A DNA stretch of 64,000 bases, from the NCBI GenBank assembly GCA_964016885.1, contig OZ024742.1, positions 115,816,001 through 115,880,000 on the forward strand. Direction: 5' to 3'. Made by a program: the position numbers and the translations under genes. The first letter of the stretch is position 1, and every line of letters begins with the position of its first letter. A model generated the notes under the pieces. That model was not told the DNA's origin, did not search any database, and worked only from the letters and a program-made list of their open reading frames with translations. This document shows positions 1-64,000 of the stretch, one piece after another. The DNA comes from Eledone cirrhosa (lineage: Eukaryota).

Positions 1-1010
1 TCCATTACAAAAGATGCACAAAGATACAGTAATGGACTACACATTTCAGAAGTTCCATTTACTGCTGAAATGAAATACACAGAAAAAGCAAAGCAGGTAA
101 AAGTAACTGCAAAGAAATAACTGCTACAGAAACTGGCTAAGAAATGGCAAGGAAAGCCTCTGTATGGAAAATACTCAGAAAGATCTAACAACCCTGATGT
201 TGATAAAACCAATCAGTGGTTGGCATCATCTGGACTGAAATCGGAGACTGAAGGACTAATTATATCAGCACAAGATCAGTGTCTACCAAGAAAATAATTA
301 CCAACACAAAATTACCAAGCCAACATAATAAAAAATGGATGCAACCCATTATGCCGTCTATGTAAAAAACAACCAGAGACCATTGATCATATAATTTCAA
401 TGTGCAGTCCTATACAGGCGTGACAGAGCTGCACAATATATACATTGGATAATGTGTAAGCATTTTGACCTGCCCCATCAAAAGAATTGGAGGGAGCGTC
501 AACCACCTCCAGTACTTGAAAAAGATCACATCTCAATCTTGTGGTACTTTAGCATCCAAACAGACCGAAAAATAGATGCAAATCGACCTGATATAATACT
601 GAAGCACTTTAAAAAGAGGGTATGCCTGCTAATTGATATGTCCGTTCCAATAGACAAGAATGTATCTACCAAAATATTTGAAAAATTGAGTAAGTATAAG
701 TTCTATCTCCAAGAGATAGAAATTGGAAAAAATGTGAGAACTAAAACGATACCAGTGGTTGTAGGCGCTCTAGGAATGATACCTAAGGGGTCTAATGATT
801 ACTTATCACAAATCCCAGGGAGCCCGCGTATAGGAGAAATACAAAAGATAGTACTAATGGGAACTGCCCATATACTATGGAAGATTCTGTCAATAAAAGT
901 ACATGACAAGTCTAGGCCCCTAAAGATGCATATGTGTGTATGTATGTTCTTTCTTGAACATGGCGGACCTTGTTGTGTCTTGAGGTCACTGGTTGTGACT
1001 TGGTGATAAC
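1..1010 (+). mobile_element. 3' fragment of an R4/Dong-clade non-LTR retrotransposon (zinc knuckle + RLE), degenerate; a different subfamily from the copies at 6.5-27 kb
   Basis: Translation gives GLKSETEGLIISAQDQ, CRLC...ETIDHI and the RLE motif IQTDRKIDANRPDII...CLLIDMSVP...K..KY...IPVVVGALG (ORF 452-1006). Frameshifts are present. Confidence 0.85.
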
Positions 1011-1042
1011 TCGTATGAACATTAAGCAAGATAAATGCAACT

Positions 1043-3974
1043 CCATCCCGAACCGGCAGTCCCCCGTGGTAGCACTGTCAAGCGAGGGATTTTTTGGAAA
1101 TGATCCATCGTCCCCGGCTCCTAGATTCTCTGGAACAGACTGATTAGTTCGACTTCGTCGACTCCCAGAGCCTGTCCGAGTGCATCGTCTCACTTACCCA
1201 CCACTAGTCCTCTATAGAACTCGAGAGTGGAAGTTCCACTGACCGCATTGCCCGCCTGGTAGAGGGCAGTGAGTACCTGGCAACATTCCAGATGCCAGTC
1301 ACCCAGTGTCGGTCTCTTATTGACTCAGGACTGCAGCTCAGTCAAAGAATGGAGCTGCGGAAAGGCCCGTCTGACAAACGGCGACCACACCCGTTTCACT
1401 GTTTAGGCAGAATACTTGGAGATGCCGCAGCCTCAGCTCGTGTCTGCGCATCATTATCCACATAATGCCCAGCCCTCCACGTAGAGGGTGCTGGCAGCTA
1501 TGGACCGTCTCACCAGCGGAACCTGACCCCACCACAAGAATTTGAAGAGGATCAGCTCGAAGATGGCGAGTCGAGAACGATGGCATGGGACGACGGTCAG
1601 ACGGTAGTAGATGACGGACGCGATGTATGCGTTCGCCACCTCCGCCCGACCTTTCAGTGATATCTTTCTCGCAGCCCATTTCTGGGTGAGACTGGCTACC
1701 CTGCCTATCACATCGTCCCAATTCGAATCCACTCGAATCAAACCCCGAGGAACTTTACCGGCCCGTCCGTCCACATCCTAACGACGCTGTTGGATGGCAT
1801 GGACTTTCCTCTCCATGTGCCGAGTTGCAAGCCCACCAACTTTTCCGGATTAAATTTTGCTCCCGTCAACTTTTCAGATTCCTCCAATAAGTTGCCGACC
1901 ACCTCGATTTCTGAGGGGTCCGACACAATCACGGTTATATCGTCCACATAAGCCGACACAGGCTTTCCGCGTCCCGGTTCCAGTGGAATGCCCTGCAACA
2001 GCTCCAGCTTCCGCAATAAAGGCTCGAGAGTTAATACGTACAGAAGGGAGGAGAGATGGCACTCTTGACGTACCGATCGGAGATCTGAAACTGTTCCGAG
2101 AGGTGGCCTTTAATTTTGACCACTCAGAAAGTGGCGCTGTGCATTGCAGCGATGCAGCTTCTGAAGACGGGGCTGAAGCCAGCCGCCTTGAGGACAGCCT
2201 CCAGGTTCCGATGGTCGACCCTATCGAATGCTTTCGATCGATCTAAATTGATCAGAGCCCCACCGAATCCAGAAGTATCTATGATGTATCGCATCAGGTG
2301 GCGGTCGTCGTGTATGCACCTGGTTGGGATTACGCAAGTTTGCGCCTCCCCAACCAAATCCCCGACGAGAAGCGCCAACCTTTTCGCATACACGCTGGCC
2401 AAAATCTTAAAATCTGTGTTGAGCAGAGTTATGGGCCTGAAATTGTCTAATGTGTCCCTCTTGTTCTCGTCTTTCCTAATCAGCGTCACTACGCCCCGGC
2501 TCACAGAACTGGGAGTGCTCCCGTTCTCTTGCCAGTTGCAGTAGAGCGCTTCGAGGAGATTGGAGAACAAGTCTGGCATATTTACGCAAAGCTCGTAGGG
2601 CAGACCATCCAAACCGGGTGACTTGCGGTTCATGCAGCCGACAAGGGCATCCTGAATCTCGGCGGAAGTAATCGGCCTTTCGCAGTGCCCAGCGTCGGCC
2701 GTCGAGAGTTGCGGCAAACCATCGAGATAGGGACTGAAGTCCGCCACTGTCTCTGATCCGCCACTTCCCCCGAACAACCTAGCAAAATGTTAGTGAAAGG
2801 CCTCACACATCCGCCTGGAATCGCTCGTGTCCATCTCAGTCCGTCAAAGACCGAATCGTGGTCTTATTACCACGCTGCGCCTCTACCACGCGGGCCAATC
2901 GAACAGCTTTGTGTCCCTCGTTTCGTAGAGCACGCGCCTTAGCTCTGACCTTCGTGTTTCGCATTGAAGAAATGTTCTAACGCCATTATCGCCGCTAGCA
3001 CGTTAGTTGTAATGCCACTACAAATAGCCTCGTCTACCTTATTTACCAACTTCCCCTCCTTTCTATTTTTCTCTAATGCTACTTCTTTGCTAAACTCTAT
3101 CGACATTACCCTACTCTCTCTTTTGAGAGGCCCCTCCATCTATTGTTGACGACTCCCACAGTCAACCTTTTCTTAACTAAATTGTTGACCTGGTCCCTGT
3201 AAGCCTTACGTGCGGGAAATGACATGTTCAGCTTCCAGTAACCAGGTCCTAATCTACGCCTCTTATCTAGGTCGACCATACAACTCACAAACTTGTGATC
3301 TGAATAGGCGACCGTTTTAATACGTGGACAGCTTACACTATTTATGTCTATTTTCCTAATGAATATCCTGTCTATATACGATCTAGATGACCCTATGCGG
3401 TTAGACCAGGTCCACACTGGTGCATTATAGAAATATAGTCGGTACCTGTCAGACAGTTGGAATTGGCTAATCAGGTTCTTGAGGCTTTTGAACCCCTCGC
3501 TTCTATCGGACACTCCTACACAGTCCCAGCGTGCGTCTAAGATGCCGTTCCAGTCCCCCGCTAACAGTAAAGGGCTAGACGTACCCAGAAAGGCTTCCAG
3601 GCGTCTAAAGAAATCCGGCCGTCCTGCCCCATTAAGGGCGTAGACGCCACCAGTCTAAAGGCACCACCTTCGTTATTGTTAACGTCCAGGATCAACAACT
3701 TCCCGTCCGGGTCCCGGAAGATCGACCTTACCTGGAGATCGGAGCCTTTCCTAAACAACTCTGCCGCCCCACCTCTCATTCCCGGCCGACTAACAGATGC
3801 AAAGTTCTGATAGCCGTCGAAAATGGGGGTTAGTGCGCGGGTGTCGGAAATCCTGGTCTCGCTGACGGCAATTACATCCATTTCTATAGGCCTGAGGTCG
3901 TTGAGCAGGTTACTCTGCTTCCAGGACAATTCCAGGCCTCGAACATTTAAACTTACTACTCTTAATACGGCCAT
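1043..3974 (-). pseudogene. Tx1 ORF2 (APE endonuclease + reverse transcriptase), disrupted
   Basis: Consecutive ORF fragments 3561-3974, 3106-3513, 2124-2777, 1738-2016 and 1454-1774 are collinear with an L1/Tx1 ORF2. Confidence 0.9.
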
Positions 3975-6160
3975 GTTGGCAGGTTAAAAGAGAGAGAGAA
4001 AATGTTTACTTACTTCCGGGCTCTTGTGAAGGTCGGGTAGTTCGACCTCCATAGTTGGTGGGGTTTCTTTTGGGTACCCCTTTAAAAGTCTTGAATTGGG
4101 TTTTACGTTCGGGGATCCCACGTCTTGAGGAATGCTGTCTCGTATATCTTTGTATAAATCGAGCGACATTCGCACCAGAAACAAATTTTCCGGCACGCGA
4201 AATGTGCTCGATTTAAAAATGTCCCCCTCTTTTTGTATATTTTCACTTCGTGCTACGAGGCCCATCAGTTCCTTGTTGGCCCTCCTGACGAGCACGAAGA
4301 TTTTATGTTTTGTTAGTGTGATTTTATTTATTTGCATGGTTGTGGTGGTGATGGTTTAGGTGGTGTTGTTTCAGTTGTGTCTGTGTTTGTTGTGAGTGCG
4401 GTGTCTGTGGTTTCAGGTGGTTGTGTGTGTATTTGATCTTGCGTCTGTTTAGGATGTTTGCGTTTGGGGGATTCTGTTGATGGTGATGGTGGTGTTGATG
4501 TTGGTGTTATTGGAGAGATGTTTGTGTGGGTGGTGTCTGCATTTTTTATTGTGGGTGATTTTGTGCTTTGTTGAGTTTTCTTTTCCTTTTTGTGTTTCCA
4601 TTTTTGTATTTTGGGGGATTTTCCCTCAACTTCACTACTGGTAGATGAGGGGTCTGTGTCTGTAAGTGTGTCTGTGTTTGTGTTTATGTTTTTATTGATG
4701 TGTGTATTTTGGCGGGGAGGGGGGAATTTGACAACTTTCCTCGTTTCCCCCCTGGGTGGTCAATGTTGGTGGTGGTCTTTCTATTGGTGTTGTTGTTGGT
4801 GGTTTTGCCGGTGCTGGTGTCTGTTGTGGTTCTCGCCCCGGCGTCGGCAGCAGTGATGTCATTCGACCACTTGCATATTTCATCAGTTGAGGGCAGAAGA
4901 CTCGCAAATGGGTGTTTTCCCCACGAACAAAACAATGCGGCCTTTTGCTCTCGGTCATAATATGAATGACCGACCCATTCTGAAGGCGGATGTGGTCCGG
5001 GATTGTCTTCACATTCTCGGGCCGGATCTGGAGAAGTATCTCCAGGTCAACCCCAGACCAGTCCTCTCTGGCCGTTGTTGTCACTTCTATCGGGACGGTA
5101 TCCGTCCCCTCCACAATCACACATCCCAGAAGCCACCACATGTCGAGTCCTGTTGGATTCTGGGAATGCAGACACGGGCCGTTCTTTTTCCCATGTGGTA
5201 GCGGTACATTATGACCTTGTTGGTTTTGCAAGGAGTCATAGCGTGTTTATATAGCAGGGCTTCTGACTTAAACAGCACCTAAATGGTGCCTTACTGTCTT
5301 CCCCTCGCTATGTATTCGGGGTCATCTCTGATGCACCACAGCGCGACTTCGACATCTGCTTGTTGAATTAAAGCTGCCCTTTTGGTTTGTGCTGAGATGC
5401 ATCTATAATGCACCGTTCTGCGCTCCACTGCCTCAATAGCTTCTACCGGGACAGTTAAGATGGCCCTGGTTTGCTTCGGCTTGATGAGATTCCAGGCCTG
5501 GGCCAACTTTTCATCTTTGTTTCAGAAGTCCATGTTGAAACATGGCCTCTTTTTGGCTGCTGCCGCAGCGAAAGTGTTCTTCTTGTTGTCGTTGGGGTAT
5601 TGTAGTTGTTGTCGTTGTTTTTGTTGGTGTTGTTGTTATCACTGTCGCTGTTATCATTGTTGTCTTTGGTCCCGCCGTTGTTCTCGGTGCAGTTGGTATT
5701 GTTGCTGTTGGTTTGCATGTTAGTGGTGTTGATATTGTTGTTGCATTTGTCATTTTTTCTGTTATCTGTATTTTCTTTGACGCTGTTACCGTCATCTTTT
5801 TTCAAAATTTGAGTTCTTAATGTTGTTATCATTGCTGTCTTTGTTCACATTGTTTGTGGTAGTGTTTGTTGTATCAATTTCTCTTAATTTGGCCGTAGTG
5901 CTACTGTCAGATTTTAAATCGTTGTCGCACGACAGCAGACATATCGCTGGGGGCGTCGCCCAGCCATTTTCTTTTTTTCGATAATTTTTTTAAAATGTAA
6001 AAGAGTTCAAATATTTGGTAAAAAAGGCCCAGATATTGTTCTTTCCTCTTCACAGGACAAAGTCCAAGGGCTTATATGTCTTTCACAACAACAACAAATT
6101 CAATAAATAAGTTTTGCCAGGTAAACTTACGAGAGCGAGCAAAATGACATCCGTTCAGTC
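1043..6160 (-). mobile_element. Tx1/L1-clade non-LTR retrotransposon copy A: 5' end, ORF1 and ORF2 present, 3'-truncated, multiple stops
   Basis: ORF2 starts at 3974 (MAVLRVVSLNVRGL, APE; GDWNG; SDHKFV; PGYWKLN). RT motifs KSPGLDGLPYE, NFRPITLLNTDFKILA, LDRSKAFDRVDH and AYVDD are present. ORF1 fragments (5832-4000) carry a degenerate CCHC knuckle (HCFVRGENTHLRVFCP). The 5' end abuts (TAA)n at 6161. Confidence 0.9.

Positions 6161-6206
<46 letters not shown>
6161..6206. repeat. (TAA)n microsatellite at the junction between the Tx1 5' end and a Dong fragment
   Basis: Read directly; about 15 TAA units. Confidence 0.95.
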
Positions 6207-6207
<1 letters not shown>

Positions 6208-6458
6208 GTTTTTGGACAAGGAAAACAGATCGTGCCTGATTGTAGATGTGGCCTGCCCATTCGACACGAGAGTTCAAGAGAAGCAGACGGAGAAAATTAA
6301 CCGATACCAGGACTTAAAGTGGGAGGTAAAAAGGCATGGTTGCTGGGAACAGCAAGAACCCTCCGATACGTCCTGAATATCTGAGGCTGCAGGTAGTGGC
6401 TTGATATTCATTTCAACAAACTTTCCAGTTAACTAACATCAATGACTGAAACTCAAAG
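6207..6458 (+). mobile_element. Short 5'-truncated, internally deleted R4/Dong 3' end
   Basis: Matches 8895-9268 of the adjacent copy, but lacks about 130 bp between two AAAAGG motifs. Confidence 0.85.
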
Positions 6459-6500
6459 AACAATAATAATAATAATGATTTCTTTATTATTATTTATAAC

Positions 6501-6534
<34 letters not shown>

Positions 6535-6559
6535 CTTTCTTTATTAATCACATGTTAAT

Positions 6560-9269
6560 GGCAGAGCAGAGCCTTGGTGGAAGGAACGACTGAGTGGTCA
6601 AATCAAGGAAATGAGAAATGACGTAGGAAAGCTTGAGTCACTACAGAATGGGACACTAAAAAACATAGGAACTAAAAATAGACTGGAAATAAAGTACAAA
6701 ACTAGGAGGAAAAAGCTAAATATTATCATAGAGGAACTGAAGCAACGCATTGTAGCAAAGAGTGCAAAAATCAGGCGATACGAGAACAGAGTCAGTCAGT
6801 ATAAACAGAACCGCATGTTCGACAACAACTAGAAGATGCTGTTTGGACAGCTTGAGGGGAAAGAAAGAGGCAACGACTTGATCCCTGAGGCGGAACAAAC
6901 TAAAACATTCTGGAGAGGAATATGGGAACAGGATGTTAGACATAATGACCAGGCAGGGTGGATTGAGACAGTACAGAGGGAGATCGGTGAGCAGGCACAC
7001 CAACAAACTGATTTGAGTATCACAGTTGAAACTCTTAAGGGGCAGGCAAAAAAACTAACCAACTGGAAATCACCAAGCCCAGATGGTGTGCAGGGGTATT
7101 GGATTAAAAATTTAACATCCCTCCACCCGAAACTGACGGCCATGTTCAATGACTGCTTGGTGTCGGGTGAGGTGCCAGAGTGGTTGACAAAAGGTACCAC
7201 AGTTCTGATAATGAAAGACCGAATCAAGGGTAATGATGTTACCAACTATAGACCTATCACATGTCTGCCCGTAATGTGGAAACTGTTGACGAGCATTGTG
7301 TCTGAGGAAATCTACCATCACCTCCACACAAATAACTTGTTACCGGACGAAAAGAAAGGATGCCGAAAGAAGTCACGTGGTACAAAGGACCAGTTACTTA
7401 TTGATAAGATGGTAATGGGGAATTGCAGGAGGAGACACACTGATCTTGCCATGGGATGGATAGACTACAGAACGGCATTTGACATGGTGCCTCACTCTTG
7501 GATCACCAAAAGCCTGGAGATCTTCAAGGTGGCAGATAACATCAGACAGTTGCTGGGCAGGAGTATGGGGTCCTGGGAGACAGAGTTGACATCGACTGGA
7601 GTATCCTTGGGAAGCGTGAAGATCAAGAGAGGTATCTTCCAGGGAGATAGCCTGTCCCCTCTGTTGTTTGTCCTTGCCCTGATGCCTTTGACCATTATGC
7701 TGCGAAGAGTGAGAGCAGGATACAAGTTGGGAAAGGGAGAGCTTACCATCAATCACCTCCTCTTCATGGACGATCTTAAGCTCTTCGGGAAGAGTGAGAA
7801 GGAGTTGGATGTGCTTGTTGACACTGTCCGCATTTTCAGCAGTGATATATGTATGCAGTTTGGTATTAGTAAGTGTGGAGTCATTGTGAGGTAGGTTGAG
7901 CAGAAGTAACGCAATCCAGATACCAACAGGTGAGATGATAAACGAAATTGACTCTGAGGAAGGATACAAGTATTTGGGCGTTCTGGAGGCTGATGGCATA
8001 AAGAATAAAAAAAATGAAGGAATTGTTAAGAACTGAATACATTCGGAGAATAAGGAGCGTATTGAAGTCACATCTGAACAGCAGAAATGCCATAAGCGCA
8101 GTAAATTCCCGAGCTGTGTCTATTATTAGGTACAGTGCGGGAATTCTGAGATGGAATGTTGCTGAACAAAAAGAAATGGATAGGAAGACTAGGAAGCTAT
8201 TGACTATCTACAACATGTTCCACAAGAAGAGTTATGTCGATAGACTCTGCCTAAGGAGAACTGAGGGTGGAAGAGGTCTTATCAGCATAGAGGACTGTGT
8301 TCAGATGGAGAAAAACAACCTATACAAATACGTGACTGATAGTAAGGAGCCAATGCTCAGAACTGTACTGAAGGAGGGGACAGTAGGCCAGGGGATGTCC
8401 AAGGAGGAAATAACATCAAGGAGAAAGAGCAGCCTTCAGGGAAAATCGCTTCATAGTACCTTCTTTGAGATAACTGAATTTAGAGATCCACAGACATGGA
8501 ACTGTTTGAGAAGAGGAGACCTCAAAAAGGCTACAGAAGGAATGTTAATGGCTGCGCAGAAGCAGGCCCTCAAAACGAAGTGGTTGAAACACCATATTTA
8601 CAAGGAGGAGGCTAGCCCACTGTGCAGGATATGTGGAGAGAGAGAGGAGACTGTGGCTCACATTGTATCCGAGTGTAAACACCTAGCCCAGACCCTCTAT
8701 AAGGGCTGGATACATGATGTGATGGGCAGGGTGATCCACTGGCACCTGTGCAAAGTAAACAATTTACCACATTCTGAGAAATGGTATGAGCATAGGCCAG
8801 AGGCGGTGATGGAGAACGATCAGGTGAAGGTGCTGTGGGATTTTAGGATACAGACGGACAAGAAACTGGAACACAATAGACCTGACCTGGTGGTAGTGGA
8901 CAAAGAAAAAAGAGCGTGTCTGATTATGGATGTGCCCTGCCCATTCGACACGAGAGTGCAAGAGAAGGAGAGGGAGAAAATGAACCGATACCAAGACTTA
9001 AAGTGGGAGGTAAAAAGGATTTGGAACTGCCATGAAGTCAAAGTGATCCCGATTGTCATAGGCGCACTGGGGATTATCTCCAAAAGTTTCCAGGGATGGT
9101 TAAAGAAAATCGGCCCCTTTACGCTTTTAGGAACGCTTCAAAAGGCATGCTTACTGGGAACAGCAAGAACCCTCCGATACGTCCTGAATATCTGAGGCTG
9201 CAGGTAGTGGCTTGATATTCATTCCAACGGACTTTCCAGTTAACCAACATCAATGACTGAGATTCAAGG
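6560..9269 (+). mobile_element. R4/Dong-clade non-LTR retrotransposon copy 1, 5'-truncated (RT + CCHC + RLE)
   Basis: ORF 6836-7894 has NWKSPSPDGVQGYWIK, NYRPITCL, GIFQGDSLSPLLF and HLLFMDDLKL. ORF 8014-9195 has CRICGEREETVAHIVSEC and NRPDLVV..D..CP.D..K..Y. The element ends in (TAA)n. Confidence 0.92.
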
Positions 9270-9296
9270 AATAATAATAATAATAATAATAATAAT

Positions 9297-9607
9297 GCTT
9301 TCTTTATTAATCACAAGGGTTGACGCAATGTAATACATTAAGGACAATACAGGACAATACAGGACGGTACAAATGTCTATTTCTGTGTGTAAGAAAAATA
9401 AAACACGATGTAACAAAATAGAAACATTGAAAAATTCCCCAATAGGAGGGACATTAGTGGATAAAGACCATTAAAAAAACCACGGTCACACTGACTACCA
9501 GGGCAAATACCCTCTCCCAGTTTTCACCTTCAGTTTACAGGCGCATACTCAGAGTAGGCCCATTAACTCGGGCCATGCTTGCCTCTCTCACCCATCTTTC
9601 ACCAATG
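9297..9607 (-). mobile_element. Tx1 3' terminal fragment flanked by TAA repeats
   Basis: Homologous to 19770-20090 and 24582-24900. A minus-strand AATAAA lies next to the (ATT)n tract, and TAA repeats occur at both ends. Confidence 0.85.
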
Positions 9608-9639
9608 TTAATAATAATAATGGATTCTGATATAGAAAT

Positions 9640-10010
9640 AAGACCATCAATTTTGGTGGAGGGCAAAGTAGATTACATCGACCCCAATGCTAACTGGTAC
9701 TTTATTTTATCAATCCGTAACGATGAAAGTCAAATCTAACCTCTGCAGGATTTGAACTTAGAACGCTCTACCGATACTGCCAATCCACCACCCTTGATTT
9801 CTCCTATTGGCATTAGGCCAGCAATTTTGGTTGATAGAAAATTGATTAATTCGACCCCACTGCAATATATGTGCTTTATGTCATCGACCCCGTAAGAATG
9901 AGAGGTAAAATTTACTTCGGCAAAATTTGAACTCAGAATGTAAAGGGCCGTAACTATATATATCAAAGCAGAGTGCCCGATGTTCTACCGATACTGCCAA
10001 TCCGCCAATA
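9640..10010 (-). mobile_element. Two tandem degenerate tRNA-derived SINE copies
   Basis: The motif (GATTACATCGACCCC..TTTTATC..GATGAAA..ATTTGAACTCAGAA..CCGATACTGCCAATCC) is repeated twice. The minus strand shows B-box-like GAGTTCAAAT and A-box-like TGGCAGTATCGG. Confidence 0.65.
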
Positions 10011-11210
10011 ATAATAATGATATACACATAATTTATTATAACTTCCGATATTTTAAGAATTTAAAATATAATTCAACTTTATATTCAATTTTATTATTTC
10101 ATGTTATTTGCTTTTCAATTTTCTATTTCCACCGCCACGCGATGGTGGCATGGCCTCTCTCACTCCCATTACACATTCCTTCTGTACTGTTAGGTTTTAC
10201 CCTCCACCCTATATTTCACTACTGTGTCTGTTATTGATGTTTTTACTTGACCTTACAACACCTCGTTACTCAGCACCTATCTTAACCAAACACGCACCCC
10301 ACCCGGCAATCCTCTGATAGAATATATATATTCCCTTTTTTTCCTTTTTTCTTCCTCTCGATTTCTTTTTTTCTTTCTCTCCCTCATGGCCTTTTGGTAG
10401 AAAAAAGGCTATAGGCGCGCTATGGATATATGTATAGTTTAAAATGCGCAGAAACAGCCGTGATTTGTGGTTTACTACTGATGAAGGGAGATTTCCATCT
10501 CTTGTTTGTGTCACCTTACCTTCTAACACCCGTTTTCAGTAACCACACAACCTCTCCTCTCAATCAAAATAATATATATATATATGAGTGTTTGTGTATG
10601 TGTGTGTATGTGTGTGTGTATGTGTGTGTGTTTTCCATATGTGGAAATCATAGCTATGATCGGTGCCTAAGTACAACACGAACAGTCAAATGAAGAAAGG
10701 CCCGATCTACATTCGATGATAGATGTAAAAATCAATTTTATTAGAGTGACAAATGTAAAATTAAATTTTAGAAGAGGTTTGTACAGGAGACATTAGACAC
10801 AGAATAACAACCGAATCACCTACCTAGATCAATGTAGCTTTCTGCAGAGGGAAAATTCATGGTACATACAAGAAGAACAGACAGGGATCACCAGCATAAA
10901 TAATCAATCAGTACTTGTATTGATTTACAGAACATCGTGGTTGATTGCTTCCGCTACAGTTGTATAGCGACAACTCTAGTGAGGTATAGCGAAAAAATAT
11001 AGAAAGATTCATCGGTTAATGAAAGCAGAAATACATTTCAATCTCAGCTCTCGACTTTTTTTTGCTAGATGTACATTGCGAATGGATATATTTAGAATTA
11101 AATCTGATAGTATACGTATGCATAATGAATTTAGAAATGTAACAGATATTGGTAAATATTCAAGATTTAGTATTTAAATATTTTATTTTCAGAATCTTGC
11201 CAAAGTAAAT

Positions 11211-11665
11211 TTATCTGAGGGAAATCCTGCAATTTGGTAATTTACAACTATGCTCTGTAGAGTTTACAGCGACTACACAAAAGAAATGAATATTCAAACA
11301 TGCACATTGACTCGGTTCATAACGAATCCCTCGACAGCGCCTGTACACAATAGCCGAGTTCATGGATGTGTCGATTGATGGTGCTTTGTTAAGGACCAGG
11401 TTTTGCCGACAATATACGTTAGATTGTGACTGACTGTTGTTCAACCATTTACAACATGGACTCATCTTCCTCAACTGAGGATTTTTCTGACTTTGCTTCA
11501 TATTCTTGACAAGTGTCACATTACTTGAAATGTCTAAACCAGTTGTGTACAACACGTTCCTTGACAGATCGTTGGCTTTCCAAATGATTACTTTCTCTCC
11601 GCAGCTCTTGGACTCTGTACATGTAATGGTTCTAAATGCAATGTTTTCACAACTCATTACCAAAG
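11211..11665 (-). CDS. Candidate terminal coding exon of a Cys-rich (12 Cys) protein of unknown family
   Basis: Stop-free for 150 codons in non-repetitive sequence. A pyrimidine-rich acceptor (tttattattcattttatAG) ends at 11666, the TAA stop is at 11211-11213, and AATAAA lies at 11182-11187 on the minus strand. Confidence 0.5.
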
Positions 11666-11838
11666 CTATAAAATGAATAATAAACATTTAATGTATATAT
11701 ATAATTTATGAAGATAAATAAAGAAATCATCAATGATTAGATGAGGTGTTTCTGATTAATGATATCAAAAAATTACCAAAAAAGGAAATTATCAGTGAAA
11801 ACTCGGAAAAGCTTTGCAATAGAACTGGTATATGGAGT

Positions 11839-11843
<5 letters not shown>

Positions 11844-11920
<77 letters not shown>
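11844..11920. repeat. (TA)n microsatellite
   Basis: Read directly. Similar long (TA)n tracts occur near 12640-12729, 28955-29005, 45053-45110, 47576-47638, 50410-50468 and 60850-60897. Confidence 0.95.
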
Positions 11921-11923
<3 letters not shown>

Positions 11924-12226
11924 TTTGTATGCAGAGGAACTAAACTCAATTGTTTTGTTTTTTTATACATAAGAATTATAACTATGAGTGGGATTCTACG
12001 TATAGATGGAACATAATAGTGACACTATTTAAGGCAAGTGGTGCATAATTCATAAAAATACATAACAAATGTAATTTGTATGACGGGCATTCCTATGGTA
12101 ATTTAATTACTTAATATTTATGCTCAACGAAATGCATCTCAGACAATGTAAAATGAATTTAATATAAATATTAAGCATATTGACTTTTATCTGAAGTGTC
12201 CGAAAGGAATGAATTCAAACTCTTAC

Positions 12227-12317
12227 TTTTTTCCATGTGTAGATTCAATAGTGAATTACATGTTTACACTTCATATTTTTCGCAGCATGGAAGCTTAATA
12301 AAAAGGTGTAGTTGTGC
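12227..12317 (-). CDS. Candidate upstream exon: 5' UTR plus ATG GAA AAA A (coding part 12227-12236)
   Basis: A GTAAGA donor at 12226-12221 is phase 1, matching the phase of the 11665 acceptor. The splice gives MEKTLVMSCEN... Confidence 0.35.
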
Positions 12318-12653
12318 CTGTATTAAATGTTTCTTAATCGTTCTAAAAGACTCTGTGTTCTGCATAAACCATTTAATATATAATTATGTGTGTATGTGTG
12401 TGTTGCATTATATGTGTGTGTATATATGTATGTACCTATGGATGTGGGTGTGTATGTATATATCTATTCATTCATGCATGTGTGGGTGTATTTATGTATG
12501 TATATATGCAAATGTATCCCAAATGAGATAGCATATGACGTTTTAATAAACCTGCACAGATTTATATTAATTCTTGAGAGTTAATTCGCGAAATGACAGG
12601 AAATCTATGTACATATATACATATATACATATATCTACGCATATATATATATA

Positions 12654-12731
<78 letters not shown>

Positions 12732-14439
12732 ACCTTATACCTACGCATATGTATGTATGTACGTAAGAATGTATGTATGCTTGTATGTATATCATATATA
12801 TATATATGTATGTATGTGTGTGTGTGTGTGTGTGTGTTTGGGTCTGTGCGTGTGTGTGTGTATGTATTTATGTACATATGTACTTATGTACATCTCACTA
12901 CATCGCATAGAGGCCCGGTCAGAGAATGATCTCTTTATCTGTGTAAGAAATATTTCGCAGGTGAAAACGGAAGAAGAAAAATTTCGTGCAATGTTAAAGT
13001 AAAATGTTAAAGAATAAAAAATATATTTTTAACCTATAAATGATAAAACATATATGTTAACACCTATGCGACCTCACGAATATTTAAAAAGTATGAAAAA
13101 TAAAATATTATTAGAAAACCTACAACACTTTCCGTTTCCGAATATTTTTCTTTTAGAAAGTCCTAAACAACTTGTCACGATCTATTGCTGCCATTTCCTC
13201 AATTTATATATTAACGATGTTTTACCTTTTTTTTTAAATTGATTTTTAAAATTGTATTCTACGAATAACGTTTTACATAGGGGAAACGTATTCTTCGGGT
13301 GAACTTTGCGTTTGAAACTTTATGAAAAATCCTGACTTATTGATTTATTGCAGTCTTTTAAGAAGACTGAGAAATACACAAATCAAATTTTAAGTTTAAC
13401 CAATAGGCACGTGGGTATATATTTAGTTAACAAGAATTTATTGCTATGTGAAATTCATTTTAATTTTTTTTTTAATCAAATTTTAATGTCTTGAGACAAC
13501 ACTTTTAATTTAGAAATATTTTATGCATATTATATGCTTTTATTAATTAGTTTTTAATTAATATTGAGTTTTATTCGTTAGTTTTATTTATTAATTTATT
13601 ATAGTCGTGCTACTGTATGTTTGTTTCTTATTTTGTTTTAGTCCCGACCTCTTGTGATTATATGTTTGTTTATTAAACATACTATTTTATATTTAACACA
13701 GTTAGGAGCATCACTTTACCGTAGTTATGTTATAGTTCATGTATTCGACACCAATACTTGAGGTGTTCTATACTTAACGGAAATGTATAATAGACATTCA
13801 ATCCTGGATGAATTTCAATTCAGAAGGTACGGAATGTAACTAGATGTTACCTTGTATTCCTTTTCATGTTCTGTTTCAGTTAAATTTACAGCATATAGTT
13901 AAATATAGGTATTTCTAAAGTAGCCCAAACAAGCGCCTAATACACATTCGAACCATTAGCTATCCAGAAAGTGTGAACACTAAAGACATTTGAGCAAAAT
14001 CCAAATGGAAATCTACCAAGTAGAATTGAGTCCAAATTAAGGATATGTAGATCATACGTAAAGAAGACGAAATGAAATTGCACGTTTAGCTTTGTGAGCC
14101 TTAGATTTGATACCAGAGATCAAAACATAGACTGGATATCGACGCATTATTTGATGGAGCTGAAGGCCACAGAGAAGATAGAAAGACACTGAACAGAATA
14201 CTTTAGAAGACTTCTGCGTAGAGAATTAATTCCCGTCAATGATACAACAATTCCATGATGATACTGACTATGATTTCTACAATAGATACTATGTCACGCT
14301 TTTTGAAGGAGAAAATAGTTCATCAGAATTTGGCTAGTATTGATTTCATTGACCTCTGATATATGCTTGCAATGAAATATATTGATTAATCATTTTTTAA
14401 ATAAGAAAAACTCTTCGCATTTCTACCAGTTGTACCAAA

Positions 14440-14600
14440 TGCGGCGAGGCTGAATCATTAAGAAATTCGCTTCGCAATCATATTGTCCCAATGTCAAATT
14501 TAATGTGCCGCGTCTCGGAGAAGTGTCATTTATAGTATACCAGGGTTGACTCTCGTGGATAAATTTGAGTAAATGAAAACTGCTTGGAAACCCCTGGAAT
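14440..14600 (+). mobile_element. Degenerate SINE remnant
   Basis: Resembles a cephalopod tRNA/CORE-type SINE (aagaaattcgcttcgcaatcat...aagtgtcattt...gaaaactg), recognised from memory only. Confidence 0.35.
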
Positions 14601-14999
14601 GGATTGTACCTGCCACAGTAAATATTCTGTAATATCTGGTAGTTTTAGGTTGATTTAAATTGCCCGTTATTTTAACAATTGGGTTCTTCCGTTAACATCA
14701 CAACAGAATCGCTGTTGTCCTCGACAAATTTCCATTCCATTCCCGCGGTTCAAATAATAAAGAACCTTCACCATAGTTCCTCGGTAGTACCTGTCATAAA
14801 TAGTAAACAAATCTACCCCAAAATCCCATTTATCTCTTAAAAAGGAAGAAGAATATCTTAGGTGATATTTTCATAAATATGAAGAAAATATATTTTCTGC
14901 TAGATTCATTTTCATCAATCATCTGATTGATCAGGCTAACCTAGAGCGTACAAACAAGAAAATAATTTGCCATCGATTAGTGTATTTTCGAGAGAGGGA

Positions 15000-15930
15000 G
15001 AGGTGAGTGGTAAAGCTTTCCCCGACTTTCCCTTTTGTTCTTTTTTTAATTGGGTGATTTAGATACTGCTGTTGCTGCTAGTGGTTGTGGTGTGTCTCCC
15101 AATGTTGCTGCTGCCGGTGCCGGTGTTCTTGCTTGCGTGGTCGTTTGCTTCAAGGCAGGTGTAGAGCTTGCTATAGGTTGCATGTCGGGCATGCTCATTC
15201 AAAGTGTGTCTGATTTACTGCTCCTGTCATACTTTGTTTATGACATTCTTTTGGTGCGTTTCTGCCAACATCTCTGTGTGACAGCCACGTCAGTCCATGG
15301 TTTTCTACCTAGTTTGATCGTTTGAGCCAAACGTGTCTTTTTATAAAATGTTCACAATAAACAGTTCGCTTCATTTGGACGCCGTTGCTGCTAAAGGTGT
15401 TGCTGGTGGTGCTTGCTGTTGTTTATATTGCTGGTGTTATTGTCATACTGATTGTGATTGTTGTAATTATCATAGTTTTTGCAAACCATTTGTCGTTGTT
15501 GTCCGTATTTCGAATATTTTTAATTTTTGTTTCTGTAATATTTTGTTGTTGCAAAGGTTGTGGTGGTGGTCATGCTGTTGGTGTTGGCAATACATGTATC
15601 AGTGTTCGTTTTCCTATTGATTTTTGTTAATTTAATTATGTTTACTAGTTTATGTGATCCTGGCGGCGATGTTGAATTTGAACAGCCGGAAATGTATATC
15701 ATAATTTTCCCGTACAGAGTTGATTTTTGTTTTGTCGTTGTTGTTGCTGTTGCAGCCATTATTTTCTGAAGTTTCGCTCTTCCATCCTGTGGGCAGAGGA
15801 CTGTTCTGTCGTGCCATGCTATTCTTCAAAAAAATAATTGTGGTGTGTTTTAAAAGCAAACACATTTCTCCTCTTAGGGTTACAAGGAGACAAAAACTAA
15901 CCAAACTCACGAAAGCACAGGTTAGTTCAA
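15000..15930 (-). mobile_element. Possible old Tx1-like 5' UTR/ORF1 remnant
   Basis: Strong strand-biased (ACA/CAA-rich on minus) low complexity like ORF1 of copies A and B. The end (aaactcacgaaagcac..gttcaact) resembles the 5' end of copy A (aaacttacgagagcg..gttcagtct). Confidence 0.35.
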
Positions 15931-16059
15931 CTATAAAATATCAGTATGTTAGATAATAATGGGAATAACAAACTTACGAGAGCCATCTGTATCGATATAC
16001 CAACGAACCAAATGATAATAATGTTTTCATTCTTTTCTCGAATAGTATCTTTGATAGGT

Positions 16060-16772
16060 TTGATGCTGAGTTTCTGCATGGATGGAGGGAAAATCAGTGA
16101 TGCAAAGACTGAGACGCTCCAGCTCTCTAGGAATCCTGCGAAGTGCAGTCCACATGTAAGTGGAATTCCACTGAAGCAGGTAGAGATATTCAAATATCGT
16201 GGGGTTGTGTTCACAGTTGATGGAAGGCAGAAGGCTGAATTAAATGCAAGAAGTGCAGGAGCTGGTGCAGCAATGTGCCAGCTTCGGCATTCAGTAATCA
16301 GAAGAAGGGAGGTAGGTGTAAAAGCCACAACGGTATCTTCAATTCTCTATTTGTGCAAACCCTTGCATAGGACCATAAATCTCGTGTAATGACTGAAAGA
16401 ATGCGATCACGAATATAAGCGGCCGAAATAGGGCTCCTCTGAAGGGACTTTCGAGTAACGTTAGTCAACAGAGTGCGTAGCTCGGGATCAGAGTGTCACT
16501 CCAGGTAGAGCCGCTACTTTTTCGAATCGAGAGATCACAGTTCCGATACTATGGACATGTGGTGAGAATATCTGAGGAAAAATTCGCTTGATAGATTTTA
16601 CAGGCAAATCCAAGCGGCAGGATACACAGTTGTAGATACCGAACAAGATGGTTGGATAACATCCATGAACTTGGATGGTCTCATGTGGGGATCCAGCCAG
16701 ATCAGTTGGAAACGGTTGCTCCTAACAGGACCCGCTGGAAGGAGTGTTGTTGACTCTGTCCCTGATCTCAGA
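16060..16772 (+). mobile_element. RTE-clade (Rex3/Expander-like) 3' fragment ending at (TAA)n
   Basis: Translation gives ISDAKTE..LKQVEIFKYRGVVFT..MTERMRSRI.AAE..EPLLFRIERSQFRYYGHVVR. Confidence 0.8.
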
Positions 16773-16833
<61 letters not shown>

Positions 16834-19722
16834 GCGAATGTAGCAATGTGCCAGCTTCGGCATTCAGTAATCAGAAGAAGGGAGGTAGGTGTAAAAGCCA
16901 CAACGGTATCTTCAATTCTCTATTTGTGCAAACCCAGTATTCGCCATTAAACAGTTCGAATAACGGTGAAATGGAGACTAGAACGTCATGTGACAGACTC
17001 TCACCCAACAGGTGCTCCCTGGCCCAGCAGCAGGGACCTGGCTATCAACCAAATACTGCTGGTGTCGGAGGAAGAAGAAGAAGGAAAGGGACCAGAACCA
17101 ACTGGACGAAAGAATTGAATAGAACTGTTATGCAATGTTACCTGAAAAGTAACCCCAAGGAGAAGGGCTATAGTAAACGGATGCATAACATCTGGAACGA
17201 GATTGGCCTATTTAAATTCGATGAACAAAAATTGGCCGGGCAGGCTCGGGTAATAAGAACTAATGGGTGGATAAGCGAGCTGGAACTGGAGGAACTGAAC
17301 AGAGAGATTAGCTTGGAGATGGAGGGTGGAGCATGCCAGGCAAACGAGCCAGTGGGAAATGAAGGTGAAGAGGTCGAGAGAACGGAGGAACCACCCGAAG
17401 CAGACAATGATCTGAATACTGAGATAAATAATACCTGGAACATAGATATGTCCACTGAGGAGATGAATGCTGACGGGCTAGGACAAGATTTGGTTGTTAT
17501 CCTAAATTTAGTGGTAGATAAATTGAACAATGATAGTGGGAGACCTATGAACCTAAGATTTGTAGAAAGGAAAAAGTTAAAAGAAACAACAACTAAGGTA
17601 AACAAAATCATCCCATACCTTGAGGCGAGGAGCCTTCACCAGTGCAACAATATCCTCAAAGTAACAGCAAATACGGTGAGGAAACTACTTGGTATAAAAA
17701 CGAGAGGAAACAACAGACAAGAAAGAGCAGAGCCTTGGTGGAAGAAACGACTGAGTGGTCAAATCAGGGAAATGAGAAATGACATTGGAAAGCTTGACTC
17801 CCTACTGAATGAGACACTAAAAAACATAGACACTAAAAATAGACTGGAAATAAAGTACAAAACTAGGAGGAAAAAGCTAAATATTATCATAGAGGAACTG
17901 AAGCAACGCATTGTAGCAAAGAGTGCAAAAATCAGGCGATACGAGAACAGAGTCAGTCAGTATAAACAGAACTGCATGTTCGACAACAACCAGAAGATAC
18001 TGTTTGGACAGCTTGAAGGGAAAGAAAGAGGCAACGACTTGATCCCTGACGCGGAACAAACTAAAACATTCTGGAGAGGAATATGGGAGCAGGATGTTAA
18101 ACGTAATGACCAGGCAGTGTGGATTGCCCTAATGCCCCTGACCAGTGTACTGCGAAAAGTGAGAGCAGGATACATGTTGGGAAAGGGAGAGCTTACCATC
18201 AATCACCTCCTCTTCATGGACGATCTTAAGCTCTTCGGGAAGAGTGAGAAGGAGTTGGATGTGCTTGTTGACACTGTCCATATTTTCAGCAGTGATATAT
18301 GTATGCAATTTGGTATTAGTAAGTGTGGAGTCATTGTGATGAGGAGGGGTAGGTTGAGCAGAAGTAACAGAATCCAGATACCAACAGGTGAGATGATAAA
18401 GGAAATTGACTGTGAGGAAGGATACAAGTATTTGGGCGTTCTGGAGGCTGATGGCATAAAGAACAGAAAAATGAAGGAATTGTTAAGACCTGAATACATT
18501 CGGAGAGTAAGGAGCGTATTGAAGTCACATCTGAACAGCAGAAAGGCCATAAGCGCAGTAAATTCCCGAGCTGTGTCTATTATTAGGTACAACGCGGGAA
18601 TTCTGAGATGGAATGTTGCTGAACAAAAATAAATGGATAGGAAGACTAGGAATCTATTGTCTATCTACAACATGTTCCACAAGAGGAGTGATGTCGATAG
18701 ACTCTACTTAAGGAGATCTGAGGGTCGAAGAGGTCTTATCAGCATAGAGGACTGTGTTCAGATGGAGAAAAACAACCTACACAATTACGTGACTGATAGT
18801 AAGGAGCCAATGCTCAGAACTGTACTGAAGGAGGGGACAATAGGCCAGGGGATGTTCAAGGAGGTAATAACATCAAGGAGAAAGAGCAGCCTTCAGGAAA
18901 AATCCCTTCATAGTACCATCTTTGAGAAAACTGAATTTAGAGATCCACAGACATGTTTGAAAAGAGGAGACCTTAAAAAGGCTACAGAAGGAATGTTAAT
19001 GGCTGCGCAGGACCAGGCCCTCAAAACGAAGTGGTTGAAACACCATATTTACAAGGAGGAGGCTAGCCCACTGGGCAGGATCTGTGGAGAGAGAGAGGAG
19101 ACTGTTGCTCACATTGTATCCGAGTGTAAACACCTAGCCCAGACCCACTATAAGGGCTGGAGACATGATGTGATGGGCAGGGTGATCCACTGGCACCTGT
19201 GCAAAGTAAACAATTTACCACATTCTGAGAAATGGTAAGAGCATAAGCTAGAGTCGGTGACAGTGAACGATCAGGTGAAGGTGCTGTGGGATTTTAGGAT
19301 ACAGACGGACAAGAAACTGGAACACAATAGACCTGACCTGGTAGTTGTGGACAAAGAAAAAAGATCGTGCCTGATTGTGGATGTGACCTGCCCATTCGAC
19401 ACGAGAGTGCAAGAGAATGAGAGGGAGAAAATTAACCGATACCAGGACTTAAAGTGGAAGGTAAAAAGGATTTGGAACTGCCATGAAGTCAAAGTGATCC
19501 CTATTGTCATAGGCACACTGGGGACTATCTCCAAATGTTTACCGGAATGGTTAAAGAAAATCGGCCCCTTCACGCTTTATGGAACGCTTCAAAAGGCATG
19601 CTTGCTGGGAAACACCAAACACGCTCTGATACGTCCTGAATATCTGAGGTTGCAGGTAGTGGCTTGATATTCATTCCAACAAACTTTCCAGTTAACTAAC
19701 ATCAATGACTGAGACTCAAGGA
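16834..19722 (+). mobile_element. R4/Dong copy 2, near full length, with an in-frame 711-bp RT deletion
   Basis: ORF 16665-18632 includes the N-terminal NWTKELNRTVMQCY..GYSKRMHNIW region and LFMDDLKL. CCHC and RLE fragments lie at 18633-19667. (TAA)n flanks both sides. Confidence 0.92.
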
Positions 19723-19730
19723 GTAATAAC

Positions 19731-19769
<39 letters not shown>

Positions 19770-19770
<1 letters not shown>

Positions 19771-22700
19771 TTTTCTTTATTAACCACATAGGGTTTACAT
19801 AAAGTAGACATTAAGGAGAGTGCAGGATAGTACAGCACGGTACAAATGGGCATGTATGCGTGTAAAATACAAAAACAGAGGATGTAACAAAAAAATAACA
19901 TTGAAAAATTCCCCAATAGGGAGGAGACTTCGGAGGGACATTTGTGGAGAAAGCCCATTAAAAGGCCACAGTGACCCTGACCACCAAGGCAAGTGCCCTC
20001 TCCCAGTTTTCCACCTTTAATTTACAGATAAATACTCAGTGTAGGCCCATTCAGTCGGGCCATTCTTGCTTCTCTCACCCATCTTTCAACAAAATGCTGA
20101 AAAAGTCAATCAGGGCATCACCGAAGAGGTAAGTGCTCGTCTTCACCCCTTTCAAACGTGTCCACTATACTATCTCTTTCGCCATGGCCACCAGACAGAT
20201 AAAAATTGCCTGCCCTTCCCGGCTAAAGGAAGAGGGCGGGGCAATCCTCACGATGGACTCAGATGATAGCCGGATCCGTCCTACACGCGGCAGCAGGTGT
20301 TCGACATAAACCCACAAGTCAGCAATTTTCGGACACTGGACGAGTGCGTGCAGGACGGTTTCGTCGCCCTCCGCGCATCTCGGACATGCCCGGCTGACGG
20401 CACCTCCATGCCTGTACAGTTTATCCCGAACTGGCAAGGCTCCTCGGTAGCACTCACCACAGAGCAGATGTCGCTGTGCATGGCAGCGATCCAGCCTCTG
20501 AAGACGGGCCCAAAGCATGCCGCCCTCAGGACTGCCGCTAGGTAACGATGTTCGACCCTATCGAAAGCTTTCGACTGATCTAAATTGATCAAGGACCCAC
20601 CCGTGCCAGGTTCCCTAGCTAACCTCTCTACGATGTATCGCATGTGGTGGAGGTTGTCGTGGCTGGATCTGTCGGGAATGGCACATGTCTGCGCCTCTCC
20701 CACCAGACCATCAACGACAAGCGCCAACCTCTTTGCTAGCACCTTGGCCAAAATCTTGAACTCTGTGTTTAGCAGAGTTATGGGCCTGAAATTATCAATG
20801 TTATCCCCCTTGTTCGGATCCTTTCTCAGCAGTACCACCGCTCCTCGGCTCACAGAACTGGGAATTCTCCCGTTCTGTTGCCAGTTGCAGTACACGTCCG
20901 CCAAGAGGCCTCCGAAAAAGTCTGGCATCTGTACGTAAAGTTCAGAGGGCAGACCATCCAAACCAGACGATTTACCCCTTGTGAAGCCAGTCATTGCCTC
21001 CCTTACTTCAGCGGCTGTTATCGGCTTTTCGCAACATTCCGCATCAGTGGCCGAGAGCCGCGGCAGTCCGTCGAGGTAGACACTAAAGTCCATCCCTCTA
21101 CCCGGCCCACCGCTGCCCCCGAACAGCTGAGTGAAGTGTCGCTGAAAAGCTTCACACATTTTCCCGGGATCGAGTAGCCTGCGCCCGTCGTCGTACGCCA
21201 AAGACCGGATCGCGGCTTTGTTGCCACGACGCGCCTCCGCCACTCGGGCCCATTGAACGGCTTTCGTCCCCTCGTGTCTGAGAGCACGCACCCTAGCTCT
21301 GACAACGCAGCCTTCGTGCTTTACATTGAAGAATTGGTCAAGGGCCAATTTCGCCGCAAGCACGTGGGTCGCAATGCCTTTGCTAAGCGCCTCGTCTAAT
21401 TTTCTAACTAGTTCTCCCTCTGGTCTATTTTTCTCTATTGCTAAAGCCTTACTAAACCTAATGGAGTCTATTCTAATCGCTCTTTTCAGAGAAAACCACC
21501 ACTTGTTGTTGACGATGGCCCCCGTCAACGCCCGCTTAACTAGTTCGCTAATCCGGTCTCTGTAGGCCTTGCGCGCTGGTAAGGACGCGTTTAGCTTCCA
21601 GTAGCCGGGTCCTCGTCTATGAAGCCTATCTAAATCAAGCACACAGATCACGAATCTGTGGTCCGTGTAGCTGACTATCTTGAATTGTGGACAGCCTATG
21701 GTAGACCTATCTATTTCCCTACAAATTACTCTATCTAGATATGATCTGGATGACCCAATACGATTTGTCCAAGTCCACATTGGCACATTCGGGAAATCCA
21801 ATCGGTACCTGTCAGACACTTCAAAACGCCTGAGCAGGTTGGTGAGGCTCTTGCACCCTCTACCCCTAACCGTTAATCCCACACAGTCCCAGCGTGCATC
21901 TAAGATCCCGTTCCAGTCGCCCACTAACACTAAAGAGCGGGACGTTCCAATAATGTTCTCCAGAAACGGAAGAAATCACCCCGTCCTGCTCCTGTGGGGG
22001 TATAGACGGCCAGTAACCTGAAAGCTTTCCCGTCTCCGCTGTTCACGTCCAGCATAACCAACTTACCTGCTGGGTCCAGGAAGATGGCCCGTATGGCAAG
22101 TCCAAACCTCTCCGAAAAAGCACAGCAACTCCACCCCCCGATCCCGGACGGCTGGGAGATGCGTACACATCGTAACCGCCGAAGATCGGTCCGAAGGCCC
22201 GTGCTTCGGAGATTCTGGTCTCGCTAATGGCCACTACATCTATGTTTAGTGACCTGAGGTCGTTGAGCAGGTGGCCTTGCTTCCATGACGACCCTAAACC
22301 ACGCGCATTTATGCTGCCTATTCTGAGTGAGGGCATGTTGAAAAGGAGTGGAAAAGATGGGAAAGACCACTTACCTTACTTCTCGTAGAGGAAGGACGGT
22401 TTTTCCATCCTTTTCACTGCTTGTGGCCTCCGCAGGAAAGATGTCCTTATAAATCCTCCTGGAGAGTTCTTTGCGGAAGTCTCTGATGTCTTTGGGAAAT
22501 TTTGTTTTAGTGTCATGTACGTTTTCTGTGTGATGCGAGTGATTTGTATGTGTGGAGGTGGTGTGGATTTGGGGTTATTGTGTAGTCTTTTCCTGTGATG
22601 CTGGTGTTGTGTTAGATGTAGTGTAATAATTGCTTGTTGTTCAAATTTAATGCTGTGTAGTGTGTATCGTTTTGGTTGTTTTGTTTTGTTTGCGTTTGTT

Positions 22701-24539
22701 GTGGGTTTGTTTCTGTTTCGCATTTTGGTGACTTTTGTGGTGTAGGTGATTGTGGTGTTGGGGTTAATGATGGTGATGGTGTTGGTGTTTGGGGTGATGG
22801 AGTTGGTGATGCTGGTGTGGATGGTGGCATATCTGTCCTAACTTTTTTGTTTGTTAATTTATTTTTTTCCCTCTGTATTTTGTTTTTGGAGGGGGAAGGA
22901 AGAGATTTTTTTCTTTTTTGATTTCTTTTTTTTTTACCTGATACTGTTTCCCACTCCTCGTCGTCACAATCTGTCTCCAGTTGTGATAGGCCGGGGAGTG
23001 GAAAATCCTCCACAGGCGTTAGTTTTGGTTGTGGCGTGGTGGATGGTGTAGGCGCTGGTGCTAGTTCTGAAGCGTTGGGTGGTGGTGGTGTTGGTTTTGC
23101 TACTGTTGCTGGGGTTGTTGCTGTTATAGTTGTATCTGTTGTTGCTGCTACAGTTGTTGCTGCCATCTCTGCTACTGGTGGTGTTGATGGTTGAGCCACT
23201 GGGTTGGGTAGGAGAAGTGGCCTCAACCTTTTAGCATGAGGGCAGAAAGCCCTTAGGTGGGTTCATTCACCACAAACGACACACCTAGGCCTTCTGCCCT
23301 CGACAATTACGGTGAGCTGGCTGCCGTCAGTGAGGTCTATTACCTCTGGGATCTCATCAATGCTTTTTTGGTCCGCTTGGATCAGGAGCTCCATCCCAGA
23401 TCCGGACCAGTTCTCCTGCTTTTCTTTTGCTATTGCTATTATCTTTGTGTTGGCTTCGATGCCGGCGAGGACGGCCGCTATTAGCCAGGGCATTTCGATG
23501 GCCGGTGGAACGTGGGTCACCCTGATATTTACGAGTCTCTGGCCACAATAGCTTGGGACGAGTGTGAAGTCGTCACTTCTTAATGGGGCCATGGAGTGTT
23601 CTCTAGCCTCCCCTGGTGTTTCAATGAACATGTCCACGGTTCCATACTTCTGCCCACATCTGATGTGGGTTTTTCTTGCCCACACATGTCCTAAAGCTTT
23701 TTGGATTTGGGACTCCGATGCCCGTTCCACTTGGCGCGATTTTACATTTAATGTTCGATACGAGACGGTGCATAAGCGCCGATGCTCCATTTTATTAGGT
23801 GGGGGGATGAGGCTGACCCTGTACCCATCTTTCTTTACCATTTTGGGGGCATTTTTTAATTCCTCCTGAGTTACCGTAAATGCTTGGCACTGTTTTGCTA
23901 CTCTGGCAAAACTCAGGGTGTTTTTTTAATCTCATTGTTGTTGTTGTTGCTATCGTTATTTTTGTTATTATTAATTTTAGTTTCAGTTGTGGTGGTGGTG
24001 CCGTCAGTGGAGTTCGGTTTGGAAGAGTCCATTTTGGTTGAAAATATTTAGACATCACGAGTTGATTTATTTTTTCCTTTTGTTTCTGTTGTCGTGGTCG
24101 TGGTGGCGGTGGTGGTTGTCGCGGTGGTGGTGGTGGTGGTGGAGACTTTAACACCTGCAGTCATTGGTAATGGCGGGAAATGAATGTCTGCCTGAGAAAT
24201 TTAAAATATTGCTAGTTCTTAAATTGTTTGTGTTGGCAAACGTAGTATCATTTACAATGGTGGTGTCGGTGTGAGGTGTTAATTCGTGAGGAAGGCTTTC
24301 AGCTGCTTGGTGCAGAGGTGAATTAGTCATTTTTTTAAAAATAAATTTTTTGGTAATCATAAAATTTTAAATTTTGGGCACAAGGCCCCAATGTTTTGGG
24401 GTGTCCTTTTCGGAAAACAATGTATGTGCGCTTATATACAGTTAACAATAAAAACGTTCCATAAATGGCAATTTTTAACAGACGGAAATAACAAACCTTT
24501 GCGGAGCTCACAATGATACAATTTACTACGTAAGTCGCC

Positions 24540-24540
<1 letters not shown>
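19770..24540 (-). mobile_element. Tx1 copy B: both ends present, ORF1 + ORF2, about 1-kb internal deletion in RT
   Basis: ORF2 starts at 22336 (MPSLRIGSINARGL); the 20281-21930 ORF covers APE-RT; the C-terminal CPRC..DETVLHALVQC is at 20165-20518. ORF1 has the knuckle CVVCGE.THLRAFC and a Pro/Thr-rich region. (TAA)n lies at both ends. Confidence 0.92.
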
Positions 24541-24581
<41 letters not shown>

Positions 24582-24582
<1 letters not shown>

Positions 24583-26040
24583 CTTTCTTTATTAACCACA
24601 AGGGTCTACATAAAGTAGATATTAGGACAGTACAGGACAATACAGGGCGGTACAAATGGGCATGTCTGCGTGTAAAAAACAAGAAGCAGAGGATGTAATA
24701 ATAGAATAATGAAAATATTCCACAATAGGGGGAGACTTCCGAGGGACATTCGTGGAGAAAGCCCAATAAAAAGCCACAGTGACCCTGACCACCAGGGCAA
24801 GTGTCCTCTCCCAGTTTTCCACCTTTAATTTACAGACACATACTCAGAGCCATTCTTCACTCGGGCCATTCTTGCCTCTCTCACCCATCTTTCAATAAAA
24901 TGCTGGGAAGAGAGCACTTCCCTTTCTACCCTGATTTTCCTTTTCAAATGAAATTTGAAAAAGGTAACCAGGGCATCACTGAAGAGGTAAATGCTCGTCT
25001 TCAGAGCTTTCAAACGTGTCCACCATACTATCTCTTTCGCCATGGCCACCAGACAGATAAAAACTGCCCGCCCTTCCCGGCTAAAGGAAGAGGTCGGGGC
25101 AATGCTCACGATGGACTCAGCAGATAGCTGGATCCGTCCTGCACGCGACAGCAGGTGTTCGACATAACCCACAAGTCAGCAATGCTCGGGCACTGGACAA
25201 GAGCGTGCAGGACGGTTTCGTCTCCCTACGCGCATCTCGGACATGCCCGACTGACGGCACCTCCATGCCTGTAGAGTTTATCCCGAACTGGCAAAGCTCC
25301 TCGGTAACACTACCAAGCCAGGGATTTCTGGAAGTTGTCCATAGGCCCCAGCCCGAAAGTTCTTCCGAACAGATTGGCTAGTTGATTTTCGTCGACGCCT
25401 AGAGTTTCCCCAAGTACATCGTCGCTCTTCCCCTCCACTAATCCTCTATAGAACGCCAAGGTGGAGTTTCCACCGATCACATTGCCCGATTGGTCGAGGG
25501 CTGTGAGCGCCTGAAGACATTCCAGTCTCCAAGCGCTCTTGCTCGGTCTTCGCTTGACTCAGCACTCCATCTCCGTCAAGGAGACGAGCTGGGGAAAGAC
25601 GCGTCTAGCAAACGGAGACCACACCTGATCACCGTCGAGGAAGAGGTGGAGATGTCGTAGCCTTAGCACGTGTCTGCGAATTACCAGCCACGGCATTCCC
25701 AGCCCTCCACGTAGCGGGTGTTGACAGCAGATGGACCGCCTGACCATCGGAGCGCGTCCCTTCCACAAAAAGCGAAAAAGCAAACGCCCCAGCGCAGTTA
25801 GGCGGAGCTTAGGACAAGGTACGACGGTCAGGCGGTAGTAGATGGCGGACGCGATATACACGTTAGCCACCTCCGCTCGACCTTTCAGGGATGGCTTCCT
25901 CTCGGCCCATTTCTGGGTGAGAGAAGCCACCCTGCTCGTCACCTCATCCCAGTTTTTGTCCATCTGGAGATCCGGACCGAACCAGACCGCGAGCAATTTA
26001 ACTGGTCCGTCCAGCGACCGACGACGCTGTTGGACGGTGA
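24582..26040 (-). mobile_element. Tx1 copy C, 5'-truncated, flanked by (TAA)n on both sides
   Basis: ORFs 25559-25996 (SLKGRAEVAN..HPLRGGLGMP) and 24825-25172. The 3' UTR is homologous to copy B. Confidence 0.9.
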
Positions 26041-26087
26041 TATAATAATAATAATAATAACAATAATAATAATAATAATAATAATAA

Positions 26088-26798
26088 GGGGCAGGCCCTC
26101 AAAACGAAGTGATTGAAACACCATATTTACAAGGAGGAGTCTTGCCCACTGTGGAGGATCTGTGGAGAGAGAGAGGAGACTGTGGCTCACATTGTATCCG
26201 AGTCTAAACACCTAGCCCAGACCCACTATAAGGGCTGGAGACATGATGTGATTGGCAGGGTGATCCACTGGCACCTGTGCAAAGTAAACAATTTACCACA
26301 TTCTTAGAAATGGTATGAGCATAAGCCAGAGGCGGTGATAGAGAACGATCAGGTGAAGGTGCTGTGGGATTTTAGGATACAGACGGACAAGAAACTGGAA
26401 CACGATAGACCTGACCTGGTGGTTGTGGACAAAGAAAATATATCGTGCCTGATTGTGGATGTGGCCTGCCCATTCGACACGAGAGTGCAGGAGAAGGAGA
26501 GGGAGAAAATTAACCGATACCAGGACTTAAAGTGGGAGGTAAAAAGGATTTGGAACTGCCATGAAGTCAAAGTGATCCCGATTGTCATAGGCGCACTAGG
26601 GACTATCTCCAAATGTTTCCAGTGATGGTTAAAGAAAATCGGCCCCTTCACGCTTTTTGGAACGCTTCAAAAGGCTTGCTTGCTGGGACCAGCAAGACCC
26701 TCCGATAGGTCCTGAATATCTGAGGCTGCAGGTAGTGGCTTGATATTCATTCCAACAAAGAATCCAGTTGACTAACATCAATGACTGAGACTCAAGGA
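26088..26798 (+). mobile_element. R4/Dong copy 3, 5'-truncated (CCHC + RLE + 3' UTR)
   Basis: ORFs 26113-26307 and 26335-26625 are near-identical to copies 1 and 2. TAA repeats flank both sides. Confidence 0.92.
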
Positions 26799-26821
26799 GT
26801 AATAACAATAATAATAATAAT

Positions 26822-27475
26822 GTCGTCTTTATTAACCACAAAGGATTTACAAAAAATACATTAAGGCTAGCATACGACGTGACAATGTATGTTTCTGCGT
26901 GCTAAAAATGACTATAAAACGAAAACAAAGATGTAACGAAGAATAGAAACAATAGAAAATTCCGCAATAGCTGAGCGACTTCCGCGGGTACTCGAGGAAA
27001 AAGCCCACAAAATCCACAATCAAATGACCACTATGGCAAATGCCTTCTCACGGGCGTTCTCCGTCAATCAGCAGGTACACGGCCCATTCACTCGCCTATT
27101 TCACCCATCTTTCAACAAATTGCATTAAAGGCCACACTTATTTATCCACCCTTATTTACATCTTCAAGCGAAACCTGAAGAATTTAATCAGGAGGTCGTC
27201 GAAGAAGTAAGTGTCAGTTTTCAGCTCATTCAGACCTCTCCACCATACGGCATTCTTTCACCATGAGTACCAGACAGACAAACACAGCCTGCCCTTCTTA
27301 GCTAGGTAAGGGCGTTCTGGCGAATGTTGACGATGTCCCTCAGTTGACAGTCGGATCCGTCCTTATACCTGACAGTAGGTGATCGAGATAAACCCACACG
27401 CCAGTTATATTCGGAAACTGGATGAGTGCCTGCGCGACGGTTTCGTCACCGTGTGCATATCTCGGACATACCTGT
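26822..27475 (-). mobile_element. Older, more diverged Tx1 3' fragment (copy D)
   Basis: Encodes CPRYAHGDETVAQALIQFP and has the 3' end tctttattaaccaca next to (TAA)n. Confidence 0.8.
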
Positions 27476-27677
27476 ACTGAGAATGACAAAGTAACCATAC
27501 TCTGAGAGACGACAATACATGCATTCACGGATATCAAAGCAAATTGACCAAGTATTAGAGTAAAAAACCACCAAGAAATGCAATATGCGTTAAATTTGTT
27601 TAATTGTATGTATGAAAATATACATATGTTATTCAGTCTCTGCAAGTTACTCAATTTACGATATGTAATATAAGAAT

Positions 27678-27880
27678 TCGGTGGCGTTGGATTGGCAGTA
27701 TGTTCAGTGTGGCGGACATACTCTTTTATGCTATTGTATTGCGAGTTGTATAAATTCTGCGTTCAAATTTTACCGAGGCTAACTTTTCCTGTCATCCTTT
27801 TGAGGTCGATAAACCAAAGTATTAGTTACTTACTATCAGTCCATCAAAAATGTTCTGGTTTTGTGCATATGTTAGAAACG
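27678..27880 (+). mobile_element. tRNA-derived SINE, same family as 9640-10010; a further remnant lies at about 28340-28500
   Basis: Sequence reads TGGCAGTATG..GCGTTCAAATT..CCGAGG..TCATCCTTTTGAGGTCGATAAA. Confidence 0.6.
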
Positions 27881-28953
27881 AATAAGATATATCTAACTTA
27901 TTATTATACCTTGTTTCTCTCTTTCTCTCGTAACACATATTCAATGTTCCCATTATATTTTACAGATGGCCCTTGCCCCCATGGTTTTAAATAAGGCATC
28001 ATATGAAAGAAAAATTATTTTGAGTGAAACATTTATTTAGAGAAAAACATGTAATACAATTTTATTGAGTATTGTATTAAAATAAACTTAACTTTCAGAA
28101 TCCTAGTTTGTTTTTTTAGAACTCGGGCATTCACGAGAATCAACGTTAGGAAACAATGATGTAGTGAATTAATAACTTCCAATGTTAAAATGTATAAATT
28201 ATAACCGAATTATAATTAGTTCATCCCTTTTTCTATATTTATTTCTAAACTTTACATCTAGTTTGTGTATTATAACGTACTTTGGTTACTGATTCCTGTA
28301 TGTCTAATTATGTTGCGGCTCTGAATACGTTGCTTCTCTAGCACATTGCTTGAAATTACATAGAGTTGTGGCCCTTTACGTTCCCAATTCAAATCCCACC
28401 GAATTCAACTTTTCCTTTCATCCTTAGGCAGTTGATAAAATAAAGCACAAGTAATGCACTGCGGTAACTGCTGGCCTTCTGCCAAATGTAGAATTAATTA
28501 TTAACTTTTCTTATATCACGTCGATTTGACGTATTTTACAGTAGGAAAGTTTTTTTTCAACTAAATCGTTCTATTCCTGTCTTAAGGTATGGCTTCGTTG
28601 CTCAGTATATATATTTTCATATAGGATATGTTTAAGTACCCATTCTATTTGTTAAGAAATATGCTCTTTTTTCGTTGTAATATTGTATCTAGTAAGCATT
28701 TATTCTTTTAAATAACACTGACTTTAAGGATTTGTGTATAGAATGATTACAGCAAACAAGGCTTCCTTTGTTACGTTACTATACAATATTTGGAGATTAA
28801 CTTTTGTATGACAACCGATCAGCGGTTTTTCAGTGAATGGTTGCATATATTTTCAAGGACGATTGAGAAACTTGTAGGTGGAATATATTCCTTTATGGAA
28901 TATATATATATGGTGCGTTATGGTCCACCTGGTTCCTTACCACATTTCCTTCG

Positions 28954-29009
<56 letters not shown>

Positions 29010-29075
29010 GAATAAATGAACAGAGAACAAAAAACAGAGAGGCTGTATAAGTGATATGGTTTTTAGTTTCACGCT

Positions 29076-29107
<32 letters not shown>

Positions 29108-30559
29108 TATATACGTTTGCTATACTGAGTGCAACATCTTGCTGATGATAGTGACTTCTTGTAGTAGTGCGTTTTGTTTACTATTATATTTTGCTATTAA
29201 CTTCTACGTTTTAATTTCTATTCGTGGAGTGAAAGGCGTGTCCATACGCAATTTCGGGGGCACCGTAACTGGAGTAAATTAGGGAGAGATACGTACACTA
29301 CAAGCTTAAACAATATGTTTGTAACGGAGTGGATTCCGCTAAAAGCAACCAATGAAGAAGTGGTGGAATTATAGCAGCTAGCGGATTAAATCTACTCACC
29401 AGGTACACCAGAAACGCATTTGAAATCAGAAGATAACAGCATCTAGACCGAATTTCATTAAGCAACTGCACTAACTCTGTGTACCGTTTTGCAAATTATT
29501 CTCTGAATGTTAATTTAAATTGAATTTAAACGCATTCAATGTTTTCGTTATCAAAATCTTCTGTCCAGATAGTCTATGTCGAAGAAGAGGCTCTATTTGC
29601 CATTGAATAATCTAAAACGGATATATTTACGAAATTCATTCTTCGATTGCAAATAATACTTCAATTTGTCTGAATATCACTTTGGAATAAGTGAAGACGT
29701 TTAAGTTTTCAATTGAAAATAACGCTGCTTAGTTTATCAAATCACGGATCAGTAAACTTGCTAAGTGTGCATAACATTCTTGATAAACGGATGGCAGGCA
29801 TTCACGTTTATTTTTCATCTATTACAATTTTGGACAAACCTATTTTTTCTCAACAAAAGGCAGTGAATAATGTATTTTCCTCAGAATATTATTTGTTAAA
29901 TTTGGCATAAGTGATCTTGTGAGAATTTCCCATGAATAGTATCTGATAGCAGAAAAAGGGGTGATGTGATACTGTGAAAAGATTTTCAAAAGAATAAATA
30001 AGGAATAAATGCATCAATTCTCTCCCAGCTCTCAAGAATATATAAACGGGAAGTTGAATAAGTCACGTGGATTTTGTATTGCCAATCATCTTTGCTGGCA
30101 AATAGCCAGCCACAACGATTGATTAATTCTGTGATCTTATGTGCTGTCTTTCAAATAGTTCATCTCATAAAAGCTGATAAAATAATGTTGTCACGATGCA
30201 GCGCTTATAGCACGCTTCAGTAGATATTTGGTGGCCATTTGGATCACATTCAGAAATAGCTGCCGAATTTTATATTCGATTCGAAGTTCAAAGCTAACGA
30301 GACAACTATTTCAAAATTGTCTCCATAAATATACACATCTACATATGGCTACATAAATGATATAATGTGATATCTAGTGATATTTTCCATGGTACTATTC
30401 GTCTAGCACATAACAATATTTCCTTAACTGTTAATATATATATATGTGTGTGTGTATGTGTGTGTGTGTGTCTGTGTGTATGCATGGGTGTGTGTGTGAG
30501 CGTGCGTGCTTGTGTCAACTCATATATATATATATATTTCAAAGCTCAAGACAAATACA

Positions 30560-31150
30560 GATATTTGGTATGTGCTAGGGGAGGAGTAAATAAGGAATTC
30601 CATGTCTCGGATATAAGCCCTTCTTCAGGAAACAGCAATTTATTTTGAGGATTTTGTTTGAATTAAGAGCAAAGGAAAATCTCACAGTTGAGGTGTTTCA
30701 TGAAGAGAAGGATCGAACGTGTGAGGAAAAGCTCACAAGTGGAATAAAGAAGAAGAAAGATTTGGAGGTGGTGTCTGTCGATGGGGCGTATCTTGGAGTG
30801 GGTCGAGTGGAGGATGGGATACATGAGATAACGAAAAGATCGAATGAGGATGGGCTATCCTCGCATGTTGAGATGGAGGTGAAGGCAGTGGTTGAGGAAA
30901 GTGATAAGATGTAGTGCAGGGATTTTCCGAGCAGGAGATATGGAAATTGCATAGCGGGTTGGATGCAGAAAGGTGGGGATGTGATGAAGTGTTTGAAGCG
31001 CGAGTATATATATATATATATATGTCTCTATGTATATAGAAGATATATTTGCTTTTGGTCCATCGACGGTTTCAACCACGACCATTCCAGTTCATTCTCT
31101 CCAAAGAACGCCTGGCTCGCCATTCCAGAGAGTTTAGTGCATTAATGTAG
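30560..31150 (-). mobile_element. Probable Penelope-like pLTR/5' remnant with a mutated hammerhead core
   Basis: The minus strand reads TTCCTGAAGAAGGGCTTATATCCGAGACATG (CUGAAGA..GAGA instead of GAAA). The adjacent sequence is pyrimidine-rich on the minus strand. Confidence 0.4.
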
Positions 31151-31649
31151 CTCTCAGTCTGTGATAATACTGGTATAATATTAGTCAAATAGCATGTTAA
31201 ACCTGTCCTAGGTTGTGTGAGAGGAACATATAAAGATAATAATTATGTAGAAACAGATATATGAAGTTAATAAATAATTTGTTGAGAGAGGTTCTAGAGG
31301 GAATGTAAATTATTACGGAGGTGGAATTTGTTAGGTCAACCATGTAGGGTGTAGATCTGGGGATTAGTATTTCAAGGAAATGTGTAAATATTGAAGTTGG
31401 GATATTTAGATTATCTAAAATATTAGCTCTGTATATATACAGAGATTTTTGTTGTTGATATTTTGGTAATACTCACATTCACGCACATACACAAAAAGAA
31501 AAACATACACATTTATATGTATGTGTGTGCATGTGTGCCTGTGTGTATATCTAGTTATATATAGACATATGTGTGTGTTTAGTGTATATATGTGTGTGCC
31601 TGCATACTTTATGAACAGCAGTAAGAACAATATGCACTTTTGCTAATTA

Positions 31650-32200
31650 CTAAGTCTTTGTCACCTTCATGCTACTGAATGTTTCTACCCTATTTTGTAG
31701 CAGCTGTTAACCTATGTACTTTATAAGTTCCGGCCGAATTCCACGCCATGCTACTCTCAAATAGGTCATTAAGCATGAATTGACGCTGCAGACCCCGCCC
31801 CCAGTTCGAGCTGGTGGGGCTGGACCGAGAGTAAGGTAAGAGAACAGAGGGTAGTAAAACCCACATCTGGGATTCCACATACAGTGACACATTCTCCTGC
31901 AGCAACCTGGTGCAGTCCACGACTAACACAGTCTCTGCTGCACTTCCGGGCGAGGAGGGTAAATCTCCAAATATCGGCCGTTCTCAGACATGTTTGCGGT
32001 CGAGCACGTGGAAGTGGAGACATCTGGTGGCCTTGGCCCTAGTGCCACCTCCCTGCTCACCAACATCAGCACAGAGTCGTCTTCCTACACGTGTGAGCCT
32101 TGCGAGCTGGAATGGCTCTTCCAGCGCTTCTCGCTCACCTTCCTCCGGGGAAACGCCTTCTCTATTCTGACCTCGGTGTGGCCAGTCCGTGGCCCCACAT
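31650..32200 (+). mobile_element. CRE-clade non-LTR retrotransposon C-terminal (RLE) fragment
   Basis: Translation gives IWDSTYSDTFSCSNL..AALPGEEGK..VETSGGLGPSATSLL..WLFQRFSLTFLRGNAFSIL, matching the CRE-type RLE tail (WD.T..D, VET.G..G, QR.S....RGNA). Confidence 0.75.
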
Positions 32201-32899
32201 TTTCTCACAATACTGAGAAATGGGGAAAGCAAGAGCAATGGAGACAGTAACAATGGGAGTTTGGTTCTTTTGTGTTAGGAGTTGGTGCATATATGTGTAG
32301 ATGTGAAAGAATGAGTATTTGGAAATATGTACATGTCTGTGTAATTTGGTGTTTCCTCACCAAATTTATATTTTCAATCTGTTTTGTATAAATATGAATT
32401 ATTTGATTATTTACAAATCATTAGTTAGAACTAAAGAATGTGTGTAATTTGAAGGAAAGAGTCTGAAAAAAGTGTTGAAATCATAGAAATCACCAAAAGA
32501 CTCCGAATTCAGCACTTCATATATTAAGGACGGTCTCCCTATCGGTCGAAAATATTCAACAAATTAAACGTTTTAAGAGCGTGTGGCGTGTGTATGTATA
32601 TATGTGTGCAATTATGTATCTTTATATGTAATATATGTGTGTATGTTGGTATATATACATTCATACATTTATAACGTGCTTCCTTTTGTTCTTTCTCCTC
32701 GGCACCAGGGTCTCACTTGCTTCAGCCACTGCACTGGTAAAGTACCCGTACCTCCTCGTCACACTCTACTCAGACTCTCCAATCTCTCTCTCCTCTGCCT
32801 CTCCACACAGAGCACTGAACTTGTTCCTCACTTCCACTGTGAACCTCTCCTGTAGTTTATCATCTTCCTTGAAAGCTCCCAGTGATAGATTGCTCTCCG

Positions 32900-34900
32900 G
32901 GGCCGAGCCTTGCTCTTTCTTATGCTCACCCGGACTTCACTCATAACAAGCCGGTGGTCAATGCCCAGTGTAATGAAATAGTTGCATGGTTCTGTGTTCA
33001 GAACACTATTCCGCCAAATTATCCTCTGCAGACCCAAAACTGTGTGCAGCCAGAGAACATCAGAAAGCTGGTAAGGACCAAATCTATGCTGATCCTACGG
33101 AGGAGAGGAAAGAGAATGTTGAAGTGATGAGGAAAGGACTCTGTACCACTTACACTGAGGCCAGAGAGGAGGCACTGATAGAGAAGATCAGATGTTTGGT
33201 GAGAGCGGTTGGCAGGTCTGGAGGTAAGTGAAAGCTGGATGATCATTAACCAGATCACAGGGAGGAAGAGAAGGTGCTCGAGTCAGATCCAGGGAACAGG
33301 GCCCAAGGATAGGAAGGGGAAATGGCCACACCATCTTAGGACCCTACCAGGAGAACCGCCCTCCACAGCCCAGAACAATGAGATCAGGCGGCTGTTTGAA
33401 GAACTGGATATAGAGAGAGAGCCCTTCACCAGTGAGGAGCTTCAGAGAACCAAGAAGAAGATCAAGGAGGGCAAGGCTCATGGAGAAGATGAAGTGGCAT
33501 CGGAGGTGATGAAGTGGTGTGATTTTGATGATATCATCCTGGGGTTCTGTAACCAGGCACTGGAGAAGGGAGTTGTCCCGAATCAGTGGAGGATCAGCAA
33601 CATCGTTCCAGTGCCAATGAGGGGAGATCTCTCTAACACCAACCACTACAGGGGTATCTCGCTGACATCACTTGCGGCAAATACCCCCAACAGGATGATT
33701 CTTAACAGGATCCAGCCCGAGATGGAGAGGAAGCTCAGGGACAAACAGAACGGCTTCAGAGAGGGAAGATCAACCACCAGTCACATCCTGATGCTGAGGA
33801 GAATATTAAAGGGAGCTAGAGCAAAGTGCCTTCCTGCGGTGATGGTTTTCATTGACTTTAGGAAGGCCTTTGATTCTGTGGACCGTCACTGCTTGATGAA
33901 GATCTTACAGGCTAATGGCATCCCCTAGAATATAGTGGACCTGATATCACTGCTCTACACCAACACCAACGCCCAAGTTATTACACCTGATGGGATGTCA
34001 GAGTTCTTTGAGATACTGGCTGGAGTGCTCCTGTGAGATACAATGGCTACCTACCTTTTTATCATCGTAGTGGACGATTGTATGCGCCTTGCACTGGAGA
34101 AACACCAGGACTCTGGTTTTACTGTAATACCGGCTCAGAGCAGGAGAGCTAGGCGAAAAATATATGGGATGCTGAATTTGACGACGACATAGTTTTGGTG
34201 ACAAATACAGTGAAGGAGACAGAGGATTTGATGCACGAAGTTGAGACTGTGTCGATGAGTGTGGGGCTGAGAATGAATGAGACTAAGACAAAATGTCTGG
34301 TAGAGAATGCTGAGAAGCCAGAGGGGATTACTAATGTAGGCGGGAAGCCGCTGGAATTAGTTGAGGACTTCCTGTATTTGGGAGCAAAGATTGGGAATAC
34401 GGAAGATGATGTGGTTGAGAGGAAGAGAAAAGACTGGGCGGCGTGCGACAGTTTGAGATCGGTGTGGAAGTCGGAACTTCGTGTAGACCTGAAGATCCGC
34501 CTCTTCATTGCTGTAGGGGAGACCAAGAAACTCACTCAGATGATGGAGGGGTGCTACACGAGAATGCTGAGGATGGCTCTGAATATTAATCAGTATACAC
34601 TGAGGATAAAAATCTCAGAGCTGTAAGGAGCCTCCCAAAAGCAGCTCAAAATTGACACAGGGGAGACTGGGGTTAGTTGGACATGCTCACCGACATCCAG
34701 AGTTAACACTGCATCCAGTGCTCCTGTGGGAGCCTCTGCATGGACACACTGGACGTGGAAGAGCAAGGTTAGCGTATGTCCATGCCCTAAGGACAGACAC
34801 TGGTCTGTTGGAGACGCAGGACATGGCAGCGATAATGAGGGACAAAGACCGCTGGAGAGAACTCGTCCATGGATCTCGGGAATTTTACACGCCCTAGATA
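32900..34900 (+). mobile_element. RTE-like non-LTR retrotransposon (RT and C-terminus), degenerate
   Basis: Motifs YRGISLTS, QNGFREGRST, FIDFRKAFDSVDR, EFDDD, FLYLGAKI, GCYTRMLRMALN and LWEPLHG..GR. Confidence 0.88.
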
Positions 34901-35086
34901 GATAGACATGTATAAATATGTATATATATATATATATATGGGTGTGTGTGTGTGTGTGTGTGTGCGAACGTTTGGGTGGGTGTATATATATATATATATA
35001 TATATATAACGAATGAATTGTGGTAAGGATCCAGATGGACCATAACGCACGAAAGTACTCAAAACTTAAGGTAGTAGAGTGGGTAA

Positions 35087-35192
35087 TAGGAACAAGTATG
35101 TCCCCGATGGCAGATCTCAGGCCGTTTCTTTTAGTCCAGAAATAGCCGTTGAAACGGCTTGAGCTCTGCCGTCGGGGTCATACTTGTTTCTA
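35087..35192. repeat. Imperfect inverted repeat forming a hairpin with a stem of about 40 bp
   Basis: TAGGAACAAGTATGTCCCCGATGGCAGATCTCAGGCCGTTTC pairs with GAAACGGCTTGAGCTCTGCCGTCGGGGTCATACTTGTTTCTA. Confidence 0.85.
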
Positions 35193-36131
35193 TGTATATA
35201 TATATATATATATTTATTTATATATATATGAAATTCCTGTTAGATGTTATCATATTTATCTATAATGCATTAGAATTTTAAAGTTATCTAGTTAGTCTTA
35301 AATAAACGTATGAATGTATGTATGTATGTACGTAGGTAGGTAGATACGTGGGTTGGTCAGTACGTATGTAGGTAGGTAAGAATGTACTATTTGCACACGT
35401 ATATATTTATATGCATTTATGTCTGTAAGTATAATATTTGTTGCTTTGATGAATCTGTACGTTTTGCCGTATGCATACACAACACTAGCTAAACAAATAA
35501 AATCATATGGATATTGTCACCGTTCCATTAATAATTTATAATTGTTATTATCTAATTGGCCGTGTCCATTCTGCTTTTCTGAACCTCAAGTACACAAGAT
35601 TTAATTTTCGGCACATATTTACATAAGCACGCACTCTATTAACCATATGTTGTATAAAATCTATATTTATATGTTTACATGTTTTTATAATTTCATTAAA
35701 ACAACTTAATTAACTGTGTTCTTTCTGGTTTTGTGAAGTACAGCTTTACCCAATTGCTTTTTGAGGCAGTTATGTAACAAATGGCATCAATAATCACTGA
35801 AGTTAGAGCCTGGTTGGCAGAATGGTAGATAATGTTTATATTGTCATATATGTTTGGTTTATTGTATCTTTAACACTACGTTATCTTCTAATGGACAACA
35901 TCTTTCTTTTGAAAGTATGCAAACTTTCTTTTCGCTGTTGCAGAACATTATGTCTGTCGTCATATGTGTTTATATTTCATATATGAGAGGAACATTCAAC
36001 CTATTCTATTCCTTCGTATACTCTGACTTTCAGGACCTTCCTTTCTGTGAAATGTCATGAATAGTATTTTGGCGATTACACCTTGTCCTATAGCGTGAGG
36101 AAATTTAAGGAAAGCTATTTAGTACAAAGTC

Positions 36132-36174
<43 letters not shown>

Positions 36175-36175
<1 letters not shown>

Positions 36176-36620
36176 TAGCAGAGGTACCCGGTGTTGCTCG
36201 GATATTAAATAGCAGTTGTGTATACCATTTATGTCAATACTTCAGTGCTGCTTCGAAAACTATACTTTTACAAAATCATTGGCTATTTCCAAAAGGGGGT
36301 TCCTGCCCCCCAGGGGTTCCCTACCCAATATATGCCAATTCTGAGAGTTCACATTCATCTGTAGGACAAACGTAGTCCATGTGTCAAGTTTTGTGAAAAT
36401 CGGTTGCGAACTCCAGAAGTTATAACGTTTTGTTGCATTGCACTGCAGTGCTTCAGTCGACTCCAAGGAAGTGGTTAAAGTGGTTAAAGGGGTTATCTGC
36501 CGGGGGGGCCCTATAATCAATATCTGGAAAAATGACAGTGCCCATTACCATCCGGAGTACATAAGTAACCTATGTCTTACGTTTGGTGAAAATACTCTAG
36601 AAATGCATAAGGTGTATACA
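36175..36620 (-). mobile_element. Non-autonomous Helitron-like element
   Basis: TTAGCAGAGGTACCCGGTGTTGCTCGG is the reverse complement of a Helitron-type 3' hairpin plus CTRR. The internal AAGTTTTGTGAAAATCGGTTG motif is typical of such elements, and microsatellites flank it. Confidence 0.5.
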
Positions 36621-36635
36621 TATGCGCGTGCGTTC

Positions 36636-36759
<124 letters not shown>

Positions 36760-37878
36760 ATTTATGTGTGCGTATGTATGTGTATGTCCGTCTGGGCATG
36801 CGTATGAACTGGCCTAAATCTTCACTATTTACTTTTACTACTTGAATAACCTCTGTCATTTCCTTTCATCAATTTTATTTACATCATTCTTAAACTCCGC
36901 GGCCGGAAATCATTCTGTTGTTTTAAATAGATTATTAGTCTACCGACTCCATTTATACCATAAACTTGGTCTTGTCTTTGCATGAAATTGTTCTTAACGC
37001 TCCAGATAACGACGTATTATCCTCGCTTTTTTCCCGTTCATTGCCAGGGAACGTCTTCACGAACGAAAATATCGTTTTCCTGTTTTCGTTCGGTTGCAAC
37101 GTTTCTCGAAATATTTACTTCTGCGTTCACAGATTACTCTCAGTTCAATTTGAATGGGAAATTCCTGTTTCATCGATTTTCTCCATAACCATGGAAGCTC
37201 GTGTCATTCTGCATAACTGTGTACATTTTCGGTGCATTCCACCAAGCCGTTTCGATGTTTATCCGACTACACTACATATACAACGTCCGACCACTTCCAA
37301 TTTATATAGTAGATTTGTTTATATATCAATGACAAAAAGAAAAGTACAAAACTATACATGAATTGTTTCTACTAAACCTTCAATTTAAGACACAACCTTT
37401 TTATTTGATAGGACTCCAGCTCACACCTTCTTCTTCTTCTTCTTTTGCCCCCGCCCCTGGAACATTGGGCTGCGGCCACCCCCACACAACACCATATTCT
37501 GAGTCTGCTTTTCAACACCACCGTGATCCACGGTGCGTCATGGTGTATCTAACCATTTTTTTAGGTCTTACTATGGCTGATTTCTTCCAGAGAGAAAGAA
37601 AGAGATGGAAAAAGGCAGAGAAGATTCATCCCCGGAGGAATAATAAAAAATGTTTACACTGCACATTTCATTTTTTTCAAAGCTAAAGCTTCCGATCCAA
37701 AATAAATAAATCAACTCCCTGAAAACTTTCAAATATATGCTGTTCTAGCATGAATATTATGCTAAGGGGCAGCTGTCGACAAAGTAAGATTTACTTGCAT
37801 ATCCCCGCTCATATAAACACATAAATACATGCATACATACATTACAGTTGATATTTTTTGTTATTAAAGCGTTTTCAT

Positions 37879-37922
<44 letters not shown>

Positions 37923-38231
37923 GTGACGAAACATAAGTCAATTGCATGAACTGATAATCCTTTATTTACTGCTTTATTTGTATGAAATTGTAAATAAGAC
38001 AAAAACATTAGAACAGAGGGAAATAAGTCACCGAAAGCGATAGTAAATAGACCATTTTGGGGCCCCAGGGACCACATTTTTCAAGTTAGAGATTTGAAAC
38101 CTGGTCTATTTGCTTCCTTGGCACTTTTTACATAGGTGTGTAAATGTTCATGGCCGTCCGACCACGTCTACTACCATTTAACCGTGCACAACTGAATTTC
38201 AACCACCACCCATTTCACAAATATATGTTAG

Positions 38232-38298
<67 letters not shown>

Positions 38299-38303
38299 GC
38301 GTG

Positions 38304-38342
<39 letters not shown>

Positions 38343-39651
38343 GCGTGTATGTGTGTGTGAGTGTGTATGTGTGTGTGTGCGTGCGTGTGTGGGTGTGTGT
38401 ATATGCGTGCGCGGGTGCGTGTGTGTGTGTGTGTGTGTACGTATGTGTGTGTGTGTGTATGTGTGTGAGTGCGCGCGTGCGTGCGTGCGTGCGTGCGTGC
38501 GTGTGCGCGTGTGCGCGCGTGTGTGTGTGTGTGTGTCCAGAAAAATCGTCATCTTCAGATTGACATAAAGGCACTGACAGAAACAGTCCAGCCTTGTGTT
38601 ACCAATTCACCTACACCTCAATGGTATCTCCTGCATGGAGCTGATTGACTTCATGCGACCGTCACAAAAGTAATCACGCATTACTCGTCTCTCCTCCTCT
38701 AACCAATCCTATCATTCATAATAAACCACGGTTCTGCAATAAAAATCTCGCATGTGTGTGTGTGTGTGTTTGTGTTAGTGTGTGTATGTGAGACTCTGTA
38801 TGTGCTTGGTGCATTTTCTTCTGCACAAACACATATTTACATACACACATACTTACATACATACTTACATACACACATACGTACACATAAAATCTGTTTC
38901 GTATGTATTCTTTTTTTTTATCTACCTTTTGATGTGTGGTGAATCATTAGCGAGAGAGAAATCGAAGGGCGGAGAAGGTAGTAGCGATAGTGAGAGAGTG
39001 CGTCATGACAACTATAGAATGTCTGCAGGAAATAAGGAGATGGGGAAAGTGGGAGAAATATAAAAAAAAAAGGAATTTATAGCAAAACAAAATGAATAAG
39101 GAATCGGAAGTGAAAGGATACACACATAGTCTGAAGTGAAGCAGAATGGGAGGAATAAACGATTGTTGCCTCAAAATGTAAAAGGAGGAGATTAAATGTG
39201 CATACAAATAAATAAACGCTTGGAAATATGTATTAGATTCAAACAGTTGTCTCTGTTGTTAGACCGAATCCATGGAGTGACATCATTTTCAGTTTCTTTT
39301 ATTTGATCATATCAACTCTAATAGTTATTTCAGTGTGGTACGCATATTTTGTTGAGTTTGTACGACCTGCCTATAGTACTATAGTATGTTTTACGATAAT
39401 AGAACGACGCAATGTGATGAACATTTCTCACTCGGGTTATGCACAATCTCCAACCGCACCTCATAAACAACATAGATAAACAGACACACACTAACACACA
39501 CATACACACACACCCATACACACACATGCACACACACACATATATATATATATATATTTGTGTGTGTGTGTGTTTGTGTATGTGTGTGGGTGCGTGTATG
39601 TGTGTGCGTGTGTGTATGCGATGGGGGCGTGTGTGTGTGGGGGGGGGGGGG

Positions 39652-39683
<32 letters not shown>

Positions 39684-40817
39684 CTGTGTGTGTGTGCCGC
39701 AAACGTTTTGGCAATTGAATTTAACTCATAGGGAAATTGGGAAACCGAATCTACAATATGCGAAACATTACTAATTAAGGCGCTGACGGGTCAAAGCCAA
39801 AATCGCATGATAGTGAAGCAAACAATGTTATACCTTCCGTCATACCGACGTCTATTCTATCGTAATCTTGAGTCAGTACTATCTTGTTAAATCACATCTC
39901 CCTAGCGTGTATTCATAGGGATCTATTTAAATTGTTATCTATTATCTCTGGATTAGAAGATCTACTTGCCGTTAACTCCAACAATACACTTTCTAACCTT
40001 CTGCATTCAAGCTTCACCCACTTGCAAAATAGACAGCTCACATAATATTTTCACTCATTTTCATGAACCGAAATCTAGAAAACATACTCCGATGGTGATT
40101 TTACATAGTACAAAAATATAATAATACAAAGATACAATCAGTGTACATATTAAGACGCCTTACAATCTCTGAAGATTATTGGCGAAAGCTCATCCTCAAC
40201 ATAATAAAGACTGCACCTCAAACACGAAAATACTTTTTCCCTTAATTACTAACTACATTGTACAACAGCTTCCACATATGAGAATGTACTGCTACTACAA
40301 GCGCGGAAATCCAAGACCACCTCCGAAGAAAAAAAAGAACATCTAATGAATTGGCATGAAGTTTGTAACTAACACAATACAATGATTGCCCAACAGATAT
40401 TATGACGTCTATCACAACATTTTCTAACGTCACTACAGTGTGTATTCCACTCTGTGGACTAGTATATTGCCACTTCCACTTACAGATTATTGTCTCATAT
40501 ATCTCAAATTTTCTCATTAATCATATTGTATTAACACATATCCAGAACCACATCTGAACTATAATAAAGTAAGAAGTGCGAGTCTGCGTACGGTTTATAA
40601 TGTGTTATCCCATTAGTAAAATAAGTTGGATTACTTTGAATAAATAATGAATGAATATTACATAATTTATCTACTAAATTTCGTGGCTGTTGATTAAATA
40701 TATTTTGTTTATTTAAAGATTCACTTCTTAAACATTTTTGAAATGTCAACACTTCCGGTGGCCATCGCTTAAATAAACATACTAATTTTCTCTCACTAAT
40801 TTTTCCTAATGCAGTTT

Positions 40818-41189
40818 ATATATAATATCGTCTTTTTTAATGTATCAAGGATTACGTTATTGATTACATAAGACAGTGTAACACAGTCTTCGTTCAATTT
40901 CTATGTATTATATATTGTCAATTACGATTTTATTTGGCGTATCATATCTACATGTATATATACTTGCGTATAATATCAATATACGCAATACACATGCTAG
41001 CAGATATATAATATCGTCTTTTTTAACGTATCATGGATTACGTTACTGATTAAATAAGACAGTGTAACGCAGTCTTCGTTCAATTTCTATGTATTATATA
41101 TTGTCAATTACGATTTTATTTCACGTATCATATCTACATGTATATATACTTGCGTATAATATCAATATACACACTACACATGCTAGCAG
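40818..41189. repeat. Tandem duplication, 2 x 186 bp
   Basis: ATATATAATATCGTCTTTTTTAA starts at 40818 and again at 41004; the two copies differ by a few substitutions. Confidence 0.9.
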
Positions 41190-42387
41190 AAATCCACCAG
41201 AAGGGTGGTTTTTCTGCTAGTTAACCATCATTATCAACTGTTTTGCCCAAGATTATCTGCTTAGTTCTTAACTGTTTATGTTTTTCTTCCATGCCCTGGA
41301 TCAAGTGGAACAAAGAACCGGTACCCGAGCCAATTTCATTAGTTTCGAATTGCCTGGAATGGATATGTGCACTGTCCTGCCACACAACCCCAATTCTATT
41401 TATGTTCAAGAAAGCAGATACGAAATTTCAATTAACTCAACTCGAATATTTTATTATTTCCTGTTCAACGGAATAAAATAAACCTTTGATCTAGCCATAT
41501 ACAGGTGAGGTTAGTCTCTAACATTTGTCTGAGTAACAACAAAGAACACAAAAGCCCAAATACTGTCATTTACTTTGAATATTATCATTAGATATGTTTT
41601 CATCTACTTCTACTTAAGTGTTAGTTAACTTAAAGCAACTTTAGCTGAGTTGGCTGAATCAAATTCAACGTGCATTTAGAGAATGGGAGGGGTATAGAGG
41701 TATGTGTTTGCGTGTCTATATATCTGTGTATATAAGTGTGCGTCTGTATATCTCTATAAACGTATATGTGTGTCTGTTTTGTTTTTTTTTACTTTACTAA
41801 ATCACACGCAAGAAAACGAATATCAACGATTCGCATAATACGATAGATCCTATAACTGATTGTGCTATTCGATGCTTGAAACAGCGATAAGTTCACAAAT
41901 TATCTTCGATCTGAAACTAACTGCAATTTCAGATACAATTGATATTTAAAGTTATGTAAATAACTTCGCACATACAATGTCTTTGTATTATTTAATTATA
42001 AATTACTTCACAGATTTTTGTAAATCTTTGCACTGAACAAATCAATTCACTTGCAATCATTCTATTGTTATTTAGTTTCTATGAAAGACATGAACTTCTA
42101 TGACGTTTCACTGAATCTTGATATCTATTAACATTATTGTCGCGAATATATTTAATCAAAAAGAATTCACTCGACCTCTTTCATACCACATCAGGAGGTG
42201 CGTGACTATACAGTTCATTAAGTAGGCCCGTTTGCAGAAACATGAGCTGTCTCGGTAAAATATATATTCTTCTTAATGTTTCTCCTACTTACTACGTTAA
42301 ATTAATAGATGGGAAGCTGCATGGTATACCGAGTAGAAAGGAGTTAGTCAATCACATCGACCCAAGTAATTATTTCTTTCAAGTCTG

Positions 42388-43170
42388 CTACTTATTCAGG
42401 AATTCTGTGAATGTGAATGCAATAGTATCCGCACACCTGATCCTGACTTCCTTAACAACAAAGGGTTCCCACTTTATCCTGTAGATTGAGCTGAACCAGA
42501 TAGTTTTGTGCGCTTCCTTGTGTTTAAGTTGCCCCAAGTTGCAGATAATTAGATGGTGATCGAGTGACAGCTCAGCCACTCTCTTAATACAAACATCTAG
42601 CACAGATCAGAATAGAACAGAAAATAACAAAACGCATTATTGATCTCTTTTCCTGTTTCCTTATATACCCTGCATATTTATAGATGTCTTTGTGCTGGAA
42701 GAATGTGTTCATAATAGAGAGCCGATGTAAATTCGTATTTACATCGGGATCACCATCGCTGCTAATCATTCCTTTCCATGTCAGGTGATAAGTACCAACA
42801 TGTGCATTGAAGGCTCCGGTTCAGATATGCCTAAGACCTGAATGCGTCACTTGTAAACTCGCACGGAGGACGACGCGATACGGCAGCCTTTTCGAGACCA
42901 ACACAAAAGAATATACTGTTGAGCAGTACTCCCAGGTTTTCTCGAAGACCTGCCGTAGTATGAATATTTTGTAGGCTGTGTTGTGTCCGGGGCGAAAACA
43001 TAATTATTCATCGTCTAAATTGTACTCGACAACCTCCCTACATGTCTTTGAGAGACTATTAGCATAGACGTAATCGGGGAGGTTTAACAATGATATCCTT
43101 CTGTAATTGGAACAAGCTCTCTTGTTTTCCTTTCTAAAAGTGTTATTACTCCCGTTTGCCATTGATTAGG
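42388..43170 (-). mobile_element. Degenerate RTE fragments (RT piece 5' of an APE piece)
   Basis: Minus strand 43170-42870 gives WQTGV..SNYRRISLLNLP..FRPGH..ILRQVFEK. 42810-42390 gives FNAHVG..IMNTFFQHK..LSLDHHLIICNL. Confidence 0.7.
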
Positions 43171-43746
43171 TGCCTTTCCAGATATCCTATCCAATCGGTA
43201 AAAACGAGACAGCTAGAGAATACATTCTCTATTTAAGCATTTTAATAATTCGGGGTGGATTTAATCTTCCCATTGGCCTTGTCATATTTGTGACCTCTGC
43301 CTTCCAGATTTGTCACTGCATTTACATTAGATGCACCACATTTAGATCAGAAGATGCTGTTTTGATCGGGTTAGCAGATCGGCAAATTATTATGTCCATC
43401 TCGGGGGGATGCACCTCTCTGAAGTGAAGAAAAACCCAGACGCATTTGTGATAGCTAATCTTTATTTGCTGATCTGAAGTCGGATTCCAGGTTAAGGCCC
43501 AAATCCTCCCATATCTTAACGTTTCCAAATACAAAAATGAAAATGGTTCGCTAGAGTTTTAACCGAACTTTTGGATTGGCGAACAATCCTAGAACGTGTA
43601 CGGTTGTCTCTTTCATCTGCAGAAAAATGGAGATTGCTTCAAATTGGTTTTTAAATGATTGGGATATCTACAAACAGTAATACGCCCATCTCATCTGCCA
43701 ACATATCTTTAATATATGTATATGTTCATGCACACATGCACGCGCG

Positions 43747-43790
<44 letters not shown>

Positions 43791-43806
43791 TGTGTGTGTG
43801 TGGATG

Positions 43807-43840
<34 letters not shown>

Positions 43841-43949
43841 CAGACTCACACACACACACATGTATATATATAAGCGTATATGTGTAGATGTGCGTGTAGG
43901 TGTGTGTGTATGTATGTATATATGTATGGGTGTATGTATATATATATGT

Positions 43950-44230
43950 CAGGTCACCAGTTGGTGCTACTGGTAACATGTATCCCAGTACAACCTGTCT
44001 CATGGTCGGGTCGTTGGCGACTAAACTGGCAACCCAACCAAGGTCTCTTGGTGAGGAGGGTGACTTTGGACATCCTGCAGGACTAAAAACAAAACCTGTC
44101 AAAGGACAAAGGAGCTCTTAAGATTCAATGGCCATCCAAAATCACCGGGAGAGATGACCCCTTAGCCTTTGTCAAGGCAGAATTCTAGGAGAAGGAAAAC
44201 TCTGATATAACACCTGCAACTCTGATGGTA
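43950..44230 (+). mobile_element. Possible RTE 5' UTR remnant
   Basis: Contains GGAGAAGGAAAACTCTGA, a motif I recall from RTE-clade 5' UTRs. No ORF supports the call. Confidence 0.35.
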
Positions 44231-45049
44231 TCCAATGATGTTGACTTGTTCTTCTTTTTGGTAAATATCATCTTGGTTAAGAGAGTGGGACTGGCTTTGT
44301 GCAGTGCCTTTGCTCACTATAAAAGCTTCACGGCACAAGCATTGCTTTATATCTGGAGATCTCTCTGCACTTGTCGTCACATGGTACAATGGGCCCAGCA
44401 CTATGTGTCAATAATTGTCACAAGTGTAGTGTCTGAACCAGAGTTTTCAAGTCGCTGGCTGGAGTAAAAGGTCACACTCGATCAGCGCATCGGTAGGTGT
44501 TCTCCTACATGGATATAAAGTAGTGGCCGTACTCGAAAACGAGTTGGCAACCACCATATATGGGTGTATAATGCACGGGGATATGGAAATAATCCATTTT
44601 GTGCCCGGACGTGAGGTTACCACCCCCTCCCCCATCCGGGGAGTGAAAGACTCCTAGTTCTTGTTAGGACATCTTTCAAGGAGAAGAAAATCACTGATGT
44701 AAATTATGCCAGTCGATGGCAGCCAATATGTTACCCTGTTCCTTTTCGATAACTGCACTTGTTAAAGAGTGGGATTGGTTAAATGCCAGGCCTTTCTTCA
44801 GTCACAGGCGGCTCCTGATATAAACGACTTTCACGTGTGCTGCATGAGGAAGGACTTTTCTTTTTTTCTTTCGCTGCAACATATGCAGAAATGCATCTAA
44901 AACGTCATGTTCGTGAAACCCATGTATGTTAAGAAGGTTAATGGATGGCAATTCTCAAAATTGAAATGCAGCATTTATATATGTTTGCATATATGTACGT
45001 ATTTATGTATGTTTGTATATATGTATGCATGTAGGTATGTATGTATGCA

Positions 45050-45114
<65 letters not shown>

Positions 45115-45276
45115 AATTTATATCTAGTAACATTTATATACACACAGATGCATATCAATGCTAGCAAATATATAGGTTTTGTCTTAATAACAATGTGGTT
45201 CAATGCATGGGGTTGCAGAACAATAATATGAGAGACGTAAAATAAGAAAATTATAAAATTAACTTACTAAAAAATC

Positions 45277-45359
45277 ACTTCCAACTAATTAGTTTCTGGA
45301 ATGGAGTAAATATATTTTCCGAAGAAACATATGGAAAATCATTCCGTCATCAGGAAAGT
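45277..45359 (-). ncRNA. Type I hammerhead ribozyme, family B (extended stem II)
   Basis: Minus strand: acuuuc CUGAUGA c ggaaug ... cauucc a GAAA cuaauuag UU ggaagu. Stems I and II pair, stem III is palindromic, and the cleavage triplet is GUU. Confidence 0.8.
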
Positions 45360-46368
45360 ATTTTTCCGTATAGGTCTCCAGGCATAGCGAGGACACTGGA
45401 AACTTATTAAAAAAATAATTCAGTGGAATGGAAATAGCAAAGCGTGGACTGGATTCCAAGCCAATGAGAAAATCACTGTCTCCTCGTCTGTGGCAAATTC
45501 AAAAAGAATCAATCACAGTGACATCGAGGTCAATCAGTGGAAAGCGAGTGGTTATTAAGACAGCGGCCAGCTTACTACCATAGTAGCAGTCATATATATA
45601 TATGTGCGTGTTTGTGTATGCATGCATGTATATATGTATGTATGTATGTACGAACTAATCGAATTACATTACCTAGAAGCACTCATTATTCCGATGAAAA
45701 TACTGTATAATGTATTAAAAAAATATTGCTACAAAAAAAAAATGTCTATTCGAAATATCCTCCAGCAATTATAATCTCCATTCCGATGTAATCAATTAAA
45801 ACCAGATGTTCTACAAATATTACAGACGTTGGAGAAATGGTATATGAATGGCATAATTATCTACTAATAGCTCGGACGTTGTGTAAACTAAAGCAAATTT
45901 TAAAAAAATATCTGAGATATTTCAGATTAATTCTACGTCAGCCCGGTAATTGATATCCAGTTAATTATTTAATAATGTGGTGAGACACAAGCAAATCAGA
46001 TTACGAATAACAATCAAGAAATTACAAACCAAAGTATTTCCCACTCTGATTAAAAAGGAAAACGAAAGACGATATTTTCAGGTTTTGTAAAGTGATCCTT
46101 CGTCTAGACAGAAGAAGGAAAATAAAATAAAGTCCGAAATTGTATTTAGTTGTTAAGAAAAATCAGAAGTAATAAATTCCATTGTAACTATTTACTCTTT
46201 TAAGTGTTTACTGGTTTCAATCATTAGACGCCGGCAATGCTGTAGCACTGCCATGATTTACGCGATCATATCAACCAGACTACTTATTTTATCGATCTTT
46301 TTCTCTGCCAATGCGTTAAGTTACGGAATATAAACAAATCCGCAGATACACTCTTGCACACCCATACA

Positions 46369-46790
46369 CGGCCGGGTGCACCGAAAACGATAAACGGAAT
46401 CGTTTTCGGTGCACCCGGCCGATTAACCCACTCGATATGAAAATTGGGGTACTCAGTCGTTAATATGCATAAGGAAAGTATATACATTCGGACGTTCAAT
46501 CATCTGACAGGAAGGTATACGTTGCTGACGATAGCTAATAAGCTTGAAACTAGTACAGCGTTCCTTTGTCAGTGTTGAACAAACGAGCAACAGTGGTTGC
46601 TAGACACTACGGTTTAATACGGGATGTTTGTTTACAAACAGACCGAGCATTATAATAAATGTTCGGCGAATCCATACGTACATATATATATATATGTGTG
46701 CATGTATGTATATATATATACATACTACTGTACGTCTGTATACATATATGTATGTACGTATACATACTTATATATATTTATATATATATG
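46369..46790 (+). mobile_element. Dispersed single copy of the 466-bp hammerhead repeat family (opposite orientation to the array), with a terminal 23-bp fold-back
   Basis: Collinear with the reverse complement of the array unit (ggaaagtatatac..gttcaa..tgtcagtgttgaacaaa..gtttgtttacaaac..tactgtacgtctgtatac). Confidence 0.85.
46519..46561 (+). ncRNA. Minimal type I hammerhead ribozyme, family A
   Basis: acguug CUGACGA u agcu aaua agcu u GAAA cuag UA cagcgu; cleavage triplet GUA. Confidence 0.8.
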
Positions 46791-47572
46791 TTGGGTTGTA
46801 TAACAGAGCTGGCGGCTGTAGTGTGCAGAGTATGCATAAACGTTAGCCGTGTCGATGTCAATGTTGCCACATATATATAAACGTTAGTGTCATAGTCTAA
46901 GGGATATAAGATTGTGTCCGTAGCGAGTAGTTCCAAACGTCGCTGTCAAGAGGATATCTAAATGCGACTCACGGAAACTATCAATAATACCACTACTGTT
47001 ATTATTGCAACTTTGCACTCGCAGTAGCTTCGGATGGGACTACTACAAATCATACCAATATAATTGACCGTGCCGAAGAGTAAACGAGTTGTGTGGAGTC
47101 TAATGGTCTTGTGATGCTGTGATAATTGATGGTGGTGATGATGATTTGTCCTTACGCGTGCGCGGAATAAACACCATCATATGTGATGATATATATTGAT
47201 GGGAGTGATTTAGCTGTGGATGACTTTGTTCTGGTAGTTGTTGTGTTGTTACTGTTGATTTTGATGTCAATATTCATATGAACGCACCCACACCGACTAC
47301 CATCACATCCACACAAACAACCCTTCCCCGCTATGGAATATATAGCTGGCATTAAACACCTGATTTCGTTGTAGCTGCCGCGGTTAGCCGCCATGCTGCT
47401 TGATGTTGTTGATGTAGCGGAAGTTGTGTTCATTGCTTTATTTTATTCTTAACATTTCTGTTTTACTATATATTTTTTTTATTTTCCACGTTTTCCTTTT
47501 GTTCATTTTATCTTCTCTCTTCGTTCTTATTTATTCACTTATCTTTATATTTTTATTATTTTTTCTTGTCTT

Positions 47573-47644
<72 letters not shown>

Positions 47645-49612
47645 TCCCAATTGTTCTTTCGGTAAATCAATTAATATGTGTATATATAAGAATCTCTTGA
47701 TCTATTTCAACAGTTTGAATGTCTCTGCACATGTAAACGCACATATCTGATGGGATTTCGAGGCAGAGTCTGGCCCTGATAATTATGTTTATACACTGAG
47801 CTGGTCGATATTGTAACGATTGTAATATGCCAATAATTTTATGCTGCAGCATTGACTTCGACCCTGCTTGCTTTGAAATATATATATATATGCTTTGGCA
47901 TAATTGATGAAAGTTATTCTTTTTTAATTTCTCCTACTTCAGGGACAGCGCTTTGGGTTGTTTGTAGAGGCAGTGAACCCAGGTGGACAAGTAGTACCAT
48001 GGATAGGGCTAAAATCTGCCAAGGTCTATCTCAACGGTGGAAGAACTTGCTATTCAGCGTCTTTCGATTGTTTGTTTTGCTATTGTTTTCTATTTCCCCA
48101 CCCCAAAAAGTGTGCACTGTACCTTGTTTGCCGTTATCTCCTCTTTCCCAATCATCCTAATTTTATTATATATGTATGTATGCATGTATGCATATATGTA
48201 TGTATGTGTGTGTGTGCGTGTATGTATCTGTATCTATATTTAGGTTCCCGTGATGTGTCAGGAAGTAAACCTGGTTCAAAAAACTACTCTATTCATTTGT
48301 ACATTATAGGCATATTTATTATATATAAAAAAATACGTTTACAGGACGAGTATCTATGTACTGCATTCCTACAGAATGACAGACTCGACTGACGCTTGGA
48401 ATAAATAACTGTTCATTTGTTTCGAGAGCTGTGACTTCCAAATTGCAGTTAGCTTATGCAGGGCATCCCGATTTTGCTGATGCGCCTGTTTACATCGCTT
48501 TAATTGGAGCCTTCTTTCGAGATCTTGCCTATAAGATATTTGAAATAATCAACGTCTCCCAGTGTTTTACGGGCTAGTGAATTAGTACCGCCATCCTGGT
48601 TGCAACACATGTATTCTGTCTTCCCCACACACATGTAGATGCTCTTTCCAAACTTTGAAACAGAAATTATGTTTCATGTATGTATTCATTTCCATTGCAA
48701 TATCGTATGCATAGTAAGCATCCGTAATGATCTCGGTATGACTAGCGACAGCGCCTTGCTCATTGTTTCTATCTTGTCAACTGACGTTCTAAGTTAATAA
48801 TCCACACAATATACGAATAGGTTCGATCTGCCTGTCCATTTGAATTGTAGCAATACTGATCCCAGGTGGTTTAGAACATATCTAATCTCCTCATACTTTT
48901 AACATTTCCTCTTCACTTGTTACATTTACCTTGCATTTTGCCGAGACGTTCCTGCCGCTAACTTCATTTACTGTGTTCTTTGACATCGCATCATTTTCCG
49001 ACAAAACACTTGACATTTTGTATTAGCTTCTGTATATAGTTATTTGTCCCTTTCGATTAATATAGGCACCATGTTTTTCTATCTCGGTGAACTTGTTGAT
49101 ATTGGCCCTTGTCGGAGTCCCCTCTTCATGTCACATGCCTTTTTAAAAACCCTCCTTTCTCGTTGATCTTTTTTAATTTCATTTTTACAGCATGAGTTAA
49201 TTTTTTACAGTTTGACTTTTCTTTGATACGTCTTTGTCTGCAATAGTGGAAATAAAGTGTCTGATGAAACAGATATATGACTTTCTATCATGTGTTATCA
49301 TCGCTTGTACACAAAATTATATGACACAATGTGTTGATGATTGTCAGAGATATTAATGATTTACTGGTCAGGACGTTACGTAGAAAACCAGAGTAATATG
49401 TGTCGTCGTCAGTTGTAAATCTATTCAGCCTCAATGAATTTGCAGTCACCACTTCGAAAATAGGTTTTGAAGATATGCATAATTATAAGATTTATCTAGA
49501 CTTGAAAAAAAAGGAAAGGTCGTCAGTGCACACAATGAAGCTGCTGTTGAGAGCAGTCTGAACTAGCCAATAGTCAAACATACATTAATTATATATATAT
49601 ATATATTCTATT

Positions 49613-50553
<941 letters not shown>

Positions 50554-50599
50554 TGTGTGGGTGTGTATGTGTGTGTGTGTATGTGGGGGGGGGGGTTAT

Positions 50600-51330
50600 A
50601 TATAAGTAGTAGCAACAGTTAGTTCACCATACCGAAAACAATTGTTTCGCCTTATTGGTCATGGTTATACGCAACAGGAAGAACAACCGTGTAAAGGTGC
50701 ATGCGCAGAAGCGGTAACTTCACACGAGCGAAAGGTGTAAGGTAGATAACTGTGAAAGTCCGGAAGGTCGAGTTTATTAGAAAATTAGAATGTTGTTATT
50801 CAATCCGAAGCTTTGTAGTTATGCAAGAGGTGTTTCCAGACATGTGGACAACTTGAGAATATTTCATTCTTGAAATTAGGCATTCGTTATTGCGTAATCT
50901 CATTAGAATGTTTATTATTTCTCCAATACACAGTCCACAAGACGGATTACCCCTTACGTATGGCTTGGACTCAGTGATGGCTTTCCATTGAATGGAGTAG
51001 TCTATACCTGAGTCCTTGAGGGACCATACGTGGCTCGCGAGTTTCGTGGATGATCGTTTGTCTGTGTACCTAAAGGTCGACTGTTGGTTCAGGAAGCGTT
51101 CCTTAAATCGACCCTCCGCCATACCCACATAGGATTTGACATCCTGTGGTTGATTTGGTCGGTTGGAACTGAGCACAGCTACATAAACTACTGCGGGTGC
51201 GTTGCATTGCTGTTAAAGGGGACACGCTTCAGACTTTCGGCAAGAAGAGCATCCTGGTGCGGTTCCGCTCTTAGGGCTGTTGGTGATGCCCTGTCGGCCT
51301 TCATATTATTAGAGCAGGAGTACCCTAGTT
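50600..51330 (-). mobile_element. Penelope-like element GIY-YIG 3' fragment (Naiad-type)
   Basis: Translation gives GCSSCRKSEACPL.QQC...VVYVAV...SYVGMAEGRFKERF...LASHVWSLK...W.....PY....CGLCIGE. Confidence 0.85.
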
Positions 51331-51340
51331 TTAATCTGTG

Positions 51341-51374
<34 letters not shown>

Positions 51375-51377
<3 letters not shown>

Positions 51378-52700
51378 TCATCATCATCACCATCATCGTT
51401 TAACGTCCATATTCCACGCTTGCATGGGTTTGGACGGGGATTTTCCCACTTGAAGCAAGAGTGGTTGTCTTGCTCGCATAGGACTGTCTGGCGGGTTTTC
51501 TACGGCTGGATTACCTTCGTAACACCAACCACATTTACAGTGTGGAACTGGGAGGTTTTTAGCGTGTTGCCTACACGGCCACATTACAGCCACAGGTTTC
51601 ATCTGTCGCCTTCAGCAGGTTATCTTTCAGGAATTCCCACTGTTCCTCTATATTGTACGACTCTAATTGCTCTTCCTTACTATCAAAAGCATCAAGTAAT
51701 ATGCTTTTAAATTTATAACTGGCTGTGGGGTCCTTTAATTTCCATATTTTTCTCCTGAGGATAGTCCTCTTCTGTTGTCGAATATGTCTCGTCCTGACTA
51801 AGAGGTCGCTAATTTTTAGTCTATGTTGAGACGTGCATTCTTGATAGGGGAGGGATTTAGTGTTTACAACATACACTCTGTCACGTCTCCTGGTAAGGAT
51901 ATAATCTACCTAGCTTGTGTGTTCCCTAGATCTATAGGTGATCAGGTGATTGTCTCGTTATTTGAAGTTAGTGTTACAGATAGTTAGGTTATTTGCGTCA
52001 CAGAATTCCAGGATTCTGGAGCCTTCCTCATTTCTAGTACCAAACCCATAACCTCCATGGATTCCGTCATCGCTGTCACAATGTTGTCCAACGTGACCGT
52101 TTAGGTCGCCTGCAATAATTATATAGTCACTGTCCGTTATTTGGGAGGTAGTGTGCATCAGTGTCTCATAGAATCTGTCTTTTATAGTGCTGGGCAGTCC
52201 GGATTGGGGTGCGTACCCAGATATTACTGTCACCGTAGTTCTATTGAGGACAAGTCTTATTTTAATTATTCTGTCGTTCACTCTATTTACGTCTATTATC
52301 TTATCTGCCCACTTTTCTGCTACCATGATTCCTATCCACCCAGCCCATTGTCATTTCCCACCCAGAAAAGCTTATAGCATCGTTCTTTACCCACGATGAA
52401 TCTAGCAGACCCACCCCTCCACCTGGTCTCTTGAATACAACAAACATCGACCTCCTTACGTTCAAGCATTTCTACAACCTCGTTAGAGCGACCCTTTAAG
52501 GTGCCTACACTCATGGTACCAACTCTGAAGTTTTGGATTGTGTTTGGAGGGTGGGAGCGGTGGGGTCCGGGGGGATGGGGGAGATGGTGTTATGTTAGCC
52601 ATCCGCGGCCGAAACAAAGAGGAGGAGTGCTTGCATTCTCGTCCACGAGGTGAATTTGTCTTTATCTTTGGCATTGTCGCTGATCGTCCAGATCTTTCTT
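51375..52700 (-). mobile_element. RTE-clade APE endonuclease region joined directly to a SINE/RTE-type 3' tail ending in (GAT)n
   Basis: Motifs SVGTLKGRS..CIQETRW, GYAPQSG, GDLNGHVG, GTRNEEGSRILEFCD and SQHRL. The region 51590-51375 ends ...GGACGTTAAACGATGATGGTGATGATG. No RT is seen. Confidence 0.85.
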
Positions 52701-52839
52701 TTCAACTCTCCAGAATTCCGTAGTCCATCCATCATATCGAAAGGTAACCAGGTAAGCGATAGTATAGGCCTCTGACTTATTATTGGTCCACGTAATAATG
52801 GTGGTGCGTGGGGGCGGGCGGGAGGGCGGGAGGGATATT

Positions 52840-53770
52840 GGGTAGTTAGCGAGAAGGTAAGGTTTAAATAAGATCCCCTTATTTTGGGCATAATTTAACA
52901 AGCATAAACAAAAATACAAGATTTGTTTTGGAAAATACGACAGAGTATCGAGAAGAAAGGCAAAGATTGAATTCGGGGAAAAAATGATAGAGAATGAAGA
53001 ATGGACTAAGGAATTAAAATGGTGAGAAGAATGAAGAAATATTTGTACGTTACATTATACCATGAAAGCAGCCATCCCGTAATAGGAATTTGGCGGTTCT
53101 GATTTTTTCGTACTTGTAGGGTTTATCTTATATATGGAGATAGAAATGGGGGGTTGACCGCGAACCAGCATGATGTAGGGCGGGGGAAGATAGGAGGGAG
53201 CAGAGGTTAAGAGTTTAAATACAGTCCTCAAAATTTGGGGTATAATTTAGCCAGCATAAAAAAATATATTTAAAAAATATATAAGAAGGATTTTTGTTTT
53301 GAAAATACGACAGGATTAAGGTTGGGGTAGTTAGCGAGAAGGTAAGGTTTAAATAAGATCCCCGTATTTTGGGCATAATTTAACAAGCATAAACAAAAAT
53401 ACAAGATTTGTTTTGGAAAATACGACAGAGTATCGAGTAGAAAGGCAAAGATTGGATTCGGGGAAAAAATGATAGAGAATGAAGAATGGACTAAGGAATT
53501 AAAATGGAGAGAAGAATGAAGAAATGTTTGTACGTTATATTATACCATGAAAGCAGCCATCCTGGAATAGGAATTTGGCGTTTATGATTTGTTCGTACTT
53601 GTAGGGTTTATCTTATATATAGAGATAGAAAAAGGGAGGGGGTCACCGCGTACCAGCATGATGTAGGGGGGGGGGAGATAGGAGGGAGCAGAGGTTAAGA
53701 GTTTAAATACAGTCCTCGAAATTTGGGCTATAATTTAGCCAGCATAACAAAATATATTTAAAAAATATAT
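52840..53770. repeat. Tandem duplication with a 485-bp period (about 1.9 copies) and an internal sub-repeat
   Basis: GGGTAGTTAGCGAGAAGGTAAGG occurs at 52840 and 53325. Confidence 0.9.
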
Positions 53771-53864
53771 ATATATATGCAGAGGTTGTATTTAATTTGT
53801 TGGGATTCAACAAGCGTAAACAGTTTTATAATTGATATAAAGCACTCAACAAGTCGTGGATTAA

Positions 53865-53974
53865 ATATTCAATATATTAATAAATGGAAACTAGCACCAA
53901 CATTTTCCTTGGTTGCCCAATAAAATAATTATGGTTTCATAAATCTAGTTTTCATTTATTAATATATTGAATAT
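53865..53974. repeat. 30-bp inverted repeat with a 50-bp spacer
   Basis: ATATTCAATATATTAATAAATGGAAACTAG pairs with CTAGTTTTCATTTATTAATATATTGAATAT. Confidence 0.85.
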
Positions 53975-54160
53975 ATTGTACATATATATATATATGTATG
54001 TATGTATATGTGTATTATGTGTTTAATCTTAAGTGATCTGCGCCCTTAGACACACCTGATCAATGAAACAATTATTAATACTCTAAATAAAACCCTTTTT
54101 GTACAGCCGACCTTGTTATTCTTCACTATTTCACTACATATATATATGGAGAGAGAGGGA

Positions 54161-54212
<52 letters not shown>

Positions 54213-54768
54213 CATAGAGAGTAAAAGGAAGAGACATGCATACAAGTATATGCATATATATGTGTTTGTGTGTGTGTGTGTGTATGTGTGTGAATGTGTG
54301 TGAAGAGGTAATTTGAGGTTTCGTAAGTTTATTATATAGAAACATCGTATTTCATTTCCTATGTGCAACAATGATTAACCAGATATGTGTTATTGCCATT
54401 AATTACCTCCCTCTACCCAGTCAAGTACGCAATATTTGTAAAGAAGTAACTCCAAACGATGTATCCTATAGGTTTTAGCTAATGTTGTTTCAGGAGCGAC
54501 GGACTGAGCGAGTGTCACTCATGACTGATAAAAAACCAGAATTACTCATCTGGTATTCTTAACGCTACATACATATTTTCCACATGCTCGTAGTCTTATT
54601 ATATATAAACATATCGTGTATACTTTTATGTACATTCCGATGATGAAACACTCTATGTCAATGTCTCTTCTAATTGTCTTCCTTTCTTCAATCCATTTCG
54701 CATTATACGCAAATAAGTATTTACAGCCAATATTTCATACGAAAATTCACGCACATGCACGCACTCGC

Positions 54769-54820
<52 letters not shown>

Positions 54821-54826
<6 letters not shown>

Positions 54827-55260
54827 TAAGTATGTATACGTACATACATATATGCAGACAGACGTACATTAGTATGCATATATATACATACATGACCACA
54901 TATGTATATGTACGTATGGATTTACCGAGCATTTATTACAATGCTCGGTTTGTTTGTAAACACACATCCCGAATTAAGGCGTACAGTGTCTAGCAACCAT
55001 CGTTGCCCTCTTGTTCAACACAACGATGGTTGCTAGACACTGTACGGCTTAATTTGGGATGTTTGTTTACAAACAAACCGAGCATTATAATAAATGCTCG
55101 GTAAATCCATACGTACATATATACATGTGTGCATGTATCTATATATATGCATACTACTGTACGTCTGTATGCATATATGTATGTATGTATACATACTTGT
55201 ATTTAAGTAACAGCCGTACTAAGAGTGAGAAATGAAATTTCGTTTCATTTTTTCCGTTTA
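54821..55260. repeat. Inverted (fold-back) duplication of part of the hammerhead repeat family, arms about 185 bp, spacer 15 bp
   Basis: 54821-55005 is the reverse complement of 55021-55205. The sequence is homologous to 46580-46780 and to the array unit, and stops before the hammerhead. Confidence 0.88.
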
Positions 55261-55288
55261 TATATATATATATAATAACAGAAAAAAA

Positions 55289-55323
<35 letters not shown>

Positions 55324-55377
55324 AATATATATATATGTATATGCGTGTGTATGTGTGTGTATATATATTTATATTCT

Positions 55378-55455
55378 CGGGCCGCGTGATGTGTTGTTTC
55401 CTTGAGCAAGACACTTTACCTTACGTTGCTACAGTTTACTCAGCTGTAGAAATTA
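55378..55455 (+). mobile_element. CORE-SINE-like fragment
   Basis: GTGTTGTTTCCTTGAGCAAGACACTTTACC..ACTCAGCTGTA resembles the CORE domain. Confidence 0.5.
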
Positions 55456-56039
55456 GATGATAGGACTCGGATGCCTATCATTAAATTACCGAAAACACCA
55501 CCAACGAGATATACCTTGGAGTAGGCCGGCTAAACCTGCATATGTGTGAGCTGTCACACACACAAACACACATATACACACACACATACACACACACAAA
55601 CATAATTTTAAGTGAACGTGACCCAACGGGTCACGGGTGGTCTTTTATATATATATAAACCCATTTGAGGTTGGGAATAAGTTGTTTCCCATATATGTTC
55701 TAAATCTGTTCAAGATAAGGTGATTGTAAATATTTAACAGCCAACTGTTCAGATTATGTAAATATAGATCATCACATATTATGGCCTTCCACCGTCTAAT
55801 CGATGAAATAAGAAATCATGAAAAAGAAACCCTATAGCCATTTGCAGACCTTCCAAAATCGTTTCATACCATTAACCATGAGCTTATGTTTGAGGTTCTA
55901 TTTGCCTACAGTATTCAGCACTAAGATGATAATGGAATCAGGATCAAGTTCGAAAACACTCTCGCTGCAGTAATGAGAGCATAATGAAAAGTTGACTTTT
56001 CCCAGGTAGTCAGAGCTTTACTTTACGGTGAACCCCTTG

Positions 56040-56880
56040 CATCGTATTTATTTATCACTATAATTTACTATGCATTATGTGTTGTTATTGCCGATTTGTA
56101 TGGCTTCACACTGCAAAAGCGTAGAAGCACGAGACATCCTTCACAACACTTAGCATATATAAAATTTACTGATGACAGATTCAATGAGTACGGTGAGGGT
56201 CTCGCACACAAGCTAGAAATTTCTGTTCTAGCTATGGAACGCTTTCTGCATTTAAACAAACCAAACACCCGACCATCAACTCAAATCAAGCAATAAAGAT
56301 CAAATAATTAAGCAATACACTTCTTTAAACAGTAGACAATTTCAAATAACTTACTGCTTACACAAACACGTCAAATGTTATGAACATTAGAATAGCTCAA
56401 GCATGGTGTGTCGTGAACACATTAGATATAGTGTGGAAATCTAACAAAACACAAAAGCAAATGATAAATTATTCAAAGCTTTTGTGGAATTAATCTTACA
56501 GTAGTTCTGTGAGTGACGGTCGGAGACAATACCTATCAAGATTTAGATGGTTGCTACACACGAATGCTAAAATGAATATAAAACATCTAATTTATTGATC
56601 ATTTTACAACACTAACTTCTCAACGACACCCTCTCACCCATTAGCCATACAATCCGTGTCAGGCGTCTTCAAATTGTAAGTCATATCATGAGAGGTAATG
56701 ACCCTGCTTCAAAGGATTTATTATGGGAGCCCACTAATGTGAAACGCAAACGCGGAAGAATTTTCAATACATTAAAGACAAGAGAAAGATACAAAACTAC
56801 CCGGTGGAGAACTGAAGCAGTTAATGCCTGATCCTGTGAGATGGAAAGGTGTGATCATGTCAACACAACTAAGTGGGGGG
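56040..56880 (+). mobile_element. Old, heavily degenerate RTE-like 3' region
   Basis: Remnant motifs KFTDD, DGCYTRML, GHIMR-like and LWEPTN.KRKRGR parallel the 49.6-kb family. Confidence 0.65.
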
Positions 56881-56938
56881 ATTCAGTAGTAGTAGTCGTG
56901 TGTGTATGTACCAACACATATGTATACACCCCATATAC

Positions 56939-56987
<49 letters not shown>

Positions 56988-57113
56988 GGTGTGTGTATAT
57001 ATATATATATATATATAGATACATATATATAGATACCTATATATTTATATATATATATTTATATATATGATAAAGAACACAAGAGCGTCTAAAACATCAA
57101 AAGATCTTTATTT

Positions 57114-57157
57114 GCTTACAATGTTTCTTCCTTACGTAACCGTAAGTACTTCAGAGC
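57114..57157 (-). ncRNA. Degenerate hammerhead-like motif (possible PLE pLTR remnant)
   Basis: Minus strand: gcu CUGAAGU a cuuacg guua cguaag gaa GAAA cauug UA agc. Core A9 is changed to U. Confidence 0.4.
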
Positions 57158-59211
57158 TATAAAAGGGGTTCGATTGGTGTTATGGACTCTACCAACCAAA
57201 CATTCAAGAACAAAGAGTAAAGAGAGTAAAGAGCAAAAGCAGGGGACGATAAGTCTAATTTTGGTGCGGGAGGGTGGGGTGTGAGTCCTTGTTTACTAGC
57301 TGTGGTCATATTAATTCCCGCGAGTCGAGTGGTTAGTGGAGACATAGATGGGGTGGCGTCAATAGTAAGGTGCAGAGGCTGCACACACACACAGGGCATA
57401 CAATATATATATAACGGAGGAGAAAGTACATGAGGTAATTAGAAATGGAATAAGAGTAATAATAATAATCTATAATTAATAATGTATAATAAGGCATGGG
57501 GAAGATTACACTATAATAAGGTATAAAAGTAAGAATAAGGTAAAATATAAAGGAGGATAAGAGTGAAAATAAGAATAAAGATAAAAAAATATATATATAA
57601 AAAATATATAGAGAATATATAAAAACATATAAGCAAGTATTAGGAGGGAAAAACACAATGTAAAAAAACCGATTTTGTCAAATAAAAATATTATAAATAT
57701 GGGGGGAGAAAACGGGATAGAGAAATATAATCAAATGTGATTAGTTGAAAGAATATAAGATGATAATAGTTATGTCAAGTTTATGCATCTTAATAATAAA
57801 TAATCTGTATATCAGAGTTACACATCCTTCAAATCACTTGCAAGTTCAACCCACGTGGCATGGTACATTGCTCATCTGTGCGGTCGTGTGCGTTTGTGTT
57901 TGACACCACAGCAGATGCACAAGTTCGTAAATTTCAATGCAGATAGAAATCTATTTTTGCTCACCCAGACATTGACGGAGGATCCAATATTCCTAGTTCA
58001 TTGCCGACCCAATATGTGTGTGGTGTTATTTTGGTCGCACAAATCAATCACTTGGTTCAATATTATGGAGTATGGTTTTCTGGTCTCCGTTACACTATCA
58101 GTGGTTGTATATCTCGAAATCACAAGGATCACAGTACTCCGGTTTGGTGTGATTATCGGTCATCCAACTATGTTGTTGGTGGTTGGATTCAATTCTATTG
58201 CCCAGAACGTAGAACTTTGGTGTTGATTGAACATTAACGAGGCAGAGTGAGATCGCATCTGTGGTACAAAACGGTACGCAAGGAAATTCTTCGTCTTCGT
58301 TTCATCCGGGTCTAGCAGTCACGTGCAAGAACCGCTACGTAGTAATTGTGAGGGTAAGCGGTCAAGATAGTACCTGACCGAAAATTGTCTTGGGAATTCA
58401 GACAGTCATGACAGGTACATTTAGGTCAGCAGTTTCTTCATGTGTACGTGTGTCCGATACACACAGACACATATTTGTATGTATTTCAACTTAAAAAATT
58501 CAATTGATTCGCTTATTGATATTATATCTCTGTTGCTCCGATGTGCATGTTGTGATGTTCTGGTCGTGTTTACCATTCACTGTGTTTTGCCATTACCTTG
58601 GAATGTGATGTTTTGGTCATCAATAGTCCGGCAAGCGCATTTCTCTCTTATATTGTGGAGAATGGTGTTCTGGTAATCAGTAAACATTTGGGTCAGCAGG
58701 AGGGGTGGTGGTTCTCAGTTTCAACTGCGACAATACATATGTGTTACTCTACATATCATGCTCCTCTCAAAGAAGAGTATTATAGGAGGAATTCATGCCA
58801 AACCCCGCATATAGAGAAGACTTCTACAGAAAAAAGATATATACATACACACATATATACATATCATACACACACATACACATATATACACATATACAAA
58901 CATATATATACATATTACATATACACACACATACAATATATATGTATATAATATATATATATATATATATACAATGTATATGTATGCAATATACATATAT
59001 ATGCATGTATGCATGTACACATGCACACATATATACATACATATGTGTGTGTGTATGTGTGTGTGAGAGAACAGGAGAATACACACACACACACACACCT
59101 GGTAGGGGACTGTTCCACCCATAGGCTACCTATCTATCTGGGTTATGGGTTGGGGGGGTTATAGTCAAGGAGGGGTATGTCTAGGTGGGGGTTGCGTAAT
59201 ATACGTTACGT

Positions 59212-60790
59212 CTATGTGCTAGGTTTAAAATAGAAGAAGGAACTCAGGATTTTGTGTTGGCAAGAGGAGAAAATTTCCGATTTCCCGTTAAGCAGGTTCA
59301 GTTTAGAGTGTATTATGGCATGGCATTCCAGTAAACACAGTTCACAACTCCCGCTCTGCGGTCAGTATGGCGTGGATCTAGTAAGTTTCCTCTAAAAAAG
59401 TTTGTATGGGGTATTATTATTTTTTAAAAAGGAGATGTATCCCGCTAGTGAGGTGGCATTCTTATGTCTATCGTGACTAAATGTGCACATATGCGCGTTA
59501 TATCTAGTTTTAAATGTATTGGACGTTGATCCTATATATGTTTTGGTAGAGTTGTGTGTGGTTACGTCACATGCATATACGATATGTTTCATGAGGCAAG
59601 CCCACCTTAGGGGACAGTTACTACTCTGCCTACAATTGCAACTGCGGGTTCGATCAGTTAGCGTACCTCCCGAACTTTGGTTACTAGCATTATCACTAGG
59701 TGCCTCTATATCATTAGATGGCTCAGTAATGCTATTATGTTGCCTATTTTCCAGTGTAGTCGGTTGCTGGTGGTTACCTGCCATTTTAATTGTTTCGAAA
59801 CCTTCCCTAGTTTTCCAAATGTTCGTGCGTGCTAGGTGTGATGCGAGGTTAGGTGTGGTCGCATAGGATAATTTAATCACGTTTTTGTTAATTATGATGC
59901 GATATCTATGGCCTGTTGCGAAGTGTTTTTCTAATAATGAGAAGAATATTCTGGGGTGGTTAGTGACGACCTCAGAGTTAAAAGGTGGGTTAAAACACAT
60001 GTTTTTCCTTCTTCTATTTTTCTTATCTGTGGGGTGAGTCTCATTACTGTGCGTACTATTTTGTAGGGTTCCGTTATTAACATTAGTGGCGCTGTCTGTT
60101 TTGCTTATGCCCGGATGGTTTATATTCATGGCATGATCATTTGCTGCTTTAGAGTTGTGGTGAGGGACTCTAGTATTGCCTCTACGTGGTTTACATTTAG
60201 CTGGGTTACCGCCATTAGGCTTCTTAATATTATTCTTGCCTCTACGTTGGTTAGGCTTTGCGGCCATACTATGTGTGATTATGTTGGTAGGTTTCACACT
60301 TATGGTTTGGTAGTCCTTATGTATATATGATAATCTATTCCCGTAACCAGATTCTGCTAGGGCCTTGTCATAATACTCTGCATTGGAGTTGAAGATACTC
60401 TCATTACAGGACAGTCTGCTAATTCTATTAGAGACCCCCTTGGGAATAGCATTTAGGACTGATTTGGGGTGGTTGGAGCTGGCGTTTACACATGTTAGTC
60501 TATCATTAGGTTTATGGTAGGGTGCAAATGTTTTAGTTTCGAGGTCTAGGGTGGCGTCTAGGAAGTTTACTGTTTTGTCATTTACATCTATGGTAATATT
60601 AGGTTAAAGCCTTTCAAGAACCTACGTAACTGTTTCCTAGTGCTTTCTATATTGTACTTTTTATACTCGAGAGTGAAGAGGGCGTCGTCACGATATAAGC
60701 CGCCCTTCAGGTGCGGTATTGTCTCATGTAACTCCTTTAAGCGGTACAATCCTACCAGGTCCGTTACTTGTGCAGAGTCACTAGATCCCA
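59212..60790 (-). mobile_element. Penelope-like element (Naiad-type): 3' part of RT plus GIY-YIG, 5'-truncated
   Basis: Motifs [77 protein letters not shown] and CELCLLE..LLN..E..SCQH. Confidence 0.9.
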
Positions 60791-60846
60791 TATGTAAGTA
60801 TGTATATATATATATATATACATGTGTGTACATGTATATACGTATG

Positions 60847-60901
<55 letters not shown>

Positions 60902-61198
60902 TGAAACAAAATGAAAACGAAATTTCATTTCTCACTCTTAGTATGGCACTTACTTAAATGTAAGTATGCATGTATACGTACATACATATATGTATACAGA
61001 CGTACAGTAGCATGCACATATATATATATATATACATATATATATACATATGCATACAGGTACACATACATATATGCACGTATCAGTTTAGCGGCGCTAA
61101 CGTCGCTTTGTTCGTTTGTAAACAAACTGAACAGCCTGAATTTATGCCATACGGTGTTAAGGCAACCACGTCACCTTTTTGTTCAACACTGACACAGG

Positions 61199-61243
61199 AA
61201 CGATGTACTAGTTTCAAGCTTGTTAGCTATCATCAGCACCGTT
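61199..61243 (-). ncRNA. Minimal type I hammerhead ribozyme, family A, array unit 1
   Basis: Minus strand: aacggug CUGAUGA u agcu aaca agcu u GAAA cuag UA caucguu; cleavage predicted after GUA, between 61206 and 61205. Confidence 0.85.
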
Positions 61244-61664
61244 TACCCATCTGCCAGATAGTTGAACGTTCGAAAGTATATACTTTCCTTATGAAAATTA
61301 ACGGCTGAGCAGCCTAATTTGCATATTGAGTGAGTTAAATCGGTCAGGCATACCGGAAACGATAAATTGAAACAAAATGAAAACGAAATTTCATTTCTCA
61401 CTCTTAGTATGGCACTTACTTAAATGTAAGTATGCATGTATACGTACATACATATATGTATACAGACGTACAGTAGCATGCACATATATATATATATATA
61501 CATATATATATACATATGCATACAGGTACACATACATATATGCACGTATCAGTTTAGCGGCGCTAACGTCGCTTTGTTCGTTTGTAAACAAACTGAACAG
61601 CCTGAATTTATGCCATACGGTGTTAAGGCAACCACGTCACCTTTTTGTTCAACACTGACACAGG

Positions 61665-61709
61665 AACGATGTACTAGTTTCAAGCTTGTTAGCTATCATC
61701 AGCACCGTT
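61665..61709 (-). ncRNA. Minimal type I hammerhead ribozyme, family A, array unit 2
   Basis: Identical to unit 1, offset +466. Confidence 0.85.
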
Positions 61710-62130
61710 TACCCATCTGCCAGATAGTTGAACGTTCGAAAGTATATACTTTCCTTATGAAAATTAACGGCTGAGTAGCCTAATTTGCATATTGAGTGAG
61801 TTAAATCGGTCAGGCATACCGAAAACGATAAATTGAAACAAAATGAAAACGAAATTTCATTTCTCACTCTTAGTATGGCACTTACTTAAATGTAAGTATG
61901 CATGTATACGTACATACATATATGTATACAGACGTACAGTAGCATGCACATATATATATATATATACATATATATATACATATGCATACAGGTACACATA
62001 CATATATGCACGTATCAGTTTAGCGGCGCTAACGTCGCTTTGTTCGTTTGTAAACAAACTGAACAGCCTGAATTTATGCCATACGGTGTTAAGGCAACCA
62101 CGTCACCTTTTTGTTCAACACTGACACAGG

Positions 62131-62175
62131 AACGATGTACTAGTTTCAAGCTTGTTAGCTATCATCAGCACCGTT
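62131..62175 (-). ncRNA. Minimal type I hammerhead ribozyme, family A, array unit 3
   Basis: Identical to unit 1, offset +932. Confidence 0.85.
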
Positions 62176-62479
62176 TACCCATCTGCCAGATAGTTGAACG
62201 TTCGAAAGTATATACTTTCCTTATGAAAATTAACGGCTGAGCAGCCTAATTTGCATATTGAGTGAGTTAAATCGGTCAGGCATACCGAAAACGATAAATT
62301 GAAACAAAATGAAAACGAAATTTCATTTCTCACTCTTAGTATGGCACTTACTTAAATGTAAGTATGCATGTATACGTACATACATATATGTATACAGACG
62401 TACAGTAGCATGCACATATATATATATATATATATATATATAGTGTCCGCGCATTGCCTGGAGACTCAGCTGAGAATAG

Positions 62480-62561
62480 ACTCCCTGATGACGCAATGAA
62501 TTCTCGACAGTTGGATTACGTAACTGTCTTTATCCCATTGCAGAAACTAATTAGTTGGAGT
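62480..62561 (+). ncRNA. Type I hammerhead ribozyme, family B (extended stem II)
   Basis: acucc CUGAUGA c gcaaug ...[gacaguu-ggauuacgu-aacuguc]... cauugc a GAAA cuaauuag UU ggagu. Confidence 0.82.
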
Positions 62562-62628
62562 GAAAATGTAAGTAAGTAAAAAATTTTTTAAAAATTTTTT
62601 AAAAAATATTTTCTTATTTTACGTCTTT

Positions 62629-62672
<44 letters not shown>

Positions 62673-62776
62673 CGTATATAGATGTATACACATGTATATA
62701 TATATATATATACATACATACATACATACATACATACATACATACATACATACATACATACATACATACATACATA

Positions 62777-64000
62777 CGATCAGTCGCATATTTTGGCGTG
62801 GGACACTATTTATTAAATTTAAGATGAATACTATCTACGACAGTAATGCCACAACTACAGTCATGTTGAATAACTGGTTATTCTTCTAACTATATCTTCT
62901 AAAGACACCTTTTATTCGAATACGTAGAGATATCCGACTAAATACATAATTCATTTAACAAGGATTTTCTACAAACAGCATGGCTGAATACAACATCAAC
63001 AACAAAATTAAGGATGTATCGAAGACAAACAACGAGAAAGGTAAACAAAATGTATTCAGTTGTAGCTACAGAAGAAACCGAAATTATAAATCGCATTTCT
63101 CTTGGAGGTGCGAAATTAATGACGATTTATCTAATTGTTCTAAAATGGCAAACACAAATCTCTCCATTGGCTATATGAAGAGAATGAAGCTACACTGGGA
63201 CGAAATAAATCCAGAACTAAATCACTTCACAGCGAAACAATTACGCCAACAACCGACGTTTGTTGAACGTAAAAATAAGATAAATATTATTAATTGTAAC
63301 TCCCCCACAACAAACATGGAATCAACAACAAGTGCTACAGGTCGCCATGATAATAGACTTCCTAGCAGCCAGGTCGAACATTGCCTTGACACAACTATGC
63401 CTGTAAGAAACTTGACACCACGTGTACCATCTAACTCTACCTCGAATGCTGGGGAAAACACTATCGATAATAATAATAATCGAAGAAATAATAATAATAA
63501 TAATCGAAGACATTTGACACCACGTGTAACATCCGAGTCTATCTCGACTCTTGTGGACAATACTATCGATAATGATAATCAAAAGTATAAACAATTGAAA
63601 ATTTCGCTCAACGAAATCTTCCAGAGAGAAATTAATTCATGTATAAATATCTTTCTTGCTGCACGTATTAAAACAAGAATATTTAGTAAAAAACCAAATA
63701 ATGAAATATTACGTGCTATTGACGGAATAGGGAATGAATATTTACGACGGATAAAATCCCCAACATTTTGGCAAATCAACGCCTGTTTATATGTCTTAGC
63801 AACGACAGTGAAGCATTATCTTGGTGATAGCAGTGATATTAACATGAACAAAACACCACCAAAAATATCATCATATATGACTAAAATAGAAAAAAAGATT
63901 GCTGACCTACGAAAAACCATAGGATATGTGACAATGCTCCTTACATGCAAACAAACACAATAGAACCTCACTCCTCACCAACAAAGAGTGAAAAATAAAA
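62777..64000 (+). mobile_element. 5' part of an R4-clade-like retrotransposon (N-terminal ORF 62980-63963), starting after (TACA)n
   Basis: FSWRCEINDDLSNC..GYMKRMKLHWDEINP..KQLRQQ aligns by eye with NWTKELNRTVMQCY..GYSKRMHNIWNE..QKLAGQ of Dong copy 2. KIEKKIADLRKTIG resembles RLSGQIREMRNDIG. RT lies outside the window. Confidence 0.65.

What the first reader, a model, noticed from the sequence alone, without database searches (positions are those of the whole stretch)
46369..46790. Diverged dispersed copy shows the family-A ribozyme structure is conserved
Seen: this opposite-orientation copy keeps the core (CUGACGA, a change at the variable position 7), stem II (loop AAUA vs AACA) and the GUA site. 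Stem I covaries: ACGUUG/CAGCGU here vs ACGGUG/CAUCGU in the array. A second hairpin at the homologous position has a different sequence but is still a stem (ACCGAGCATT..AATGCTCGGT at 54924-54949 vs AGCGGCG-CTAA-CGTCGCT at 61090-61107). Inference: RNA structure, not sequence, is under selection, and at least two subfamilies were mobile.
Basis: partly seen in the sequence, partly recalled or inferred. Interest (0 to 1): 0.75.

Follow-up and report, generated by a model that had tools for sequence, protein, structure and literature searches.

The report
Hammerhead retrozyme with conserved RNA fold
This is one ageing copy of a very abundant non-coding repeat whose subfamilies have changed up to a third of their letters yet keep a hammerhead (predicted self-cutting) motif and the same predicted RNA fold, and whose insertions end in the pattern typical of Penelope-type jumping genes, which likely copy it; the class is known, the family and this evidence appear not to be described.

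Summary
46399-46773 (+) is a real, single, neutrally decaying monomer of a non-LTR retrozyme family: type I hammerhead, 76% like the 466-nt array at 60896-62442. The motif has 40,333 exact genomic matches against 6 in control; I resolved 15 subfamily groups in two clades about 64% alike. The stem I change is a U·G/G·U swap, and the cited second hairpin (54924-54949) lies in a third, ribozyme-less insertion. Wider tests support it: the core is invariant across subfamilies (11 of 11 vs 156 of 367 other columns); 57-87 predicted pairs survive between subfamilies against 8-19 in neutral simulations (0 of 60 reach this); single copies decay evenly. A column-wise test was only moderate. Insertions sit in (TA)n and 39 of 40 two-armed ones pair one long with one short end, the Penelope 'tail' footprint. 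A U6-like box lies at a fixed distance from a TATA-like motif. Cleavage, expression, circularity and the partner enzyme are untested. This scan reported the same kind of element elsewhere in this genome.

The parts
46369..46398 (-). short inverted (fold-back) piece of the monomer junction at the 5' end of the insertion
   Evidence: blastn self-match; 23-bp hairpin with 46399-46421
46399..46773 (+). one retrozyme monomer of subfamily A2, ending at the short 3' end (Y) in (TA)n
   Evidence: 10 differences in 374 aligned columns from the A2a majority sequence, the last at the TA junction
46436..46447 (+). U6-like upstream 12-mer, mutated in this copy at 46440; also the 5' arm of a predicted hairpin
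   Evidence: 11 of 12 columns invariant in 15 subfamilies; same box at -77 to -79 of U6 and U6atac genes
46478..46484 (+). TATA-like motif 43 nt from the start of the 12-mer
   Evidence: spacing 43 in 15 of 15 subfamilies
46519..46561 (+). type I hammerhead: helix I 46519-24/46556-61, core 46525-31, helix II 46533-44 with U·U at its base, GAAA 46546-49, palindrome ACTAGT 46549-54, predicted cut after 46555
   Evidence: sequence
46586..46601 (+). hairpin after the hammerhead, kept with changed pairs in all subfamilies
46608..46614 (+). 5' strand of a long-range helix; its partner lies between the Y and X ends and is absent from this Y-ended copy
   Evidence: circular folds; consensus alignment shows two-sided changes
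46626..46639 (+). small conserved hairpin
   Evidence: -11.5 kcal/mol on +; loop shared with fuller A1 copies
46672..46766 (+). TA/TATG-rich segment, predicted long hairpin, variable length between subfamilies
60896..62442 (-). 3.3-unit array of subfamily A1 (466 nt), cores starting at 62168, 61702, 61236, ending at X in (TA)n
   Evidence: full units differ at 1-2 of 466 sites

Best explanation
The stretch is a single, evenly decaying copy of a high-copy non-coding repeat family with a type I hammerhead motif, whose source lineages likely were selected for one branched RNA fold and likely are copied into (TA)n by a Penelope-like retrotransposon enzyme. Steps: (1) tandem source loci would be transcribed, possibly from a U6-like promoter inside each unit (inferred); (2) neighbouring hammerheads would pair through ACUAGU and cut multimers to monomers that close into circles (inferred from the known class); (3) an enzyme pair would nick (TA)n and start reverse transcription at two fixed internal sites of an uncut (circular or multimeric) RNA, giving arms ending at X or Y (end pattern shown, enzyme inferred); (4) inserted copies decay neutrally (shown), and only lineages that keep the fold amplify again (conservation shown, cause inferred). 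This copy, with one weak-helix-III ribozyme and a changed U6-like box, is likely a dead end.
For: 40,333 motif matches vs 6 control. Whole-length homology of 419-538-nt monomers. Core 11/11 and palindrome 4/4 invariant vs 156/367 other columns. Pair counts on 22 distinct hand-picked rows. Fold retention 87/89, 75/77, 59/89, 68/104, 57/88 vs simulation means 18.8, 14.5, 9.5, 12.0, 8.2; 0 of 60 each. Sense strand folds more stably than antisense in 7 of 7 monomers. Two-sided changes in a helix whose strands lie about 190 nt apart. Ends: 77 X, 77 Y, 32 other, 2 at locus edge of 188 arms; 144 of 154 X/Y ends run into TA; 39 of 40 classifiable back-to-back pairs are X+Y. 5' ends not piled at the cut site (2 of 183). 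Arms of one insertion closer to each other than the other-locus median in 33 of 34. Matches the PLE tail and two internal RT start sites of PMC11167929 and the retrozyme model of PMC7229834.
Against: No RNA, cleavage or circle data. Column-wise test on a sequence-only alignment is moderate: A-B P 0.007-0.12, A2-A1 P about 0.31; many one-sided changes break a predicted pair; G·U vs A·C counts show no strand bias (15/10, 14/16, 15/13). 'Pairs with a two-sided change' (9) did not exceed shuffles (220 of 500). Most two-sided changes sit on one long A-B branch, so independent events are few. No Penelope element with a homologous end was found in 25 + 13 loci. X-Y distance (about 55-75 nt) exceeds the 30-40-bp tail in the papers. 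19 of 59 back-to-back pairs had an unclassified end. Genomic ends cannot tell a circle from an uncut multimer. In the PLE studied in vitro, ribozyme cleavage was not needed for insertion, and 8 of 9 Xenopus dimers did not cleave.
Confidence: 0.8

Rival explanations
1. The element is a non-autonomous Penelope-like element copied from linear, uncut read-through transcripts; the fold is kept for enzyme binding and the ribozyme acts only late or as a regulator, with no circle.
For: 155 of 188 arms span the cut site (sample biased towards this) and ends ignore it; median arm 1.04 units; in vitro PLE insertion used unprocessed RNA.
Against: Core and palindrome are invariant over about 36% divergence; the extended helix I joins the two ends of a cut monomer in all circular folds; arms of up to 7 units from one source; circles are shown for coral, mussel and axolotl retrozymes.
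Confidence: 0.3
2. The hairpins are kept by DNA-level processes (fold-back repair, template switching in inverted repeats) or by low divergence, not by selection on RNA.
For: AT-rich palindromic segment; frequent inversions at insertions; no G·U/A·C strand bias; antisense also folds better than shuffles (z -3.2 to -8.6, 12 shuffles).
Against: Unpaired catalytic core is the most conserved part; long-range helix covaries; G·U, U·G and A-U all used at one pair while mismatches stay near 1-2%; neutral simulation loses the fold.
Confidence: 0.07
3. The conserved TATGCAAATTAG box is kept only as one arm of an RNA hairpin, not as a promoter element.
For: It pairs with the downstream AT-rich box in all circular folds; spacing to TATA is 43 vs 47-49 in U6/U6atac; T4-T6 runs inside the unit would stop Pol III.
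Against: Its 5' arm is nearly invariant while the 3' arm varies; same 12-mer at the same place before three independent U6 loci and the best U6atac locus, and not within 110 nt of 18 distinct U1/U2 upstream regions; chance about 0.001 per monomer; spacing fixed in 15 of 15 subfamilies.
Confidence: 0.45

Closest known systems
Metazoan non-LTR retrozymes (Cervera and de la Pena 2020, PMC7229834; passages, one Results section and Discussion read)
   Same: Short, low-GC, non-coding units with one type I hammerhead, from monomers to long tandems; highly paired predicted circle; one-pair helix III with palindromic tetraloop as in axolotl HHR_Amex1 and U·U at the base of helix II as in HHR_Amex2.
   Different: Units 420-480 nt, above their 170-400 nt; expression and circles untested here; that paper only suggests PLEs as mobilisers, whereas here the insertion ends carry the PLE footprint; cephalopod occurs 0 times in its text.
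Animal retrozymes as non-autonomous PLE derivatives (Li, Clavereau, Pollet 2026, bioRxiv 10.64898/2026.07.22.740005; parts 1-3 of 5 read, abstract to end of Discussion; supplements closed)
   Same: Dispersed monomers plus arrays, many families per genome, co-occurrence with PLEs.
   Different: Their link rests on co-occurrence and pLTR homology in Xenopus; here no homologous pLTR was found, and the link rests on end structure.
Penelope-like elements, tail and inverted copies (Craig et al. 2021, PMC8557442, passages; Frangieh et al. 2024, PMC11167929, main text read; Cervera and de la Pena 2014, PMC4209133, passages)
   Same: Partial tandems, inverted 5'-truncated arms, two 3' ends with a tail at one end only, (TA)n or AT-rich targets, hammerhead upstream of the ends.
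   Different: No ORF; tail about 55-75 nt; hammerhead has the canonical 6-bp helix I and 4-bp helix II, not the long helix II of minimal PLE motifs.
Newt satellite 2 (snRNA-type promoter; Coats et al. 1994, seen only as a citation and one sentence in PMC2220036; the paper was not held)
   Same: Hammerhead satellite with an internal snRNA-like promoter.
   Different: Newt promoter is reported as Pol II; the box here matches this genome's U6/U6atac, not U1/U2, upstream regions.

Membership tests
Type I hammerhead ribozyme (canonical metazoan form) | Core CUGANGA, GAAA, NUH | tested here: met
   46525-46555; invariant in 15 subfamilies
Type I hammerhead ribozyme (canonical metazoan form) | Helix I about 6 bp and helix II about 4 bp, with covariation | tested here: met
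Type I hammerhead ribozyme (canonical metazoan form) | G10.1-C11.1 pair | tested here: not met
   U·U in clade A including this copy; G-C in clade B (11,334 matches have a non-T at 10.1); U·U is reported for axolotl HHR_Amex2
Type I hammerhead ribozyme (canonical metazoan form) | Helix III of 1-2 bp with palindromic loop (dimer type) | tested here: met
   ACTAGT invariant; definition in PMC4209133. Unconstrained cofolding did not give the double hammerhead as minimum
Type I hammerhead ribozyme (canonical metazoan form) | Loop 1-loop 2 tertiary contact | tested here: inconclusive
   loop 2 AAYA and loop 1 U/A letters conserved; contact not modelled
Type I hammerhead ribozyme (canonical metazoan form) | Score above an Rfam hammerhead gathering threshold | tested here: not met
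   0 matches in the window
Type I hammerhead ribozyme (canonical metazoan form) | Self-cleavage | not testable with these tools
   no assay
Non-LTR retrozyme | Short tandem units each with a type I hammerhead | tested here: met
   family level; this copy is a lone monomer
Non-LTR retrozyme | Non-coding, low GC | tested here: met
   no frame of 150 aa over this copy or the array; GC 0.36 in both 2-kb bins
Non-LTR retrozyme | Expressed as linear and circular monomers | not testable with these tools
   no RNA holder listed
Non-autonomous Penelope-like element | Two 3' ends, tail at one end of inverted insertions, microsatellite target | tested here: met
Non-autonomous Penelope-like element | Sequence shared with the terminal repeat of an autonomous PLE | tested here: inconclusive
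   none in 25 + 13 loci drawn from one protein search; other PLE clades not searched
U6-type (Pol III type 3) promoter | Upstream element as in host U6 genes | tested here: met
U6-type (Pol III type 3) promoter | Element-to-TATA spacing as in host U6 genes | tested here: not met
   43 vs 47-49 nt

The most novel reading that the evidence does not exclude
The unit is a self-contained RNA replicon of the genome: a U6-type promoter captured inside a circular RNA, restored upstream of the next unit each time a Penelope enzyme dimer copies more than once round the circle from two fixed start sites into both ends of a cut (TA)n target; the hammerhead exists to carry an external promoter along, and the whole 420-480-nt fold has been selected through at least 15 lineages.
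Probability: 0.3. Interest if true: 0.7.

Novelty: new member of a known kind. Interest (0 to 1): 0.48.

Why it matters
How animal retrozymes are transcribed and which enzyme moves them is still mostly proposed. This family gives tens of thousands of copies in many subfamilies, a conserved fold, two mapped copy-start sites and a candidate promoter, so each step can be tested with defined mutants. The single copy flagged is itself ordinary.

Tried and rejected
Rfam scan: 0 matches. Expression: no RNA holder listed; contigs of 4 runs of unknown kind laid on 46400-46675 gave cover in 2 and only subfamily variants; no evidence on expression. Neighbouring PLE at 59392-60603 as parent: no end homology; 2 of 25 of its loci hold a retrozyme copy (one is this window), as shared TA targeting could give. 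Ends at the ribozyme cut site: rejected, 2 of 183 5' ends and 2 of 188 3' ends. Pol III termination as the source of the 3' end: fits X only, not Y. U1/U2-type promoter: TCAG-like match present in clade A, absent in clade B. Selection on single copies: rejected (copies were the best DNA matches to this copy, so rates are underestimates). G·U/A·C strand test: uninformative. Unconstrained cofold of two hammerheads did not return the double form. The 485-nt repeat at 52840-53624 has no hammerhead motif. A faulty anchor shifted some clade B rows; corrected. Not in print: searches 'hammerhead ribozyme + retrozyme + octopus' and 'octopus + hammerhead ribozyme' listed no description of such a family, judged from listings and one paper's passages; supplements of these papers were not read and may hold cephalopod motifs. 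Search on mollusc U6 promoters was not informative. Newt promoter paper not held.

Full report
Observation. The stretch 46399-46780 matches each unit of the 466-nt array (60896-62442) at about 76% on the opposite strand. It carries a type I hammerhead motif at 46519-46561. Two details are not: the second hairpin it cites (54924-54949) belongs to a third insertion without ribozyme, and the array hairpin was read on the non-ribozyme strand; on the ribozyme strand it has an A·C mismatch. The stem I change is U·G to G·U. Helix III is a single pair closed by the palindrome ACTAGT, and the base of helix II is U·U. Rfam gave no match at gathering score.

Family. The own genome (3.0 Gb; an animal, likely a cephalopod by my inference, not tested) gave 3,469 first-look candidates for this copy and 802 for the array, 40 scored each. 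A hammerhead pattern has 40,333 exact matches against 6 for the reversed control; 11,334 lack T at 10.1. From 130 fetched loci, tandem monomers of 419-538 nt align over their whole length. I grouped copies into 15 subfamily majority sequences (1-22 arms each): this copy's clade A2 is 81% like A1 and about 64% like clade B.

Is structure selected? Between subfamilies the 11 core and 4 palindrome columns are invariant against 156 of 367 other columns. On 23 hand-picked copies (22 distinct) the hammerhead helices are 95.7% paired, covariation score 0.452 against 0.226 shuffled, 0 of 500; slid registers reach at most 50.2%; the count of pairs with a two-sided change (9 of 20) is not above shuffles, and related rows inflate these measures. 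Genome-wide the flagged pair is U·G in 7,633 copies, U·U in 237, purine·K in 15,738, of which the first 100 listed are 70 G·U, 29 A-U and 1 A·G by hand count; these are copies of a few lineage events. Seven monomers folded as circles give the same branched structure and the sense strand is more stable in 7 of 7 (12 shuffles each). Predicted pairs outside core and TA block retained within 3 columns: 87/89, 75/77, 59/89, 68/104, 57/88, against means of 8-19 when the same substitutions are placed at random (0 of 60 in each). A helix whose strands lie about 190 nt apart and the helix closing the tail domain show two-sided changes. Against: a strict column test on the sequence-only alignment is moderate (two-sided changes kept 13/18, 10/16, 14/18, 11/19; overall P 0.007-0.12 for A-B, about 0.31 for A2-A1), many helices shift register, and G·U/A·C counts show no strand bias. 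Within subfamily A2a, single copies change the core as often as other sites (4/242 vs 117/6147), so selection acts on source lineages. This copy has 10 listed differences in 374 columns, none in the core or helices I and II proper.

How it moves. In 117 non-overlapping loci (114 of 130 after dropping 16 overlaps, plus 3 window segments) 188 arms end at two homologous sites: X (77) and Y (77), about 55-75 nt apart; 32 end elsewhere, 2 at a locus edge; 144 of 154 X/Y ends run into (TA)n. Of 59 back-to-back pairs, 40 have both ends classified: 39 X+Y, 1 X+X, 0 Y+Y. The two arms are closer to each other than the other-locus median in 33 of 34 testable pairs. 5' ends do not gather at the cut site (2 of 183). 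This matches the PLE tail present at one end only (PMC8557442, passages) and the two internal start sites shown in vitro (PMC11167929, main text). An autonomous PLE family of this genome also ends at two sites in (TA)n in the few copies seen but shares no end sequence with the retrozyme, so the partner is unidentified. The flagged copy ends at Y, the array at X, and 54821-55255 is a Y+X pair.

Promoter candidate. A 12-mer is nearly invariant in all subfamilies (11 of 12 columns) and lies 43 nt before a TATA-like motif in 15 of 15. The same box stands at -77 to -79 before U6 genes at three independent loci (of 15 loci fetched, 7 have it there, 6 have it displaced by an insertion, 2 lack it there) and before the best of 10 U6atac loci, with spacing 47-49, and not before 18 distinct U1/U2 upstream regions. 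It is also an arm of a predicted hairpin, so the reading is open. This copy has the box changed at 46440.

Comparison and verdict. The element fits non-LTR retrozymes (PMC7229834; Li et al. 2026) and works like a non-autonomous PLE. Cleavage, expression and circularity are untested; no RNA run was listed. Two paper searches found no description of such a family in octopus (listings only, supplements unseen). Earlier notes of this scan describe the same footprints and a U6-like box for arrays elsewhere in this genome; they were read after my own tests and are not independent support. New member of a known kind; interest 0.48.

Noticed in passing
window 59392-60603 (-), loci L174-L211: Fragment of a large C-terminal GIY-YIG Penelope-like family (46,662 first-look candidates); open frames up to about 850 aa; its own hammerhead-like motif about 255 nt before the frame, 5.1-kb period in L202, and two 3' ends roughly 95 nt apart in (TA)n. 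Clade not determined.
   Followed up: partly
G000:C1:49584284-49588112 (one search list) and C1:14044535-14051131 (one search list): Arrays in which a variant alternates every second unit, as a dimeric template or dimer-unit expansion would give.
   Followed up: no
L137, L138, L140-L143 (U6 cluster on C19): U6 genes whose upstream box is pushed to about -270 by a roughly 190-nt insertion at the TATA motif.
   Followed up: no
L146-L173: U1 and U2 genes of this genome share AATTA near -90, TCAGT near -57 and a TATA-like motif near -31, unlike its U6 genes.
   Followed up: no
L098, L076, L068, L093, L110 (subfamily A2b): Subfamily with an 8-nt deletion between the TATA motif and the hammerhead that still amplified (arms of 7.5 and 2.3 units in L098).
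   Followed up: partly
window 52840-53624: Two-copy 485-nt direct repeat, 96% alike, no hammerhead motif.
   Followed up: no
window 6563-9300, 16566-19780, 26032-26850, 62959-63963: Several non-LTR retrotransposon copies flanked by (TAA)n; the last resembles the N-terminus of an R4/Dong-type element (recalled, not tested).
   Followed up: no
L203-L206: A second, more distant PLE family with another hammerhead variant and the same short end in (TA)n.
   Followed up: no
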